A stretch of 64,000 nt of DNA from a virus, in IMG/VR virus record IMGVR_UViG_3300035660_000002, positions 1-64,000 of that record; one strand, given 5' to 3'. The notes under the pieces were generated by a model. It was not told the DNA's origin. It saw only the letters and a program-made list of their open reading frames with translations, and made no database searches. This document shows positions 1 through 64,000 of the stretch, piece after piece (position 1 is the stretch's first letter; the number at the start of each line of letters is the position of its first letter). The translations under genes were made by a program, and so were the position numbers.

Positions 1-740
1 GGAGGCGTGATGTCTCTGCTATTTGGGAATGCCTTGGCAAATGTTCCTGCGCTTATCGGCTTCTCCTTTATGATCTTGGATAGGCCGTTTGTGATCTCTC
101 TTTTAAGTTGTGGTACTCTCGCGTCCATCTCTTCCTTCAAACCTTCCTGTCGTCTGTTCAGCTTCCTGAGCTGAGTCTTTTCCCGTTCCTTATTGAGCTT
201 GCCGGACTTGTCCTTCAGCAGTTCCTTGTCCTCTTCCGATGGCTCACTGACTCCTCCCTGTGGAGCGAATGCAATATCGGCGCTTGTTGTCATCTCGGAG
301 GTAAACTTCTCTATACCAAATCGCACCCTGATCGATTCCTCGACTGTTTCCAGTATATTTGAAATGTCATTGCCCTTATCATCAATCACATGATTTATCT
401 TTGTGTTAAGCTTGTTTGACACCTTATCAAGAATGTCTACCAACTGGCTTGAGAGCAATGTCTCTGACACAAAGTACACCATTAAGAATTTCTTGTTGTC
501 ATGTTCAAACACTCTGCCACGAATCCATCCGGGCTTGTAAGCTATGTCCTTGAACACATCGTGGCTGTGCTTCTCCTCCGGCTTATCCGATAGCCGAATA
601 TCCCCACTCTCAAGCGAATACCACCATATCCTCTTGACGTTCTCATTCTTGTGCGCTATCGAGAATAGAAACTTCGGGTCGATGTTTGTAACATCCACGG
701 CCGTTTCCTCTTTCAGCTGATCAAGCAGATCCTTACCCAT
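1..740 (-). CDS. Hypothetical protein of the head/structural region, 3' end runs off the window
   Basis: Own translation: frame from ATG at 740 (MGKDLLDQLKEETAVDVTNIDPKF...) with no stop seen toward position 1; start overlaps the stop of the upstream gene; absent from the ORF track because it has no stop in the window. Confidence 0.7.
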   Translation of the reverse strand, partial: MGKDLLDQLKEETAVDVTNIDPKFLFSIAHKNENVKRIWWYSLESGDIRLSDKPEEKHSHDVFKDIAYKPGWIRGRVFEHDNKKFLMVYFVSETLLSSQLVDILDKVSNKLNTKINHVIDDKGNDISNILETVEESIRVRFGIEKFTSEMTTSADIAFAPQGGVSEPSEEDKELLKDKSGKLNKEREKTQLRKLNRRQEGLKEEMDARVPQLKREITNGLSKIIKEKPISAGTFAKAFPNSRDITP

Positions 741-1158
741 TCTTATGCGCCTTTGCTTTTACGATCTCGCGCTTCTCGTCATCTACACTGTAGTAAGTTT
801 TCCCGCCATCGTTAGAGAACAGTGCCGGGTTGCGTCTTGATTGCCACACACTCTTACCGAATCCCATGTTCTCCCCATACTGCTCTACTACGTTCATCCA
901 CTCACTTGGATCGTCTGTTATCTCTGTCAGTGTTCCCCATCGTGCCAGCTTATCAAAGAGTTCAAGCGTCAGATGCGCCGACATGCCGCTGTGTCCCTGG
1001 TCCGCAAAAGACTTCATCAGCTCCAGCACGGCATTTCCCAGCATGCCGTCGTAGTCACTGCCCTTGTCAAATAGTCCGGCCCTGCCCAGTTCGTCCTTGG
1101 CATGATCTACCAATCCTTCTTCGAGGAGCAGTGCTCTCAGCTCAAGCGTGTCTATCAT
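733..1158 (-). CDS. Conserved-looking phage hypothetical protein
   Basis: 141 aa ORF with FADQGHSGMSA and WQSRRNPALFS motifs, recalled from phage hypothetical proteins; coupled to neighbours by short overlaps. Confidence 0.7.
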   Translation of the reverse strand: MIDTLELRALLLEEGLVDHAKDELGRAGLFDKGSDYDGMLGNAVLELMKSFADQGHSGMSAHLTLELFDKLARWGTLTEITDDPSEWMNVVEQYGENMGFGKSVWQSRRNPALFSNDGGKTYYSVDDEKREIVKAKAHKNG

Positions 1159-1394
1159 ACAAAACCTTCTGTGTTCTCTATGTTGTCTGCCAGCTCTCTC
1201 ACAAACTTCGCCACTCTTTTCTTGAACTCAGGATCTTTCTTACATCTATCCATCAATCCAGCCTGCAGACCAAAGTCGAATTCATCACTGGAATACATAC
1301 CGGTATCATCATCTGTTATCAACTCAACAGTGAGTAACTCTTCTGTCTGATGCTCATTTACCTTCTTCAGTTGGTCTACAAGTTTTCTTTCCAT
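1155..1394 (-). CDS. Hypothetical acidic protein
   Basis: 79 aa ORF, ATGA-type overlap with the next gene. Confidence 0.6.
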   Translation of the reverse strand: MERKLVDQLKKVNEHQTEELLTVELITDDDTGMYSSDEFDFGLQAGLMDRCKKDPEFKKRVAKFVRELADNIENTEGFV

Positions 1395-1407
1395 CGATCA
1401 CTCATGT

Positions 1408-1434
1408 GGGGTGGAGGCTTACGGCCTCCACCCC
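1408..1434 (-). terminator. Strong intergenic hairpin (terminator or RNA stability element)
   Basis: GGGGTGGAGGC-CGTAA-GCCTCCACCCC perfect 11-bp stem between genes; no U tract on the coding strand. Confidence 0.4.
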
Positions 1435-1442
1435 TATTTCTC

Positions 1443-1685
1443 CTATTTTGTCATGAAACCTGCTTCAAACAACTGGTTCCGCACGTTCGGATACTTGTAG
1501 AAATCACGCCAAAACTGCCTCTGTTGCTGCCTCGTCATCCCCAGCGACTTCATTGTGAGATCCATCGCTTTAAGGTATTCCCGGGCAAGGTGCGCTTTCC
1601 TTCGCAAACCCCTCACTCGCATGCTTGTAACTATGAACGGCGGAAAGTTCAAAACAGCCTTTATCACTTTTCCGATTCTCTTCAT
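1443..1685 (-). CDS. Hypothetical basic protein
   Basis: 80 aa ORF, good RBS (GGTAGG), fills the gap in the minus-strand gene run. Confidence 0.6.
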   Translation of the reverse strand: MKRIGKVIKAVLNFPPFIVTSMRVRGLRRKAHLAREYLKAMDLTMKSLGMTRQQQRQFWRDFYKYPNVRNQLFEAGFMTK

Positions 1686-1703
1686 ATTCCTACCTTTGAA
1701 AAG

Positions 1704-2471
1704 TTAGAACCTTACGATTCCTGCTACTTCGATCGCTGCCTGATCAATGAGCTTTCCTTTGACAGATATGCCGAAGGTATCATTGAGGTCGTATTGCGCG
1801 CCTACCGTCATACCGATATTGTTCTTGGCTTTCATCCTCAGCTTCTCGCCCTCCGGGTTGCCCGATATTCTCAGATCAGAATAACGCACGCCTAGAATCG
1901 GAGTTACGGTTCCCTGTATCGGTATCTTGTAATCTGCCAGGTTGAGTGCTTTGGATACCTGGATCTCGAATGCGTAGTCTAAGTAATTAAGATCCTTGTC
2001 ACTCTTCAGCTCGTAGTCTCCTACCTTATTCAGATCTGCTGATGTGGTTCTGATCATTCCAAGCACTGCTAGATCCACAGACAACTTTAATGGCAGGTCC
2101 ACTCTTGCTTCAAGTCCGTAGCCGAATGACATATCAGAGTCTATGTCCTGCTCTCCTTGAAACTGCCCGCCCGTACCTACACCAGCAACGAATGGACTCA
2201 GAGTAATGATGTCCAATATTCTGATATCAGCCTTGGCTCCGTACCACTGGCTTGCTAGCTCGGCTGACATGCCATCCTGCGCCACCTTCCTTGACAGCAG
2301 TATCTCTGAGTACGGCTCGATTCCAATCTTCACATTCATGGAGTCTAAGAACGACTTTGCCACATCAATCGGGTTGCTCGACGCGGACTTCGCGGCATCC
2401 TGAGCGTACCCGGTGAACGCCATCATTGCCACCATTACTACGACTGCTAATATCGTAAACAACTTCTTCAT
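1704..2471 (-). CDS. Outer-membrane beta-barrel protein resembling Chlamydia MOMP/PVC porins
   Basis: Signal peptide MKKLFTILAVVVMVAMMAFTGYA, alternating amphipathic beta strands, C-terminal Phe (BAM signal); TPILGVRYS and ISVKGKLIDQAAIEVAGIVRF resemble MOMP TPYIGVKWS and [21 protein letters not shown] as recalled. Confidence 0.78.
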   Translation of the reverse strand: MKKLFTILAVVVMVAMMAFTGYAQDAAKSASSNPIDVAKSFLDSMNVKIGIEPYSEILLSRKVAQDGMSAELASQWYGAKADIRILDIITLSPFVAGVGTGGQFQGEQDIDSDMSFGYGLEARVDLPLKLSVDLAVLGMIRTTSADLNKVGDYELKSDKDLNYLDYAFEIQVSKALNLADYKIPIQGTVTPILGVRYSDLRISGNPEGEKLRMKAKNNIGMTVGAQYDLNDTFGISVKGKLIDQAAIEVAGIVRF

Positions 2472-2548
2472 GACACTATCCTCCTTAGGTTATTATCGAA
2501 CATCGGTACCTTCATCCACGACAGCGATTCTCCTCCTTCCTTTATTCA

Positions 2549-2641
2549 TCATCTTATTCTTTTCCAAACCATTCCCAACACTGCCCATATTAACAGACTT
2601 AATGCATTTGCTATCATTACTGCTAATACCATTTTAATCAT
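2549..2641 (-). CDS. Possible 30-aa membrane peptide
   Basis: Own translation MIKMVLAVMIANALSLLIWAVLGMVWKRIR; single hydrophobic helix with basic tail; fills an intergenic gap. Confidence 0.3.
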   Translation of the reverse strand: MIKMVLAVMIANALSLLIWAVLGMVWKRIR

Positions 2642-2642
2642 A

Positions 2643-3404
2643 TTAGTTATCCTTCATCCGGTCTATGCCGGAGATTATATTTACATCCTCCGGCGGCACT
2701 TCCAATGTCTTTCCGTTGCTGTCGAACTTGACCTCGAGTTCGCCGCCGTCATGATCTGTCACTACACCTTTCGATCCTTGTGGCATAGTAAATGACACAT
2801 ACTTAACGTCACGCTTCAAAGAGACGCGCTTGTCAACAAACTTGGAGATGTCGCCGCGCTTTTCGGCTACCTCCGAGGCAAAGATTTTATTCCATTCAGC
2901 GATTGCCCTGCGGTATGACCCATCGCCCTTTTTCATCAAAGGAGATGGCTTTCCTGTAAAGATGTTTGGTAATTTTGCGGCAGGACTATTGTTATAAGCG
3001 TCCATTCCGGCATTAGCATAATCTTCCGCCGACTTAAAATTTCCCGGCTCTAATGCTACCTTCCCCTCATCCGCACAGTTGTAGGAAACTTCCCCTGTCG
3101 TTCTGTTCTTTCTGTAGCATTCCGGTCCGCCACAATGAGGGCATACTGATTCATTCGTATCCACTTCAAACACCTTCAGCAACTTATCGATCAGCTGATC
3201 CTGCTCCTCAGAGAAATGCCAGCGCACGTCCTTTTGCTTGTTGTACCATTCCCGGGCCGTGTTGTTCTTGAGCTCCTCACTCATCGCCTGCCAGTCCGCT
3301 ACCATCTCTGCTATGTCGATCGGAGGCATCCGTGTCGCGTCTACCACAAAGTCCGACTCGTCCCGGTCTTTCGGATCTAGTAGTCTAACTTGTGTGTTAC
3401 CCAC
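2643..3404 (-). CDS. C-terminal part of HEG-split polyprotein: end of HD-like (DUF5662-type) domain, Zn finger, SH3/KOW-like domain
   Basis: MPPIDIAEMVADWQAMSEE completes the HD-like domain begun in 4175-6685; own AGGAG RBS and GTG start inside the end of the GIY-YIG ORF; CPHCGGPEC; terminal SH3-like module. Confidence 0.72.
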   Translation of the reverse strand: MGNTQVRLLDPKDRDESDFVVDATRMPPIDIAEMVADWQAMSEELKNNTAREWYNKQKDVRWHFSEEQDQLIDKLLKVFEVDTNESVCPHCGGPECYRKNRTTGEVSYNCADEGKVALEPGNFKSAEDYANAGMDAYNNSPAAKLPNIFTGKPSPLMKKGDGSYRRAIAEWNKIFASEVAEKRGDISKFVDKRVSLKRDVKYVSFTMPQGSKGVVTDHDGGELEVKFDSNGKTLEVPPEDVNIISGIDRMKDN

Positions 3405-4173
3405 AATGCAAAGCTCCTGTTTTTATTCCTTTGTTCCAAGGTATTTTTCCTATATGTGCATCTCTGTTTTTATCATTAGATTCTTTTGTATGGTGCTTCC
3501 CAAAGAATGGATGCTTTTCTCCAACTCGTCCAATCATCCCATTCTTCTTTCTGAGTTCCCAATCAGTATTTCCTTGCTTAAAACCACCATATCGGCACTT
3601 GCGACCCAGTACCCACCCGTCCACTTTATATTTATCTACATCTTCCTGCTTGACGAATGCCGCCATGCCCAAAACCAGATTGTGCATATGCTTACTACCA
3701 GCTGGGCCTTTATTTATTTTCCGCACACACCGAAGCCGTTCTGCCTGAGCTATTTTTACTTTCTCTGATCTGTTCTTTGCAGCAACGCTCTGCTTTCTCC
3801 GTGTTTCTTCAGACATCTTTTTACCAAACGATGGACTACCTACTCCCCGTCTACCGTACATAGGGTTAGCGCTGCCTTTTCTGCACACTCCAGTGTCCCC
3901 GCCATCCCCACCCACAGCTATATTGTAACACTGGTCTTTACCAAAAATCTTTTTATACTCTGCAATATATATCTTTTCTAGTTCGTTCAACTTTACTATA
4001 TCTTCTGCTCTGGCTATCACTTCTACTCTAAACACAGTTGCGCCGTACTTTCGTAAAGCTCTAATCAAACGTAAGCCAGATCCGTAGTAGTGCTGCACAA
4101 AGTTACCTTTCTTTTTCCCAATATACACAGATCCATTAACTGTATTTATCGTTTTGTAAATATATCCAAACAT
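3397..4173 (-). CDS. GIY-YIG homing endonuclease with NUMOD3 repeats
   Basis: GYIYKTINTVNGSVYIG, HYYGSG, LNELEKIYI and YNIAVGG motifs, then NUMOD3-like segments (MSEETRRKQS, KHHTKES); AT-rich; probable start ATG 4173. Confidence 0.92.
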   Translation of the reverse strand: MFGYIYKTINTVNGSVYIGKKKGNFVQHYYGSGLRLIRALRKYGATVFRVEVIARAEDIVKLNELEKIYIAEYKKIFGKDQCYNIAVGGDGGDTGVCRKGSANPMYGRRGVGSPSFGKKMSEETRRKQSVAAKNRSEKVKIAQAERLRCVRKINKGPAGSKHMHNLVLGMAAFVKQEDVDKYKVDGWVLGRKCRYGGFKQGNTDWELRKKNGMIGRVGEKHPFFGKHHTKESNDKNRDAHIGKIPWNKGIKTGALHCG

Positions 4174-4174
4174 T

Positions 4175-6685
4175 CTATAAATTCCTTCTGTATTCTTCCC
4201 CTTCAACTGACCAATATTCTGGGTGATGTTTATTCGTAAAAATGTGCCTCTCAGTCGCTTTGTTCTCGTCTTCATCCGGCAGCGTGCCCGGAGTCTTGTA
4301 GCTCTTAAAGTTATCCTGCTTGTGCCGCCACGATATCTTTATGTAGGGCGTACGCTCCGGCTCCTCGAGCTTGGATGCATCATGATGCTCCACCTGAGCC
4401 ATCAGGTCGCCACAGTCCGCGCCATTCAGAATATGCGCCTGCTCTAGCCTCTTGGCCGCTGCCTGTACGAGAGCTATATGCTTGGCCGTGCGTTCCTCGA
4501 AGTATTTTTCCTTCTCTTCTTGGCTTGCGTCGGCTTCCTGCAGACGTTCCAAGTCCTCTATGAAATATGTAAAGGTTGCGCCTCTCTTTGTGCGCACCTG
4601 AGCTTTGTCACGAGATACAAGTTCCACTGTTCCTTCAAGTCCCTGGTCGTCGCCGATCTTGACACGGACTTTATCGCCCTCTTTGACAGATTCTTGTGCA
4701 TTGGCTTTATGAATGTTCGGGTTAGGATTGTCCGCGAATTTCTTTGATGCCACACCATCCTTGATCTCTTTCACATAGTCAATGTCACCGCCGTTTATGA
4801 CACTCCAGCTCTTAAAATGCTCATCACAGAACCATGCATGCGCCATGCCCTCTGCCCACTTAACTTCCTTTGTCGGTGGCTTGTCGCACTCCATACACTT
4901 ATCATGACTATGACTTTCATTCACGGATTCCTTCGCTCTCTCTTTGCCTTTTAGGAACTCGGCACCTTTCTTGACCGCTCCGACTGCGCCTCGCGCGCCC
5001 TTCTCCGCTGCCCACACATCCTTCATGAAGAACCTTTTGATGTGCCCGGCCATTGTGCTCTTATAGAATGGTATGACATCAAACATGAGCTGTGAGTGCT
5101 TGCACATAATGCCGTACTGCTTCGGGTTCCTGATCCTTGGAGGCCTATTCTCCGGCTCACCATACTTCGTGCCACGCTGTGTTGTGGTATACGCCGGACC
5201 CCAATATTGGAAGGAAGGACAATTATGGACAAACACGCCTGCAGCAACGAGGAAGTTATGACTATCTTCCACAAATAAATCGTAGACTGGTACTTCTTTA
5301 TCCAAATCTATTATAGTGATCTTTACTACCTTATGATTATGCATCTTCAAGAACTTTCCAGTAATAGGATCCCGTGGCCATGCTTTATTACGCTCTGTCG
5401 TAACTGCACTCGCACGAGCTATTTCTTCTGAGCATGCCCATCTTTTAGCAGACGCCTCTTTCATGCGTTCACGAGTTTCCTCCGATATCTTTCTATTCTG
5501 CCCTGCTTTTATAATACTTTCCCTATTTTTTGGGTTCTTCCACATGTTCTTCATCTGCGCACTAAAAAACTTCCTACCCTCTGCACTCTGGACGAAAGCA
5601 ACGCCCTTCTCATTAAAATGCTTTACGACATCCGGTCTCTTCTCAGCAAATATTCTTCCTGCGTTTGCGTTCCGAATGCTCATCTCTTTTCTAAACTGCG
5701 GATCGTTACGCGCTTTCTCTATGCTTTTGATAACATTCTGCTTACCTAATCTTGCGTGATAATACCAATGCTCAAGACGTCCCATCCATCCCTGATTTTC
5801 TGGTCGATTATCTAATGTATTAAAGTTCTTATGATGAACTGTAAGCCACTTTTCTTTTCCACTTCTCACGAGTTCGTATTTTTTATCATATTGATCTTTC
5901 AGCACAGTCTCAGCAACAATCCTGTGCACCATCTTGAATATTGGCCTGCCCATCCTATCTACTTTTGAATTGTACTTGACCTGCAAGTACTGTTGGGAGA
6001 ACTTCTTGTTTTTACTCAACTTCATATACAATGGCATCAGAGAATCGCCAGTCTTGATCTCCTCTGCTCTCTTATATGTGCCATCTCTCATTCGATACAG
6101 ATGATCTACTGTGCTCTTTATTGTCTTTCCATTATCCAAGGTAACCTCTATCAAATGAGACGTTATCCCTGTAACTCCGAGGCATCTCGCTTTCTTCGGT
6201 GTAAAGTCGCCGTGCTCGTCAGAGGAATATATCCAAAAAGTTTTTGTAGTTCCGTACTCATTCAACATCTCTTCCATGGTAAGCACTCTGCCATCAAGCA
6301 ATGGCACTTTAGTATCGCCAGTCAAACAGCTGCATAGTATCTTAAGGTCGGCCTGATCTACTACGGCCGCGCCGAGTCTCCTCGCGTCAACGCCACTCTT
6401 GTCCTTCTTCCAGTTCCTCATGTCCTGCGCTTCTTTTGCTATTATCTTTCTTATGTCCGCAAATTGCACGGTGACATCATACTTCAGCCCTGCGGTCGTG
6501 GCTGACGTCACCTTGAAGTACCAGACGCCGGCATCTTCTTTTACCAACTTGACGCCGCCTGCGCCTGCCACCTGATCCACACGATCGTAGAACGGTGGAA
6601 AGAGCCGGGTGATAGAGTCCTGCTTCCGCAGTATGCCCCCTATCGGTTCCTCTGACAATTTCCTGGATTCAGCGTATACGTCCAT
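4175..6685 (-). CDS. Intein-containing modular protein: SWIM-type Zn finger domain, Zn ribbon, KOW/SH3 module and N-terminal part of HD-like (DUF5662-type) domain
   Basis: After intein removal reads LCSCPSFQYWG...RNP...MCKH (SWIM-like CxC..CxH); CMECDKP..FCDEH; EGDKVRVKIGDDQGLEGTV; H..HDASKLEEPE..H..NKHHPEYW. Confidence 0.72.
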   Translation of the reverse strand: MDVYAESRKLSEEPIGGILRKQDSITRLFPPFYDRVDQVAGAGGVKLVKEDAGVWYFKVTSATTAGLKYDVTVQFADIRKIIAKEAQDMRNWKKDKSGVDARRLGAAVVDQADLKILCSCLTGDTKVPLLDGRVLTMEEMLNEYGTTKTFWIYSSDEHGDFTPKKARCLGVTGITSHLIEVTLDNGKTIKSTVDHLYRMRDGTYKRAEEIKTGDSLMPLYMKLSKNKKFSQQYLQVKYNSKVDRMGRPIFKMVHRIVAETVLKDQYDKKYELVRSGKEKWLTVHHKNFNTLDNRPENQGWMGRLEHWYYHARLGKQNVIKSIEKARNDPQFRKEMSIRNANAGRIFAEKRPDVVKHFNEKGVAFVQSAEGRKFFSAQMKNMWKNPKNRESIIKAGQNRKISEETRERMKEASAKRWACSEEIARASAVTTERNKAWPRDPITGKFLKMHNHKVVKITIIDLDKEVPVYDLFVEDSHNFLVAAGVFVHNCPSFQYWGPAYTTTQRGTKYGEPENRPPRIRNPKQYGIMCKHSQLMFDVIPFYKSTMAGHIKRFFMKDVWAAEKGARGAVGAVKKGAEFLKGKERAKESVNESHSHDKCMECDKPPTKEVKWAEGMAHAWFCDEHFKSWSVINGGDIDYVKEIKDGVASKKFADNPNPNIHKANAQESVKEGDKVRVKIGDDQGLEGTVELVSRDKAQVRTKRGATFTYFIEDLERLQEADASQEEKEKYFEERTAKHIALVQAAAKRLEQAHILNGADCGDLMAQVEHHDASKLEEPERTPYIKISWRHKQDNFKSYKTPGTLPDEDENKATERHIFTNKHHPEYWSVEGEEYRRNL
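5222..6328 (-). mobile_element. Intein (369 aa) with HNH-type endonuclease
   Basis: Starts CLTGDTK, block B TVDHLY, ends VYDLFVEDSHNFLVAAGVFVHN followed by Cys; internal VHRIVAE..VHHKNFNTLDNRPEN HNH motif. Confidence 0.92.
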
Positions 6686-6687
6686 CT

Positions 6688-6834
6688 CTACATCCCTATA
6701 TGTTCGTGTGGGTCGAAGTCAGGATTGTAATCCTCAATCTTGGGTTCCCTGTCCCACAAGTTCATCCAGGTCACTGCAACGCACCACAAACCCAGCATGA
6801 TCACAATCACTGAGATGCTTAAATTTTTAAACAT
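6688..6834 (-). CDS. Small membrane protein (48 aa)
   Basis: Own translation MFKNLSISVIVIMLGLWCVAVTWMNLWDREPK...; one TM helix; fills the gap between genes. Confidence 0.45.
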   Translation of the reverse strand: MFKNLSISVIVIMLGLWCVAVTWMNLWDREPKIEDYNPDFDPHEHIGM

Positions 6835-6849
6835 ACAGCATCCTCGGGC

Positions 6850-7560
6850 TCAGCGCCGTTGTGCCATCATGATCCAGCGCGATTCTTTCCGCAACGTTTC
6901 AATCAACCTGTCTCTTTCCTTCAGTCCCTCATCCACCATCGTCTGTCCATCTGTCTGCAGACCTATCATCTGGCTCTTCCTTAATATGTTGCCTTCCAGC
7001 ATCATGACCGTTGCCCGCGCATGCTGTCTTATCCATCCGTATATAAATTCATCCAGGATATCCTCATTTGGTAAAATTCTCTTTGTGCCTATGACTGCGA
7101 CAGCTGACGATCCTCTCGGCACCTGCTGCAGGAAAAGCCATCCGCCTTTTGTTGAGTCGTCACTGCGTATCCACTTCCACCTGAAGTCGTTTCCAAGGTA
7201 TATCCTATATCCTTCAAACGTGTGAGACAAAAGCATGAGGTCATTGGTGTATCTGTCCAACGTTATAAATCCTAGTAGCACCCACATCGGGTGATTCGAG
7301 AACAGCTCCTCCTGCATTGTCGATGGGTATGCTCTAACGACTGTCTTTATTTCTGCATTGAGCTGTATGTGTGCCTCTACTGCGCCCCCCGTCACAAGCG
7401 TTCCTGGAACTGGGAACATCCTCACTACCTTATATGCAGAGTGCGTGTTCCAATCAAGTATGCTCTGCTCTACAGCCAGATCTACCGCAGACGGAGTCAG
7501 AGCGAGCGCGAGGGGCTGGAATGATTTCATGATCCAATCTCTGATCTGTTCTGGTTTCAC
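6850..7560 (-). CDS. Probable neck/head-closure protein (T4 gp13-like position)
   Basis: 236 aa directly after the major capsid gene; C-terminal LQTDGQTMVDEGLKERDRL resembles neck-protein tails; assignment mostly by synteny. Confidence 0.5.
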   Translation of the reverse strand: MKPEQIRDWIMKSFQPLALALTPSAVDLAVEQSILDWNTHSAYKVVRMFPVPGTLVTGGAVEAHIQLNAEIKTVVRAYPSTMQEELFSNHPMWVLLGFITLDRYTNDLMLLSHTFEGYRIYLGNDFRWKWIRSDDSTKGGWLFLQQVPRGSSAVAVIGTKRILPNEDILDEFIYGWIRQHARATVMMLEGNILRKSQMIGLQTDGQTMVDEGLKERDRLIETLRKESRWIMMAQRR

Positions 7561-7577
7561 TTGATGTCCTCTTTAGA

Positions 7578-7611
7578 AAACTGGGGCGGGCGTTTTTACC
7601 CGCCCCAGTTT
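7578..7611 (-). terminator. Rho-independent terminator after the major capsid gene
   Basis: AACTGGGGCGGG-loop-CCCGCCCCAGTT stem followed by TTCT on the coding strand. Confidence 0.75.
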
Positions 7612-7642
7612 AATTACTATCTAATTACCAATATCTACTGAA

Positions 7643-9181
7643 TTAGTAATTAGAGATGTCCCCGTAGCAGAACATACCGGGGTTGATAACCTTTATTGCC
7701 GCCTGTGAGAGGAAGCCGCGCTGAGTGGTCAGATCAGCGAGCGTCACAGGATCCGTTGCATACAGCGGAACGTAGGGCGCGAATATGATACCTGCGAACA
7801 GGTAGTTATCGCCCCTGAACAGCTCAACGTACTCATCCGCCAGATAGAACGGATTACAGATGATCAGCCTGTTGCCCAAGGTGCCATGAACGTATGGGCC
7901 TGCTGGAGGCTTGGTTCCAATACCTGCGGCCGGTTTGTACTCCGGTAGCTGCTCGATCAAGCTGCAGACATTGATGCCGCCAACTGCTACGTTCGCGATT
8001 GCACGCAGGGTCTTTGCGAATATGTTCGCCGATCCTTTGCTCATGTACCTCTTTAACTCATGGATCCTCCAGATCCACTCCTGTCCGGCGCCAACCGTAC
8101 AGTTAAAGGTACCAGGGCCTGTAGCACTGCCAGCCCCACGTGATGTCGTCTTGATCTGCGACAGCACCGTCTGGTCGATCGCGAACCTGATCTCCTGCGT
8201 TGCGAACTTCATGCCCTCATCCGCTAACACCATGCCGTGAATCTTCTGCAGGTTGATAGCTGCAAACACGGTATAGTTCAGCTTCAGCGGGAACACCCGG
8301 GCATCGACGTTTTCAGACACGACCTCAAGATCCAGGCCGCCGATCCTGTCTGCGTAACCCGCGCAGCCAGCGTCGCACCTCTCTACATCATACCTGTAAT
8401 TAACCGTTGACGTTGTAGCCGCGTCAATGGTTCCACCGCCGCCAGCATCAAGCACGATGACGCCTGATCCCAGTGTGTAAGTGCCGACAACACCCGACCA
8501 AGCAGTATCAAATGGTGTGGTGACGGTATAATACGCCTGCAGTGTCAGCGAAGTGGTACTGCGGAACTGAACCACTCTTGTGCTGCCGCCTTTGGTGACT
8601 GTGAGACCATTCACCGTGACCGAGAGATCAATCAACGGGAAGAACCTACACGCCGTCAACGTTCTGCCCTGCGCAGGTGAACCCGCAAGGTTTGCTTCGG
8701 CTATCACTTCGTCAGACGCATATGATCTTGCGTCCGCCGATGCCGCATGCCCGACCTTTGCCCCGATCAGCTGATCTGTTACTCCGACCGTACCCTTTGT
8801 GGTCGCGGCCTTTATGTTCATGAAGTATACCTGGGCCTGCGGTCTATCGATAGCCTGAACGATAGACACGTGATCGGCTACCAGGCTGGGCAACAGCGCA
8901 GGAATAGTCGGAAGCATCTGCCTCGCGAACGCGATTGCGTCCGAATAGGTAGCCTCTGACACCATCCCGCCCATCTTGTTCAACACATAGAAGTCGAACA
9001 AGTTATCGCAGCACTGTGCGATATTTGCTTTCTGATACTCCTGCAGATCCCTGCCCTGGCTCTTGAAGAACTTCTCAACGACAGCGATGTACGGCTGCCA
9101 ACGGGCCATCGCTTCCGTCTGCCTCTTCATGAGCTCAGATCTGCGGGCTTCCGCGAGCTTTCTGAAATCAACTTGTGGCAT
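7643..9181 (-). CDS. gp23: Major capsid protein, T4 gp23-like
   Basis: VQAIDRPQAQVYFM and IIFAPYVPLY..TQRGFLS motifs of the gp23 family; propeptide ending VSE|A like the gp23 cleavage site; follows the protease. Confidence 0.92.
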   Translation of the reverse strand: MPQVDFRKLAEARRSELMKRQTEAMARWQPYIAVVEKFFKSQGRDLQEYQKANIAQCCDNLFDFYVLNKMGGMVSEATYSDAIAFARQMLPTIPALLPSLVADHVSIVQAIDRPQAQVYFMNIKAATTKGTVGVTDQLIGAKVGHAASADARSYASDEVIAEANLAGSPAQGRTLTACRFFPLIDLSVTVNGLTVTKGGSTRVVQFRSTTSLTLQAYYTVTTPFDTAWSGVVGTYTLGSGVIVLDAGGGGTIDAATTSTVNYRYDVERCDAGCAGYADRIGGLDLEVVSENVDARVFPLKLNYTVFAAINLQKIHGMVLADEGMKFATQEIRFAIDQTVLSQIKTTSRGAGSATGPGTFNCTVGAGQEWIWRIHELKRYMSKGSANIFAKTLRAIANVAVGGINVCSLIEQLPEYKPAAGIGTKPPAGPYVHGTLGNRLIICNPFYLADEYVELFRGDNYLFAGIIFAPYVPLYATDPVTLADLTTQRGFLSQAAIKVINPGMFCYGDISNY

Positions 9182-9224
9182 ATATTTACCTTTCGTTATG
9201 TCTCTGTTTTCGGTTTAGATTCTT

Positions 9225-9277
9225 TCAGCCAAAGTGTGGCCGCCATTTATATCTTTACTCAGCCGAAGTGCGGCTGA
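9225..9277 (-). promoter_or_regulatory. Two CACTT-loop hairpins flanking a TATAAAT late-promoter-like box in the capsid leader
   Basis: TCAGCCG-CACTT-CGGCTGA (9259-9277), TATAAAT (9245-9251), CGGCCA-CACTT-TGGCTG (9226-9242). Confidence 0.55.
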
Positions 9278-9286
9278 ATAGGATAT

Positions 9287-11890
9287 CTACCTTATTCCCG
9301 CTACCAGCCTTTCTGTCTCTGTTATCATCGGATCCTTATCCCCATCCGGTAGTTCAATATGTATGCTTCCCGGCGCTCCTCCACCCATCATGCCTTCCCT
9401 GAGAGCGAACCTTATCTTGCTGATCATGCTGTCGACCTCCTCCGCCGTCTTGCACTGCCTTAGCATGACCAGAGTGTTTTCAGGGATCTGGAGGCCCGAT
9501 TCACGCACCCTCATCTCCACAACAGTCCTCTGGAACATATCTGCTTCATGCTTGGCCTTTTGCTCAGCTATCATAGTCTCGTAATGCTTCTTGACGCTCT
9601 CGATCTTCTTCTCGTAGATGCCTTTGATCTCCTTAAGCAGATCCTCGCCGAACTTCTTTATCTGCGCCTTGGCCTGCTCAGTTATCTTGGTCATCTTCCC
9701 CTGAGTCTCTGCAGCAATCGACTCCGCTACTTCCATTGCCTTGTCGCGCTCTGCCTTGGAAATTGCTTCGTTCTTGCGCGCCTCTGCCAGGACTTTTATC
9801 ATGCTCTTGTATAGACTCATCGGGGTCTTTGCCTCGGAGAGAACCTTCTTGTCCTTGTCCGGCAGGAACATGTCATCTGACGCCTTCTGCATCTCTTTGT
9901 ATATGGTCTCGAAGTCTATTCCTGTGTTGTCCTCTTTTATAACGCCTTTGCCCATAGCCTTGCCCCCTTTGTCGGTTGATTCTTTTAGTTTATTGATTGC
10001 CTGCGCGAGCGTATCCTCCGCGAGCTTTCTTTCCACTGTATTTAAAGGAGTCTTGCGGTCTGGGGAGAACATCCTGCCGAACCTTACAGGGTTCTTCTCG
10101 GCTATCGCCTTGAACTCTGTCAGCTCCTCCGCACTCCAGGTTTCCCATGTGAACTTCAATCCTTCACGCACTGATTCCTTGGCTTTTTCACCCCTGCATG
10201 CCGGGCATAATGTGTATTCATTGTTGTCGACCGGCTTGCCACAATTACCACATGGCACCGGCTTTGTCCCGGGCTTCATTGCTACCCTGGGCTTGTCCGG
10301 GTTGTGGAACGCAATGGCTTCCTTGACTATCTTCAGATGCTGTATCTCCGCCTCAAAAGGTTCCTTGGCGCCATCCATCAGCACGTCCACGGTATATGTA
10401 TAATTCTCCTTATCGATCATCAGCTTCTTCGGAGACGATTTTACTGTGCCCTTCGCACCCTGCTTTGCGCCCACCTGTTGTGCGGCCAACGGATAGCTTT
10501 CAGCGCTCGCAGTGAACTCCACACGATCCCCTGCACCTATCCCACGCTCCCCTATATCCCCTTTCGCCTTATCCTGCGCTGCTCCTGCCCCTGTGGTGCC
10601 CTGTGGGATGCCGGAGGGCCCGCCGCCTGCGCCTGCTTCCATCTCTTTTATTTTTCTCTTCTTCCCGGCCGCCTTCTGCACCCGGGCCTCATTCACATCT
10701 GTGCCTGTGATCTCTTGCATGAGGGCCTGCTTCTCTGCAGGTGTCATGGTGTATCCGCTGTCCTCAAGCGCCCTCACCACATCGTTGAATATGTCATCTG
10801 AGTCAGCCTGCACATTTGGGAAGTCCTTTTCCCAGCTCTGGTATGCCTGCATGATCTGCTTGGCGTACTTGCCTTGGCCTTCCCCCATGATCCTTGGAGT
10901 ATCCTGCCTGAGCGCCTTCGCCTTGTCACCGCCCGCGCCTGTCCCTGATGGAACGGCAGGTTCCCCTATGTGGGCAGAGTCTCCGACTTCTTTTACCTGC
11001 CCTTCTTTCTTGAAATCATCCAGTGCCTGCCGGAGCGTTGCGTCAGAGAGCGTATGCCATGCTACCTTATTCACCTTTAGCACGTAGTCTTTGAATGCCT
11101 GCCCTGCGGCCGTTACTTCCGCATCAATATCTTCACGCACTTTGTTCTCGTTTGCGTGCGCACATCCCTTCATGCACTTCTTTTCCGACTTTTTGCACTG
11201 GCACGCCTTGTGCCCTTTGTCGTGCTGGATGCTCTCAAGTAAATCCTTCGCCTCTGACACATGCATTGACTCGAGCATAACAGTAGCATACTGCCGGTCG
11301 ATCTTCTCATTGTCAATCCCCGTCTTTATGATTCCCACAACATCCCTTTCTACCGATTCAGGGTATGCACCATATGTCGACGCATCCGCCGTAAAGTCAA
11401 CGGTCTTCAAAGAATATGATTCCGGAACAACATCGTAGAATGTTTCCTCGCCTTCCTGACATTCCTCCAGATCTCCCTCAGCCCTTGTTGACATGCCTAT
11501 GCCACATTCGGCCCTGAGAAGCGTATCCACAATCCTGCCGTATGGAGTATCAAGTATATCGGATCCACACTTCTCAATGTTACCTTCCTTAAATATTTCT
11601 GTCACTACGTGGGATATCTTTTCCGTGTTGGATTGACTGGTGTCTTTCGGATGCTCGGCGTGACCGAACAGGCTGCGGGTCCTGAGCTTCTCCCTTATAT
11701 CCGGATCCTGGTCTACCTTCTCCCACACTTCATTGCGGTACCTGCGCTTGTTCCGGTTCAGTTCTCCTATCTTGCATATGGGATATATAACGTGACAGAG
11801 CACTCCCTCTGCCAGCTTCTTACGATCCGATTCCGTTATCGTCGCTTTTCCTGTCATCCTCTCAATCAGTGTTTGCTTCTTTAATAGCAT
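9287..11890 (-). CDS. gp21: Prohead protease (T4 gp21-like) fused to a long modular/scaffold region
   Basis: NRNKRRY, LFGHAEHP, ILDTPYGRIV, GMSTRAEG and VDFTADAS protease motifs; then about 650 aa of small modules and a coiled-coil C-terminus. Confidence 0.9.
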   Translation of the reverse strand: MLLKKQTLIERMTGKATITESDRKKLAEGVLCHVIYPICKIGELNRNKRRYRNEVWEKVDQDPDIREKLRTRSLFGHAEHPKDTSQSNTEKISHVVTEIFKEGNIEKCGSDILDTPYGRIVDTLLRAECGIGMSTRAEGDLEECQEGEETFYDVVPESYSLKTVDFTADASTYGAYPESVERDVVGIIKTGIDNEKIDRQYATVMLESMHVSEAKDLLESIQHDKGHKACQCKKSEKKCMKGCAHANENKVREDIDAEVTAAGQAFKDYVLKVNKVAWHTLSDATLRQALDDFKKEGQVKEVGDSAHIGEPAVPSGTGAGGDKAKALRQDTPRIMGEGQGKYAKQIMQAYQSWEKDFPNVQADSDDIFNDVVRALEDSGYTMTPAEKQALMQEITGTDVNEARVQKAAGKKRKIKEMEAGAGGGPSGIPQGTTGAGAAQDKAKGDIGERGIGAGDRVEFTASAESYPLAAQQVGAKQGAKGTVKSSPKKLMIDKENYTYTVDVLMDGAKEPFEAEIQHLKIVKEAIAFHNPDKPRVAMKPGTKPVPCGNCGKPVDNNEYTLCPACRGEKAKESVREGLKFTWETWSAEELTEFKAIAEKNPVRFGRMFSPDRKTPLNTVERKLAEDTLAQAINKLKESTDKGGKAMGKGVIKEDNTGIDFETIYKEMQKASDDMFLPDKDKKVLSEAKTPMSLYKSMIKVLAEARKNEAISKAERDKAMEVAESIAAETQGKMTKITEQAKAQIKKFGEDLLKEIKGIYEKKIESVKKHYETMIAEQKAKHEADMFQRTVVEMRVRESGLQIPENTLVMLRQCKTAEEVDSMISKIRFALREGMMGGGAPGSIHIELPDGDKDPMITETERLVAGIR

Positions 11891-11901
11891 ATATATCTCC
11901 T

Positions 11902-12333
11902 CTAAATTAGCATTCTCATCTCTGTCCGGTATTCCTTGATTTTGGCAAGGTTTCCGTACAGCTTATTCCAGTCAGCGTCCTTAAGAATATCCCCTATGTA
12001 TTTACACTGCACTTCTTGGCAGTAGACACTTCGTATTGATCTCGGCAATCTGCATCCTCGCTCTGTGAGAAATCCTGTCGTATCAGACCACCCGTATATA
12101 TTTTTAAGACATGTCAGTTGTAATGCCGCCTCGGGAATCTTTGTTATCCCGTTATGGTCAGACTTCTTCTTCCCCGGAAGCTTTCCGTCAAAGTCGAAGT
12201 GTGCGTTCGATTCAGCGCATCCAGCGCAACAGTTCTCACAAGATCCTTTCTTGCCGCAGCACTGCTCGACCGCTCTTTTAAAGAACGCTTCTATCTCCGC
12301 TATGAGGTCATCTATCGTTTCGTTCTTTTCCAT
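11902..12333 (-). CDS. Cys-rich protein resembling the YkgJ-type Zn/Fe-S chelating family
   Basis: CCGKKGSCENCCAGC and GFLTERGCRLPRSIRSVYCQEVQC; start revised to ATG 12333. Confidence 0.5.
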   Translation of the reverse strand: MEKNETIDDLIAEIEAFFKRAVEQCCGKKGSCENCCAGCAESNAHFDFDGKLPGKKKSDHNGITKIPEAALQLTCLKNIYGWSDTTGFLTERGCRLPRSIRSVYCQEVQCKYIGDILKDADWNKLYGNLAKIKEYRTEMRMLI

Positions 12334-12342
12334 ATTAAATAA

Positions 12343-12434
12343 TGGGCGGCGTAAGCATTTCTGCCTGACGGCTATGTGTTGGTATATGCGCCTAGTGGGC
12401 GTCATAGATACCCTTTTTAGTGCATCGCCGCCCA
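12343..12434 (-). ncRNA. Structured intergenic cis-element (unknown class)
   Basis: 9-bp terminal stem TGGGCGGCG/CGCCGCCCA enclosing a CACTA-loop hairpin; occupies the whole intergenic gap. Confidence 0.45.
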
Positions 12435-12439
12435 ATCCT

Positions 12440-13738
12440 TTATCTAACCTTTCCGATCATTCTCTCGAAGCTGTCGTCAGCTTCTCTCTCAGTCACAGAT
12501 GGCACTCGCTCCTCTACCACACCCTCAGCCTCGGCCCCTTTACGGATAAGTTCCATCGGATCCAGATGTGTCTCTGTGTACACCCTGAGCCGACTGTTGT
12601 CTCCCTTCTCGATGAGAGTCGTAATCATTTTATCATCAACCTCACCTGCAGGATTCTCGGGGACTTTGCCTTCGCCGACCTTGCCTTCCTCATCCACTTG
12701 CTTCTGTGTATCAGGATGTACCATAATTCCAACTAATCCTTTGTCCTCCACGAATTTGAATATAACTGATCCATGAGAGAACTCATCCGTAAGAGCCTGT
12801 ACCTCTTTATGCAAAGCATTTTCAGTATCTACAGGCAAGTTACCGTGTTCGATAGCAACAACCCATCCATCTTTGTTTGCCACACTTACTTTATATTTTG
12901 CCGCTATCTTTGTTGCCGCATCCTGCACGGCCTGTGAGTAGTCCTGCAGTGTGCTCTTGGGTATACGTCCTTCACCAACCTTCTTTTTCCGCTCCTCAAG
13001 ATCTATTTCCATCACATCTATCTTGCTGGCCATAGACCCGAAAAGCCTCTTCACGAGAGCTTCGGCCTGCTTTAACCCCATCGTCGTAGTTTCGTACTCT
13101 ACGGTACCTGCGCCAACTCCCGCTCCCTCAAATCCGTGCTGCTGTAACACATCCATCTCATCGGCCATACCCCTCGGGCCGCTGATCATAATTATCTTGC
13201 CCTCTGTTACCTTGCGCTCACCGACCTTCTTTACATCGTCCTTATTGAGCGCAGGAGCCCCCTCTTTGCCCTTATTCTTGTCCTTATCGAGAGATCCCTC
13301 ACCCTGCTTAACAGGCGCCGTATTCGTGCCTGCGGGCTTGATATCATCCTTTGCCAGGTTCGGGTCACCTGCCTGCTGTCCTTTGGGCGCCGGGGCCGCG
13401 CCTTCCCCTCCTGCCACCTTCTTTGCGCCATCGAGGCTCGGGTCGCCTCCTGCCTTGTTCTTGTCACTGCCGAGTGATCCTGCGCCTTGAGCTACCGGCG
13501 CGGTGTTCGTTCCTGCCTTGGCCATATCCTCTTTGGAGAGGTTAGGGTCGCCTGCCTTGCCTTCGCCATCCTTGACGGCTCCCTTATCCTGATGTACCGG
13601 GGCATCGCCTGCCTTGACCTCGGTCTTCACTGCAGGGTCCTTGCCGGGCTTGCCATCGAGCTTCTCTTTGCCTTCGGCACCGGGCTTCTGATCGGTGGCC
13701 ACGACTTCCTCTTTTACCTTATCTATAGATTTTCCCAT
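12440..13738 (-). CDS. Prohead core/internal head protein with internal tandem repeat
   Basis: K/G/A/D/P-rich N-terminus with two about 60-aa repeats (AGDPNLxKxD..AGTNTAPVxQGxGSLxxDKNK); VxE|G putative protease sites; lies between portal and protease. Confidence 0.65.
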   Translation of the reverse strand: MGKSIDKVKEEVVATDQKPGAEGKEKLDGKPGKDPAVKTEVKAGDAPVHQDKGAVKDGEGKAGDPNLSKEDMAKAGTNTAPVAQGAGSLGSDKNKAGGDPSLDGAKKVAGGEGAAPAPKGQQAGDPNLAKDDIKPAGTNTAPVKQGEGSLDKDKNKGKEGAPALNKDDVKKVGERKVTEGKIIMISGPRGMADEMDVLQQHGFEGAGVGAGTVEYETTTMGLKQAEALVKRLFGSMASKIDVMEIDLEERKKKVGEGRIPKSTLQDYSQAVQDAATKIAAKYKVSVANKDGWVVAIEHGNLPVDTENALHKEVQALTDEFSHGSVIFKFVEDKGLVGIMVHPDTQKQVDEEGKVGEGKVPENPAGEVDDKMITTLIEKGDNSRLRVYTETHLDPMELIRKGAEAEGVVEERVPSVTEREADDSFERMIGKVR

Positions 13739-13752
13739 GACGATTTCTCCTT

Positions 13753-14049
13753 TTATTTTGAGTCCTTGACGGCCTCTATAAGTTTAAGCATCAGCTGTTC
13801 GCGCTCACCTTGCGCCTTCTTGTCCTCAGCCTGAAGCATTACATACTTGTCTATGGTTCCTGCGAGCTTTTCGACATTGCTCTGTGTCACATCTACTTTC
13901 TTGTCAACTGCGGCCACCTTACTCTCTACCGCCTCAACCTTCTTAGGCATACTGGCAAGCCCAATCGCGCCTGCTGATATCGCGGCTACGATTGCCAGCA
14001 GAGCTATCCACGACTTCATCTCAGTCACCAGTTCGCTTATCTTCTTCAT
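13753..14049 (-). CDS. Membrane-anchored coiled-coil protein
   Basis: One TM helix (WIALLAIVAAISAGAIGLAS) then heptad-like region. Confidence 0.6.
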   Translation of the reverse strand: MKKISELVTEMKSWIALLAIVAAISAGAIGLASMPKKVEAVESKVAAVDKKVDVTQSNVEKLAGTIDKYVMLQAEDKKAQGEREQLMLKLIEAVKDSK

Positions 14050-14050
14050 C

Positions 14051-14284
14051 CTATACTCCTATTGACCCTTTTCCCGGCTGCAGGATCCTGCTTTCCTCTT
14101 GCATCGTCAGCGTCTGTATCGCGCCTGCCAGCATCAATATCGCCTGCTTCTTATCGACCGTACATATCACGATAGGGTTCTTGGTGCCCTTCTGAACACC
14201 TATCGTTATGTACGCCGTGATTTCAAGACCGCTGCCATCGCCATTCGCTCCTACTATGCCCTTGTCCTGCCCTTCCGCCCCCAC
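14051..14284 (-). CDS. Hypothetical protein
   Basis: 77 aa ORF with GGAGG RBS. Confidence 0.55.
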   Translation of the reverse strand: MGAEGQDKGIVGANGDGSGLEITAYITIGVQKGTKNPIVICTVDKKQAILMLAGAIQTLTMQEESRILQPGKGSIGV

Positions 14285-14309
14285 GCTACACCTCCCGTTT
14301 ATATTATGT

Positions 14310-14852
14310 TTATGGCGCCCCCACCGATCCTACACCGCCTGCGCCTTCGTTGCCTTGCATCTTGGCAATACGCTGCTTGGCATCCTCTTCGGCTTCTGCT
14401 CGGTTCTCTTCCGGATATATTGCAGGATGTTCTTTCTCCCATCGCTGTATCGCAGCTGACAACGTATTGCCGCCACCTATGATGATCCTGCCTATACTTA
14501 TAGCGTCATGCGATCCGTTGCCAATAACATCCTCTATCGTAGAGTCCTTACTTTGTGGATCAAGCACCAACCAGAACGTACGTTTCGAGTTGAACGCCTC
14601 GCGCATCTTGAGCTTTCGGCTTGCTGTAACACCATCTATTCTATACGCCCATGTACCGTCAGGAAATGTTCTGTCCAAGGCATTCACTGCCTCATTGCCT
14701 CTTTCCTTATACTCCTCTACCGCTTCTTGAGGGATGGACTTCTCATAAAACTCCTGGCCTTCGTTGGTCAGTTCAAAGGATATCTTGCCGGCCTCGTTCA
14801 CACCTTCCCCTGCTGTCACTGCCTTCATCTCTTTATATAGTTTCTCGTCCAT
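14310..14852 (-). CDS. Probable internal head protein
   Basis: 180 aa, VNE|A and MRE|A putative protease sites, coupled to the upstream core protein. Confidence 0.6.
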   Translation of the reverse strand: MDEKLYKEMKAVTAGEGVNEAGKISFELTNEGQEFYEKSIPQEAVEEYKERGNEAVNALDRTFPDGTWAYRIDGVTASRKLKMREAFNSKRTFWLVLDPQSKDSTIEDVIGNGSHDAISIGRIIIGGGNTLSAAIQRWEKEHPAIYPEENRAEAEEDAKQRIAKMQGNEGAGGVGSVGAP

Positions 14853-17800
14853 TATCTCTTCTCCTTTAGCCCATGCTTCTCGAGCAGGTCTTTTATCATG
14901 CCGTCATCAACCTCACCTGCCGGATTGGCCGGCACCTTGCCCTCAGCGGCCGCATCCTTTATCACATAAAGATCATCGAGATTGGTGCCGACATGAATAG
15001 TAGGATTGGCCTCCCATGCCGCTTCGACTGAAGCAAATCCCAGCCTCTTGGCTATGCCGTATGACTCATCGTAATTCTTGAAATCTTCGATGTCATTGTC
15101 GTAGCTGGTCCTCAGCTTGCCCTTCCATTCCTTCAGCACGGCCTCATGCGCCTTCTTCTTTTTCTTCATGGCCTTGCCGATCGCATGCCACTTCTTTTCC
15201 TTTTTCGACATGCCCCCACATCCCTCATCGGCCTCTACGGCTTTCAGCTCCTCGGCTATGTCTGCTTCGGTAACGGTTTCCCGTACGCCCTTGCCGATCA
15301 GAGCATTGATCTGCGCAACCTCTGCCTTATCCAAATCGCGGACATGCTCAGCCTGATCATTGGCCCACCACAGTTCTACATCGGCATCGCCTGCCTTCTT
15401 TCCGGCATCCTCGAGCTTGTCGGCTACATCCTGCATACTTGTCAGGAGATCTGATTCTTTGCCGCCTATCTTCAGCACGAACGCAAAGTCCTCGTCATCA
15501 CCACCTTCGGAGACAGATTCCTTCTTGCCTTTCCGCCTTTCAATCTCGGCCTGCAGCTCCCTGATGAGCTCGTTGTCATGAAGCCCCATTGCTTCCAGCT
15601 CGGTCTGATGCTGAAGAGCCTTTTGTAGTTCTGAATCTTCGATCTGAAGAAGCTTCCACTTGCCCTCGCCTTCATCTATATTCGGTTGTTCCATCCTATG
15701 TTGGTACATTTTAATCTTTTTTGATAAACTATCCATTCTATCTTGAGCATCCTGCTGCATATCTTTATTTGATTCGGTACTTGCTCTTTTGTAATCCTCT
15801 TTAGCTTTTGAAAATTGTGTCTGTAATGATGCTACCGTCCCCCCAATTCTTTTTCGTTCGGATTCGCTCATGACTTCATTTTCGATCTCGCCCTTCTTCT
15901 CACGGCTGTCAACCTCTTTCGGGTTCTTTATCTCCTCTGCGCCTACCTGTTCGGCTTCGTGCTCTTTCTTCAGCTCCTCACACTTCTGGTCGTATTCGAT
16001 CTGATTGATCTTCTCCTCATGGAAGTCTTTCAGGAGCTTGGTGATCTCCCTCTGATACGCGTCCTCTTTCTCCTGACGAGTCTTGGCGATGTCCCCTACC
16101 GGTGTTTCCCTGCCCTTCGCATCTTCCTTGGAGGCGGGAGTTTCCTCTTTGGATTCCCTCATCACATCCAGCCAGAACCTGCCGAACGGAGTGTTGCGCA
16201 CCAAAAATTCATACTCTTTCCCGTCCTCAAGCTCCTTCATCCATGTAGTGACGACCTGCTGCTGATCCTTCATCGCCTTGCCCGTTGCCTTGACTATAGC
16301 AAATCCCTTCTTCTTGTCCTCATCAGAGAGCTCCGCCGCCTCATTGGCCTTGCCACACTTCGGGCAGTTACCCTTCTGACACGGAAAGCATTTACCACCC
16401 TCTTTGGCTTCCGCTGCCGATAGCTTTGCGCCACAACATTTGCACCACAACTTGGCTATCCCGGCCTCATCTACTTTGGATTCATTATACTTCTTCTCAC
16501 ATGCGGCGCACACACCACTCTTGTCCTCGCTGGGCTTACCGCAGTATCTGCACTTCACAATGTCCTTGCCTTCATTCCTGCTGACCAGCGCCAGATCTTT
16601 TATCTTCTCTTGCGTCTTTTCGTTCTGCCCCCAATCAACCTCTACCGTATCGTTGTCAATTATCTTGGTAATGTTGCCGTTGACTTTAGATGTGTCGCGC
16701 CGCTCAACACCATCCCCTACTTTGGGCTGTGGTATAGCTTCCTCTACCTTCGCCTCGCTGGCCTCAACGTCCTTCTCTTCCTCTTTTGTCGGCTCTGTCT
16801 CTGGTGCCTTGGGATCGCTTGCAAGTGCCTCTTTCCTGCGCTTCCATGCGTCCTTGAGCCTGGTCTCTTGCTTGTCGTCTATGTCACCCTTTGTGGCCGC
16901 TTTCTCGAGAGCGTCCATAACGGTCTCAAGGGCACTTGCCTCAGTCGCCTTATGTATCTTGCGGAGGAAGGACATCGCATGCTTGGTACGTTCTGCGGCC
17001 GCGACCTTATCTTTCTTGGTCTCTTTGGCCTCGTTTTTCGCCTTCTGCGCCGGATCGAACCCTATCACGAGACTCGCCTCTGTCGCTTTCTCGGTCATGA
17101 GAAGCTCTATGACCTGATCCAACGTTTCCTGATCGAGGTCGTCGAATGTGATCGTATCCTCTGCGTTATCCACGCTGACCACCTGTTGCTTCTGGTTATC
17201 GACGTAGTATTCTTTATCCGCGATCATGACCTTCGGCATCTCTTTGACCGGTGCGGCCGGCGCGGCTGCTGCTGGATCCTTCTCAAACATCTTCACGTCC
17301 TGCCCTGCTTCCTTTACACTTTCCATTCTCGGCGCCTCTGCCGCACCTGGTTCCCTTGCGGGTTCGCCTACTTCGCCTGTTTCCATCTCATGCTCCGGCG
17401 ATTGCCCTTCAGGCTCACCTGCCAGTTCCGGTGGTATCTCCTTCTTGCCCTCCACCTTGAAGAGACCTAAGTCCTCGAGGAGCTTAAAGCTTATGGAGTC
17501 GATCTGCATGTCCTGCACGATCTGATATATGAAGTCCGCGTCCGGTATGCCCTCGGTGTTCTCTACGTTCTTTACCTCTTCATCGGAGATGCCGTAGAGC
17601 TTTATCGACTTGATGCTTGTCGAAGCGCCTTCTGCCGGGCTTGGCCCTGCCTCTGCGCCTGCGGGGCCTGCCGTGCCTGTCTCGCCCTTGTCGATGATGG
17701 CGTAGTACAGTTCATCGCCTGACGATCCGAAGTATACCTTTCCCTGTATCTCCTTCTCTTCCTCTTTGTCCGAGATCTCATAGAGTTTCTTGATCACGTT

Positions 17801-17980
17801 CTCTATGTTCGGGTCCTCAAGGTTCGGCACCACTCCTTCGGCGACCTTGCGGGCCTCCTCCAGGAGATGCAGTTCGTTTGACTGTTTCACAGCTGGCGGC
17901 CGGTTTGTTGATTCATTCAGAGCTTCGCTCTGCTTTAGTATACCCAGATTCTTTTCAATGTCTCCGAATAGCAATGGCAT
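14852..17980 (-). CDS. Large acidic modular prohead core/cargo polyprotein
   Basis: About 1040 aa (start revised to ATG 17980); E/K-rich; many xxE|A/S/G sites separating SH3-like, Cys-finger and helical modules. Confidence 0.7.
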   Translation of the reverse strand: MPLLFGDIEKNLGILKQSEALNESTNRPPAVKQSNELHLLEEARKVAEGVVPNLEDPNIENVIKKLYEISDKEEEKEIQGKVYFGSSGDELYYAIIDKGETGTAGPAGAEAGPSPAEGASTSIKSIKLYGISDEEVKNVENTEGIPDADFIYQIVQDMQIDSISFKLLEDLGLFKVEGKKEIPPELAGEPEGQSPEHEMETGEVGEPAREPGAAEAPRMESVKEAGQDVKMFEKDPAAAAPAAPVKEMPKVMIADKEYYVDNQKQQVVSVDNAEDTITFDDLDQETLDQVIELLMTEKATEASLVIGFDPAQKAKNEAKETKKDKVAAAERTKHAMSFLRKIHKATEASALETVMDALEKAATKGDIDDKQETRLKDAWKRRKEALASDPKAPETEPTKEEEKDVEASEAKVEEAIPQPKVGDGVERRDTSKVNGNITKIIDNDTVEVDWGQNEKTQEKIKDLALVSRNEGKDIVKCRYCGKPSEDKSGVCAACEKKYNESKVDEAGIAKLWCKCCGAKLSAAEAKEGGKCFPCQKGNCPKCGKANEAAELSDEDKKKGFAIVKATGKAMKDQQQVVTTWMKELEDGKEYEFLVRNTPFGRFWLDVMRESKEETPASKEDAKGRETPVGDIAKTRQEKEDAYQREITKLLKDFHEEKINQIEYDQKCEELKKEHEAEQVGAEEIKNPKEVDSREKKGEIENEVMSESERKRIGGTVASLQTQFSKAKEDYKRASTESNKDMQQDAQDRMDSLSKKIKMYQHRMEQPNIDEGEGKWKLLQIEDSELQKALQHQTELEAMGLHDNELIRELQAEIERRKGKKESVSEGGDDEDFAFVLKIGGKESDLLTSMQDVADKLEDAGKKAGDADVELWWANDQAEHVRDLDKAEVAQINALIGKGVRETVTEADIAEELKAVEADEGCGGMSKKEKKWHAIGKAMKKKKKAHEAVLKEWKGKLRTSYDNDIEDFKNYDESYGIAKRLGFASVEAAWEANPTIHVGTNLDDLYVIKDAAAEGKVPANPAGEVDDGMIKDLLEKHGLKEKR

Positions 17981-17993
17981 AATGTTCCTCCTG

Positions 17994-18347
17994 TTATCGA
18001 ATACCTTGTAATAGTTTCTCGAGAGTCCCTTTCGCCTCGTTTTCCGCATCCTTCTTAAAGTCATCTATTACTTTCGCTGTCTCCTCGCATATGCCTATAG
18101 ATGGCGCCGCAGCGGACTTGGCAAATGCCTCTGTCAGCTCGTCCGCATTCTCCTTTATCTTCTCACTTATGACTTTCCCTGTTTCAACCGGCGGCGCTCC
18201 TTGCAAGTCCTCTACCGCCATGTCCACGAATGTGGCGATGGATGGACTCTCTTCCCGGGCTTTCTCATGCAGTGCCCTCATGTCCGGGGCTTTACTCCCC
18301 AGGAGATCCCCTAGCGCTGCCGCTACGAATTCATTTGTCGCTGGCAT
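17994..18347 (-). CDS. Hypothetical head-region protein
   Basis: Start revised to ATG 18347; acidic helical. Confidence 0.6.
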   Translation of the reverse strand: MPATNEFVAAALGDLLGSKAPDMRALHEKAREESPSIATFVDMAVEDLQGAPPVETGKVISEKIKENADELTEAFAKSAAAPSIGICEETAKVIDDFKKDAENEAKGTLEKLLQGIR

Positions 18348-18348
18348 A

Positions 18349-18765
18349 TTAAAACCCCTTATCTTTCGGTTGCTTCCACCAATCATCACCCTTCGACCAT
18401 GGCCCGTCTCTCTCTATGTCCATGCCCTCATCTATCATGCCATGCTCTCTGGCGTATGCTTCCATCCTCTCTCCGAGCTCTACGAAGTCCTTCGCCTTAA
18501 AGAACCTGAACGCCTTCAGGAACATCCAAAATCCATGTACAGCCCCAAGCTCATATCCCGGGTACATGCTTTCGTTGGTATTCCTGTCTTTCTTAGCCGC
18601 ATCGAGGAACTCATCGATGCCCCAGTTCCTGCGGCTTTCCATCCACTTCGGTAGGTCGTTCACGTCAAAAGTATCTTTGTTAACGTAGAGATATGCCATC
18701 CCACCACCGCACCCTACGCCGGTCGCATACCATCTCGCGCTTATAACAACCATTGGCCCACTCAT
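18349..18765 (-). CDS. Hypothetical protein
   Basis: ATGA overlap with upstream gene at 18762-18765. Confidence 0.55.
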   Translation of the reverse strand: MSGPMVVISARWYATGVGCGGGMAYLYVNKDTFDVNDLPKWMESRRNWGIDEFLDAAKKDRNTNESMYPGYELGAVHGFWMFLKAFRFFKAKDFVELGERMEAYAREHGMIDEGMDIERDGPWSKGDDWWKQPKDKGF

Positions 18766-19157
18766 ATCATTTGCCTGTTTATGCTCGCCAGCACATCCTC
18801 GAGGAGGCACTTGTATTCCTTGTGCCCTTTCTCAAGCTCGATGCATAGATGCGTGCCGAGACTAAACAGTCCCTTCAACCCTTTGTACAAGTTATGGCAC
18901 TTGCCCTCTGTCAGCTTCTTCAGCGTGTCATGCACTGACTTGCCCTTCAGATGCTCGAAGAGTTTATTGAGGAGAGCATCCTTGCCTTCCAATGTTTCCA
19001 GTAGCGTCATCGCCTCGCTATTCTTCTTGTCGAGTATCAGGAACTCTGCCTCCCGGACAATGCCAAACTTATCCGTGTCTTTATACATAGAATACATCTC
19101 ATGGTATTTCTCCATGAGATTATCGCTTGGTATGGTCTTTATCTCACTTGTTTCCAT
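18762..19157 (-). CDS. Hypothetical head-region protein
   Basis: Follows portal; start revised to ATG 19157. Confidence 0.6.
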   Translation of the reverse strand: METSEIKTIPSDNLMEKYHEMYSMYKDTDKFGIVREAEFLILDKKNSEAMTLLETLEGKDALLNKLFEHLKGKSVHDTLKKLTEGKCHNLYKGLKGLFSLGTHLCIELEKGHKEYKCLLEDVLASINRQMI

Positions 19158-21651
19158 TGCCTGTCCCATTCCTCTTTTCACTCTTGCTGAAGTCAAAGTT
19201 TATCTTCCTCGGCTGCCATATCGCAGACTCTTTCTTGAGCGTCATGTCAGCCTCATCGATCCTGAATATCGAGGCTCGCTTCGAGTCTGTGATCCTATGC
19301 TTCAACGATAGCTCCTCAGCAGTTAGCTCGCTATCGTTCTTTGATATGAGTATCTTAAGAGATTCATCCAATTCTTTCCTGATGTTTTCCTCGGCCGTCA
19401 CATCCGGCAGGTATGACATGCAATCAGACGACAGCATAAACTCCCTTATCTTCTGTACGTTCTTTACATCCTTCTTTGCATCGCCTATCGTACCCAGACC
19501 TGCCACGCCTGCGGCCGCGAGCTTTGTCCTGAGTTTCTGGAAGTCGAGGTCGTTCAGCTTGAGGATGCGCCTGTTGCAGTAGTCAAGGAGTTCCATCTTG
19601 TCGATGTCCGGCACTGCCTTCGTGTAGACATCCATCAGTTTCTCCACGACATCCATACCGCTTGATAGTGCATTCTTCAGCTCCTCTTCCTCGGCACTTG
19701 ATATGTCGGCAAAGTTAACCTCAAACCTGGATGGATCCGGGTTCAGCTTCCGATAGGCCAGATGTATCTGACAAAGCCTCTTTATGCCCTGTCTTGTTCC
19801 TGATTGCAGCCTCTCTGCGCTCTTCGCAAAGTTTATGCTTATACGGTTGGCGGCACCTTCCCCAATCGAACCGGGCAGATCGTCAGTTATTCCCAGCATA
19901 CTCTTGCTCGTTCTCAGAGCACCCAATAGCTGATTCGTCAATAGATCTATGTCCACGATCGCCTTTATGTCCGGCTCTCCCCCCATCTTCTCCATCATCA
20001 CGTCCACATCTTCCGACACTGGCACGAATAGATCTTCTGCCTGCGCCAGTATCGGTTGAAACTTGTCCCTCCACTCTTTCTGTGAGTCGCTTGTGTTCAA
20101 TCCTGCGTTCAGATTACGCTTCAGATATTCAGCATATTCCATTACGAGTTCCGCTGCCGATTCCATGTTTCCGCCTGCCACCTTGATCTTAAATAGGTAC
20201 CAGAGCACACCTCTTGTCATACGCGACATCAGGAGGCTATCCTCTGCCAGCTTCAGCCTTTTGTAGACCGGTATGGCCGGCACGAGAAGACTTACCCCGT
20301 ATTTCGTGGTGATCCTAAACTTCCTGTCCCCCATCCTCTCACGTTCCAGGGAGAACATCTTGCCTGGTTCACCGAATATACCCAGCGCCGTGTTCAGCAC
20401 CTTCTTCGTGACTCCGAAGATCCGAAAGTGCACGTACTTCCAGCTCGCTTCGAGGTCTGCTGTGTACTGCGACCTTTCCACGTATAGTCCGGTCCTGACA
20501 AACCCTTCCAACCTGCCGTTTATGTCTATGCGCTCCATGTCAGCCGGATGTATGTTGTCATCTGTGTATGCCACACCTATGCCGTCCCTGCCTATTGCCT
20601 CTATAAAAAAATCGCCGAACATACCTAACTGTCCGGCCCAATCCCTTGCCTTCTCTTCTATCGCTATCTCATCCAGAAACTGATTTAGCGTATTCTCAAG
20701 CTTCTTATCCTCTGATGATACCCATATGCTCCTATTAGTTACATGACTTGTCCCCAGTATCGCGTCTGTATATAGATCCAACGCCCCTGAGACGTATGGA
20801 TGACTTGCGCAGAGTTCGCAATTATGTACAAACACCCCCGCCGATAGTGCAAAGTTATGGAATGGTTCTACCTGAAGATCGTACACATCTTCTACTGCAC
20901 CCGTCATCTCTACTCGCACTACTTTATGATTCTTGTATCCGGCTACGTGCTTCGTGTCGTATATATTCTCTGCTTCTTCCCTGCTTATATTTCTGTGCTT
21001 CATCAAAGTTGTAGTAGCGTACTGTCGAACTACTTCGACAGGCCTTTTTCTGCCTGTCAGTTTTTCACTAGCCGTTTTCAGTCCCGCACTTGCTCCCGCC
21101 TTTTTTCTGTACAGAGGCATGAGGCTGTCCCTCGCCTGTAAATCCTTTGCTGCCTTGTAACTACCATCCCTCATCATAAACGGATGTTCTGGTGTGCATC
21201 TGATTTCCTCTCCATTATCCAACATCACCTTCATAATCTGTCTTTGCTCTGGCTGTTTCCACACCTTCTCTATCTTGCATCTTCGCACCTTCTGCCCGGC
21301 CATGTCTATTGAGTAGACATAATTCACCTTGCCTGCCGCATGCTCTTCCATTAGTGTCTTGAAGTCTACATCTCTGCCATCAAGCAACGCTATCTTAGTA
21401 TCACCTGTGAAGCATTCTCTGTAGAACGTTCTGCGATAATAGCTTGTGGCGAGGGCCTCTTGCAAGAGCTTTGCCAGCCTTGCCTCTGTAAATACTGATC
21501 CTGTCCTTAGGAGTCTCCTGTGATATTCTATCTTCTTTGCGGGATCTGCGAGGTCTTGAGCTGTCTGTGCGGGAATTTCGAGGGGAGTTCTGCCTGTGCG
21601 TCTTTTAAGGTATCTTGATATAAAACCGGGTTGTTTCTGCGGCTCCGCCAT
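19144..21651 (-). CDS. gp20: Portal protein, T4 gp20-like, with mini-intein
   Basis: HPYVSGALDLYTD, YVHFR, YGVSLL, LKLAEDSLLMSRMTR and IVDIDLLTNQL..ALR motifs; lies between terminase and protease. Confidence 0.88.
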   Translation of the reverse strand: MAEPQKQPGFISRYLKRRTGRTPLEIPAQTAQDLADPAKKIEYHRRLLRTGSVFTEARLAKLLQEALATSYYRRTFYRECFTGDTKIALLDGRDVDFKTLMEEHAAGKVNYVYSIDMAGQKVRRCKIEKVWKQPEQRQIMKVMLDNGEEIRCTPEHPFMMRDGSYKAAKDLQARDSLMPLYRKKAGASAGLKTASEKLTGRKRPVEVVRQYATTTLMKHRNISREEAENIYDTKHVAGYKNHKVVRVEMTGAVEDVYDLQVEPFHNFALSAGVFVHNCELCASHPYVSGALDLYTDAILGTSHVTNRSIWVSSEDKKLENTLNQFLDEIAIEEKARDWAGQLGMFGDFFIEAIGRDGIGVAYTDDNIHPADMERIDINGRLEGFVRTGLYVERSQYTADLEASWKYVHFRIFGVTKKVLNTALGIFGEPGKMFSLERERMGDRKFRITTKYGVSLLVPAIPVYKRLKLAEDSLLMSRMTRGVLWYLFKIKVAGGNMESAAELVMEYAEYLKRNLNAGLNTSDSQKEWRDKFQPILAQAEDLFVPVSEDVDVMMEKMGGEPDIKAIVDIDLLTNQLLGALRTSKSMLGITDDLPGSIGEGAANRISINFAKSAERLQSGTRQGIKRLCQIHLAYRKLNPDPSRFEVNFADISSAEEEELKNALSSGMDVVEKLMDVYTKAVPDIDKMELLDYCNRRILKLNDLDFQKLRTKLAAAGVAGLGTIGDAKKDVKNVQKIREFMLSSDCMSYLPDVTAEENIRKELDESLKILISKNDSELTAEELSLKHRITDSKRASIFRIDEADMTLKKESAIWQPRKINFDFSKSEKRNGTGNGNK
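20821..21414 (-). mobile_element. Mini-intein (198 aa) in portal, no endonuclease domain
   Basis: CFTGDTK...CTPEHPF...VYDLQVEPFHNFALSAGVFVHN|C; short basic NUMOD-like linker only. Confidence 0.92.
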
Positions 21652-21658
21652 TCTTTTC

Positions 21659-21677
21659 CTCACAGAAGTGCTGTAAG
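21659..21677 (-). promoter_or_regulatory. CACTT-loop hairpin sequestering the portal Shine-Dalgarno
   Basis: CTTACAG-CACTT-CTGTGAG (7 bp with one G-U); its 3' arm contains GAG of GAGG, 7 nt before ATG 21651. Confidence 0.55.
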
Positions 21678-21815
21678 TTCAAAAATTGGTGCTTTAAATG
21701 CCCTTTTAATTTCCAACCGCTTCGACTTCCCGCACCAACGTCTTAGTTTACTATATAAATATATGTATATCCCTTAAAAGGACATATCTATTTTCACTTT
21801 ATGTATCCGATTCGG

Positions 21816-21839
21816 TTAATTAGCTTCATTGCTAATTAA
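21816..21839. terminator. AT-rich inverted repeat after the sigma factor gene
   Basis: TTAATTAGC-6 nt-GCTAATTAA; no clear U tract. Confidence 0.35.
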
Positions 21840-21854
21840 GCGCTTTGACAGGTC

Positions 21855-22484
21855 TTACTGGCTGGCGAACTTCTTCCGGAGTTGCTTCTCTGTCCTGACT
21901 ACCACATGTATGATCCATGTCTTACTCTTTCTTGCCTTCTCCGCTATCTCTTTGTATGTCATGTCCATCTCATACCTCATCACGAACATGTCCCAGTGCT
22001 CTCTCTTGAGCTTACCCTGCTTTATCATGCCCTCCACCACCTGCGCTACAATGAACCTCTTTATGATCCACTCCTTCTGTACCCGGGCTGTCTCGCAGCT
22101 TTGCTTGTAGTCCTCAAATAGTGCCGCGCTTATTCCACAGGGGACATATCTACGTTGCTCCCTTATCACTACCTTTATTCCATTCCTGATATATCCCTGC
22201 AGGTATCTGGGAAAGTAGTGTAGACTGCCTTTCTTGAAATCAAACTTGAGGAGCGCATCGTACAGCGCTATGACGGCTATCTGGTATAAGTCCTGATTCT
22301 CTACCTCTTCCAGCTCCTTGTATCGCTTCCGCTCCTGCCAGATCATCTTCATCATGAGCTTGTTCACCCTCGCCAGCACCTTGTGCCAGTACCACGGCTC
22401 CCGGGTGCGCTGGAACTCTCTCATGAAGTATTCGAGGTTCTCCGGAAATACTGTCTCCCCCGATGACGGCTTGATCTTTGTCAT
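21855..22484 (-). CDS. Phage sigma-70-family sigma factor
   Basis: Region 2 (DLYQIAVIALYDALLKFD...FPRYLQGYIRN) and region 4 HTH (FVMRYEMDMTYKEIAEKARKS). Confidence 0.85.
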   Translation of the reverse strand: MTKIKPSSGETVFPENLEYFMREFQRTREPWYWHKVLARVNKLMMKMIWQERKRYKELEEVENQDLYQIAVIALYDALLKFDFKKGSLHYFPRYLQGYIRNGIKVVIREQRRYVPCGISAALFEDYKQSCETARVQKEWIIKRFIVAQVVEGMIKQGKLKREHWDMFVMRYEMDMTYKEIAEKARKSKTWIIHVVVRTEKQLRKKFASQ

Positions 22485-25400
22485 ATTATTCCTTTACCTC
22501 GCATCCGGCTGCCTCGCAGCTTCCTCAAAGCCTCTGCCATCTTGATGTTGTTATCCTTCGACATGTTCTTGCCTTCCAGCAACACTCCAGCCCCCATTTC
22601 CTTCTTCGACTTGTCCGCTATGAACCAGTCCTCCGGTAGGCCTGCTGGCGCCTTTGATGTGCTTCTAAGCGTCCTTAGAGTATCTATGTGCTTCTGTATA
22701 TCTACCGGTCCTCTCGCGTTTATCATGGCCGAGTATACCGATCCCGCGACCGCATCCGCTACGTCCTTCGATCCCATCACTACCACGTCTCTGTACTCTC
22801 CTCCGGGCAAGCGCTCCATATCCTTTACCTTCTCCGGATGATCCACCTTGTTGCGCTTCTTGTCATATTCCAGGTTCTTGAGCTCGAACATCAGCCACTT
22901 ATGCGGATGACATATCCATCTCTTATCATATAGCAGGTTCCTAAAGTCCAGGTATGGCTTCGGGTCTTTGTCCATCGAGAGCGATCCGGCCGTTATCTTC
23001 GCCTTCTCTAGTATCTGGATCGTCACCTCCGACGCCAGCCTCAAGTCGAATGTCACCACTTGTATATTAAGACCGGCCGCTCTCAAGTCCAGGATAAACT
23101 TGTGGACGGCCGTCATGGGAATCCTGTCGCCTTCCCTCGCCTTCAGTCTCAATATGAAGTCTGTCTCTATGATAGGAAACTTTTGCCTCTTGAATGTGCC
23201 TTCCTCTTCCTCCACATCAAGCTCCACCCAATCCGCCACGCCGCTGCACGCCAGCCCCAACGCGTCCTCCGTGAACGCTATATCCACATGTATCGCTCTC
23301 GGAGTCCGTATGTTGTTCCGTATCTTGGTTATGTCCAAATGATGTATGAGTCTCTCCTCATCTTTAAGGCCGACCTCTATCGTCTCCGCGTCTATAGGAT
23401 CCTCTTTGGTATCATCAAAACAATCCTTTATAAACCTCTCTGTCGGTATAAGCTTTCCGGCCCGTAGCCCCTTTACGGAGATGCCGCCTATATCTCGCAA
23501 TGCTCCCGCCGCGTCCTGCTCAAACTCGAAACGATGCTCTATCGGCACCTCAACCATCCTGAACCCTTCTTTGAGATGCCTGTCGTATTCTTCCTTATCT
23601 ACTATCTTTGGAGGATTGTATTGATCGCCAACCGATACAAAGAACTTCTCCCCCGAATAGTTGCTCTTCGGAAATATTTCCCATTGCGATTTTTCAAATA
23701 CCACCACCTTCTTCGAGTGCTTCATCTCCTCCACAAATATCTCGAGGAACGACAGCTCGTCCTGTTTCGATGCCACAAGAAAAAGCCGGCCCAAGCTCTC
23801 GCTGTTTACCACGAACCTGGATTCAAACCTTCGCACAGTGGCCTCATATGCCTGCAAAACTCTCTTGCGTTGCCCTTCAGATTCGTTAGGAGAGTCTACC
23901 TCATCCATTACCCCGGCCACTATGTTGCCTCCAATTGTCCCGAACCCACGAGCATATGGCGACGCTAGCACCCATGTGTACAAAGGCAGATCCATGATCC
24001 TGTTGTCCTGCCCTCCATGAATATGTCCACGTTCCCGAAACCATGGCGATTTTATCAGCGCATTCTGCATGTAAGAAAATCCTTTTGAAACACTCAAACT
24101 TTTCGTGAGATTAAAAAAGGATACCTCGAGCTTTCCGGTATCCATCTTGCTAAACAACTGCCACGGGTCCGCCAAACATCCTATGTGATACAGAATATAT
24201 GGCATGCACAGTCCGCACACTACCATAGTGTTATGGCAAACCGTAAAATCTTTCATGAGGTACAATTCATCGCCATCTAACATAAATCCGTAATAGTCCT
24301 CCGCCGGAAGTTCTCTCAAAGCAAACCCTGTAACTAAAACATTTTTTTTCTGACGCCGTTTTGAGCATTTCTTTCTATCTAATCTAATCGGTATCTGATC
24401 CAGATCTCCTGATATACTTACACGAAAGCTCTTAAAAAACTTGCCCAGACACTTAGTGGTTCTTTCTTTCATATACGCTGCAAACCCCAGAGACCTGCAT
24501 AAAAAGAGGACATCCTCACATAATTTTTTGTTTTTATTAGAAAACTCCAAGCAATTACTGGCGTATAATCCGTCCGTATCGATGAGCCCTGCAAGAATCT
24601 GAAGGCGTACTTCTCTGGAATTTACTTTATAAATCTCAGGGACATGCTTGTTGTACATAAGGTTAAGCTTTTGAAACTTTTCCAACAAAGCATTTTTAAC
24701 CTTTCTTTTTCCTGTTATGTAATAAGTACTACATTTTTTACTATGCCCTCCGTTCTGCGCGATACGAACAAACAGTCCCGCCTTTTCAGCCTCTTGGTAA
24801 ACAACTTCACGAATTTCATCATCTATTGTTGAAATAGCTACATAGTCATAGCAACCGTCCCCCAGCCATACTCCCAAGAAGTAGGGGTCTATAGGCACTT
24901 TTTTATAAGAAAATTCAACCCCGGTACGCCACAACTTAAAAATTCCCTTGAAACTTTTGGAAAGTTTCAAGTATTCTGCGATAGACATATTTACTATCTG
25001 ACCGTCCTTGCCACAAACCTTTCCACCATCCTTCCGTTTTTTGTGCATGAGGCCACGATTAGTTCTTTTAAGAGACAATATGTGATCCTTATTTACAACA
25101 AAGGGTTCTCCTTTTGTAGGACGCACTTCGTACATTATATCTCGTCCACGTGCAAGACGTCGAATACAACGAGATCTGCTGTCCACACCCATCACTAAAT
25201 CCCCTACACGCAAATCTTCCACACGGCAAAGACTTCCGTCATGCATCAATATTTCAGTACCTTTTCGATGACACTTCCCGATCCCTATGCTGCCTGTAAG
25301 CACCACCAAATATTTTGAATCGTCGCTGAATATGCGTTCAATCGGCTTGTGCCATCCCGGGTATACCGCCGACAAGTTCTTTGTGTATGCCCCAAGATAG

Positions 25401-25534
25401 TAGTCGTCTTTCAGAAACTGCATCACATCCACAGGCTTCTCTCTGTATACAAGACTCTGCAGATGATCATAGTACCCCCGCATGTCTGTTTTCTTTCCTG
25501 TTATCTTCTCTTCCGATTTCTTAGCTTGTCCCAT
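22481..25534 (-). CDS. terL: Terminase large subunit with intein
   Basis: Walker A LTGSIGIGK|T after splicing, Walker B GVMDEVD, nuclease IHVDIA..DALG and KDVADAV. Confidence 0.92.
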   Translation of the reverse strand: MGQAKKSEEKITGKKTDMRGYYDHLQSLVYREKPVDVMQFLKDDYYLGAYTKNLSAVYPGWHKPIERIFSDDSKYLVVLTGSIGIGKCHRKGTEILMHDGSLCRVEDLRVGDLVMGVDSRSRCIRRLARGRDIMYEVRPTKGEPFVVNKDHILSLKRTNRGLMHKKRKDGGKVCGKDGQIVNMSIAEYLKLSKSFKGIFKLWRTGVEFSYKKVPIDPYFLGVWLGDGCYDYVAISTIDDEIREVVYQEAEKAGLFVRIAQNGGHSKKCSTYYITGKRKVKNALLEKFQKLNLMYNKHVPEIYKVNSREVRLQILAGLIDTDGLYASNCLEFSNKNKKLCEDVLFLCRSLGFAAYMKERTTKCLGKFFKSFRVSISGDLDQIPIRLDRKKCSKRRQKKNVLVTGFALRELPAEDYYGFMLDGDELYLMKDFTVCHNTMVVCGLCMPYILYHIGCLADPWQLFSKMDTGKLEVSFFNLTKSLSVSKGFSYMQNALIKSPWFRERGHIHGGQDNRIMDLPLYTWVLASPYARGFGTIGGNIVAGVMDEVDSPNESEGQRKRVLQAYEATVRRFESRFVVNSESLGRLFLVASKQDELSFLEIFVEEMKHSKKVVVFEKSQWEIFPKSNYSGEKFFVSVGDQYNPPKIVDKEEYDRHLKEGFRMVEVPIEHRFEFEQDAAGALRDIGGISVKGLRAGKLIPTERFIKDCFDDTKEDPIDAETIEVGLKDEERLIHHLDITKIRNNIRTPRAIHVDIAFTEDALGLACSGVADWVELDVEEEEGTFKRQKFPIIETDFILRLKAREGDRIPMTAVHKFILDLRAAGLNIQVVTFDLRLASEVTIQILEKAKITAGSLSMDKDPKPYLDFRNLLYDKRWICHPHKWLMFELKNLEYDKKRNKVDHPEKVKDMERLPGGEYRDVVVMGSKDVADAVAGSVYSAMINARGPVDIQKHIDTLRTLRSTSKAPAGLPEDWFIADKSKKEMGAGVLLEGKNMSKDNNIKMAEALRKLRGSRMRGKGII
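24230..25273 (-). mobile_element. Intein (348 aa) with LAGLIDADG endonuclease in the terminase Walker A
   Basis: CHRKGT...VNKDHIL...LGVWLGDG...LAGLIDTDG...YYGFMLDGDELYLMKDFTVCHN|T. Confidence 0.93.
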
Positions 25535-26015
25535 CGAGCAGTCCCCATACGTCCAGCACGCCGCAGAATACTACCATATGATCCTCACCGTCCATTCCCC
25601 GCGCCTTCATACGCCACGGTATGCGTCTATTGTAAAAGACATGGTCGCCTGTCTCAAGCACTCCTTTTGTGCTTATGAATCTCTTCCTGTCCTTATCTAT
25701 CGATCCTTCCCCCACCGATAGCACGATCGCATCCGGCGCTTTGAACTTTTCCTGAGTGCTCCCGCCGACAAACTCTTCCTTTGGAAGGTATATGAGCCCC
25801 ACCTTCTCTGGTAGTGGTCTGGGATATAAAAATACCACATCCCTCACCGCCTGGAACGGAAACCTGATTGCACCACACATATCACAATAAAAGGGCAGCG
25901 GTATCGCTGCCTTGGCCGCTACAAGCTTTTCATTCACCGGCTCGTAGCTGTTTGTCCCTTCTCCACTACTATATACCTTAACCTCTATCCCACATTTAGG
26001 ACACTTCATCGGCAC
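25521..26015 (-). CDS. GroES-like co-chaperonin with N-terminal Zn ribbon
   Basis: CPKC..CDMC, then QAVRDVVFL, KVGLIYLP mobile-loop-like segment, IVLSVGEG, GDHVFY. Confidence 0.7.
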   Translation of the reverse strand: MPMKCPKCGIEVKVYSSGEGTNSYEPVNEKLVAAKAAIPLPFYCDMCGAIRFPFQAVRDVVFLYPRPLPEKVGLIYLPKEEFVGGSTQEKFKAPDAIVLSVGEGSIDKDRKRFISTKGVLETGDHVFYNRRIPWRMKARGMDGEDHMVVFCGVLDVWGLLDGTS

Positions 26016-26718
26016 CGTCCTTCTCTTTCAGCTCTGCGTCCGACACCTTTATGCCTGACACTATCCTCTTCTCAATCGCTTTCAAAAGCTTGAACTTGTC
26101 GTGCATACTAAGATCGTCGATGCGCTTCACGACCTCTTTATTTTCTTCGGTGACCTCCAGTCCCTGCACTTTCCTGGCTTCAAACGTAATATTCTTGCCT
26201 ATCCCCATTTTGACTATCAGCCTCTGTATATCCTCCTCTGATCCTATCCTTCGCATACCGAGTACATAGTCGTTCAGCAGTTTGTACTCCTCTCGAATAT
26301 CACTTAGTATCTTCCGTTTCGACTCTACTACTTTATCCTCAGTAATCACTATAGTGTCCGTAGATTTTTTACACTTTGTACAGTAATACTTACTCTTTCC
26401 GTCCACTATGTCAGAGCTCACAGGCCTTTCGCAACATGTGGATACTAGAACTTGCTCCTTGTTGTCAAAACCTCGTAATGCCGCCATGTGATGTACCATC
26501 CGAGATCTGATCCCTTGCGTATTAAACTCGGCTATCTTTTCTGCCACGAGGATGCTTACTTCATACGACTCAGATTTTTCTAGTTTACGGACAACCTTCT
26601 GAAGGTATTTCAAATCGTTGATGCCCAGTTCCTTTTGCATCTCTAAAATATTTCCAAGATGCTTGTAGTAAGCTATCCGTATTTGCTCTGTGATCTTTAT
26701 ATGCGGTCCTGTACTCAT
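25996..26718 (-). CDS. Hypothetical protein, candidate terminase small subunit
   Basis: N-terminal HTH-like segment, CC..YYCTKC, helical C-terminus; position upstream of terL (inference). Confidence 0.45.
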   Translation of the reverse strand: MSTGPHIKITEQIRIAYYKHLGNILEMQKELGINDLKYLQKVVRKLEKSESYEVSILVAEKIAEFNTQGIRSRMVHHMAALRGFDNKEQVLVSTCCERPVSSDIVDGKSKYYCTKCKKSTDTIVITEDKVVESKRKILSDIREEYKLLNDYVLGMRRIGSEEDIQRLIVKMGIGKNITFEARKVQGLEVTEENKEVVKRIDDLSMHDKFKLLKAIEKRIVSGIKVSDAELKEKDGADEVS

Positions 26719-26729
26719 AAGCTTTCAGT

Positions 26730-26772
26730 AAGAAACATGCGGCCTATCATCCTTTCGGACTAAGGCCGCATG
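26730..26772 (-). terminator. Probable rho-independent terminator
   Basis: CATGCGGCCT/AGGCCGCATG stem with inner TCC-GAAA-GGA hairpin, followed by TTTCTT. Confidence 0.6.
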
Positions 26773-26794
26773 TACCTTTCTTTTCAAATATTAA

Positions 26795-27040
26795 CTATTT
26801 GCTTTTTTGCGGCGGTTCCGGTACCGCTGCCGGTACTGCGGATCCTGCCATGGCCTGTTGCGGCGCTCTCGGAGCCGGCTGCGACACTGGGCCGGTTAGG
26901 GCGCGCACCAAAGCATCATGTGCATTTGCCACTTTAGTGATCCGATCGTTCATCCCACCTATGTACAGTACCCCCACAAGGAGCACTGCGGCTATCAGCA
27001 TCCCTATAATTATATAAGCGAGCTTCTCTAACAACTTCAT
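26795..27040 (-). CDS. Small membrane protein with Pro/Ala-rich tail
   Basis: TM helix LAYIIIGMLIAAVLLVGVLYIGG. Confidence 0.6.
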   Translation of the reverse strand: MKLLEKLAYIIIGMLIAAVLLVGVLYIGGMNDRITKVANAHDALVRALTGPVSQPAPRAPQQAMAGSAVPAAVPEPPQKSK

Positions 27041-27057
27041 GTTGTCTCACCCCCTTT

Positions 27058-27294
27058 TCATTTACTATGTCCTTCGATAAAATTGTATACGTCCTCGACA
27101 GTTTTCATCTTGTCGGCATCCTCGTCTGGTATCTCAATGCCGAACTCCTCCTCCAACGCCATAATCATCTCTACCAGATCAAGCTCGTCTGCATGAAGAT
27201 CCTCAACGAGCTTGGCGCTGTCTGTAACTGTATCCTCCTTCGCACTGAGCTGATATGCGATGATCTTCCTGATCCTGTCTCGAGATATCCCCAT
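27058..27294 (-). CDS. acpP: Acyl carrier protein homologue lacking the phosphopantetheine Ser (DSL to DEL)
   Basis: LVEDLHADELDLVEMIMALEEEFGIEIPDEDADK aligns to AcpP [34 protein letters not shown]; the Ser position is a GAG codon at 27184-27186. Confidence 0.88.
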   Translation of the reverse strand: MGISRDRIRKIIAYQLSAKEDTVTDSAKLVEDLHADELDLVEMIMALEEEFGIEIPDEDADKMKTVEDVYNFIEGHSK

Positions 27295-27332
27295 TTATCC
27301 TCTCTTTCTTGATCTCAATATTACCATGATCT

Positions 27333-27656
27333 TTATAGCTCTTCGTCTCCTTCGACACTCTTGGTACCTTCGGAGCCTGCAGCATCTGTGCTCTCAGCGT
27401 CCTTCGCTGACGGTATTCCGCTCCTGTCACGCTTCTTTGCGTCCGATGCGGGCTCTTTCATCACGACTGTCACTTCAGTCGCCTGAGGGCCTCTCTCACC
27501 CTGGGCAGGAGTGAACTCCACCCGTTGCTCGTCTCTCAGCTTTTTATAACCTTCGGCCTTGATGGCAGAGAAATGCACGAAGTAATCTTTGCCGTCCTCC
27601 CCGGTTATAAAACCATACCCCTTCTTCTCATTAAACCACTTTACTTTTCCTTTCAC
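27333..27656 (-). CDS. cspA: Cold-shock protein with C-terminal extension
   Basis: [29 protein letters not shown]1/RNP2 motifs. Confidence 0.93.
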
Positions 27657-27658
27657 TG

Positions 27659-27868
27659 CTACCCCTCCTTGTTTATGTTCTCTGGAATTTTTATCTTCTC
27701 CTCCACGAGTTCCAGATCATCTCTGTGGAAGACGACTGTCTGCGCAAAGAACTTATCCCGCAGACTCTTACATGTTATGAAAGCTCCGCATGATCTTAAT
27801 GCTGCCATTGTGTATATAACCCCCGTCCTCTTGTGCCGGACTTTGCACCCATACTCAAAGTTTATCAT
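27659..27868 (-). CDS. Hypothetical protein (SH3/KOW-like)
   Basis: 69 aa ORF in the gene run. Confidence 0.5.
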
Positions 27869-28316
27869 TGGTGTACACTCGTCTGCAATATTCAGCTAAC
27901 AATATGCTGTCACAGTATTGATGCTCTTTCTTCCACTGCGGATTCCACTGCGGGAACATCCTCCGCGCCGCGTGGAATGATCGGCTCTTGTCCTTGCCCG
28001 GGGATCCCCCGAGTATTACCCTTGTCCACACTCGCGGATGGACTATCTGGTAGGGTATTCCCGAAGCGGCGAGGGCCATTTGCCACAACCCGTATCCTCT
28101 GCCGAACTCGAACATGCTTACCACGCCTTGGCCCGGCATGGCTTGCCCCCTTTCGAGGACGGCAAATGCTCCCCTGTTCTTGCCAACCAGTATGCCGTAC
28201 ATCCCCGCGATATCATATTCCTTTTCGATCACAGGAGTCGGTATGACACACAAATCCTTACCGTCTATTACCGAAACGCTTCCCGTCTTGCCAGGATCAA
28301 TACCTATAAATATCAT
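27855..28316 (-). CDS. ruvC: Holliday junction resolvase, RuvC-like
   Basis: FIGIDPGKTG, AVLE..QAMPGQGVVSMFEFGRGYG, CDSILLAEY; start revised to ATG 28316. Confidence 0.88.
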   Translation of the reverse strand: MIFIGIDPGKTGSVSVIDGKDLCVIPTPVIEKEYDIAGMYGILVGKNRGAFAVLERGQAMPGQGVVSMFEFGRGYGLWQMALAASGIPYQIVHPRVWTRVILGGSPGKDKSRSFHAARRMFPQWNPQWKKEHQYCDSILLAEYCRRVYTNDKL

Positions 28317-28579
28317 TATACACCTTTTGGGACTGGATCGCCGCAATGTCCACAGTACCCATCGCTTCGCCATACCTCTCTATGACACTTCGTGCATCTT
28401 AAAAATATTCTCTTGGCACGAACCATCTTAGATCCGTCACGATGGCAGTATTTACTGAAAGCCGATTGGAACCCGCACTTCGGGCATCGCCTGTTCTTTG
28501 GATAAAGAACCCAACACATCCCCACAACAAAAATTATCCACCCAACCAGCAGATGTATGCCAAAATTTATGCTAGCCAT
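28316..28579 (-). CDS. Membrane-anchored double zinc-ribbon protein
   Basis: TM helix then CPKC..YCHRDG..CTKC..YCGHCG. Confidence 0.65.
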   Translation of the reverse strand: MASINFGIHLLVGWIIFVVGMCWVLYPKNRRCPKCGFQSAFSKYCHRDGSKMVRAKRIFLRCTKCHREVWRSDGYCGHCGDPVPKGV

Positions 28580-28605
28580 CCTTGGCCTCCTTTCTTACTA
28601 CCAAA

Positions 28606-28770
28606 TTAAAACTCTCTTCGGTATCGTATCCCACAATCAACACAAACCTTTTCCACAACAACGGCACGATTAAACCATCCTCGTTTTTCTTCCCGGGCCG
28701 GCAGAACAATACTATGTCTGTGAAGACATTTTATTTCTTTGACAAAGGCAAACTCTGCCTGGTTACACAT
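28606..28770 (-). CDS. Small hypothetical protein (54 aa)
   Basis: Own translation MCNQAEFAFVKEIKCLHRH...VCVDCGIRYRREF; GAGG RBS. Confidence 0.5.
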   Translation of the reverse strand: MCNQAEFAFVKEIKCLHRHSIVLPAREEKRGWFNRAVVVEKVCVDCGIRYRREF

Positions 28771-29191
28771 CCTTGGCCTCTTTCAGAGGAGTATCAGCTA
28801 TGTCGATGATCTGCTGCTTCTGCTCCTCTGTCATACTCTTAAAATGCTTTCCCTTCAACGCTTTCATCGCCAACGCCTGGTTCTCAGTAAGCCGCCCTTC
28901 CTTCATCCGACGCTTCACGATACCGTAGGCACGCATTAGTTCCTTCTTGCTTATCTTCGGCTCTTTTTCGTCATCGCCCTCTGGCGCGTCCTTTAACGGC
29001 CCTGTCACTGTTCTGGCCATCGGATTGCATCGTCTCTTCTTACGATGTGCAGTCTTCCCCTCAGCCGGTCCGAACGATCCGTTGTCATAAAACTTGCATA
29101 TCGCCGCGCTGCTGCATCTTTCTTCTTCGCCCTCTCCCTTATGCCTGCAGACCACTTCGTGAATGCACTCTTCCATCCCTAATCCCTCCAC
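28763..29191 (-). CDS. Hypothetical protein
   Basis: 142 aa ORF, Cys cluster at the N-terminus. Confidence 0.55.
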   Translation of the reverse strand: MEGLGMEECIHEVVCRHKGEGEEERCSSAAICKFYDNGSFGPAEGKTAHRKKRRCNPMARTVTGPLKDAPEGDDEKEPKISKKELMRAYGIVKRRMKEGRLTENQALAMKALKGKHFKSMTEEQKQQIIDIADTPLKEAKDV

Positions 29192-29194
29192 TTA

Positions 29195-29911
29195 TTATTG
29201 ACTCTGTTTTGAGTAAAACCTATCTATAAAGTCAGCCACCACACGAAGTTCTTTAGCTGTCGAATTCTGTTTAACTTTGTTACACCGCCAACAAATTATA
29301 GCAACATTTCCTTTTATATACCCTTTCGCTGAATCTACCCTATCCATCGAAGCAGAGTTATCGTTAAACTTTTTATCTTTCTTAAAACTCAAGTCTAAGG
29401 ACTTCCCACAACATTCACAGTTCGGGTTTTTGGATAATCTATCCATCAAGTGCTTAACTGTAAAAAAGTCATTATCAAATTCCAAAGGTCTGTTTCTTCG
29501 ATAACTATGAGATCTGAGTATCATCCCTCCCCGCAACATTTGGCATCGTACTCGAAGAGGATAAAGCTTCCTCCGTTCTTCCATTCGTTGCACAATTCGT
29601 TCGCGGGAAGCCCAACCAATATTTTTTTCATACAATTCCCTACGACGTGCGGAGATCCTATCCTTATGCTTACATTTCCACTCTTTCCCGTAGATATTAG
29701 AACACTTCCTGCAAGTATCAGCACGACCGTCTTTGCATACACTATTTTTCACAAAGCTATCAAGAGGATTCCAATTGCCACATTTCTTACAGGGTTTTCC
29801 ACGCACACCCCGTATTGTCATATATATTTTTTCCTTCCTACTACCTTTCCTAAACTCAGTAGAAGGATGACTTCCTTGAATAAACTTTCCATTCATATCT
29901 CTTTTAATCAT
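29195..29911 (-). CDS. HNH homing endonuclease (second family)
   Basis: CKKC..CRKC finger; CECCG..ASMDRVDSAKGYIKGNVAIICWRCNKVK; AT-rich. Confidence 0.88.
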   Translation of the reverse strand: MIKRDMNGKFIQGSHPSTEFRKGSRKEKIYMTIRGVRGKPCKKCGNWNPLDSFVKNSVCKDGRADTCRKCSNIYGKEWKCKHKDRISARRRELYEKNIGWASRERIVQRMEERRKLYPLRVRCQMLRGGMILRSHSYRRNRPLEFDNDFFTVKHLMDRLSKNPNCECCGKSLDLSFKKDKKFNDNSASMDRVDSAKGYIKGNVAIICWRCNKVKQNSTAKELRVVADFIDRFYSKQSQ

Positions 29912-30486
29912 AATCTACGCCATTTTGACAACGGAGTATACAAAAAGCTTTTTTTCTTGAAAGTATCCAGGATATCTTCCCCATTTAGGGCATCTCCGCA
30001 ACTCCACCACCCTGGTCTGAGGCATCTTGCAAAAAGCTCAACACGAGGCTCGGGCGAATTACGCTCTATGATAGTATACACTATGTCCGGCTTTTGTGAG
30101 TGCTTTTGTACGGGTTCTCTGAACAGCGTGTGGATGAACGCGCCTCGCTGATTCACCGTGATCTTGCCCCTGTATGCATATATCAAAAACTCAGTATCAC
30201 GCTTGAACCCACAGCACGGCCTGCCCTGCCCTGCTTTGTCCCACGTCATCAGAGCGTGATATTTGAATCCCCATGCCTCCGCCACCTTCAACGCATCCGG
30301 TAGGTATGTATGAGTCGTCCATAGAAACAAGTTACAGTCTTTATCAGCAATGCTGCTTACCGGTATGGCCATGATCTCTTTCGTCATCATGGTCGGGTAG
30401 GGCATCTTTATCTGGTTCGGCCGCATCTTCAACTGGATGAAGTCTACATGCCATGGCGGATCGCAAAGCACCGTTCTGAATTTCAT
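29908..30486 (-). CDS. MT-A70 family adenine methyltransferase
   Basis: VLCDPPW, YPTM, LFLWTT, WGFKY, HSQKPD, RVELFAR. Confidence 0.92.
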   Translation of the reverse strand: MKFRTVLCDPPWHVDFIQLKMRPNQIKMPYPTMMTKEIMAIPVSSIADKDCNLFLWTTHTYLPDALKVAEAWGFKYHALMTWDKAGQGRPCCGFKRDTEFLIYAYRGKITVNQRGAFIHTLFREPVQKHSQKPDIVYTIIERNSPEPRVELFARCLRPGWWSCGDALNGEDILDTFKKKSFLYTPLSKWRRL

Positions 30487-30487
30487 A

Positions 30488-30760
30488 TCACGCCTGCCCC
30501 GTATCCAGAATCTTTCTTTTCAATGCTTCCGGCACCGTTACTGCTACCACATTCACCGATCTAAGCAGGTACAAAGGATTCCCATCGCCGTCATATTCCC
30601 CCGGCACCTTGAACACCTTAGTCCCCACGATCTTGGCCTTGACCACCGCTCCGTCCTCAAGCATAAACTCTGACCAGTGCTCGCTCGTAGAGTTTATGAA
30701 CACCTCCTGCGCTTTTATTATTGATCCATCCTGTTTCCTGAAAGACATTGTATCAGGCAT
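30488..30760 (-). CDS. Conserved-looking hypothetical protein
   Basis: 90 aa ORF (EHWSEFMLEDG..YDGDGNPLY) with RBS. Confidence 0.65.
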   Translation of the reverse strand: MPDTMSFRKQDGSIIKAQEVFINSTSEHWSEFMLEDGAVVKAKIVGTKVFKVPGEYDGDGNPLYLLRSVNVVAVTVPEALKRKILDTGQA

Positions 30761-30923
30761 AATTACTCCTACTCCTTCCCCACCACTCCTAAATCCTTCT
30801 TAACCTCTTCCCACAACCCCCTGCCCTTAAGCCACGCTATCAGCTCTGCCAAGAACTCTTCCTTTTTCAACATCAGGATTATATTGTCCATCTTATTTTT
30901 CTCATAGTCTTTTTACTGGCACA

Positions 30924-33900
30924 TCACGCAATCTCCAAACGGCTTATATCGTTCTCCATCACGATAGTCCACACACGGTCACAGTAGCTTTTGAGTTCCG
31001 GCGTGTGGCTGATCTCTATGATCGCCTTGTCTCGCGCCTCATTGTATATCAGGTTCGCTATCGACTCCTCCCCAACCTTATCTATGAAGCTAAACAGCTC
31101 GTCCAGTATAATCAGTCCGAGTATTCCTTTCGGCACACCATACTTGTCGCTCACCCATTTATTCAGAGCAAAGCACAAACTGACATCAACCCTCTTCTTC
31201 TGCCCGCCGGACAAGCTCTTGTATGTTCTCTCTCTGGCGCCCTTCTTTATGACCATGCCTATCTTATTGCGCTCCTCACCTTTCTTCGTGCTGGTCGTAG
31301 GGCTAATAATTACGCTCATAAGACCATTGGTCACGGTGGCTAAGTATGTGTTGACGATACCATTCATTTCATTCGCAAACTTATCAAGTAGTACCGATCT
31401 GATTCCTTTGGCCGAGAAAGCTACCTTCCAAAATTCCAGCACGGCTATGCCTTTATCTATCACATCTATCCCCCCGTCAGCCTCTTTCATCTGTGTCGCG
31501 CTGACGTCCTTCTGCCCTTTGATCTTCGCCACATCCTGCTTCAGCCCCTGTATCTTCACATCCAGCTCGTTGATCTGCCGGTTGTCGATCTTGATCATAT
31601 TTTGGCAGTTCTCTATGGCATTCTCTACACTAAGTTTCTCCTGCATCTGCTCTGTAACGCGATTCGCGCACGCGTCTCTGCTTCTCCGTGCCTCTTGAAT
31701 CTCCTGCTCTACCTTCTGCAGCTTCTTCTCGAAGAGTCTTTTCTCCTCGGCGGCCTCGTCTCTTTTTTTTGTGTTCTCAATGATGGCCGCATTCAACCCG
31801 TCAAGCTCCTTCATGAGCTCTTCGCTTCTCTCCCGCAGATCCCCCAGCTTATACTTCCTTTCGGCGATGTATCGCTGCTTGCCTGCCGATATCTCTTTTG
31901 CCTGTTCGACCACCACCGCATCTACCTTGTCGGCCACTTCCTTAGATTTCACCAGCAGATCATTCATAATCGCGCTGGCCATATCAATCTCGGTTTTCCT
32001 CTCGTCTATAAACTTCTGCACGTTCTCTTTCGTAACTAACGAACCACATTTCTTACATCGGACGTTTACCTCTACCCCATTAAGATTGTCGATCTCCTGT
32101 TGCAGTTTCTTTACCAGATCCTCCTTACCGTATCGCACGCCACTCAACTCCCCTGCCTGACTTTTCAGTTCACTGATCATGTCCGCATACTTCGGGTCCG
32201 GCGCCACGACAGGAGATGCTATCTCTTTTTCCAGCCGGCTCTCGTTCTTTATGATCTCTTTCAATTCCGTATTTATCGCCGACGCTTTGCTCGTTAGATC
32301 GGTCAGGGCCTTGTTGTGCCCGGCAACCTCCGTACTCTTTGTCATATCCTCTATCGATTCCCGGACAGTATCACGCAGCGATTCTTTATCCTTTATGATG
32401 CCATCATACTTTGCCATCTCTTCCTCGGCTGATCCCTGCTTCACTATGGCCGAAAGCCTAGGAGTCAACTCCGATAATCTGTCATGGTAGTTTCTTATGT
32501 CCAAGTTCCAATCACTAATCTCTTTCGCAAACGATTCTATGGTGCTGTCCAATCCCTGTATCTTTGAATCCAACACACGAATGTCAGACTCGATAGTTAC
32601 CTTCTTGGCTACAATGTCCTCACGTTCTTTCTCAAAAGACTTCTGCTTCTTGTGCGTCTCCTCGTAGAGGTCATCATACGTTTCAAATCCCAAGAGATCT
32701 GTTATCATGTTCGTCCTGCTGTCGTCCGTCAGCCCGGTCAACGTCATCAGGTTCTCCTGGCTGAAGTAGCACGCTGCCTTGAACACGGCCTCATTGAACC
32801 CGAGGATCCTTTCTAACAGTGCCTGCTTGTCATCCTCTCGCAAGCCCTCTGCCAGATCCTCTTTGGTCTTTGTATCTATGATCTCAAGACCCTTCTTGCG
32901 CGATCGTATGATCTCATAACTTTTGTCGCCCTTGAGCCGCGTTGTTACGGAGCAGTCCTTACAGTCATCCCGGACCACATCGTTTCCAGTGAGCTCCTTG
33001 GTTGTCTTTCCAAAGAGACACCAGTACACAGCCTCCCCTGTCGCTGTCGACTTGCCCACCCCATTCAGCCCTGCTATGAATGTGACACCATCCTCCAACT
33101 TATACTCCACATGCTCTATGGACAGGAAGTCATCTATCTCTACACTATCGATCCTTCCTGTAAAGAATTCCTTGGCTGCCTGCACCTTGTCCTTGATGAT
33201 GTTCTCTATCGCAAGGAGGTATGTCTCGTCCTTGCCGTTGATCTTGCACCACTCTACAAGTATGTCCTTGAATTGATCGGACTTGATCCTCTGCTCGAAC
33301 ACCGGCGGCTTGTGCACCGCAACCACGTTATCCTCCCGGTAGTTCTCTGACGCGTTGAGCACCCTGTAGTAGTTTCCATCCTGCTTGACCTGATCCTCTG
33401 TCTCTACCGTTAGGAACTCCGGGTACTGCAGCTTGATGAATTCTACCTTCGGTTCCATCTGTGCATCGTACTCTACGATGAACAGTCCTCTGTCGCCCAC
33501 GTCTCCGAACGTATGATGCATCGGAGCACCCAAAACCCAACTGTTGTTTGCCAGCTTCTTCTGTGTGTGATCGTGCCCGAAGAAAACGAGGCCATTGTTC
33601 TTGGCCAGCTTCTTCCAATCCACACCTTTCATCTTATGACCGAAATCAGTGGTGAGTTCTGGCTGCTTGTGCAGAACCACTATATCAAATCCCTTCAGCT
33701 CTTCGTAGTCGACCTTGTCCTGAAACCCTACTATTTTTATCGATGGTGCTTTAATCGCTTCCGGTGGCTTTTCTGCCAACGCACGCAGCATGTTCGCCAC
33801 GTTCTGGTACCATGTAGGAGTTACTGTGTCCTCTAGGTCGTGGTTGCCGTCCGCGAACATGTACGGAGTCCTGTCCTTCTTGAAGTACTCTATCGTCATC

Positions 33901-34112
33901 ATCACAACTTCTGTGGGGTGGTCGCCCACAATTTGAACCCAGTCGCCCGCAAATATGGCGAGGTCAATCTTACGCTCTTTGTTGATCGTAGTTATCTGCT
34001 CAAGGATGCTTTTCTGCTCAAGCATCCTGCGCGACATGTTATCCTTGCTGATTCCGAACTGCTCCCAAGTGTGGAGTTGAAGGTCGGCCCATATCAATAC
34101 TCTTTTGATCAT
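30924..34112 (-). CDS. Single-ORF Mre11/SbcD-Rad50/SbcC (T4 gp47-gp46) fusion
   Basis: Metallophosphoesterase motifs (ADLQLH, AGDW, GNHD, FGHDH), then Walker A GLNGVGKS, coiled coils with CKKC zinc hook, LSGGQ signature, IILDE Walker B; no stop between halves. Confidence 0.9.
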   Translation of the reverse strand: MIKRVLIWADLQLHTWEQFGISKDNMSRRMLEQKSILEQITTINKERKIDLAIFAGDWVQIVGDHPTEVVMMTIEYFKKDRTPYMFADGNHDLEDTVTPTWYQNVANMLRALAEKPPEAIKAPSIKIVGFQDKVDYEELKGFDIVVLHKQPELTTDFGHKMKGVDWKKLAKNNGLVFFGHDHTQKKLANNSWVLGAPMHHTFGDVGDRGLFIVEYDAQMEPKVEFIKLQYPEFLTVETEDQVKQDGNYYRVLNASENYREDNVVAVHKPPVFEQRIKSDQFKDILVEWCKINGKDETYLLAIENIIKDKVQAAKEFFTGRIDSVEIDDFLSIEHVEYKLEDGVTFIAGLNGVGKSTATGEAVYWCLFGKTTKELTGNDVVRDDCKDCSVTTRLKGDKSYEIIRSRKKGLEIIDTKTKEDLAEGLREDDKQALLERILGFNEAVFKAACYFSQENLMTLTGLTDDSRTNMITDLLGFETYDDLYEETHKKQKSFEKEREDIVAKKVTIESDIRVLDSKIQGLDSTIESFAKEISDWNLDIRNYHDRLSELTPRLSAIVKQGSAEEEMAKYDGIIKDKESLRDTVRESIEDMTKSTEVAGHNKALTDLTSKASAINTELKEIIKNESRLEKEIASPVVAPDPKYADMISELKSQAGELSGVRYGKEDLVKKLQQEIDNLNGVEVNVRCKKCGSLVTKENVQKFIDERKTEIDMASAIMNDLLVKSKEVADKVDAVVVEQAKEISAGKQRYIAERKYKLGDLRERSEELMKELDGLNAAIIENTKKRDEAAEEKRLFEKKLQKVEQEIQEARRSRDACANRVTEQMQEKLSVENAIENCQNMIKIDNRQINELDVKIQGLKQDVAKIKGQKDVSATQMKEADGGIDVIDKGIAVLEFWKVAFSAKGIRSVLLDKFANEMNGIVNTYLATVTNGLMSVIISPTTSTKKGEERNKIGMVIKKGARERTYKSLSGGQKKRVDVSLCFALNKWVSDKYGVPKGILGLIILDELFSFIDKVGEESIANLIYNEARDKAIIEISHTPELKSYCDRVWTIVMENDISRLEIA

Positions 34113-34441
34113 CTGAAATTTCCCTCCACTACGTATATAATCTCTATGCCCCGTTCCTTTGCCCGCGCTATCTCTTTCTTTGTGCCCTTACTCTTTTCCC
34201 ATCCCGGCAGCACTACCATGAGATCAGATACTTCAAGCCATGCCATGCTGTTATTCTGATACTGCTCTACAGTTATTCCCGGCTCAAAGAAGTGGTACTG
34301 GTAATCCAACCATGGACAATATACGGCGTACCTGCCCTTCTTTAGTATCATGGCGCACTGCTTGATGCCGCGCTGTATGTTGTTCAGCACGTCTATTATG
34401 TTTCCTGCACTGTAGGGGCCTGCGACATATATGCGATCCAT
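34109..34441 (-). CDS. DUF4406/nucleoside deoxyribosyltransferase-like protein
   Basis: IYVAGPY, YCPW, WLEVSDLMVVLPGWEKSKGTKKE. Confidence 0.8.
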   Translation of the reverse strand: MDRIYVAGPYSAGNIIDVLNNIQRGIKQCAMILKKGRYAVYCPWLDYQYHFFEPGITVEQYQNNSMAWLEVSDLMVVLPGWEKSKGTKKEIARAKERGIEIIYVVEGNFR

Positions 34442-34445
34442 TGCG

Positions 34446-34760
34446 CTATTTCCCTTCAGGGTGTACCTTAACTATATCCATCGTCACTGTCATCTGCCCT
34501 AACTTTTTATCTTCCCTAGACATCGACGAAGATATTTTTATCAGTTTGTACTGCGGTATCTTCAAAAGGTACTCCCGTATCACACCTTCTACCGTCTTTC
34601 GCATCGCCTTCGTACTGCGCTTGTTAATATTCTCATATAAAAAATAACTACTCGCCTTCGATACAAGTTTTTCAAGCTTCCGAAGTTGCTTATCTACCAT
34701 AGTCTTTTTATTTGTACGGATCATAGTACCCCCTCCGGTACAAATGTGAACTGCCCCCAC
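34446..34760 (-). CDS. Hypothetical protein
   Basis: ORF in the gene run; true start probably the later MIRTNK. Confidence 0.5.
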   Translation of the reverse strand: MGAVHICTGGGTMIRTNKKTMVDKQLRKLEKLVSKASSYFLYENINKRSTKAMRKTVEGVIREYLLKIPQYKLIKISSSMSREDKKLGQMTVTMDIVKVHPEGK

Positions 34761-34915
34761 TCAAATTGCCCTTGAAAAAATAGCTTCTGCCCTTCAACTA
34801 TAACCTCAATTCCGTGCACGTAGATGTCATCCTTATCATAATGATAACGGAAGTCCTCAGGGCCTACCGCACTTATGTCTATGATCGTACCTACAAACTT
34901 ATGCTTTTTTTCCAT
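34721..34915 (-). CDS. Hypothetical protein
   Basis: 64 aa ORF overlapping the recA stop. Confidence 0.5.
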   Translation of the reverse strand: MEKKHKFVGTIIDISAVGPEDFRYHYDKDDIYVHGIEVIVEGQKLFFQGQFEWGQFTFVPEGVL

Positions 34916-35999
34916 CTTTAGCTGCTTTCGCTTCCTGCACTTCCCGTTCTGCCTTCGTGTCAGCCAACAGTTGCAGGAACACTTCCTCTGTCAGCTCGCT
35001 CTCTTTGATCTTCCTCTTGTCGTCTATGTACAGGAACCCCTGAGACTTCATCTTGAGGATGCCATCCTGTATCAGGAGGTCGGCCACGCCACTCATCTTG
35101 TCAACACCCTTGCCCTCGAAGTCGATCCTGATCCGTGCCTTCTTGAACGGCGGCGCTATCCTGTTCTTCTTGGTGAACGCCTGCGTGACGACTCCTGCTA
35201 TGTCATCATCCTTCTCGGCCTTCGTACCGTTCTTGTTGAACTTCTCTTTGACTGCCAGCTCGAGACGCACAGTGGCCATGAACGGCACTGCCTTACCCCC
35301 TGGTGTCGTCTTGGCCTGGTAGTATGCCGTGCTGTGCGCTATGTCCGCTATCTCATGGTTTGTGATCAGGTACAAGATCTCATTCTTCGACACGTAGGGG
35401 AAGTTCATCCGTATCCCTGCCCGGATCTTCTTGGGCTTGGACATGTCCTCCTTATCGAACCCGGCAGCCTTTTCGTGATCGGTCGACAGCATCGCTATGC
35501 TATCTAGCGCCAGCAGTACCTTAACCTCGGGGTCTTTACCGAGTATAAAAGGTATGAGAGGCGTGTACTTCTTCTCATCCACGGGCTTCTTCTTTCTGGT
35601 GTCAGGAAACATGCTTCTGAAGTGCTGCTCAACCGTTTCAGAGTACCTGCGTATGATCCTTGGTATGTCAACACCGATGCTCGCCGCAAACGCCTCCATG
35701 AAGGCATTCTCTGTGTCGTCCAGTATGATTGCTGCCTTGTTGCCGTACTTCTTCTGGAAGTTGGCTATCGCCAAGCTGACGAGGTAGCTTTTCCCGGCCG
35801 AGGTGTCACCGAAAATCTCTACGATCTTTCCTCGCGGGTATCCTTTAAGGTAGTCCCCGGATATGATCTTGTTGAGCGCATAGCTTCCCGTGTCGATCCA
35901 TTCCTGCGGTGTCTGCTCCTTACCCACTATCATGTCCTCGTCATTCGAGAACTCGGCCACCACTGCGCTCAAGAAATCAACCTCTTTGGCTTTACCCAT
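34899..35999 (-). CDS. recA: RecA/UvsX recombinase
   Basis: IDTGSYALN, GKIVEIFGDTSAGKS, LDSIAML, TPGGKAVPFMATVRL, KNRIAPPFK. Confidence 0.93.
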   Translation of the reverse strand: MGKAKEVDFLSAVVAEFSNDEDMIVGKEQTPQEWIDTGSYALNKIISGDYLKGYPRGKIVEIFGDTSAGKSYLVSLAIANFQKKYGNKAAIILDDTENAFMEAFAASIGVDIPRIIRRYSETVEQHFRSMFPDTRKKKPVDEKKYTPLIPFILGKDPEVKVLLALDSIAMLSTDHEKAAGFDKEDMSKPKKIRAGIRMNFPYVSKNEILYLITNHEIADIAHSTAYYQAKTTPGGKAVPFMATVRLELAVKEKFNKNGTKAEKDDDIAGVVTQAFTKKNRIAPPFKKARIRIDFEGKGVDKMSGVADLLIQDGILKMKSQGFLYIDDKRKIKESELTEEVFLQLLADTKAEREVQEAKAAKDGKKA

Positions 36000-36019
36000 G
36001 TCGTACCTCCTTATTCAAT

Positions 36020-36067
36020 AAAAACCTACTACGGGGGTGGATGTCTTTCACATCCGCCCCTGTAGTA
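36020..36067 (-). terminator. Rho-independent terminator after the SSB gene
   Basis: TACTACAGGGGCGGATGT-GAAAG-ACATCCACCCCCGTAGTA-GGTTTTT. Confidence 0.75.
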
Positions 36068-36076
36068 AGTTAAGCC

Positions 36077-37024
36077 CTACTGCGAGAGAAACGCCTTCTT
36101 GCACGAATCCCCAGCATTGGCCGGACATGATTTACACCTGTCCGCTTTCATCGAGTATCTCATCCCGAAACATTCCGGTTTCATTCCGTCCTGTGCGGGT
36201 GGCGGCGGTGCTCCCGGTCCCTTGTCAGGTGATGGCTTCTCTGCCTCTTTCGCGGCCAGTGCGGGCGCCTGTACGGGTGCCGGTGCTGCCGGTGCGGCTG
36301 CAACCTTGCCGCCAGTTCCCTGCTCGCCGTACTCGACGTCGCCTTCGAGTATCCTCTTGATCTCGTCGTACGTCTTGACCGCCGGGATCATCGTCTCGAG
36401 TTTCCTTATCTGGTCCTTCCAGTTCGCCGGGAGCTTGCCCTCTATGGACGTCTTGTCCGGGTCCGGCTCCACCGAATAACTGGTCCTCTTAACGTCCCCA
36501 CTGGCCGGAAGCGTTTTTGTGATCGTCATGTTCCTGCCGTCCTCGAGCGCGATAGGATCGCCCCACTTCTCGTTGCACCACTTGAATATCTCGTCGTGGA
36601 TGGTAGGGCCGCATTCCAGCACCTGTATCCCCTTGGCTATCGTCTCGGGGCTTTTGAGGTCGATGATGTTCATAAGGTACCTGCGCCTCATGCCCATGTC
36701 ATTGGCCAGTGCCTGATCCGTAGGATCCCCTGTCTTCCCCAGCGTTGCGACGGCCTCGCATACAGGGCACCTGTTCTTGTGCTCTTTCGTGTTCAGCGTC
36801 CTGGGACATACGATCATGTCTTTCGCGCCTTCCGGGCCTACCCCGAAATGTGAGAAGTACGTGAACGCTATCGTCACGACATCCTCATCCGTGAAGTACT
36901 TCAAGGTGTGCGGCAGCACCCTTACCGTGTTATCCCCTTTTTCGGGCTTCCACCGGTCGATCCCTCCCTTATTCTCCGCCTTCCTTTCATACGCCTCTCT
37001 CATCTTCTTCAGATTGAGACCCAT
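36077..37024 (-). CDS. gp32: Single-stranded DNA-binding protein, T4 gp32-like
   Basis: WKPEKG.NTVRVLP, HF..C..CPVC Zn site, RRRYLMNI; Pro/Ala linker and C-terminal Cys motif. Confidence 0.85.
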   Translation of the reverse strand: MGLNLKKMREAYERKAENKGGIDRWKPEKGDNTVRVLPHTLKYFTDEDVVTIAFTYFSHFGVGPEGAKDMIVCPRTLNTKEHKNRCPVCEAVATLGKTGDPTDQALANDMGMRRRYLMNIIDLKSPETIAKGIQVLECGPTIHDEIFKWCNEKWGDPIALEDGRNMTITKTLPASGDVKRTSYSVEPDPDKTSIEGKLPANWKDQIRKLETMIPAVKTYDEIKRILEGDVEYGEQGTGGKVAAAPAAPAPVQAPALAAKEAEKPSPDKGPGAPPPPAQDGMKPECFGMRYSMKADRCKSCPANAGDSCKKAFLSQ

Positions 37025-37057
37025 CTTACACCTCCCGTTTTTGGTTACTTCTTTCCC

Positions 37058-37582
37058 CTATTCCATCGGACCTTCACGATTGTAATCCCCCGCCCGGCCC
37101 TCTCTGCGGTTTGTAGCACTTATCTGAATGATCATATCTTTCTTGTGCTCGAGCCCTATCAGTATCTTTATCAGCGTGCTCTCTATTTTCAGAGCTTCCC
37201 TAAGCTCCTCCCTCTTTGTGGACATATCCTTAAGGAACGTCTTGTACTTCTCATGTGTCAGCACCATCGCCTTAACAGCTGGTTCAGTAGGAGGTTTGCT
37301 ATCCCCCTTGTGCTCAGTACGCACAATCATATCCAGCTCAGCATAAATGCTGTCCTGCTCCTCTTTCATGTCAGCTATCTTGTTCTGTATTCCTTTTACA
37401 CGATCGGTCGCCTCTACCGCAACCACACCAAACCACGACACTAGCCCTGGCTGTCTTACCATATCGGCCTGCAAGAGATCAACATTGATCCTGACAACCT
37501 CGCTCAGCTTTCCGGCCCACACATGCTCGTTTACTTTGATGTCTACCGCCGCATCTAGCTCTATCAAATCGCCTTTTGCCAT
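37058..37582 (-). CDS. uvsY: Recombination mediator, UvsY-like
   Basis: Helical; TEPAVKAMV..HEKY and LEHKKDMI pattern; lies next to SSB and RecA. Confidence 0.65.
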   Translation of the reverse strand: MAKGDLIELDAAVDIKVNEHVWAGKLSEVVRINVDLLQADMVRQPGLVSWFGVVAVEATDRVKGIQNKIADMKEEQDSIYAELDMIVRTEHKGDSKPPTEPAVKAMVLTHEKYKTFLKDMSTKREELREALKIESTLIKILIGLEHKKDMIIQISATNRREGRAGDYNREGPME

Positions 37583-37626
37583 TACCTGTCACCTCCCCCT
37601 CTCACTATACTAGGAGACAAAAAAAG

Positions 37627-38076
37627 TCAATTCGTCCAAACTTTCTTTATCCTTTTCCAAAAGGACAAAGGCTTTGCCAACGGCGGTTTCTCCGGCACGA
37701 GTCCTTTCGGTACTGCCATGCTGTCCTGTACGTCCTTCTTTATCTGCTTCTCCTCCTTGACCTCTTCGACATTCAAGGGTTGCCCAGTCGAAGCAGGAGA
37801 TAGCACCTTAGGAGTAAACGGGGCCGCTACGATATCTTTCTTCTTCGTGTCCTCATAGGACGGATCTCCCGGGAACGTACTGACCTCTCTAACTTTCTTT
37901 TTGGGCCTCGTTCCCTTCTCTACAAACCTCTTCTTCTTTACACAGTCCCCTCTATGCTTATGCAGGTTCACATGACAGTTCAGCTCGCCGCACATCTGCA
38001 GCTTGTCGTCATAGTTATCACACATGTCGCAGGTAATCCTGCCCATAGTTTCTTCCGCCATCGATCCGCCCTCCAT
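37627..38076 (-). CDS. Hypothetical protein with N-terminal Cys cluster
   Basis: CDMCDNY..CGELNC..C; Pro/Lys-rich tail. Confidence 0.55.
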   Translation of the reverse strand: MEGGSMAEETMGRITCDMCDNYDDKLQMCGELNCHVNLHKHRGDCVKKKRFVEKGTRPKKKVREVSTFPGDPSYEDTKKKDIVAAPFTPKVLSPASTGQPLNVEEVKEEKQIKKDVQDSMAVPKGLVPEKPPLAKPLSFWKRIKKVWTN

Positions 38077-38772
38077 TTATTTAATCAACCCTTGCATACT
38101 CAACCGAATCCTGTTTGTATAAAATCTTTTCCAGTATTCTCTATTATGATTTGCTCGAGTGTTGCACCAAGTACAAACCGTTGCCAAATTCGTAGGTTTA
38201 TTATTCTTTTTATCATAGTCGCTATGATGAACGTGCAGAACACGACCAATCACTGTAATATGTTCCATCTCTGCCATACCACAACCTAAACATGCGTAGT
38301 TGTCACGTTTCCGTATGCTGTCCTTTATATCACGGAATTCCACCGAGTAGGGTTCAAAGGATGATCCACCTCACCAATTTGGGTGTCTTTCTCCTCTATT
38401 GTATTTACTCTTACAGATCATGCATCTCCGTGCATGCTTATGCTTTGCACCTCCACAATCCGGGCAAATAGTACGCCCCTTCCAATTCCAGTGAGCCTCC
38501 CCGCTCCGTGCACGTTTCTTCGCAATCTCTGGATTGTCGCGTAGTGCTTTTTTTACAGATTTGCTAATCTTCCCCTTGTGGTCATTCGGTAGTATCTTTC
38601 CCTTCAATGCCTTCGAATTAGCTAATCCTATCTTTCTCTTATGCTCTTCTGAGAGAGGTTCCCGTTTTCTCCCAAGGTGCCCTAATCGGCATTTCTCCCG
38701 AAATGCTTTAGACCGTTTCTTCCCTTTCCAATCACTTGGCCCCGAAACAAATCTACCCAGTGCATCTCTCAC
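38077..38772 (-). pseudogene. NUMOD3-HNH homing endonuclease interrupted by an in-frame TGA
   Basis: ORFs 38371-38772 and 38077-38343 are in one frame: HPNW-TGA-GGSSFEPYSVEF..IRKRDNYACLGCG..HVHHSDYDK. Confidence 0.85.
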
Positions 38773-41054
38773 AGATTCTCCATCTCCCCCCAGGATTTAC
38801 CAAATTTAAAAGACACCTCCAGCGGACACTTTAACCACGAGAATAGCTCGTCCTTCGGCAACACATCCTTTATCACCATGTTAGTCAGCTCTATCAAATA
38901 TTCCAAAACCTTCCTGTCGTCATCCTGTTCAAACATCGCCATGTCATGCACGGTCAGTACAAACTTCACCGGCAGCTTCGCCTTCTTGATCAGTGCATGA
39001 AGCTTGCTCATCGTGAAGGAGACGCAGTCGTTGGCGCTGCCTTGATTCGGCGCATTGATCCCTTGCCTCAATATGCTTCCCGGGATCTTATCGTATGCTT
39101 TCGCCTGAGGGAACCGACGCACTCGTCCTGTAGGGTACACCACCTGATGTGTCCTGTATATCTCATCTATAACTCTCTTATGCCACAACAGCAACCCACC
39201 GTAGTTCTCAAAGTATACTTTCCTTATACGCTCTGCCTCTCGCAGTTCAATGTCTATTTCAAACTTGTCAAATAGGTACTGCTTCAGACCTTCCGCCTGC
39301 TGCCCGTAGACTTCTCCAAAGTTAACTCCCTTGGCAAGTTGCCTTTGATCCTCAGTTACTTCTGTTATCGGCGTTCCCGTTACAAGCGATGCTGTCTGCT
39401 TATGCACATCCTCCCCGTTTCTGAAAGCCATTAACATCTTAGCATCCGGTGCCATCGATGCGGCCGTTCTTAACTCGAGCTGGCTGAAGTCGAAGGAAGA
39501 AAGCATCTTCCCCTTGTCCGCTACAAACATCTTATGTATCTCTTTGTTACGAGGTATATTCTGCAGGTTTGGATCACTCGAGGAAAGTCTGCCCGCACGC
39601 GAGTTCGCCGGGTCAAACTGCGTTCTTATTCTGCCATCATAGTTCACCATCTTAGGAATCTTATCTATGTATGTTGACAGCAACTTGTTCTGCTTCCTGT
39701 ACTTAACTATGAGGCGCGCCCACTCCTTGCCCTGGTAAGCGTATGTGTTCAACGTCTCCTCATCTACCGAGTACCCTGTCTTTGTTTCCTTGACCGGCTT
39801 TTCCTTCATCGCTCCGAATAGCACTGCCTGCATCTGATCCGGTGACTCAAGATTTATGCCTCTGAATATCTTATATTTTTTAAGCAGTTCCTGCTGCGCC
39901 TCATCCCTTGCCTGCTCCACTTCTTTCTTTACCTTCTTCGCCTGTGCCTGATCTATCTTTATTCCTGTCAGCATCATCTCATTAAGCACCGGTATGACAG
40001 GCATGACTATTTTATTCAATACTTTCTTGAGTGGCGTGCTCATCTGCCCGTCAAATATCTCGCTCAACTTATAGGTAAAATATGAGTCTTCTCCGTTGTA
40101 ATACCCATTCTTTATAGGATCCTTATCCATCGTGAACTGGTATGGCCCAATGTACTCTGCCGCCAGCTCCTTCAGCCCCAGTTCCATCCTATCCTCATTC
40201 AGCAAGAACGCCTTGACCCTTGTATCCGTAAATTTCGCTACCTCAAATCCTCGCGAGTTCAGAAACTTGACATCGAACCAGCTCCTGTGGAAGATGTGCT
40301 CTATCCTGCTGTCTGCCAACACTTCTTTCACAAACCCCGCTGCCTGCTCTGTAAACACCGGATCGTTTGGCTTATCCAGCCATATCGAGTATGCCTTCTT
40401 TCCGTCACCGAACGCTATGTGGGTGATCCTGCCGTTCTTGTTGAATGGATCCAACGTGTTGTTGGTCTCTATATCTGTCGCCACCTGTGTCTTTCTCTTT
40501 ATCCATTCTCGCAGTTTGGTCAGTCCTTCTGTAGTTGTCACCACTATCAATTCCCGGTCATACTTCACGGGGTACAACGCATTATGAACCTTTCTTATCC
40601 CGGTTCTGAACTTCCCCTCATTGCCTGGCTCGTACAACAGTGCTGCCGGATGCAACACATGTGCCACGGGAATCTTCTGCCACATGTCCTCCTCTATGGC
40701 CGATCGCGCCACCGCCCCTGCGCACATGATCATCTTCGGCTGCAACTCCTGTATCAGCTGGAACAGAAATTGTCTTGAGCACGTCTCTATGTCTTTCTTC
40801 TTAGGAGTCTCATTCTTAGGAGGATGGCACAGGCACGTGTTCGTGATAGCCACCTTTGCCATGTCGAATCCTATGTCGCGCATTGTGTTACGTAGCACCT
40901 GCCCGGACTGGCCACAGAAAGGTATGCCTGCGCGCTCCTCCTCATCGCCGGGAGCTTCCCCTATAACAAGAAGGTCTGCGTTCTTGACCTTGATCGGCGG
41001 GACAAGAACGCAGTTGATATATCGACATGTGCTACACAGATGAGTCTTTTCCAT
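38769..41054 (-). CDS. polA: Family A DNA polymerase with N-terminal family-4 uracil-DNA glycosylase domain
   Basis: GEAPG, CLCHPP..C, HPAAL (UDG4); TDIET exonuclease; SSDPNLQNIP, DFSQLELR, AKGVNFG, VHD polymerase motifs. Confidence 0.94.
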   Translation of the reverse strand: MEKTHLCSTCRYINCVLVPPIKVKNADLLVIGEAPGDEEERAGIPFCGQSGQVLRNTMRDIGFDMAKVAITNTCLCHPPKNETPKKKDIETCSRQFLFQLIQELQPKMIMCAGAVARSAIEEDMWQKIPVAHVLHPAALLYEPGNEGKFRTGIRKVHNALYPVKYDRELIVVTTTEGLTKLREWIKRKTQVATDIETNNTLDPFNKNGRITHIAFGDGKKAYSIWLDKPNDPVFTEQAAGFVKEVLADSRIEHIFHRSWFDVKFLNSRGFEVAKFTDTRVKAFLLNEDRMELGLKELAAEYIGPYQFTMDKDPIKNGYYNGEDSYFTYKLSEIFDGQMSTPLKKVLNKIVMPVIPVLNEMMLTGIKIDQAQAKKVKKEVEQARDEAQQELLKKYKIFRGINLESPDQMQAVLFGAMKEKPVKETKTGYSVDEETLNTYAYQGKEWARLIVKYRKQNKLLSTYIDKIPKMVNYDGRIRTQFDPANSRAGRLSSSDPNLQNIPRNKEIHKMFVADKGKMLSSFDFSQLELRTAASMAPDAKMLMAFRNGEDVHKQTASLVTGTPITEVTEDQRQLAKGVNFGEVYGQQAEGLKQYLFDKFEIDIELREAERIRKVYFENYGGLLLWHKRVIDEIYRTHQVVYPTGRVRRFPQAKAYDKIPGSILRQGINAPNQGSANDCVSFTMSKLHALIKKAKLPVKFVLTVHDMAMFEQDDDRKVLEYLIELTNMVIKDVLPKDELFSWLKCPLEVSFKFGKSWGEMENL

Positions 41055-41058
41055 TATC

Positions 41059-41409
41059 TTATTTCTTCTCCTTCAGCTCCACTACAACTTTGCCGTCTTT
41101 AACGTAGACATTATCCAAGTAATGTACATCGATCTCGACTCTCTTAGGCGGTCGATATTCATTATTTTTATATTCCCTATTCACTATAGTAATTATAGGA
41201 TCTCCGCCCTCTGCCTCCCACACGTAGTCATAATCCACAGACGGAACTACGAGACTGCTGCTTGTCGTGTTGTCTGTAACCCAACTTGATGCCTCGCTCG
41301 CCTCTTTGCCAAAGTGCGGCGTCTTGTCCTGCTGTGTAACCTCCGCATATGCGAATGCCATCGCACAGCAAAGCACTGCCACAACTATAAAACCTACAAT
41401 GCCTTTCAT
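41059..41409 (-). CDS. Exported protein with signal peptide
   Basis: MKGIVGFIVVAVLCCAMAFAYA|E; start revised to ATG 41409. Confidence 0.6.
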   Translation of the reverse strand: MKGIVGFIVVAVLCCAMAFAYAEVTQQDKTPHFGKEASEASSWVTDNTTSSSLVVPSVDYDYVWEAEGGDPIITIVNREYKNNEYRPPKRVEIDVHYLDNVYVKDGKVVVELKEKK

Positions 41410-41440
41410 ACGCACCTCCCGTTGGTTTCCTTTTTCCTGT

Positions 41441-41827
41441 TCATCGCCATTCCCGGTCACGACCCAATATATGTGCAATTTCCGCTTGCACCTTCATGAT
41501 GTTCTTATCCACTTCCATGATCTCAGCTTTCTTTCCCCGGCACGCGTCAAACATGGTTTTCTTGGTGGATCCCTTCATCCTGATCTCGGCACACTTGTCC
41601 TTTATGGCCTTGGACATACCCCGTCTTTTGGCCAACAACTTCTCTATATCTTCCGTGATCTTCGATCGTTCTGCCCGCATGCCTTCAAGTTCTTTACGTA
41701 CGTCGTCTATCTGTGGGTTGCTGGCCAAAGCCCTATTCCACATGTCTGCTTTCTCAGACTTTAGCAGGTCGCGCTGCTTACGCAGAGCCTTCAACATATC
41801 TCGTTTCTCCCGAAGCGTTTTATACAT
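41441..41827 (-). CDS. Coiled-coil hypothetical protein
   Basis: K/E-rich helical ORF, start revised to ATG 41827. Confidence 0.55.
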   Translation of the reverse strand: MYKTLREKRDMLKALRKQRDLLKSEKADMWNRALASNPQIDDVRKELEGMRAERSKITEDIEKLLAKRRGMSKAIKDKCAEIRMKGSTKKTMFDACRGKKAEIMEVDKNIMKVQAEIAHILGRDREWR

Positions 41828-42186
41828 TACTTCACCACCTCTATCTTGTCGTACCAAAGATGCAACGGAAATGCAAAACCTTCCGTGTTCCCTATGACAT
41901 CATTACCTTTGATCCAAAACGCGCCATTCTCGAACACGATCTTGGCCTCACGTTCCTCATCGTAGAAATTTCCTTTAATCCTATCCCCCTCAAACACCTT
42001 CTGCCCTGCTATGTCCCTGTACCCACTGTACATCAGGAGGTCACACTCTTCCGGCCACTCGAACCTCTGGCATCCATCCTCTAAGACTGTAACTACGACC
42101 GCATGAGCATTAGACACAAAGCTCAAGGTGCCTACCTCATGTATCTTGCCCTCTTTATCTTTGACCCGAAATGCTAGCTCCTTCAT
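41827..42186 (-). CDS. YopX family protein
   Basis: LAFRVKD, LLMYSGYRDIAGQKVFEGDRI, IVFENGAF. Confidence 0.85.
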   Translation of the reverse strand: MKELAFRVKDKEGKIHEVGTLSFVSNAHAVVVTVLEDGCQRFEWPEECDLLMYSGYRDIAGQKVFEGDRIKGNFYDEEREAKIVFENGAFWIKGNDVIGNTEGFAFPLHLWYDKIEVVK

Positions 42187-42577
42187 CGGTTTTGTCCTCC
42201 TTAAAGCCAAACAACCTATCAACATCGATGCCTTCATGCCGAAGAATCTCCATTGCCACATACGCTTGTGCCCCCGAGTAATTTGTAACTTGCTGCACTG
42301 CATTGATCCGCTGCCTGTCTATATTCTCAAGCTTTCCGCGCCGGACATTTTTTATGAATAATCTTTTATTTGTCTGTGGTATAAACCCATCAAGCAGAAG
42401 ATAATATCTTCCACGTAACGTCCAAAGATATTTTGAGAACTCGGCCATGATCGGAAGCAGACTATCCTCCATCGCAAGGCACCTGTTGATCTGGTACACA
42501 TCCCTGTCGTAGCTTTCCGGGTCCCGGACGGGCGCCTTCTTGCTGGATAGGTTCGCTATGTCATCAAACATGCTCAT
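42155..42577 (-). CDS. gp62: Clamp loader small subunit, T4 gp62-like
   Basis: MFDDIANLS..YQINRCLAM pattern; lies just downstream of the gp44 homologue. Confidence 0.65.
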   Translation of the reverse strand: MSMFDDIANLSSKKAPVRDPESYDRDVYQINRCLAMEDSLLPIMAEFSKYLWTLRGRYYLLLDGFIPQTNKRLFIKNVRRGKLENIDRQRINAVQQVTNYSGAQAYVAMEILRHEGIDVDRLFGFKEDKTDEGASISGQR

Positions 42578-42755
42578 GATTGTTCTTCTCCCGGCGTCTT
42601 ATGCACTCCATGTGAAGACACGAATACACCTGCTTCTTCTCTACAAAGCAGTACACTTTTCCACCCTGCTCTTTGTCCGCAATTCGATATGAACAATGTT
42701 TTTTACAACCATCGCATGTTTCCATCATTTTCATCTGACGTTGACACCACATCAT
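42564..42755 (-). CDS. Small Cys-rich hypothetical protein
   Basis: CDGCKKHC..YC..C..C. Confidence 0.45.
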   Translation of the reverse strand: MMWCQRQMKMMETCDGCKKHCSYRIADKEQGGKVYCFVEKKQVYSCLHMECIRRREKNNHEHV

Positions 42756-42805
42756 TATTTCTTACTCCGTATTCTGACGAGCATAAAAAGTATTTCTTGC
42801 AACAG

Positions 42806-43714
42806 TTACATATTTTCTTTGGCACTTTGCATCATCTCCAAACAGCACGCCATGAAATTTATCTCATGGTCTGCCACATAAGAATCCCGCGCCATGTATT
42901 CAGCAATTCGTAATCGCTTCTCTGTCTGCTTTATATTGTCTTGCTCTATCTCGCCAATGTTATCAAAGAGATATCGAAAAACCTGAATGTGGTCCAACCT
43001 GTATGCTATCTCGCGCAACCCGTTCATGTTCTTTTCCTTGATGAGCTTCATTACCAGAATGTTCTCGTTCAGGTCCTCACGGATCTCTTTCAGCACCTTC
43101 CCTGTGGTCGAGAGTTGCATGGCATTGATCATGGCGCGCATATCTGGATAATAGGCGTCTACAAGCCCTAGGACGGTGTCTGTGTCGTGTTTCACCTTCT
43201 CCTGCCCAAGGATGCCCTGCAGCTGCTTAAAACATGCCTTTCTGGGCACCTCCTTGAACTCTATGAACTGGCACCGGCTGCGGATCGGTTCGATAATTTT
43301 GTTCAGATAGTTACATGTAAGAATGCAACGACCTCGACCTGCACATTCTTCCATCACATTTCGCATTGCCTGTTGAGCTTCCGGAGTGAGTCCATCCGCC
43401 TCCTCACACAGTATAATACGCCACTTGTGTGATCCACGTATAGCCATAAAATTAGTAAACTTGTTACGCACAACATCGATGCCCCGATCACTACTTGAAT
43501 TCATAATCATCGTATCAGCATTCAGCGTATGCAACAGTATTTTTGCAATCGTAGTTTTACCTGTGCCGGGCTTTCCGCTAAACAAAAGATTAGGAATATC
43601 CCCATTCCTAATGTACTCTTCAAACGTATTACGTATTCCCGGATCAAGCACTACGTCCTCTAACTTCTTAGGTCTATATTTTTCTACCCATAAACTGTCG
43701 AACACGTTTGCCAT
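42806..43714 (-). CDS. gp44: Clamp loader ATPase (RFC/T4 gp44-like)
   Basis: LWVEKYRP, GKPGTGKTT, NSSSDRGID, EEADGL..AQQAMR, IRSRC; start revised to ATG 43714 with GGAGG RBS. Confidence 0.93.
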   Translation of the reverse strand: MANVFDSLWVEKYRPKKLEDVVLDPGIRNTFEEYIRNGDIPNLLFSGKPGTGKTTIAKILLHTLNADTMIMNSSSDRGIDVVRNKFTNFMAIRGSHKWRIILCEEADGLTPEAQQAMRNVMEECAGRGRCILTCNYLNKIIEPIRSRCQFIEFKEVPRKACFKQLQGILGQEKVKHDTDTVLGLVDAYYPDMRAMINAMQLSTTGKVLKEIREDLNENILVMKLIKEKNMNGLREIAYRLDHIQVFRYLFDNIGEIEQDNIKQTEKRLRIAEYMARDSYVADHEINFMACCLEMMQSAKENM

Positions 43715-44618
43715 TAGTATCCTCCTCCACACGTTCTTGCCAAAACTTTTTCCAAAATTTTCTGTTATGCGCCATCTTGCCATGACATACTCTGCACAAA
43801 GATACTAAATTCTTCTCATCTATATGTTTTTTAATGTAATCCACATGATGCACTGATAGTTTTTCCCCAGCTTCTACCTCGGGCACGCCACACAATCTAC
43901 ACTTATATCCGTCCCTGTATCTTATCTGCTCTTTATGTGTCTTCGTCCATCCTAACGGATATGGCACAAATGATATACCGCCGTGCCAATTTCCATTCCT
44001 ATCTCCTCTTATATTTCTGCCAAGGTATTTGTGCAAAGGACAAAACTTATACCTATAGTCCTTAAGGGTTATTCCACAAAACAAACATTTACTGCCTTTT
44101 GCAACCCTACCATCAATGTAACTTCCACAATCCTTCCCATGTGAAATATGCTTCCTACGATCTATGCCCTTTGTTTCATCACTATATTTTTGTCTTAATG
44201 TTATTCCCTCAATACTGCTCCAAAATATAGTTGCTGATTCCTTTTTAGACCTTATCAAAATTTTGTATCTTAAGAGAGCCCGATAAATACTTGCTTCTGC
44301 CCTTCCAAACTCTTTTCCTATGCTATGTATGCTTCTACCTTTGCGCACATACTCTTGCATCAGCATTTCTTTATTCAGCACCTTGGCATATTTGCCTTTT
44401 ACAAAGGCCCACTCTCCGTTACAAGTCTCACATCTTGTAGCATGCCATTGTATTCGCTTACCACAATCAACACAACGATTGATCTTAAGCGTTCTTCCAT
44501 CAATGTATCGTGAGTTGTTCTTACCCTTCTGGGCACAAGATTTACATCGGACAGCCCCGGTTGCCTTAGAGTTCTTTCCCAGAGGCTTCCCGCAATCTTT
44601 ACATTTACCTCTGCCCAT
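43674..44618 (-). CDS. HNH homing endonuclease (Zn-finger repeats)
   Basis: CxxC repeats; IRYRDGYKCRLCG..LSVHHVDY..NLVSLCRVCH..NRKFW. Confidence 0.88.
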   Translation of the reverse strand: MGRGKCKDCGKPLGKNSKATGAVRCKSCAQKGKNNSRYIDGRTLKINRCVDCGKRIQWHATRCETCNGEWAFVKGKYAKVLNKEMLMQEYVRKGRSIHSIGKEFGRAEASIYRALLRYKILIRSKKESATIFWSSIEGITLRQKYSDETKGIDRRKHISHGKDCGSYIDGRVAKGSKCLFCGITLKDYRYKFCPLHKYLGRNIRGDRNGNWHGGISFVPYPLGWTKTHKEQIRYRDGYKCRLCGVPEVEAGEKLSVHHVDYIKKHIDEKNLVSLCRVCHGKMAHNRKFWKKFWQERVEEDTNGKRVRQFMGRKI

Positions 44619-44655
44619 AGATTTCCTCCATTACTGCTATCTGTGCCCAACCTCT

Positions 44656-44931
44656 TTAACGAATAGTCGGCCTCGTAGGCGCCGCCATGTTCTTAGGAGC
44701 AGTCCTTGCCCCGCCTGGGCCGCTTGTCTTCTTTTTCTTCGCAGGTTCGAGAGACACGAGTTGCTGCTCATCGATAGTGTCCTCTACCGTTTTGCCCTCA
44801 GATGTTCTTTTCCGTGACTGAACGACGTACCGAATACATCCATTGAGCCACTTTGTCTTCGCAACAATAACACCTTGAAACCCAGTTATTGTGTCCTTAA
44901 CCTTCTCTCCGACTTCAAACTTAAACTCCAT
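44656..44931 (-). CDS. Conserved phage hypothetical protein (SH3-like)
   Basis: FEVGEKVKDTITGFQGVIV..WLNGCIRY. Confidence 0.7.
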   Translation of the reverse strand: MEFKFEVGEKVKDTITGFQGVIVAKTKWLNGCIRYVVQSRKRTSEGKTVEDTIDEQQLVSLEPAKKKKTSGPGGARTAPKNMAAPTRPTIR

Positions 44932-44932
44932 A

Positions 44933-45103
44933 TCACCCTCCTCTTTGTTTACGACGCCTAATCACAATTTTCTTTATGATATGTTCCCCACTGTTCGCAT
45001 AACGGTATTCAATCTCACGTAGTGCTCCCACAAGAGTATCCCATTGTATCCAATCACCCTTCATTCCATTCATGTATGTAATCCGGTATTCAAACTTATT
45101 CAT
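44933..45103 (-). CDS. Small hypothetical protein (56 aa)
   Basis: Own translation MNKFEYRITYMNG...; AAGG RBS. Confidence 0.45.
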   Translation of the reverse strand: MNKFEYRITYMNGMKGDWIQWDTLVGALREIEYRYANSGEHIIKKIVIRRRKQRGG

Positions 45104-45120
45104 TGTTCCTTTTCGGCCGC

Positions 45121-45197
45121 CGGGGTTGCAGGGATTCGAACCCTAACTCTTGCCTGCCTAGGTACAAGCATCGTGCTACCAACTACACCACAACCCC
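45121..45197 (-). ncRNA. tRNA-like element B with non-canonical anticodon arm
   Basis: Acceptor GGGGTTG/CAACCCC, D arm GTGT-AGTTGGTA-GCAC, T arm TAGGG-TTCGAAT-CCCTG; anticodon arm TGCTTG-TACCTAGG-CAGGCA; no CCA. Confidence 0.75.
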
Positions 45198-45209
45198 CGG
45201 TCGTTCTGA

Positions 45210-45295
45210 CAGGGTGGGCAGGATTTGAACCTGCATTCTGTGGTTTCTGTTTTTCTGTGCACAGCCGCAGCGTCAACCATTTGCGCCACCACCCT
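45210..45295 (-). ncRNA. tRNA-like element A with expanded anticodon loop
   Basis: Acceptor AGGGTGG/CCACCCT, D loop AAATGGTTG, T arm GCAGG-TTCAAAT-CCTGC; about 21-nt loop CTGTGCACAGAAAAACAGAAA between GCGG and CCAC. Confidence 0.72.
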
Positions 45296-45302
45296 AAAGT
45301 AT

Positions 45303-46007
45303 TTATTCCTGTCTCCACAATACGAATGTCAGATCCTTTTCCCTAATTACTACCGGCGCCCCGTCCCCCCGCAGCTCGATAGTAACCACATCGACTGCTT
45401 CCTTGCCTTTACCCTCACGCACTCCCTCGCATGCGGTGAATATCGCCTGCAACTCTTTCTTAGGCAACTTTATCTTTTCCGGCGCCTGTGCTGTCTTATC
45501 AATGAGCTTGGCGCGGTACTTATTCTCGTTCTCCCCGCCTACTCCGAAAGTGTTGCCCTCGAAGAATGCCACGGTCGCGTCCTTAAGCACCGACATGCCC
45601 TTCAGTATCTCTTTGACGACTTCGGCCGACATCTGGATCACGACCGGCTTCCCTGCCTTCTTCATCTTGTCCAGGATGTGCTCACCCTTTTCCGGCCTGT
45701 ATGCCGTGAATATCACGCTCGGATCCGCTGCCATGTATTCAAAGGACTGGTTGCCTGCCTTGACCGTCAGCACACCATCCTTTGCGTAAGATATCTTCGG
45801 CTCGTCCGCAAACCCAAGTATATCAAGAAGCATGCCCAGATTGAATATGCCTATCTCCTCTTTGAACACTTCGTCCTTCTCGCCGTCATACGACACAAGC
45901 AGCGTTTTGTTCGCGTCCTGCACTTCAAACTCGCCTTTCTTCCCCAGCTTGATCATCATGACCAAGCCGCCAAGGTTCGCCTTGCTAAGAACGTTTTTTA
46001 ACATCAC
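45303..46007 (-). CDS. gp45: Sliding clamp, T4 gp45-like
   Basis: IGIFNLGMLLDIL..ISYAKDG..AADPSVI matches gp45 VAIYDLNGFLGIL..AADPSTV as recalled. Confidence 0.85.
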   Translation of the reverse strand: MMLKNVLSKANLGGLVMMIKLGKKGEFEVQDANKTLLVSYDGEKDEVFKEEIGIFNLGMLLDILGFADEPKISYAKDGVLTVKAGNQSFEYMAADPSVIFTAYRPEKGEHILDKMKKAGKPVVIQMSAEVVKEILKGMSVLKDATVAFFEGNTFGVGGENENKYRAKLIDKTAQAPEKIKLPKKELQAIFTACEGVREGKGKEAVDVVTIELRGDGAPVVIREKDLTFVLWRQE

Positions 46008-46257
46008 TACCCTCCTTTGGTTTTTCCTCTGTCCTGTAGCTCTTGTTATCTAAAGACATCCGCGATCCGCCGTCCGTGAACATAGCATATCCCGCAGGGC
46101 TCTTTGCCACCACAGCACGATACTCTTCTTTGTACTTTATAAAAGTCTCCTCTGCAAATTCCAGGTCCTCTCTTGTCGGCACCCAATCCGTCAGTTGGTA
46201 AGGAAACCCTTTGATCTTCGAGTCCTCTCTCGGAATTCCAATCTCTTTTATCATCAT
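45985..46257 (-). CDS. Hypothetical protein
   Basis: Start revised to ATG 46257, overlapping the groES stop. Confidence 0.5.
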   Translation of the reverse strand: MMIKEIGIPREDSKIKGFPYQLTDWVPTREDLEFAEETFIKYKEEYRAVVAKSPAGYAMFTDGGSRMSLDNKSYRTEEKPKEGSDVKKRS

Positions 46258-46553
46258 CTTGCCCCTTCCTTTAATATAGCCACTACATGATTGTTCTCTA
46301 TTATTAAGTAGTTCTCGCCGTCTACCTCGACCGGCACGCCTGCTCTTTTTCCGTATAACACACACTCTCCTACCTTCGCACAGACTGCGTGCCTCTTACC
46401 GTTCTTCATCAAGCATCCTGCGCCTGTTTGCATCACCCGACCCTTGTTGGTCTTTTCCTGGAACATGTCCGGTATTATAATACCGCCCTCGGTCTTATCT
46501 ACCATCGCCTCTTCCTTAATCAACAGGCGCGGTCCTAACAGCTTTAGTGGCAT
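46254..46553 (-). CDS. groES: Co-chaperonin GroES
   Basis: LGPRLLIK..KTEGGIIIPD..G.V..TGAG..VGECVLYGK..GENYLII. Confidence 0.92.
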   Translation of the reverse strand: MPLKLLGPRLLIKEEAMVDKTEGGIIIPDMFQEKTNKGRVMQTGAGCLMKNGKRHAVCAKVGECVLYGKRAGVPVEVDGENYLIIENNHVVAILKEGAR

Positions 46554-46968
46554 TTCTTTTCCCTTTCGGAGTGACTTTAGATTCACATGGTTCACACAAT
46601 CCCGGCCCGTACTTCTTCCCGTTCGCTACCCATTTAGGACAATCCTCGAGAAAGCACGGCACGATCCTGTTCCCGTATGTGATATGGTTATTTGACATGA
46701 TTGCGTCGACTATAAATCCTTTACCAATCACGCCTCGTTCTTTCAGCTTCGCTACACAAAATCCGGCATGACCGTCATTATTTCCGCTGATCTCCTCCTG
46801 CGCCACCCAGTCCTCGACCTCTTTACGATCGTGATTCTTACGCCACGTTCTCATATCCCATAGATCGAGAGATGTCCTAAGGTAGTTCAGGCAGTATTCA
46901 TTCGTATACTTCTCTTCTTCAAGTTGCTTCGTTGACTTCTTGAATAAATCCTGTTGCTCTGCTACCAC
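46516..46968 (-). CDS. Hypothetical protein
   Basis: 150 aa ORF in the gene run. Confidence 0.5.
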   Translation of the reverse strand: MVAEQQDLFKKSTKQLEEEKYTNEYCLNYLRTSLDLWDMRTWRKNHDRKEVEDWVAQEEISGNNDGHAGFCVAKLKERGVIGKGFIVDAIMSNNHITYGNRIVPCFLEDCPKWVANGKKYGPGLCEPCESKVTPKGKRNATKAVRTAPVD

Positions 46969-47999
46969 GCCTGACTCCTTGTGGTGAAGTACCCACGCTC
47001 TGTAGTTGCATCCCTGTACAAAAACATAACCACATTATTTCCAAATAACTTGGCCACGTCCGATAAGTAATCTATATGGTACTGTGCTATGTACTCTTTG
47101 CCCTCATCCCGGTTCATGCACATCGTGATCAAGCACGGGTGAAGGATTGTTCCCTTAAACTGTATGTCCTCCTTAAAAGTCTTTTTGACAGAGACGGAAC
47201 TATAAACACCTTTCCCAAGCACCATCTTGTCGGGATATATTTCAACGGCCACTGTTTCCGGCTCGTACTTGCTTTTGTTCTCAAACTGTTTCAGGTACTT
47301 AACCGCATCCGTCAGACCGAAAATTTCATACTTGGCGCCGGTCTGCTGCTCCACAAGAAACTTATCCGTGTTCGGATACAGGCTCGCTTCCTCACATTTC
47401 ACCGAAAGCTCAAAGTTCCCCACACGGATGAACGCCGTGGTCTTATATACCGATATCTGTGCCATCATTGCGTTTTCCTCGGCGCGCATCATGCTGTCTA
47501 TAACGGCCACGCTGGCAGGTGTTACCACAACGATCGCCTTGCCCGTCTTTTCAACTTCTGCGATCAGCTCTATTGACTCTCTGTACAGCCTCTTCCCGTC
47601 TGTTGATATGACAACAATCCCGTTCTTATTCCATGACCACAGCATCCCTCGCAGAGTATACCTATCTGTTCCCCGAAATGTGAACATGACGGCACGATGC
47701 AACATGTCGCTCAGCACCTTCTTGTGCATCACCTTCGACATCAGTAGCTCTTTCCCGGGGCGTACTGCGCTCGGGAATTCCTCCGGCTTGAAAGTCGTAT
47801 CTACCAGTACCGTCTTCTTCGCCTCGAGGACGCCTTCAGAACTTTCAGGAAACGGTTTTCCGTAATACACAAGTTGCCTGTCCAAGTCGGTCTTCCTGGC
47901 GCACTTGTCGTCTACATAGATGTTTTTCAGTATCGGAAGCGCTTTGCTTTCTACTTTGAAACTATTGAATACGTCCAGCACCTTCTGGTTCATACACAC
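46962..47999 (-). CDS. DNA polymerase III beta-clamp-like protein (divergent)
   Basis: ALPILKNI, EEFP, DRYTLRGM..VISTDGKRL and YPN signatures of the DnaN domains. Confidence 0.7.
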   Translation of the reverse strand: MCMNQKVLDVFNSFKVESKALPILKNIYVDDKCARKTDLDRQLVYYGKPFPESSEGVLEAKKTVLVDTTFKPEEFPSAVRPGKELLMSKVMHKKVLSDMLHRAVMFTFRGTDRYTLRGMLWSWNKNGIVVISTDGKRLYRESIELIAEVEKTGKAIVVVTPASVAVIDSMMRAEENAMMAQISVYKTTAFIRVGNFELSVKCEEASLYPNTDKFLVEQQTGAKYEIFGLTDAVKYLKQFENKSKYEPETVAVEIYPDKMVLGKGVYSSVSVKKTFKEDIQFKGTILHPCLITMCMNRDEGKEYIAQYHIDYLSDVAKLFGNNVVMFLYRDATTERGYFTTRSQAW

Positions 48000-48013
48000 T
48001 CCTTTCCCCTCAC

Positions 48014-48825
48014 CTATACAGATACATTTTTCTTTGTTTTGTCCACAAGTTTACTTATAAAGTGCTCTTTCCAATGCTCTCTGTTGAAGTTAACCCGGGA
48101 GTTACACGCTTTGCATAAAGAATTCAAGTTATTCTTATCACAATTTTTCTTATCATAGTCTATGTGATGCACGTGCAAAGGTATGCCATACACTATCAAA
48201 TGCTCTTCTTCAGTCATACCACAACATTGACAAGTATGTTCATCACGTTTCCGTATCTCCCCCTTCAGCACATCATTAAATTCAAAAGGATAGGGCTCAT
48301 TAGAAACACCACCACGCCACCGATGACTCTTCGGTCCCTTCTGAGCTTCGCTCATCTTTTTAATAGATTCAGTCGAAAACTTTCTTCCTTTAAGTGCTTT
48401 ACTTATTAACTGCCTACTTTCCTCTGTATGATGTTTTCCAAGAAAGTTTGTATTTCCTATAACTCCTGCCCTGATCTTATCCTTCTCCTCCTCGGTACGG
48501 TGCCTTCCTAAAACATATTTTTGTTTAGACATGCGATTCCGAAGTTCTATGAGGCACCCCGCAGAGAGCTTATGTTTTGTTCCCAAACCAACGCCTGGTC
48601 TTTTTCTTCCCCTCAACTTAACTTATCGCCTATCTTTCTTTTATGTTCCTCAGACATCTTCTTTCCTGTCATTCGAGGAGAGTAGTAATCAAGCTTTCTA
48701 CCCTTGTTCCAAGGAACTTGCCCCTTCTTAAATTCCCCTTCTACGCATCTACGAACACCTTTTTGAAATTTTCCTTTGATCCTGCTCTTATGCCAGGCAG
48801 TCCTGACATATACACCTCTAGGCAT
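48014..48825 (-). pseudogene. NUMOD3-HNH homing endonuclease frameshifted by a 5-bp duplication
   Basis: GAT AAGTT AAGTT GAGG at 48615-48624; removing one copy joins ORF 48613-48825 to 48014-48616 (IGDKLRGRKR); IRKRDEHTCQCCG..LHVHHIDYDK. Confidence 0.82.
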
Positions 48826-50383
48826 GATCTTCCCCTATCTTGTGATCCACTATCTCCACATCAAAACCTTCACTTGTGTAAATACGATACCGCTCCTTCG
48901 AGTGCTTTTCGAGGTATTTATTATCCAAATCGTAAAAATCCAGTACCTCAACCCTATTCACACCTTTTTTTCTACGAAGGCCCCTACCTATTCTCTGTAG
49001 TATCTGCCTTTTGGACTTCCTGCCCCCGGCAAGAACTAAAACCTCTATGGCCTGTATATCAATTCCTTCATCTACAATTGATGTAGACACCAATATACGC
49101 AACTCGCCTTCCTTAAAAGCCAACAGACTTCCTCTACGAGTCACGCTTTGCCCATGGATAAAGTCCATCTTGTTTTTCTCGCGCTCCCACATGAGATCCA
49201 TAATCATCCTGCCATGAGCGAGGTAGTCCACCACGATCAGTGTCTGCTTGTTCCTGTACTTTCCGCAAACTATATTCACTATGGCGCTGTTACGATCCAC
49301 GTTGTTAACTATATGTTTTTTCATCACAACGATGAACACTCTCTTGTACACCTCTTCCCTTTCCTGTCGGATAGAGTGGTACTTGATCCCTTGCAGCGCA
49401 TCCTCCTCACGTATTCCCTGAACAATGGCAGGGTAGTCAATCTCATGTGGAAATTTCACCATCTTGATTTTTGGCTCTGCGGATACACCCATATCGATCA
49501 ATTCCTTGTTACTTATTTCAAACTTAACATCTCCAATGTACTGTCTGGCCAACCATCCCTCATAAGTATCTTCATCATAAATAGTCCCACTAAATCCAAA
49601 CCTGTACACCGCCTTCGATCTACAGAACGCTGCTTGGTGCGTATTTGCCACGAGATGATGACACTCGTCGACCATCAACACCTTGCTTCTGTTAAACATT
49701 TCCTTCACTACCGGATTAGTATCTATCCGAGTCATCAACGTCATCACCATGACTATGTTCACATAGGGGTCTATATTTACCTCCTCCGCTGTTACATATC
49801 CAACGGAGATTCCTGTCATGCCCACAATCATCATCTTAAGTTGCTGGAGCAGTTCTACCCTGTGCACTATGATGACAACCTTCTCCTGCCTCAAAAGCTT
49901 CGCTAATGCCGCAATTACTACAGACTTCCCGGCATTCGTGGCCGCCTGTATCAAGCAGTTCTTGTATTCAAATGCGACCAGCAATGCCTCCTTCTGGTAC
50001 ATCCTCTGTTCCAGTACCTTTCCTGTGGGCTTGTATTCCGAATCTATCGCGTATAATTCCGGAACACGGAATTGTATCGGCGCGTATGTTCTTTCATCTA
50101 TCAGCTTAGTACCCGGCCACTGCGTCATTACCCTGTTCAAAAATCCTATCGGGAACGAATCTGTCATCCTGTTATAAAAGCACTTCTTGCCGTCCCACAT
50201 GTGTGATCGGTACTTGTTGGTGTACTGCGCCCCCGGGACTTTTATGGTGAGAAACTTCCTGAGTTCCTGCATCTCGAACATAGTATCGAACTGGCAGAAT
50301 ATTAAGGATGGGTTATCATTAGTGATGTGCAGTCTGATCATTTGTACGCCACCGCAAACTTCTTCATTCAAAAAATCTCCCAA
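48818..50383 (-). CDS. uvsW: Superfamily 2 DNA helicase, UvsW-like
   Basis: QAATNAGKS, VDECHH, GFSGT, STSIVDEGIDI, QRIGRGLR; true start may be ATG 50341. Confidence 0.92.
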   Translation of the reverse strand: MGDFLNEEVCGGVQMIRLHITNDNPSLIFCQFDTMFEMQELRKFLTIKVPGAQYTNKYRSHMWDGKKCFYNRMTDSFPIGFLNRVMTQWPGTKLIDERTYAPIQFRVPELYAIDSEYKPTGKVLEQRMYQKEALLVAFEYKNCLIQAATNAGKSVVIAALAKLLRQEKVVIIVHRVELLQQLKMMIVGMTGISVGYVTAEEVNIDPYVNIVMVMTLMTRIDTNPVVKEMFNRSKVLMVDECHHLVANTHQAAFCRSKAVYRFGFSGTIYDEDTYEGWLARQYIGDVKFEISNKELIDMGVSAEPKIKMVKFPHEIDYPAIVQGIREEDALQGIKYHSIRQEREEVYKRVFIVVMKKHIVNNVDRNSAIVNIVCGKYRNKQTLIVVDYLAHGRMIMDLMWEREKNKMDFIHGQSVTRRGSLLAFKEGELRILVSTSIVDEGIDIQAIEVLVLAGGRKSKRQILQRIGRGLRRKKGVNRVEVLDFYDLDNKYLEKHSKERYRIYTSEGFDVEIVDHKIGEDHA

Positions 50384-50678
50384 ACTCCACCGTTCCTCTT
50401 ATTATATAAAACACTTCGCCTTGCAGGTCATCCTTGATGCCTATCCATCCTTTTTCAGTATATATGTGAATCGCATTATAAGTTATCGCGTCCTCTTTTG
50501 AATTTCCAATACCATAATCTCCTACTATAGGATCCCTGTCCAACAGCTGCCATATATGGCAACCGTTCCTGTACCATCCCTGCACCGGCCTTATCATGAC
50601 ATCCTGCTCCTTACATCTTGTACACATTACTAATAAGAAAACCAGAACCAATACGTCTTTGAGCCGTCTTTTCCTCAA
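50364..50678 (-). CDS. Hypothetical protein
   Basis: ORF fills the gap; start uncertain, overlaps the HNH end. Confidence 0.4.
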   Translation of the reverse strand: MRKRRLKDVLVLVFLLVMCTRCKEQDVMIRPVQGWYRNGCHIWQLLDRDPIVGDYGIGNSKEDAITYNAIHIYTEKGWIGIKDDLQGEVFYIIRGTVEFGRFFE

Positions 50679-51330
50679 AGTGCTTTTTCCAAAAATCTCT
50701 GTCGAAGTTTGTTCTCCGATGACAGTGCCCGCACAAGCTTACCAAGTTATTTATATGCACATTTCTTTTATTATAGTCTATATGATGAATATCCAACTTT
50801 CTAAGGCACTCTGATTCCGGAGTTCCGCACTCCACGCACTGAAATCCATCTCGCCATCGCACTTCACGCTTAAGCGCTCGGGTCCATTTTTCAGAGTATT
50901 TCTCAAAAGATTTACCATTTTGCCAGTTCGAGCTCTTGGCGCCCACCTGTCCAAAGGAAGTTAATCCACTTCTTACCCTAAATTTAGAATTACAAGATAA
51001 GCATCTCTTTGAGAATCTATGCCGAAGTTGCTTGCCACAGTCCATGCAATGCGCAACCTCCCCCTTCCAGTTCCTATTTTTACATCCAGTCTCCTTCTTC
51101 AGCATAGTACTTATTATTTTCCTGTGTTTCCATGACAATTTTTTTCCTCTCTCTGTGATACCGTAGCACTTTCGGCATCTTTTTATATGTGTATGCCTAC
51201 CAATCTCTACACCACAATCAATACATAATTTAATCTTCCTGTGCGCCTTTCTATAAAGCGTATAACATTTCCAACATCTTTTTGCGTTCCTATTCGCAGT
51301 TCCTTTCCCACAATCAACACAGCTATGCAT
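50611..51330 (-). CDS. HNH homing endonuclease (Zn-finger repeats)
   Basis: CVDCG repeats; VRWRDGFQCVECG..LDIHHIDYNK..NLVSLCGHCH..DRDFW. Confidence 0.88.
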   Translation of the reverse strand: MHSCVDCGKGTANRNAKRCWKCYTLYRKAHRKIKLCIDCGVEIGRHTHIKRCRKCYGITERGKKLSWKHRKIISTMLKKETGCKNRNWKGEVAHCMDCGKQLRHRFSKRCLSCNSKFRVRSGLTSFGQVGAKSSNWQNGKSFEKYSEKWTRALKREVRWRDGFQCVECGTPESECLRKLDIHHIDYNKRNVHINNLVSLCGHCHRRTNFDRDFWKKHFEEKTAQRRIGSGFLISNVYKM

Positions 51331-51332
51331 AA

Positions 51333-52235
51333 TTACGCCTTCATAAGTTTTGCTTTGATATACCCAGAAAATCCATGGTACCCTGACGCCATTCCCTTTT
51401 CTGCCACGTCTTTTTCAGGCAAGTATACCGCATCGACCATGCCATAACCTAACTCTTTTTCAAGAAAGTCCGCATACTTTTGCTGCTTGCTAATCATGTC
51501 ACTATCCAGTACAAGACATACCTTTCTTTTCATAAATCTAAGATACGATACCACATTCTCGTACAATCCGCTGCCCAATAAAATAACTACACTATACCCA
51601 TCCTTGTTCACACGAATTGCGTCAAAAACACCTTCAACAACCATTACAGGCTCGGACCGAATACCTTTGTACATTATTATTCTATCAGATTTAACAGAAG
51701 AGCAACCCAGGTACTTCGGCTTTACGCCCTTGTAGATAGTCCGCGCTGTCCAGAATATAAGGTTGCCCACCGAATTCCTGAAAGGAAACAATACGCGCTG
51801 CATCTCGATCCTTTTCCCTTCAGGTGACATCTGGTACTCGCACCACATGATCTCATATATCTTTATATCTTCCTCTGTGATCCCCCGGCTGCTCAAGTAT
51901 CCAATCACCTTATCTTTAATCTTGCACTGCTCGATCGGTATCGTTCCTGCCGGAAGACGCAGCTCCCCTACAAGTTCCTCCCGGCTGTGGATATTCTTTC
52001 GCGTTGTCTTTGGTAGTTCGCCTATAAATTGAATATCCAAAATCCATAGCAGATACTGCAGAGAAACGCCTTTTCCGCAAACCCAACAATGTCCGAGAAT
52101 CTTTGATGTGTTAAATTCAAAATTCCATTTTGCGTTACCACAAAAAGGACAGTCCTTAAATACCAGTTCTGCCCCCCGGGTCCTGTACGCCCCCAGCTTG
52201 CCCTTAACCTGATCAATCAATGCTTCGAGTTGCAT
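51333..52235 (-). CDS. dnaG: DNA primase (Zn finger plus TOPRIM)
   Basis: CPFCG..HCWVCG; VLFPFRN..FWTART; VVEGVFDAI; LVLDSD. Confidence 0.88.
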   Translation of the reverse strand: MQLEALIDQVKGKLGAYRTRGAELVFKDCPFCGNAKWNFEFNTSKILGHCWVCGKGVSLQYLLWILDIQFIGELPKTTRKNIHSREELVGELRLPAGTIPIEQCKIKDKVIGYLSSRGITEEDIKIYEIMWCEYQMSPEGKRIEMQRVLFPFRNSVGNLIFWTARTIYKGVKPKYLGCSSVKSDRIIMYKGIRSEPVMVVEGVFDAIRVNKDGYSVVILLGSGLYENVVSYLRFMKRKVCLVLDSDMISKQQKYADFLEKELGYGMVDAVYLPEKDVAEKGMASGYHGFSGYIKAKLMKA

Positions 52236-52238
52236 GAC

Positions 52239-52481
52239 TCACTCCAATCCAAGGTGCTTGTCACAAACCCATCCTTCGTCGCGTACATGCATCATATGCT
52301 TGTGCTGCCGAACCTTAGAACATCGAGCACACCTGCTATATTCGTCCGGATGCAGGGGCATTTGCCCTTCACATCCCCAATCATAGATATGCTCAAAGTT
52401 CGTCAACACAGCATACCCGACAGCAAATAGCAGTATAACGATAATTCCGGCACTCATGATCTCTAGACTTATTGCTCTCAC
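52239..52481 (-). CDS. Membrane-anchored Zn-finger protein
   Basis: TM helix, CARC..VCDKH. Confidence 0.55.
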   Translation of the reverse strand: MRAISLEIMSAGIIVILLFAVGYAVLTNFEHIYDWGCEGQMPLHPDEYSRCARCSKVRQHKHMMHVRDEGWVCDKHLGLE

Positions 52482-52484
52482 AAG

Positions 52485-52763
52485 TTACCCCTGCGGTGGC
52501 GCCTCCACCTTCTGAAGAGAAGACACTCTCGGCCAGTACAGCTTCTTTCCGCCCTTTACTCCCGTGACTAACACGAGATAGCTTTCATGGTTACGAGCCA
52601 TTCCGTCAAACTGGCAACTCACATGCGAAACCTCCGTATCACGAATTACATTACACGGATTTAAGCTTGGAGGAACTACCAATGCAACAACCCCTTCCTT
52701 CGCTTTCGTGTATCCTGCGGCCTGACTTGCCCACTGCACTTTATCCCCGACTTTTAATTCCAT
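52485..52763 (-). CDS. SH3-like hypothetical protein
   Basis: LKVGDKVQWASQAAG..RNHESYLV..LYWPRVS. Confidence 0.65.
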   Translation of the reverse strand: MELKVGDKVQWASQAAGYTKAKEGVVALVVPPSLNPCNVIRDTEVSHVSCQFDGMARNHESYLVLVTGVKGGKKLYWPRVSSLQKVEAPPQG

Positions 52764-52764
52764 G

Positions 52765-54093
52765 CTATCCTCCTTTGATCTCTTTCCATGTTTTGTTATC
52801 GCCTGCCCGGACAGGATCCTTGCCCGTGAACTCCTGCCACCGATCCAATATTATTCCGCAATATACAGGAGCTATCTCCATCATATAGCACTTCCGAAGC
52901 ATTATCTCGGCCGCCACCATAGAAGAGCCGCTTCCGCCGAATATGTCCACGATTATTTCATCGCGCCGGGTGTACAGCAGAAGATGCCTTGTGACCAGTT
53001 CTATCGGGAATGCCGCCACATGCCCTGTCTGCGTCGCATTGCCCCGGATATCGTTCCAAAACCCCTTTAGGGCCCACTTCTGCCCTGTCCTGAACGATCC
53101 CCTGCTTATGCCATCCCTGTTGTAGAACGTCTCAAGGATGTTGATATCATCCTCTGCCAGCTTGTCCTCGAACTTCATATCCACACCTTCGTCGTTCTCA
53201 AAGGTACCTATAAATTCGCTGTGCTGATCTATCAAGTCCGACCGCAGGTCGACCGACCGCAGCTGCCCTCCCTTTATCCAATGCCGGATGTGCCGCAGGT
53301 TCCATCCAAGAGCAAACAGATTGTTCGTCCACTTGTCAATCAGGAGCATCACCTGCCTCTTATGCTTCTTGTCAAATGCTGTCGTGAACCCGGTGCCTGT
53401 ATTGATCACGATCCTGGAATCGTCCTTCTTTACGATAGTCACCATGGCCACACAGATGTCATGAATGAACTTATCTATCTCAGGGACGGATTTTTGAGTT
53501 TCGTATGCCTTCCCAACCCAATATGGTGGGCTCGAAAACAGCAAGCTCGCCTGCTTGCCGTCCATAAGCTTTTCGAGATCCGTGATACTTGTTGAATCCC
53601 CGCATAGAAGCCTATGCTCTCCAAGCACAAACAGATCGCCGCGCACCACATATTCCTTTGGCAGCGGTTCTGGTATCTTGTCCGGATCCTTCTCCTCGCC
53701 GGAGTTCTCAAGTATCCTATCCAGCTCCTCTTTGCTGAATCCAACATCCTTCAGCATCGCTTCCGTATATTCATTCAGCTTGGCCCAATCCCATTCCGCG
53801 AATTCCTGAGCCTTATTATCCGCAAGTATGAACCTGGTCCTCTGGTCGGGCGTCATTCCCGATATCTTTATAACAATGGGTATGACTACTCTTCCAACCT
53901 TCACCATCGCCTTGTATCTTGTGTTTCCCGCGAGTATCGTATCCGTCTCATCCACTATGATCGGACTAATGTAATCCGAAGATTGTATACTTTTTATAAC
54001 TTCCTGCACCGCTTTTTCGTTTTGCCTGGGGTTATCAATATTCAATTTAATTTTTTCTATAGGCACATCTGTAAGTACTTCTCTTGCTATCAT
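52765..54093 (-). CDS. ParB-N domain DNA methyltransferase (N4/N6, beta class)
   Basis: IIVDE..ILAGNTRYKA ParB-like domain; FSSPPYW; HVAAFP; VDIFGGSGS. Confidence 0.9.
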   Translation of the reverse strand: MIAREVLTDVPIEKIKLNIDNPRQNEKAVQEVIKSIQSSDYISPIIVDETDTILAGNTRYKAMVKVGRVVIPIVIKISGMTPDQRTRFILADNKAQEFAEWDWAKLNEYTEAMLKDVGFSKEELDRILENSGEEKDPDKIPEPLPKEYVVRGDLFVLGEHRLLCGDSTSITDLEKLMDGKQASLLFSSPPYWVGKAYETQKSVPEIDKFIHDICVAMVTIVKKDDSRIVINTGTGFTTAFDKKHKRQVMLLIDKWTNNLFALGWNLRHIRHWIKGGQLRSVDLRSDLIDQHSEFIGTFENDEGVDMKFEDKLAEDDINILETFYNRDGISRGSFRTGQKWALKGFWNDIRGNATQTGHVAAFPIELVTRHLLLYTRRDEIIVDIFGGSGSSMVAAEIMLRKCYMMEIAPVYCGIILDRWQEFTGKDPVRAGDNKTWKEIKGG

Positions 54094-54694
54094 AAAAACC
54101 CCTCTCTTTCATTTTGTTACTATAAAATTCTTTCCAGTAACCTCGGTTACTATTAGCCCGAATATTGCACCAAAAGCACAAAGTTATCAAATCCTTCTGC
54201 GCAACACTACTCTTATCATAATCTATATGATGTACATTCAGAACTTTACCTAAGACAATCAAGTGTTCTTCTTCCGTCATCCCACAGTTCTGACATGTGT
54301 AGTCATCCCTTTTCCGTATCCCATCCCGAAGTTTTGAATCGAACTCAAAGTGGTAAGGTGCCCTTGATACTCCGCCGTGCCAATTCGGATTATTCTTTCC
54401 TACATGGAATTTTGTGGCACACGGTTTACATCTCGCCACACCGTAATCAGACAGCTTTGCTCCGCAGTCAACACACTTCGGTTTCCCTCCCTTCCACCTA
54501 GGGTGCCTATCCCCAAGCAAAGATTTACTAATCTTGTTTCTTGATTTATTAGAATGATGATGCCCTGCAAAATGACTAGGCTTACCTTTCATAGCTAAAC
54601 TCAGCTTATCCTTATGTGCGGCAGACAACTTCACCCCAATCTTTGATAATCGTATCTTTCTTTTAGTTTCCGCACTGCACTTTCTGCCCCTCAT
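54047..54694 (-). CDS. NUMOD3-HNH homing endonuclease
   Basis: IRKRDDYTCQNCG..LNVHHIDYDK..LITLCFWCN..NRGYW. Confidence 0.9.
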   Translation of the reverse strand: MRGRKCSAETKRKIRLSKIGVKLSAAHKDKLSLAMKGKPSHFAGHHHSNKSRNKISKSLLGDRHPRWKGGKPKCVDCGAKLSDYGVARCKPCATKFHVGKNNPNWHGGVSRAPYHFEFDSKLRDGIRKRDDYTCQNCGMTEEEHLIVLGKVLNVHHIDYDKSSVAQKDLITLCFWCNIRANSNRGYWKEFYSNKMKERGFYDSKRSTYRCAYRKN

Positions 54695-54801
54695 ATGCTT
54701 TTCACTACTTGGTCGATCGCCTCATCATTGACCCTCGGATTGTTAGGGTTGAGCTTTATGGATCCTATCGGTACGTCTTTCAACACGTCTCTTGTTATCA
54801 T
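54691..54801 (-). pseudogene. Orphaned original N-terminus (36 aa) of the ParB-methylase, cut off by the HNH insertion
   Basis: Own translation MITRDVLKDVPIGSIKLNPNNPRVNDEAIDQVVKSI*, 22/36 identical to the first 36 aa of 52765-54093; own AAGGAG RBS; TGA overlaps the HNH ATG. Confidence 0.85.
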
Positions 54802-55099
54802 GCCCTCTCCTTTGTGCTCTTAGTTTTATCAAATCCTTTCTAAGAGATTCATTTACCTGTTTAATTATAGAGACCACATTCCTAGCGTTATTCCATCTGG
54901 TTGATTGCATACCAATAAATATTCCTTGAATCCTATGCATACCATCTTCAAGTTCATATACTCCAAACTGGTCACGCTTCTTAAGGTACTTAACCATCTT
55001 GTTATACACTACAACAAGCTCGTACATGAGTTGATCTTCTTCTGCGGTCCTATACATCGGTGTCAGCTGTGGGAACCTCCGCCAGTACACTTTTTTCAT
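54743..55099 (-). CDS. Hypothetical protein
   Basis: 118 aa ORF. Confidence 0.55.
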   Translation of the reverse strand: MKKVYWRRFPQLTPMYRTAEEDQLMYELVVVYNKMVKYLKKRDQFGVYELEDGMHRIQGIFIGMQSTRWNNARNVVSIIKQVNESLRKDLIKLRAQRRGHDNKRRVERRTDRIHKAQP

Positions 55100-55101
55100 C
55101 T

Positions 55102-55371
55102 TTATGAACTCCTCGGACTTTTCTGCGCTGTATAAATGACCCGGGCTATTGCACTTTTTACAGTTTCACTGCCCCCCATGTAATCCAGATATATAACCTT
55201 TACAATTTCTTTTTCGCTCAGTCCCACTCCATGTTCTGTGACAGATTGAAGCACAGAACGAGCATCGGTCAATGCCTGCCTGTAATCAAGCTTGCTTCCT
55301 AAACGGAAACCGCCCTTGTCTATCAAGTCGGTCAATGCTTCGATGCTGTTTTTCAATCTTTGAGAATTCAT
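55102..55371 (-). CDS. Hypothetical protein
   Basis: 89 aa ORF with AAGGAG RBS. Confidence 0.55.
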   Translation of the reverse strand: MNSQRLKNSIEALTDLIDKGGFRLGSKLDYRQALTDARSVLQSVTEHGVGLSEKEIVKVIYLDYMGGSETVKSAIARVIYTAQKSPRSS

Positions 55372-55473
55372 CTTCGTGCTCCTTTCAAATTAGAGATTCA
55401 TCCTCTGCCAAAATAGTGATAACTGTCACTGATTCTCCGAAGTGCAACATCGCACTCGACTGCACAATACTCA

Positions 55474-55668
55474 CTACTTTCTTATCCTTAATCCATTGCC
55501 CTTCTCTATCGCTTCCGTGACACAATGAATGCACACACAGTTCTTATCCAAGTTGTGCAGTGATACCCATACCTCCCGACCGCACTTGCAGCACGGCACC
55601 AGCACATAATTAAATATGTGCTCATCCTCTTTACTTACACAAAGCACATAAATTTTAGGCTTACTCAA
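55474..55668 (-). CDS. Small Zn-finger protein
   Basis: CCKCGREVW..CVCIHC; TTG start overlaps the HNH stop. Confidence 0.5.
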   Translation of the reverse strand: MSKPKIYVLCVSKEDEHIFNYVLVPCCKCGREVWVSLHNLDKNCVCIHCVTEAIEKGNGLRIRK

Positions 55669-56353
55669 CTTTTAGTTTCTCCATCCAAATATCACGATTG
55701 TGGTTCGTCGTCACGTGGCATGTATGACACAAAGAAATCAAATTATTAGATCTTAAATTCTTCTTATCGTAGTCAATATGATGAACATCCAGTTTCCTAA
55801 AGCAGTCCTCTTCGTGCTTACCACACACCTGGCACTTTCTCCCGTCTCGATCCCGGATCTTTTCTTTGAATGCCTTTGTCCATCCAACGGCGTAAGGCTT
55901 GCTTGATATACCACCCCGCCAAAGAGGACTCTTATTCCCAACAAATCTTTTGCTCATATCTAATGAGTAACATTTTTTGTTGCAGTATCGCTGATCTCTA
56001 CAATACGTCTTAAAAGTCTTACCACATCCCGCACAAGAAATAACAGCAGGAGGATTCATCTTAGCTCGACATTTCCATCCACAGTATTTAACTATCCTAA
56101 GTCTTCCTCCAAATTTACCATTTTGCTCTTTTACCGACCTAAACTTTTTTCCGCATACCAAGCATTTTTTTATTGGGGCTCTCCTCGTATGTGGATAGTG
56201 CTTTCCTTTCTTCGTAGACCCGGCAGCACTAATATATTTGTACCGACACGCCTTACTGCATGTTTTCTGTGTAATTGCTCTGCATGCCGCCTGTGCATAA
56301 AACTCTTTGCCGCAAACTCTGCATACCAAACGAGGCCTAACGATCTTTCTCAT
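55661..56353 (-). CDS. HNH homing endonuclease (CxxC repeats)
   Basis: IRDRDGRKCQVCG..LDVHHIDYDKKN..NLISLCHTCH..NRDIW. Confidence 0.9.
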   Translation of the reverse strand: MRKIVRPRLVCRVCGKEFYAQAACRAITQKTCSKACRYKYISAAGSTKKGKHYPHTRRAPIKKCLVCGKKFRSVKEQNGKFGGRLRIVKYCGWKCRAKMNPPAVISCAGCGKTFKTYCRDQRYCNKKCYSLDMSKRFVGNKSPLWRGGISSKPYAVGWTKAFKEKIRDRDGRKCQVCGKHEEDCFRKLDVHHIDYDKKNLRSNNLISLCHTCHVTTNHNRDIWMEKLKVE

Positions 56354-56358
56354 TTTAT

Positions 56359-57711
56359 TTATTCCACTTTCAGTTTGTTTGTATCGTAAGACTGCCCATT
56401 ACATATTATTGACAACATCGGATACATAGTATACATTCTTCTTAGAACAACGTCCACATATTTCTTTTCACAATCCATTGCGTAGCATACCCTACTATTT
56501 TCCTGCGCGGCAATCATAGTGCTGCCTCCACCACAGAAAGGATCCAACACTATCGATCCTCTATGCGAACTCGCCATAATTGCCTTCGCGCATAAATTTA
56601 TGGGCTTCTGATTCGGATGCCACGGTGTCTTGCTTGGTTTCTTCTCCCTCCACACATCTGTCTCGCCGCGCTTGCTCACAATCTTTCCGGTGACCATGCC
56701 ATCCAGCTCGATGTGGTAGTCCCCCACCCGTATTATAGTTTTCTTGCCGTCAAAGACCGGGTGTATCGCCTCGATCCCTTCCCATACGTTCCCCTCATCG
56801 CGCCATCCTGAGAAGTAGTGGCTCTTATTCTTGCCGTTCCATCCATACATGATGGGCTCGTACTGGTTCTGCCAGTCACACCTTGAGAGAGTGAATGTGT
56901 TCTTTACCCATATGATATTCGCCTGCCAGTGCCCGCCACACTCCACAAATGCCTTCTTGAGCTGCCCTATTTCCTTCGAGCTCATGCATATGTAGAAGCA
57001 CCCCTCACAGACCTCCATCATCGGCGCGATCACGCCCTTCAAGAATGCGAAGAACTGTTCCTCTGTCATGTCGTCGTTCACGATCTTATCCCTAAGATGT
57101 TTACCCCCCTCACTCGACATCCCACCCTCATAATTTATGTTATAAGGCGGATCCATAAATATCATGTCGATCTTCTTTCCGTCAATGAGCTTTGCGTAGT
57201 CCTCCCTCTTAGATGCATCCCCGCATAGTATCCTATGCTCGCCTATCTGAAATAGATCCCCCATCTTAATATCCACGTTCTCGCGGACATCGACCGGCAC
57301 TCTATACTCGTCCTTGTCGCCCGGGTTCATGATCTTGTCCAGCTCTGCGTCTGTAAATCCCACATCCGCAAGCAACTCCTCCGTAAATATCGCCATCTTT
57401 TCCCAGTCCCATTCCGCAAACTCCTGCGTCTTGTTGTCAGCCAGGATGAAACGCATCTTCTGCTTATCCGACATTCCTTTCATCCGGATAACCGTCGGTA
57501 TCGTTGTCCTTCCGAGAGATATCATCGCCTTGTATCGAGTGTTACCCGCCAGTACCTCATTGTTCTCGTCTACGATGATCGGAGTTATAAATTCAGAATC
57601 CTTAATACTTTTGATGACCTCTACGACCGCCTCTTCGTTCTTCCGAGGATTGTTAGGATTAAGTTTTATGTCCTTGATCGGAATATCCGTAAGCACTTCA
57701 CGCGTTATCAT
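56359..57711 (-). CDS. ParB-N domain DNA methyltransferase (N6, beta class), paralogue of 52765-54093
   Basis: ILAGNTRYKA; IFMDPPYN; HPNQKP; VLDPFCGGGST; start revised to ATG 57711. Confidence 0.92.
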   Translation of the reverse strand: MITREVLTDIPIKDIKLNPNNPRKNEEAVVEVIKSIKDSEFITPIIVDENNEVLAGNTRYKAMISLGRTTIPTVIRMKGMSDKQKMRFILADNKTQEFAEWDWEKMAIFTEELLADVGFTDAELDKIMNPGDKDEYRVPVDVRENVDIKMGDLFQIGEHRILCGDASKREDYAKLIDGKKIDMIFMDPPYNINYEGGMSSEGGKHLRDKIVNDDMTEEQFFAFLKGVIAPMMEVCEGCFYICMSSKEIGQLKKAFVECGGHWQANIIWVKNTFTLSRCDWQNQYEPIMYGWNGKNKSHYFSGWRDEGNVWEGIEAIHPVFDGKKTIIRVGDYHIELDGMVTGKIVSKRGETDVWREKKPSKTPWHPNQKPINLCAKAIMASSHRGSIVLDPFCGGGSTMIAAQENSRVCYAMDCEKKYVDVVLRRMYTMYPMLSIICNGQSYDTNKLKVE

Positions 57712-57943
57712 ACGTTCCCCCTCTTTCAATAAATTTTATAGTCTCATCCGCGTCAAACCAACTTCCGAGCATTACCCGACCGGATATCCTGATAATCCAC
57801 CTTCTGAAAAATCCCATGCGCTTTCCTATGCTTTGCACGCTGCTTTTTTTATCAGTATTGCTTTTGTGCGTCTGCCATCCATCCAAATATCCAAGCATAT
57901 AAAAAAGAAGCGCAAGGAACCCTAAAAATATCAGTCTACTCAT
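57698..57943 (-). CDS. Small membrane protein
   Basis: N-terminal TM helix. Confidence 0.5.
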   Translation of the reverse strand: MSRLIFLGFLALLFYMLGYLDGWQTHKSNTDKKSSVQSIGKRMGFFRRWIIRISGRVMLGSWFDADETIKFIERGGTYDNA

Positions 57944-58178
57944 CTTTGTGCTTTATCCTGTGATGCCGTCTGCCCACTTCCTTCTCACGGCGGATCACAC
58001 TAATCTTATGCTTTTTGCATTCGACCTCGACTATCGAATACCTATTGTTCGGGTACCTACGCCGAAGATCCCCTAAGATCTTTTGCATCCTTTTGTTCTT
58101 CCTGCGCTTAGTATCCGAAACCTTACTCTCGTTCACTTCTCTCATTACACACTCCTTTTTAAGTTTCCTTGTCCGCAA
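57936..58178 (-). CDS. Basic hypothetical protein
   Basis: 80 aa ORF. Confidence 0.45.
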   Translation of the reverse strand: MRTRKLKKECVMREVNESKVSDTKRRKNKRMQKILGDLRRRYPNNRYSIVEVECKKHKISVIRREKEVGRRHHRIKHKDE

Positions 58179-58575
58179 GATAAGTAAGTTGCCTCGGGAT
58201 CCATGTTATATGAACTATGCTGTAATCATTTAATTTAAGCGCCCGGCATATCGCAGTATACTCCATGTAATATTTAAGCATGCGGCTATCCTTTATCCTC
58301 CACCTACCGGACGCCTGCTCTACTACAAGCATACTGTCCGTATAAACATAAATAGACCCTTTGTATCCTATGCTCTTGGCGTATCGCAACCCCTCGATGA
58401 CTGCAGTCCACTCCGCTTCGTTATTCGTGCCATGCCCTATATCCTTACTAATCTTATGTGTCGGCCTAAAACGCCGGACTGCTGCCGTGCCCGGCTCGCG
58501 CTGCCACACTACCACACCTATGGACGCCTTGCCTGGATTGCCCAAGCTCGATCCGTCGCACATAAGTATAAGCAT
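58159..58575 (-). CDS. rnhA: Ribonuclease HI
   Basis: CDGSSLGNPG, TNNEAEW.AV..GL, YTDSMLVVEQ, WIPRQL..ADK. Confidence 0.92.
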   Translation of the reverse strand: MLILMCDGSSLGNPGKASIGVVVWQREPGTAAVRRFRPTHKISKDIGHGTNNEAEWTAVIEGLRYAKSIGYKGSIYVYTDSMLVVEQASGRWRIKDSRMLKYYMEYTAICRALKLNDYSIVHITWIPRQLTYLADKET

Positions 58576-58579
58576 ACGT

Positions 58580-58843
58580 TCAGAATCCCCTGTCCATTAT
58601 GTCTTCCGCTTCCTTAACAATCAGCACTTCATTGACAGCTTTGTCCATCGCACGCTTAATGTATGCACTGTTGTGAACCCTTTCACACAAGTATGACGAC
58701 ATACCCATACCTAAGAACCATCCCGCTGTCACTGCAATCCATATCTCATCTTTGGCTATGGTAAGAGCAAACAGCACATGCATTGCCGAATATAGTATCG
58801 ATGCTGAGCAGTGCATCCTTGTTAACTTAAATTCTTTTGTCAT
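58580..58843 (-). CDS. Small two-helix membrane protein
   Basis: Two hydrophobic segments. Confidence 0.55.
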   Translation of the reverse strand: MTKEFKLTRMHCSASILYSAMHVLFALTIAKDEIWIAVTAGWFLGMGMSSYLCERVHNSAYIKRAMDKAVNEVLIVKEAEDIMDRGF

Positions 58844-59136
58844 GTGCCCTTCATCTTCTTCATCTCGCTCGCGATCACCGTCTCCATGTACTTCTGCACT
58901 TCGGTATCGAGCTTCTTGTCGCCGAGCAATATTCCTATCTTTTTAAGACGAGCAACTTGTTCCTCCACATGATCACTTCGTAGCCCCGTTATGTAGGCTA
59001 TCTCTGCAACATCGCTCGTATGCAGCCACGTGGCGCATATTCGTAAGACGTCTTCGTTATCTTTTACGAAGTATATATTAGTCAGCATACGTCTACACCC
59101 GAGGTTTTTGAATCTGAATCCGTTCTTTGGCCTCAA
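58840..59136 (-). CDS. Probable HTH DNA-binding protein
   Basis: VAEIAYITGLRSDHVEEQVARLKKIGIL winged-HTH-like; true start probably MLTNIY. Confidence 0.55.
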   Translation of the reverse strand: MRPKNGFRFKNLGCRRMLTNIYFVKDNEDVLRICATWLHTSDVAEIAYITGLRSDHVEEQVARLKKIGILLGDKKLDTEVQKYMETVIASEMKKMKGT

Positions 59137-59365
59137 CGAGCTTGACCGTTAAGGTAAATCCATCCACAAAGATCCTTGAACGGTTCTCTTTCTTCATGGC
59201 CTGGATGAGCTCTCTGCCGATCTCCTCCATCTTTTCCTTTGCCTCTTCGATGCCGTTCTTCTGCGTGATCAGCTTCCGAGCTGCCTTCATGGAGTTGGTC
59301 TCCTGCTCCTTTACCATGTCACCGCTTACCTTTTCTGCTTTCTTACGCGCTATCACCTTTGCCAT
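59093..59365 (-). CDS. Hypothetical protein
   Basis: 90 aa ORF with AAGGAGG RBS. Confidence 0.6.
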   Translation of the reverse strand: MAKVIARKKAEKVSGDMVKEQETNSMKAARKLITQKNGIEEAKEKMEEIGRELIQAMKKENRSRIFVDGFTLTVKLVEAKERIQIQKPRV

Positions 59366-59369
59366 TGCG

Positions 59370-59726
59370 TTACCCTCCTTTTTTTGTTTTACAGTTACAA
59401 TACCCTTCTGGCGGTTCTTCCATCATCTTTGATTTTCCAAAATACTTATATGGTTTTTTGCATTGTGGGCAGTGCATAGATTCCTTAGAAAAGCATTCCA
59501 CATCCGCACTCGTCAAACGAGCAACAGCTCCTTGTTCATGCTCTCCTCGTTTCTGCTCGTATACGAAACTCTGCAGATATCTGCACCCTCTCCGAATACA
59601 CTCTTGTGCCTTACTGTCCGATACTATCCTGTTCTTGAAGTCCTCGCTGTACCTACATTGGTACTTCAAACACCTATACCTTAGCATGTCACAGCCACCC
59701 ATTCGTCTGCGCAAATTGAAGATCAC
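59370..59726 (-). CDS. Cys-rich hypothetical protein
   Basis: Several CxxxC and CxxC motifs. Confidence 0.5.
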   Translation of the reverse strand: MIFNLRRRMGGCDMLRYRCLKYQCRYSEDFKNRIVSDSKAQECIRRGCRYLQSFVYEQKRGEHEQGAVARLTSADVECFSKESMHCPQCKKPYKYFGKSKMMEEPPEGYCNCKTKKGG

Positions 59727-60984
59727 ACATTGTCATGAGGTTCAGATCACAGAAAATCTCCGCCTCCATGCCTGCGTAGTAGTCCCTGTTCTTCAGTACC
59801 GCCACGCGCATCCTCTTCAATAATACCTCGTCCGGCGTCTGGTTCAAGCTCAATACCACATCCGAGCTCTGCACCTTGCCGTAGCTTTCGCCCACATCCA
59901 TCACTCCTACCAGCACTTTCTTGCTTGAGTCTCGATTTGACTGCGTGGCTGTGATTATGGGCACACCTCGCGTCAAAGGTATCTCACGCAAATCGTCCAC
60001 AATCAGACGCCAGTATGAAAAACCCTCCTTCTGCCTAATGCTCTTGGTCCTACTAGTCATAAGATCCAAATGATCTATCAGTATCACCTGCGGGATGAAT
60101 CCCCCTCGCATCTCCAGCTTCATCAGCTCCATCTTCAGATCTTCTGCACTGAAGCTGTTCGCCGGGAAGTACACGATCTTGCCACTGGCCCCTGGTATCC
60201 CGAAGAACCTATTGAGCCATGTCATCATCGTATCTTCGTTGCCATCTCTCAGAAAATCTTTGTCCTTGTACAGCACTCTCCTGTACAGACGCCTGAGGAT
60301 GTCCACCACTCCCATTTCAAGAGTCACATACAGCACGCTGATCCCCTGCACCATGAACCCATGCATTAGATTGACAAAGAATGCGCTCTTGCCACGCCCG
60401 CTTGGCGCTATGATGCACCACAGCTCTCTCATGCCAGGGCCGCCGTATGTCATCCGGTCCAGCCCCTTTATCATCGTGGGAATACGCTCTGTATCCCTGT
60501 ATTTGATGAGAGGAATGTTCTTCTGGACGTTCCCTGTGTCTACCTCGATCCTGCGCTCTCTGTTGCCCTCTTGGTTGCTGAATAGCAGCTTTTGCAGAGA
60601 CTCTGTTATCTCCTTAGACGACCTCGCATCGAATGTATCCGCTATGCGCACGATCTCATGCTTGATCCTCTGCTTGTTCGCTTGTTCTCGCAACTCTGTC
60701 AACAGCACCTTGTCGTCTATGTTCAATGCGCTATCTACTTTGTACGCCTCGTTTATGTAGCTCTTGTAGTCTGCTATGAACTTCTGCTCGCTATCCGGCA
60801 ACTCCCCGAGGAAAAGCAGCATCTCCTCCCGAGTCGGCATCCTCTCATACTTCTTGAAAAATTCATCCAAGAGCCCCAGCATATTACTTTCTATATTACT
60901 GAGGTCTACCTCTCGAAGCAAATCTCTTGAGTCTATGTAAAATCCCTTAGACCCAACGATTTTTGAAAATACTTTTGCTATCAT
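59689..60984 (-). CDS. dnaB: Replicative helicase, DnaB/T4 gp41-like
   Basis: IAPSGRGKS, YVTLEM, ILIDHLDLM, TATQSNR, ESYGKVQSSD, LKNRD. Confidence 0.9.
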   Translation of the reverse strand: MIAKVFSKIVGSKGFYIDSRDLLREVDLSNIESNMLGLLDEFFKKYERMPTREEMLLFLGELPDSEQKFIADYKSYINEAYKVDSALNIDDKVLLTELREQANKQRIKHEIVRIADTFDARSSKEITESLQKLLFSNQEGNRERRIEVDTGNVQKNIPLIKYRDTERIPTMIKGLDRMTYGGPGMRELWCIIAPSGRGKSAFFVNLMHGFMVQGISVLYVTLEMGVVDILRRLYRRVLYKDKDFLRDGNEDTMMTWLNRFFGIPGASGKIVYFPANSFSAEDLKMELMKLEMRGGFIPQVILIDHLDLMTSRTKSIRQKEGFSYWRLIVDDLREIPLTRGVPIITATQSNRDSSKKVLVGVMDVGESYGKVQSSDVVLSLNQTPDEVLLKRMRVAVLKNRDYYAGMEAEIFCDLNLMTMCDLQFAQTNGWL

Positions 60985-61625
60985 TTTTTCCTGAAATCTT
61001 TTTCGGGGAACTGAATAAACATACTCGATCCCTCGACCCTGGACAAAACGTATTCTCCGAACACCGTCTTTATCATTCTCCGAAGTGTGGCCTTATCATA
61101 GTTCGACGTGCATATCAAATGCTTGCAGTTCTCCCAGCGGTCCAATAGGACATCCCTAAATATTTGCCCTTCCATTTTCTCCGGGTTAATGACGCGCTCC
61201 CCACGTGATATGTCATCCAAAAATAAGTACTTCACGGGCAGGTACTGCGCCAGCCCCATCCGAGTTGAATGCGTCTCTGAGAATCCTGCTATGATCTCTG
61301 ACACCATCAAACTGAACGGCATGTACAACGAGTGCTGCGCCCCGATCACACCTCCGTCCGCAAGCACCTTTGATCGGAAGCATCCTACCATGTAGTGAGT
61401 CTTACCAGATCCCGGTGTGCCCAACAGAAACACAAACCTCTTTTCCAGCTTGTCCCCTATTATCTGATCGGCTATCTCGGTGAGCTGCTTATATAGTTCC
61501 GGCGTGTATCGGTTCTCGAACGTAGATAACAGACTTTGGTGGTGGTCGGGCTGGATGCCCACGATGAGTTTCAAGCCCTCTCTGTCCATTATATCCCTAT
61601 CACATTCTTCAGCAGCTTTACCCAA
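60981..61625 (-). CDS. DnaC/IstB-like AAA+ helicase loader
   Basis: LGTPGSGKTH, LFLDDI, RWENCKHLICTSN, VLSRV. Confidence 0.82.
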   Translation of the reverse strand: MGKAAEECDRDIMDREGLKLIVGIQPDHHQSLLSTFENRYTPELYKQLTEIADQIIGDKLEKRFVFLLGTPGSGKTHYMVGCFRSKVLADGGVIGAQHSLYMPFSLMVSEIIAGFSETHSTRMGLAQYLPVKYLFLDDISRGERVINPEKMEGQIFRDVLLDRWENCKHLICTSNYDKATLRRMIKTVFGEYVLSRVEGSSMFIQFPEKDFRKK

Positions 61626-61900
61626 GTCGTCCTATTGCCACACCTGTCAGGATGACCATGTATTGCCAAGAACTTATCCCGGAACGGATGCCGCCTTCCA
61701 TCCTTCGGAGGAAACCATATATCCCATACAGGTATGCGCACCGCCTCCGTGCCGCCACATATGCAACATTCACAGACCACCTTCCCTCCCATGAACATCG
61801 CTATCCAATCAGGCCGGGGGTACCAGTACACGATCCATGGGTACCCTGTCTCATACATCTCAAGCATTTGATGACACCTTAGGCACCTTTCTCCGTTCAA
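61589..61900 (-). CDS. Hypothetical protein
   Basis: 103 aa ORF with Cys motifs. Confidence 0.45.
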   Translation of the reverse strand: MNGERCLRCHQMLEMYETGYPWIVYWYPRPDWIAMFMGGKVVCECCICGGTEAVRIPVWDIWFPPKDGRRHPFRDKFLAIHGHPDRCGNRTTWVKLLKNVIGI

Positions 61901-62612
61901 TCTCTTCTCTCACAAACCTATGCCCCCAATTCCCCTTCAGGGACTCTGCCTGCAATTCCGTGTCACTCAGTGATGCCATCTCACCTATGTACAGCTCCCT
62001 GAAAGAGCTCTTATCGGAGAAAGCGCCTCCATGCCCATAAAAGTATGTATCCGCGTACCACTTGTTGATTTCGCCTCGCTGCGCAGCCCGGACATAATCC
62101 GACATCTTCATTCGGACCTGGCCCTGCTGCTCGTCCCCACGTGAATCCGATATCTGAAGAGGCAGGAACATAAAGAACTCCTGCCAGTCCTTGACCAATG
62201 GGTAGTCCTCTTTGTTCAGAACTTTCAAAAGCCTCACTGCGTCAAAATACCACGGGCATGGGTCAAAGGTAATGTAGGGCAGACTGACCTCTGGGTTCTC
62301 CCTCTTGTACCTCATGATGCCCCGATTCATGTTGTTATACGCGTCTATGGCGAACATGGCCTCGACCATCTGCTTGCCGTCCATGTCGTTAAAGCGCCCC
62401 ATCTGAATCTCTATGTACCCAAGCACTTCGCCCATGTCGCAACTAAGCTTTTTAGCCTTCTCCGCGTACACCCCGTACACGAGCACGGCCGCGCACGACA
62501 AAAAGTCATTCATCTCATCGTATGTGGCTCTCAGCCTTTCCTGCGCTGCCGGGGTCATCCTCTCGATACGGCTGTCGTACCTATGGTACAAGCACCCTTT
62601 AAGATTCAGCAT
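61860..62612 (-). CDS. Hypothetical protein
   Basis: 250 aa ORF upstream of loader and helicase. Confidence 0.65.
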   Translation of the reverse strand: MLNLKGCLYHRYDSRIERMTPAAQERLRATYDEMNDFLSCAAVLVYGVYAEKAKKLSCDMGEVLGYIEIQMGRFNDMDGKQMVEAMFAIDAYNNMNRGIMRYKRENPEVSLPYITFDPCPWYFDAVRLLKVLNKEDYPLVKDWQEFFMFLPLQISDSRGDEQQGQVRMKMSDYVRAAQRGEINKWYADTYFYGHGGAFSDKSSFRELYIGEMASLSDTELQAESLKGNWGHRFVREEIERRKVPKVSSNA

Positions 62613-62865
62613 CGACCTTTACCGTCTTTTCCCTTTTAGCTCTCCCCAGCAGCACCGCCTCCCCGAAGCACCCTATCAAAGACTCTATCATCTCCGGACT
62701 GCTCTTTATAAACTTGAACTCTTCGTCTTGATGAAGAGTCTTTAACGTAATACTACCGTTACTGCCTATACTGCAAAGTACTTTCACCAGTTTATGATTC
62801 ACACCCTTGGTATCCGCGATGATTTCATATGTCTGTGTGTCCTCTACCATTTTAGCTATCGCCAT
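62599..62865 (-). CDS. Hypothetical protein
   Basis: 88 aa ORF with GGAG RBS. Confidence 0.55.
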   Translation of the reverse strand: MAIAKMVEDTQTYEIIADTKGVNHKLVKVLCSIGSNGSITLKTLHQDEEFKFIKSSPEMIESLIGCFGEAVLLGRAKREKTVKVDAES

Positions 62866-62866
62866 A

Positions 62867-63283
62867 TCACTCCTCCATGCTCATGACTTTGAGCTTTATG
62901 CCGTTCTGTGCGATCTTTGTCCAGAACTCGTCCAGGGTCATGCCCGCAAGCTCGTTCCAGCTAAACTCTTTCCCGCCCTTGACCAGTATGTGCGCCTGCA
63001 GAGACTTGTAGAATATGTTCGCCTCTGCCATCGCCGTCACCACGTTGGCCGGGGCCTGAGACTCCTCCCCAGGTATCCTTTCTACAAGCTGCGCCGGGAA
63101 CTTGCCCTTGATCCTTTCATTGAAAAACGAACCGGCCGACTCCGCTTTGAGCAGTTCTTCGTAGATGCTTCTGGGCACTTCGAGGTATCTGTATACTTTG
63201 TCTGATACAAACTTGATAAACATCTCCTGCTTCTCTTCCTGATGTACCGCCTCTTTGATCACACTTGATACGATATGAGCCAT
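62867..63283 (-). CDS. KTSC-domain protein
   Basis: VSSVIK..MFIKFVSDKVYRYLEVPRSIYEELLKAESAGSFFNERIKG. Confidence 0.85.
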   Translation of the reverse strand: MAHIVSSVIKEAVHQEEKQEMFIKFVSDKVYRYLEVPRSIYEELLKAESAGSFFNERIKGKFPAQLVERIPGEESQAPANVVTAMAEANIFYKSLQAHILVKGGKEFSWNELAGMTLDEFWTKIAQNGIKLKVMSMEE

Positions 63284-63561
63284 GTGTGTTTATCCCTTCT
63301 ATCAATACAGATAACGATTCGGTCTATTCGTCCACTTTTTTCCAAGGCTTGATCCACAATATCATCAGTGCTGTTGCTATGATCAGCATGATTGTCTTGT
63401 GGATGTCTTTTATCTTCTGTACTATCCTCACAGGTATTTCCCTCCGTAAAAACTACCGAGACACTCATCCCCAGCCGAAGCACTATCTCTGTGAACTACT
63501 CCCTCTCTTTGTCTCTCTTCAGAGAGAGAAGTATCAGATACATTTACAGAGACTATGATAT

Positions 63562-63614
63562 TTACATTATCAATGTAAGTATTCATTATAAAGTATACAT
63601 GTTGCTATGCAACA
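63562..63614 (-). promoter_or_regulatory. Sigma70-like promoter with two palindromic operator-like sites
   Basis: TTGCAT (63612-63607)-N16-TATAAT (63590-63585); TGTTGC-3-GCAACA over the -35 box; TTACATT-3-AATGTAA downstream of +1. Confidence 0.55.
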
Positions 63615-63674
63615 GCGACACCGACTTCTTCATAGGTATTGACTTCCAATTGGAGTTGGTTATCTCATTAAACT

Positions 63675-64000
63675 TCATCGAACTTTCGAGGTATTAAAGT
63701 CTATCTGGACTCGCATATCCCCCAAGTTGTTGGGTTGATTGCCTGTAGCTTTCATTATAGTTTGAAAGTACATCGTCCAGTATCCTCTGTTGTAATTAAC
63801 CGATGTATTGCATCCCGAACATAGTGTTATGAGGTTACGCTCTCGGTCATTTCTCTTGTCATAGTCGATGTGATGCACCGTTGTACTTCTCAACGCTCCA
63901 CACCTTTGGCAGCGATAACCGTCTCTATTTCTGATCTTATCTCGTATGTTGCCTGGCTGCGTGCTCTTGAAATATCCTGTATGGTAGTATGGAGTCGGCA
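63675..64000 (-). CDS. HNH homing endonuclease, 5' end outside the window
   Basis: Frame open to the window edge: IRNRDGYRCQRCG..VHHIDYDKRN..NLITLCSGCN..NRGYW. Confidence 0.85.
   Translation of the reverse strand, partial: PTPYYHTGYFKSTQPGNIRDKIRNRDGYRCQRCGALRSTTVHHIDYDKRNDRERNLITLCSGCNTSVNYNRGYWTMYFQTIMKATGNQPNNLGDMRVQIDFNTSKVR

Follow-up and report, generated by a model that had tools for sequence, protein, structure and literature searches.

A phage HNH nuclease gene inside a methylase reading frame that probably brought a replacement gene start with it

Introduction

How can a nuclease gene enter the reading frame of a phage methylase and the methylase still be encoded in one piece? To our knowledge, safe entry of a homing endonuclease into coding sequence is thought to be limited to introns and inteins, or else to cost a split host protein. 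The locus considered here, in which an HNH gene is flanked by two copies of the same gene start, lies in the first 64 kb (the window analysed) of a complete phage genome of 133,462 bp with terminal repeats. A sequence-only reading of the window had proposed that the nuclease inserted at codon 36 of a methylase gene, stranded the old N-terminus and supplied a diverged substitute. We have followed up this proposal by investigating the anatomy of the locus, the age and composition of the two copies, and the corresponding loci of other phages.

Results

Layout of the locus and the duplicated gene start

Nearly all genes of the window are carried on the minus strand and, read along it, the order is methylase A, HNH A, three small ORFs, a 36-codon orphan ORF, HNH B and methylase B (Table 1). 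Sites resembling promoters or terminators occurred here no more often than in shuffled sequence, and no minus-strand terminator was found between methylases A and B. The orphan is preceded, 4–12 nt upstream, by a GGAG-type Shine–Dalgarno (SD) sequence, and its TGA overlaps the ATG of HNH B as ATGA. At the other end of HNH B the methylase restarts from within the nuclease gene: the start at 54093 is 47 nt before the HNH B stop, within the HNH B reading frame, with its SD also inside the HNH B 3′ end, and the last 15 codons of HNH B overlap the methylase B frame. The junction features picked out by the sequence-only reading were all found as it described them.

Table 1. Features of the methylase and HNH region, with positions in the window
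Feature	Position	Strand	Remark
Methylase A, ParB_N + N6_N4_Mtase, paralogue of methylase B	56359..57729	-	
HNH A, second HNH homing-endonuclease gene (candidate), 5 nt after methylase A	55661..56353	-	PF01844-positive
GGAG-type SD of the stranded start (read as native)	54803..54812	-	read directly
Orphan ORF, 36 codons + TGA	54691..54801	-	homologue of methylase codons 1–36
ATGA stop/start overlap, orphan/HNH B	54691..54694	-	
HNH B, 215 aa, free-standing HNH (HNN variant) gene with NUMOD3 and CxxC...CxxC zinc site	54047..54694	-	
SD GAGAGGGG for the methylase B restart, inside the HNH B 3′ end	54099..54106	-	
Methylase B, ParB_N + N6_N4_Mtase, 442 aa, one ORF	52765..54093	-	
Replacement 5′ end of methylase B (probable), codons 1 to about 43	53965..54093	-	GC 0.326, GC3 0.28
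Duplicated part of the methylase B 5′ end, codons 1–36	53986..54093	-	
Resident body of methylase B (probable): rest of ParB_N, then N6_N4_Mtase with SPPY and FGGSG motifs	52765..53964	-	GC 0.50

The two copies of the gene start thus flank HNH B, one in phase with the methylase core and the other stranded, and the duplicated end is the N-terminus of the methylase, not its C-terminus. On recounting, the orphan and codons 1–36 of methylase B share 22 of 36 residues, the identity first reported, and 68 of 108 bases; a tblastn search matched the orphan to methylase B residues 1–36 with an E-value of 1.4e-10. The Smith–Waterman score of the pair is 118, while the maximum among shuffles was 39 with 450-nt flanks and 51 with 1000-nt flanks, and the duplication is therefore far above chance. 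In methylase B the Pfam ParB_N domain is matched from residue 7 onwards, which makes codons 1–36 integral to it. To the left of the junction 5 of 18 bases differ between the copies.

HNH B as a nuclease

HNH B matches the HNH and homing-endonuclease families of PHROG (best E 2.6e-17), carries a NUMOD3 motif at residues 20–56 (E 3.2e-07) and, in the catalytic region, has 40% identity to HNH A. Its HH...N...CxxCN motif and its CxxC pairs are intact, though the score for PF01844 itself falls below threshold. On these motifs HNH B is predicted to be a bona fide HNH nuclease gene, and with its HNH core, its modular putative DNA-binding region and its sporadic presence among relatives it has the features expected of a free-standing homing-endonuclease gene. 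An alignment of HNH B with the paralogue at 48 kb gave no clear cassette ends.

Age and composition of the two copies

The orphan and the methylase B start differ at 81% of synonymous and 26% of non-synonymous sites (pS 0.81, pN 0.26), so the copies diverged long ago and under selection. Across the three pairwise comparisons of the orphan, the methylase B start and the methylase A start, pS is 0.81–0.96 and pN 0.17–0.26. The methylase A start is 66–67% identical to either copy at the nucleotide level, and so neither is a recent copy of it. Since decay in place would have lost family-consensus residues while the silent sites became saturated, both copies would seem to have served mostly as working gene starts in different genomes. 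The substitute start had been called recoded, as if by design; what is found is the ordinary result of long divergence, the synonymous sites being saturated.

The copies also differ in composition. Codons 1–36 of methylase B have a GC content of 0.324 and a GC3 of 0.278, against 0.50 and 0.62 for the gene body, bearing out the AT-rich codons noted at first sight, while the orphan (GC 0.435, GC3 0.556) is typical of the genome. Among 138 ORFs of the genome the methylase B start has the lowest GC over the first 36 codons, and among 118 ORFs it shows the largest 5′ drop in GC. Low GC at a gene start could have a translational cause, yet no other gene of the genome approaches this value.

The change point in GC falls after codon 42–43 of methylase B, with a log-likelihood ratio (LLR) of 7.7 that lies between the 99th percentile (6.8) and the maximum (9.7) of 300 shuffles and with a wide support interval of codons 19–81. 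This break is within a few codons of the orphan's end at codon 36. Upstream, the AT-rich tract extends over the final 75 HNH B codons (GC 0.34). The composition and the change point suggest that the in-phase copy, the current start of methylase B, is foreign. The two main elements of the original proposal are borne out by these results: an HNH gene within the methylase ORF at codon 36 with the old N-terminus stranded is supported by the duplication together with the composition, and a diverged substitute start supplied beside the HNH gene by the pS of 0.81, by the lowest GC of any gene start and by continuity with the HNH 3′ end.

Relatives without the nuclease

The closest homologue, P0002, is 75% identical. 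The closest relatives that were compared at the DNA level, L001 and L029, are 58% identical and broadly syntenic, with a methylase A homologue (A′), small genes, a methylase B homologue (B′) and a primase. In both, B′ has a single start, and neither a nuclease gene nor an orphan lies upstream of it. A further 80, more distant ParB-methylase loci from IMG/VR contained tandem full-length paralogues and no orphan fragments, and the orphan is thus no general feature of the family. The presence of both copies in HNH-free relatives would have spoken against the proposal; L001 and L029 hold one copy and the 80 family loci no orphan.

Closer alleles were sought in IMG/VR, JGI metagenome contigs and GTDB genomes, where the best identities were 58–65%. 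Among GenBank phages the locus had no blastn match, and tblastn returned only relatives with less than 32% (methylase) and less than 42% (HNH) identity. At the distance of the 58% relatives, residue matches to the orthologues do not separate the copies (17–24 for the orphan, 18–22 for the current start). BLOSUM scores against the four closest orthologues are 105, 119, 120 and 124 for the orphan and 92, 96, 105 and 107 for the current start, which is weakly consistent with the orphan being the native copy.

A cassette design shared with related phages

Twenty-one loci with relatives of HNH B were examined in IMG/VR. In L028 and L029 such relatives, 46–60% identical to HNH B over the catalytic half, split the A′ methylase near codon 185. 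The ATGA overlap with the upstream host fragment is also found at the cassettes of L028, L029 and L123, and in L028 and L029 the SD and ATG for the downstream fragment lie in the nuclease tail, at the very Tyr codon that serves in HNH B. This codon is conserved in the HNH B family, and the tails of the window and L028 have a run of 19 bases in common. As the stop/start coupling and the built-in restart are common to the window, L028 and L029, they belong to the element, whatever host sequence follows. What follows does differ: in the window the restart leads into what is probably a homologous replacement of the methylase gene start, while in L028, L029 and L123 the methylase is split and short Cys-rich extensions are added. 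The paired extensions could form one zinc ribbon across the split. No second copy of the exact cassette, HNH B with a methylase 5′ end, was found among the relatives examined.

Stranded gene ends beside other nucleases

A second duplication is present in the same region. The ends of methylase A (56376–56359) and HNH A (55678–55661) both encode KLKVE and a stop, with 15 of 18 bases identical. Among 13,530 ORF pairs this is the only shared C-terminal suffix of five residues, and its two genes are adjacent. The last 130–140 nt of methylase A (56362–56502) have a GC content of 0.34, the most extreme 3′ drop of 118 genes. The KLKVE end of HNH A may be read as the stranded native 3′ end of the methylase, fused to the nuclease. 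At 10 of 12 IMG/VR loci the HNH A relative lies downstream of an N6_N4 methylase gene.

Longer counterparts are found in other phages. Among the loci with HNH A relatives, in L118 and L124 the nuclease ORF ends in a methylase C-terminal tail (E 1e-4 and 3e-6, respectively, against the extreme C-termini of family members), and in L119 a second copy of the methylase tail lies downstream (score 119 against a null of 50). Among those with HNH B relatives, L026 has 25 codons of a RusA gene end in duplicate, where GC is 0.378 in the in-phase copy, against 0.549 in the core and 0.56 in the copy that is stranded and fused to the nuclease, and in L022 the stranded piece is 24 codons from the end of a family-A DNA polymerase (PolA) gene. 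KLKVE and these five loci appear from their sequences to have a C-terminal layout, of which the methylase B orphan would be the 5′ mirror image.

It had been suggested that gene-end duplication is a general strategy in this genome, with KLKVE and the split at the GIY-YIG locus as further examples. A scan for peptide duplications in the flanks of nine nuclease-like ORFs was significant only for HNH B. KLKVE stands as a real case, though one of five codons, and the suggestion is borne out only in part. At the GIY-YIG locus the scan gave only a low-complexity, out-of-frame alignment with no significant duplication, and that example is not borne out.

Origin of the two starts

We interpret the region as an in-ORF homing-endonuclease cassette with an imported replacement start for the methylase, the native 36-codon start having been left stranded, and would give this a probability of roughly 0.7. 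The interpretation is founded on the anatomy of the locus, on two copies that diverged long ago, on the foreign composition of the start now used, on HNH-free relatives with one copy only and on the junction design shared with other phages. As the second start joins the resident body in phase, the 442-residue methylase would be whole from the imported start, with the native start reduced to a stranded leader.

It would seem likely that HNH B cuts alleles lacking the HNH gene within codons 34–49, where the sequence between KSI and SPIIVDE is strongly conserved. Repair would then copy in the nuclease gene together with the adjoining 5′ end, with the recipient's own start remaining upstream. The 5′ end may be a fixed part of an element that has moved repeatedly, or a flank taken up in a single event of one-sided repair. 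Once invaded, an allele would probably escape further cleavage, since its target is interrupted and carries a replaced left half, with the 5 differences in 18 bases noted above. The orphan ORF, with its strong SD, may in turn feed ribosomes to the HNH B start, which lacks an SD, by termination–reinitiation.

Other histories could leave two gene starts at one locus. If a third tandem ParB-methylase paralogue had once lain here and had lost its body, by deletion or overwriting, on the arrival of the HNH gene, the orphan would be its last remnant and the methylase B start would be unchanged. Tandem pairs are common in the family (8 of the 80 IMG/VR loci), this genome already holds two paralogues and the orphan shares a few more residues with methylase A (25/36) than with B (22/36), all of which fits. 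Such a history, however, requires a 1.2-kb deletion ending exactly at the HNH gene, the syntenic L029, HNH-free at B′, has no third gene upstream of B′, and neither the most AT-rich gene start of the genome nor the end of the AT-rich tract at codon 42–43 is explained; a break near the orphan's end is predicted by an insertion that carries its own gene start and not by a paralogue remnant. We consider this origin unlikely. That the orphan itself is the imported piece, a donor 5′ gene stub having landed with the HNH gene in intergenic space upstream of an untouched methylase B, would agree with the failure of orthologue identity to separate the copies. The orphan, however, is resident in GC and GC3, it is the current start that shares the AT-rich composition of the HNH 3′ end, and the methylase restarts from an SD and ATG within the HNH coding sequence, just where the related cassettes have their restart, which makes the import of the orphan distinctly improbable.

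The duplication could also have been made at home, by local tandem duplication or by ectopic repair from methylase A, and have diverged in place. Local rearrangements can follow a double-strand break made by a nuclease, and three homologous 5′ ends are available in the genome, but saturated synonymous sites with low pN in all three comparisons, the 66–67% identity that excludes a recent copy of methylase A and the loss of family-consensus residues to be expected of a stranded copy diverging in place leave a local origin very hard to sustain. Many phage HNH genes are borne by introns, and a nuclease gene within a self-splicing intron or an intein would make the orphan the true first exon or extein. 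A cmscan search of positions 52400–57900 against Rfam found no RNA family, introns included, at E≤1, the interval between the two starts is wall-to-wall ORF, HNH B is in another frame behind a stop codon, and a complete in-phase start with its own SD lies downstream. The intein was rejected on account of the different frame and the stop codon at the junction. We give next to no credence to a spliced origin, and in this respect the sequence-only reading, which called the arrangement intron- and intein-free, was right.

Discussion

The locus is a 5′-end, phage version of a kind of element known from the mORFs of fungal mitochondria and from MobA of T4. mORFs with a foreign C-terminal gene end have been described in atp6 of Allomyces macrogynus and in atp6, atp9, cox2 and nad3 of Glomus (PMC3630166). 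There as here a free-standing endonuclease ORF lies inside a protein gene without an intron or intein, and the end of that gene is present twice, with high synonymous divergence: one copy, diverged or foreign, is in phase, and the other, native there and probably native here, lies stranded past the endonuclease (PMC3630166). KLKVE, L026, L022, L118, L124 and L119 share the exact C-terminal layout of the mORFs, whereas at methylase B it is the 5′ end that is duplicated, in mirror image, and therefore the element must supply a stop for the stranded start as well as an SD and ATG for the restart. The host is moreover a phage and not an organelle, and the nuclease is of the HNH rather than the LAGLIDADG or GIY-YIG type. 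In Allomyces and Glomus the native copy was identified from a near-identical endonuclease-free relative, while the locus here is compared with relatives at 58% identity.

The MobA element, found in the topoisomerase genes 39/60 of T4-like phages, carries a diverged homologue (HomR) of deleted host codons, together with extensions and a bypass (10.1101/2022.08.31.505936). Both are HNH cassettes inside a phage ORF that encode a homologue of host codons near the target (10.1101/2022.08.31.505936; reviewed in PMC2988022), and in both the translation of the downstream part is restarted. MobA, on the other hand, deletes the native 55–75 nt, where the present locus keeps the presumed native piece as an orphan; it splits the protein into two extended chains, where methylase B stays one chain of 442 residues; and it needs a 50-nt bypass for immunity, where no bypass-like feature or gap was seen at methylase B. 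With their split methylases and Cys-rich extensions, L028, L029 and L123 are nearer to MobA than the methylase B locus is.

Free-standing homing endonucleases that leave genes in pieces, such as mobE in nrdA of Aeromonas phage Aeh1 and seg in gene 43 of phage 25 (PMC2988022), have likewise inserted in a transposition-like manner into a conserved coding region of a replication or DNA-metabolism gene. They leave two polypeptides that need reassembly, unlike methylase B, where the duplicate gene end avoids the split. The Seg and Mob endonucleases of T-even phages also cause co-conversion and marker exclusion (PMC2988022), in which host sequence beside the nuclease is replaced by that of the donor. 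The AT-rich sequence at the 3′ end of methylase A and at the 5′ end of methylase B is in keeping with such replacement, although ordinary co-conversion replaces sequence without leaving a stranded duplicate. The review of T4 mobile DNA (PMC2988022), which covers genes in pieces and co-conversion, never mentions duplication, papers on the nucleases of ICP1 and Skunavirus do not describe duplicated host gene ends, and no account of a duplicated gene end left stranded next to a phage nuclease turned up in a full-text literature search, which was not exhaustive.

A wider picture is possible, and we put it forward tentatively. Two HNH lineages may have specialised on phage ParB-methylase genes, using standard cassettes for insertion anywhere in an ORF, with ATGA coupling, an SD and ATG restart in the nuclease tail and a cargo that rescues the host gene. 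This cargo would be either a homologous gene end (5′ at methylase B, 3′ in KLKVE, L118, L124 and L119) or a pair of Cys-rich extensions (L028, L029 and L123), and gene-end replacement would be a general, undescribed route into coding sequence.

On our reading of the methylase B locus, an element that brings a spare gene end would represent a third route into coding sequence in phages. Import of gene ends would explain short orphan ORFs and composition breaks at the ends of genes beside nuclease genes, and the layout of such a locus would mark the probable cleavage site, as predicted here, to within a few codons. For annotators the signature to look for would be a nuclease gene with a stranded gene end on one side and, on the other, an in-phase copy shifted towards AT. 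The recurrence of gene-end duplications and the shared cassette architecture in related phages make a systematic survey worthwhile, since elements of this kind would create chimeric genes and move gene fragments between phages.

Duplicated gene ends and AT-shifted tracts

The gene for methylase A ends in an AT-rich stretch, with its last 130-140 nt having a GC content of 0.34 vs 0.49, the strongest 3' drop amongst the 118 ORFs. Its last five codons (KLKVE) and stop codon recur at the end of HNH A, the adjoining HNH gene. This shared end corresponds, in short form and at the C-terminus, to the orphan, the 36-codon ORF upstream of HNH B that is probably the stranded 5' end of the methylase B gene. 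Other gene ends are duplicated across HNH genes in IMG/VR phages, namely the ends of a RusA and a family-A DNA polymerase gene, and methylase tails. At L026, one of these loci, the AT-shift is found in the in-phase copy and the stranded copy has the resident composition.

The second-largest 5' drop in GC is that of the DnaB-like helicase gene of the window, where the first 129 nt are at 0.357. A further 129 nt directly downstream of the 63.7-kb HNH gene have a GC content of 0.326, and beyond these the gene for a KTSC-domain protein also shows a 5' drop. Neither the helicase gene nor the region downstream of the 63.7-kb HNH gene showed a duplicated peptide; the AT-shifted tracts at both may be co-conversion tracts.

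Positions of the features discussed; L numbers are IMG/VR phage loci with relatives of the HNH or methylase genes of the window
Feature	Sequence	Positions
Regions with AT-shifted tracts	window	59689-60984; 62867-63674
DnaB-like helicase gene	window	59689-60984
Low-GC 129 nt	window	63546-63674
KTSC-domain gene	window	62867-63283
AT-rich methylase A 3' end	window	56359-56502
Repeated end in HNH A	window	55661-55678
Gene-end duplications	L026	3373-4273
	L022	3-1600
	L118, L119, L124	
Split methylase A homologues	L029	1561-3382
	L028	2069-5657
	L123	663-2490
IS200/IS605-like pair	L028	3275-4683
90-aa HNH-like ORF	L028	5745-6017
Region of nuclease genes	window	29195-64000; 3397-4275
48-kb HNH gene	window	48014-48729
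Tandem ParB-methylase pairs	L059, L067, L080, L083, L087, L094, L107, L109 (IMG/VR)	

Distribution of the nuclease genes

The 133-kb genome has seven PF01844 matches, and all of them fall within its first 64 kb, as do HNH B and a GIY-YIG-like ORF; the remaining 69 kb contain none of these. Most of these nuclease genes are located amid replication genes (UvsW-like helicase, clamp, primase, DnaB-like helicase and methylases). The 48-kb HNH gene and HNH B are paralogues that begin with the same residues. Immediately upstream of the 48-kb gene there are weak matches to NUMOD3 in other frames, which suggest that its 5' part is frameshifted or decaying.

Split methylases

ParB-methylase paralogues in tandem pairs, 38-61% identical, are common among IMG/VR phages. 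In L029, L028 and L123 the methylase A homologue is split into two ORFs by relatives of HNH A or HNH B. The splitting HNH gene of L028 is itself broken by a pair of ORFs (137 and 332 aa) that by eye look IS200/IS605-like, which would be a mobile element nested within a mobile element within a gene.

L028 also has a 90-aa ORF, whose motifs by eye look HNH-like, directly before and overlapping the start region of its methylase B homologue. This ORF showed no relation to HNH B by tblastn, and no orphan lies upstream of it. The N-terminus of the homologue shares an unusual isoleucine in an NIxNPR motif with the current methylase B start of the window.

At all three split loci the upstream methylase half has an added short tail with a CPKC motif, and the short extension with which the downstream half begins contains CECG or CDCG, both with a CxC motif. 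These additions look cassette-borne, since the same pair is found at two different insertion sites with different nucleases. The two could form one four-cysteine zinc ribbon that keeps the methylase halves together. An analogue would be the protein extensions of MobA, the HNH cassette that splits the topoisomerase gene of T4-like phages.
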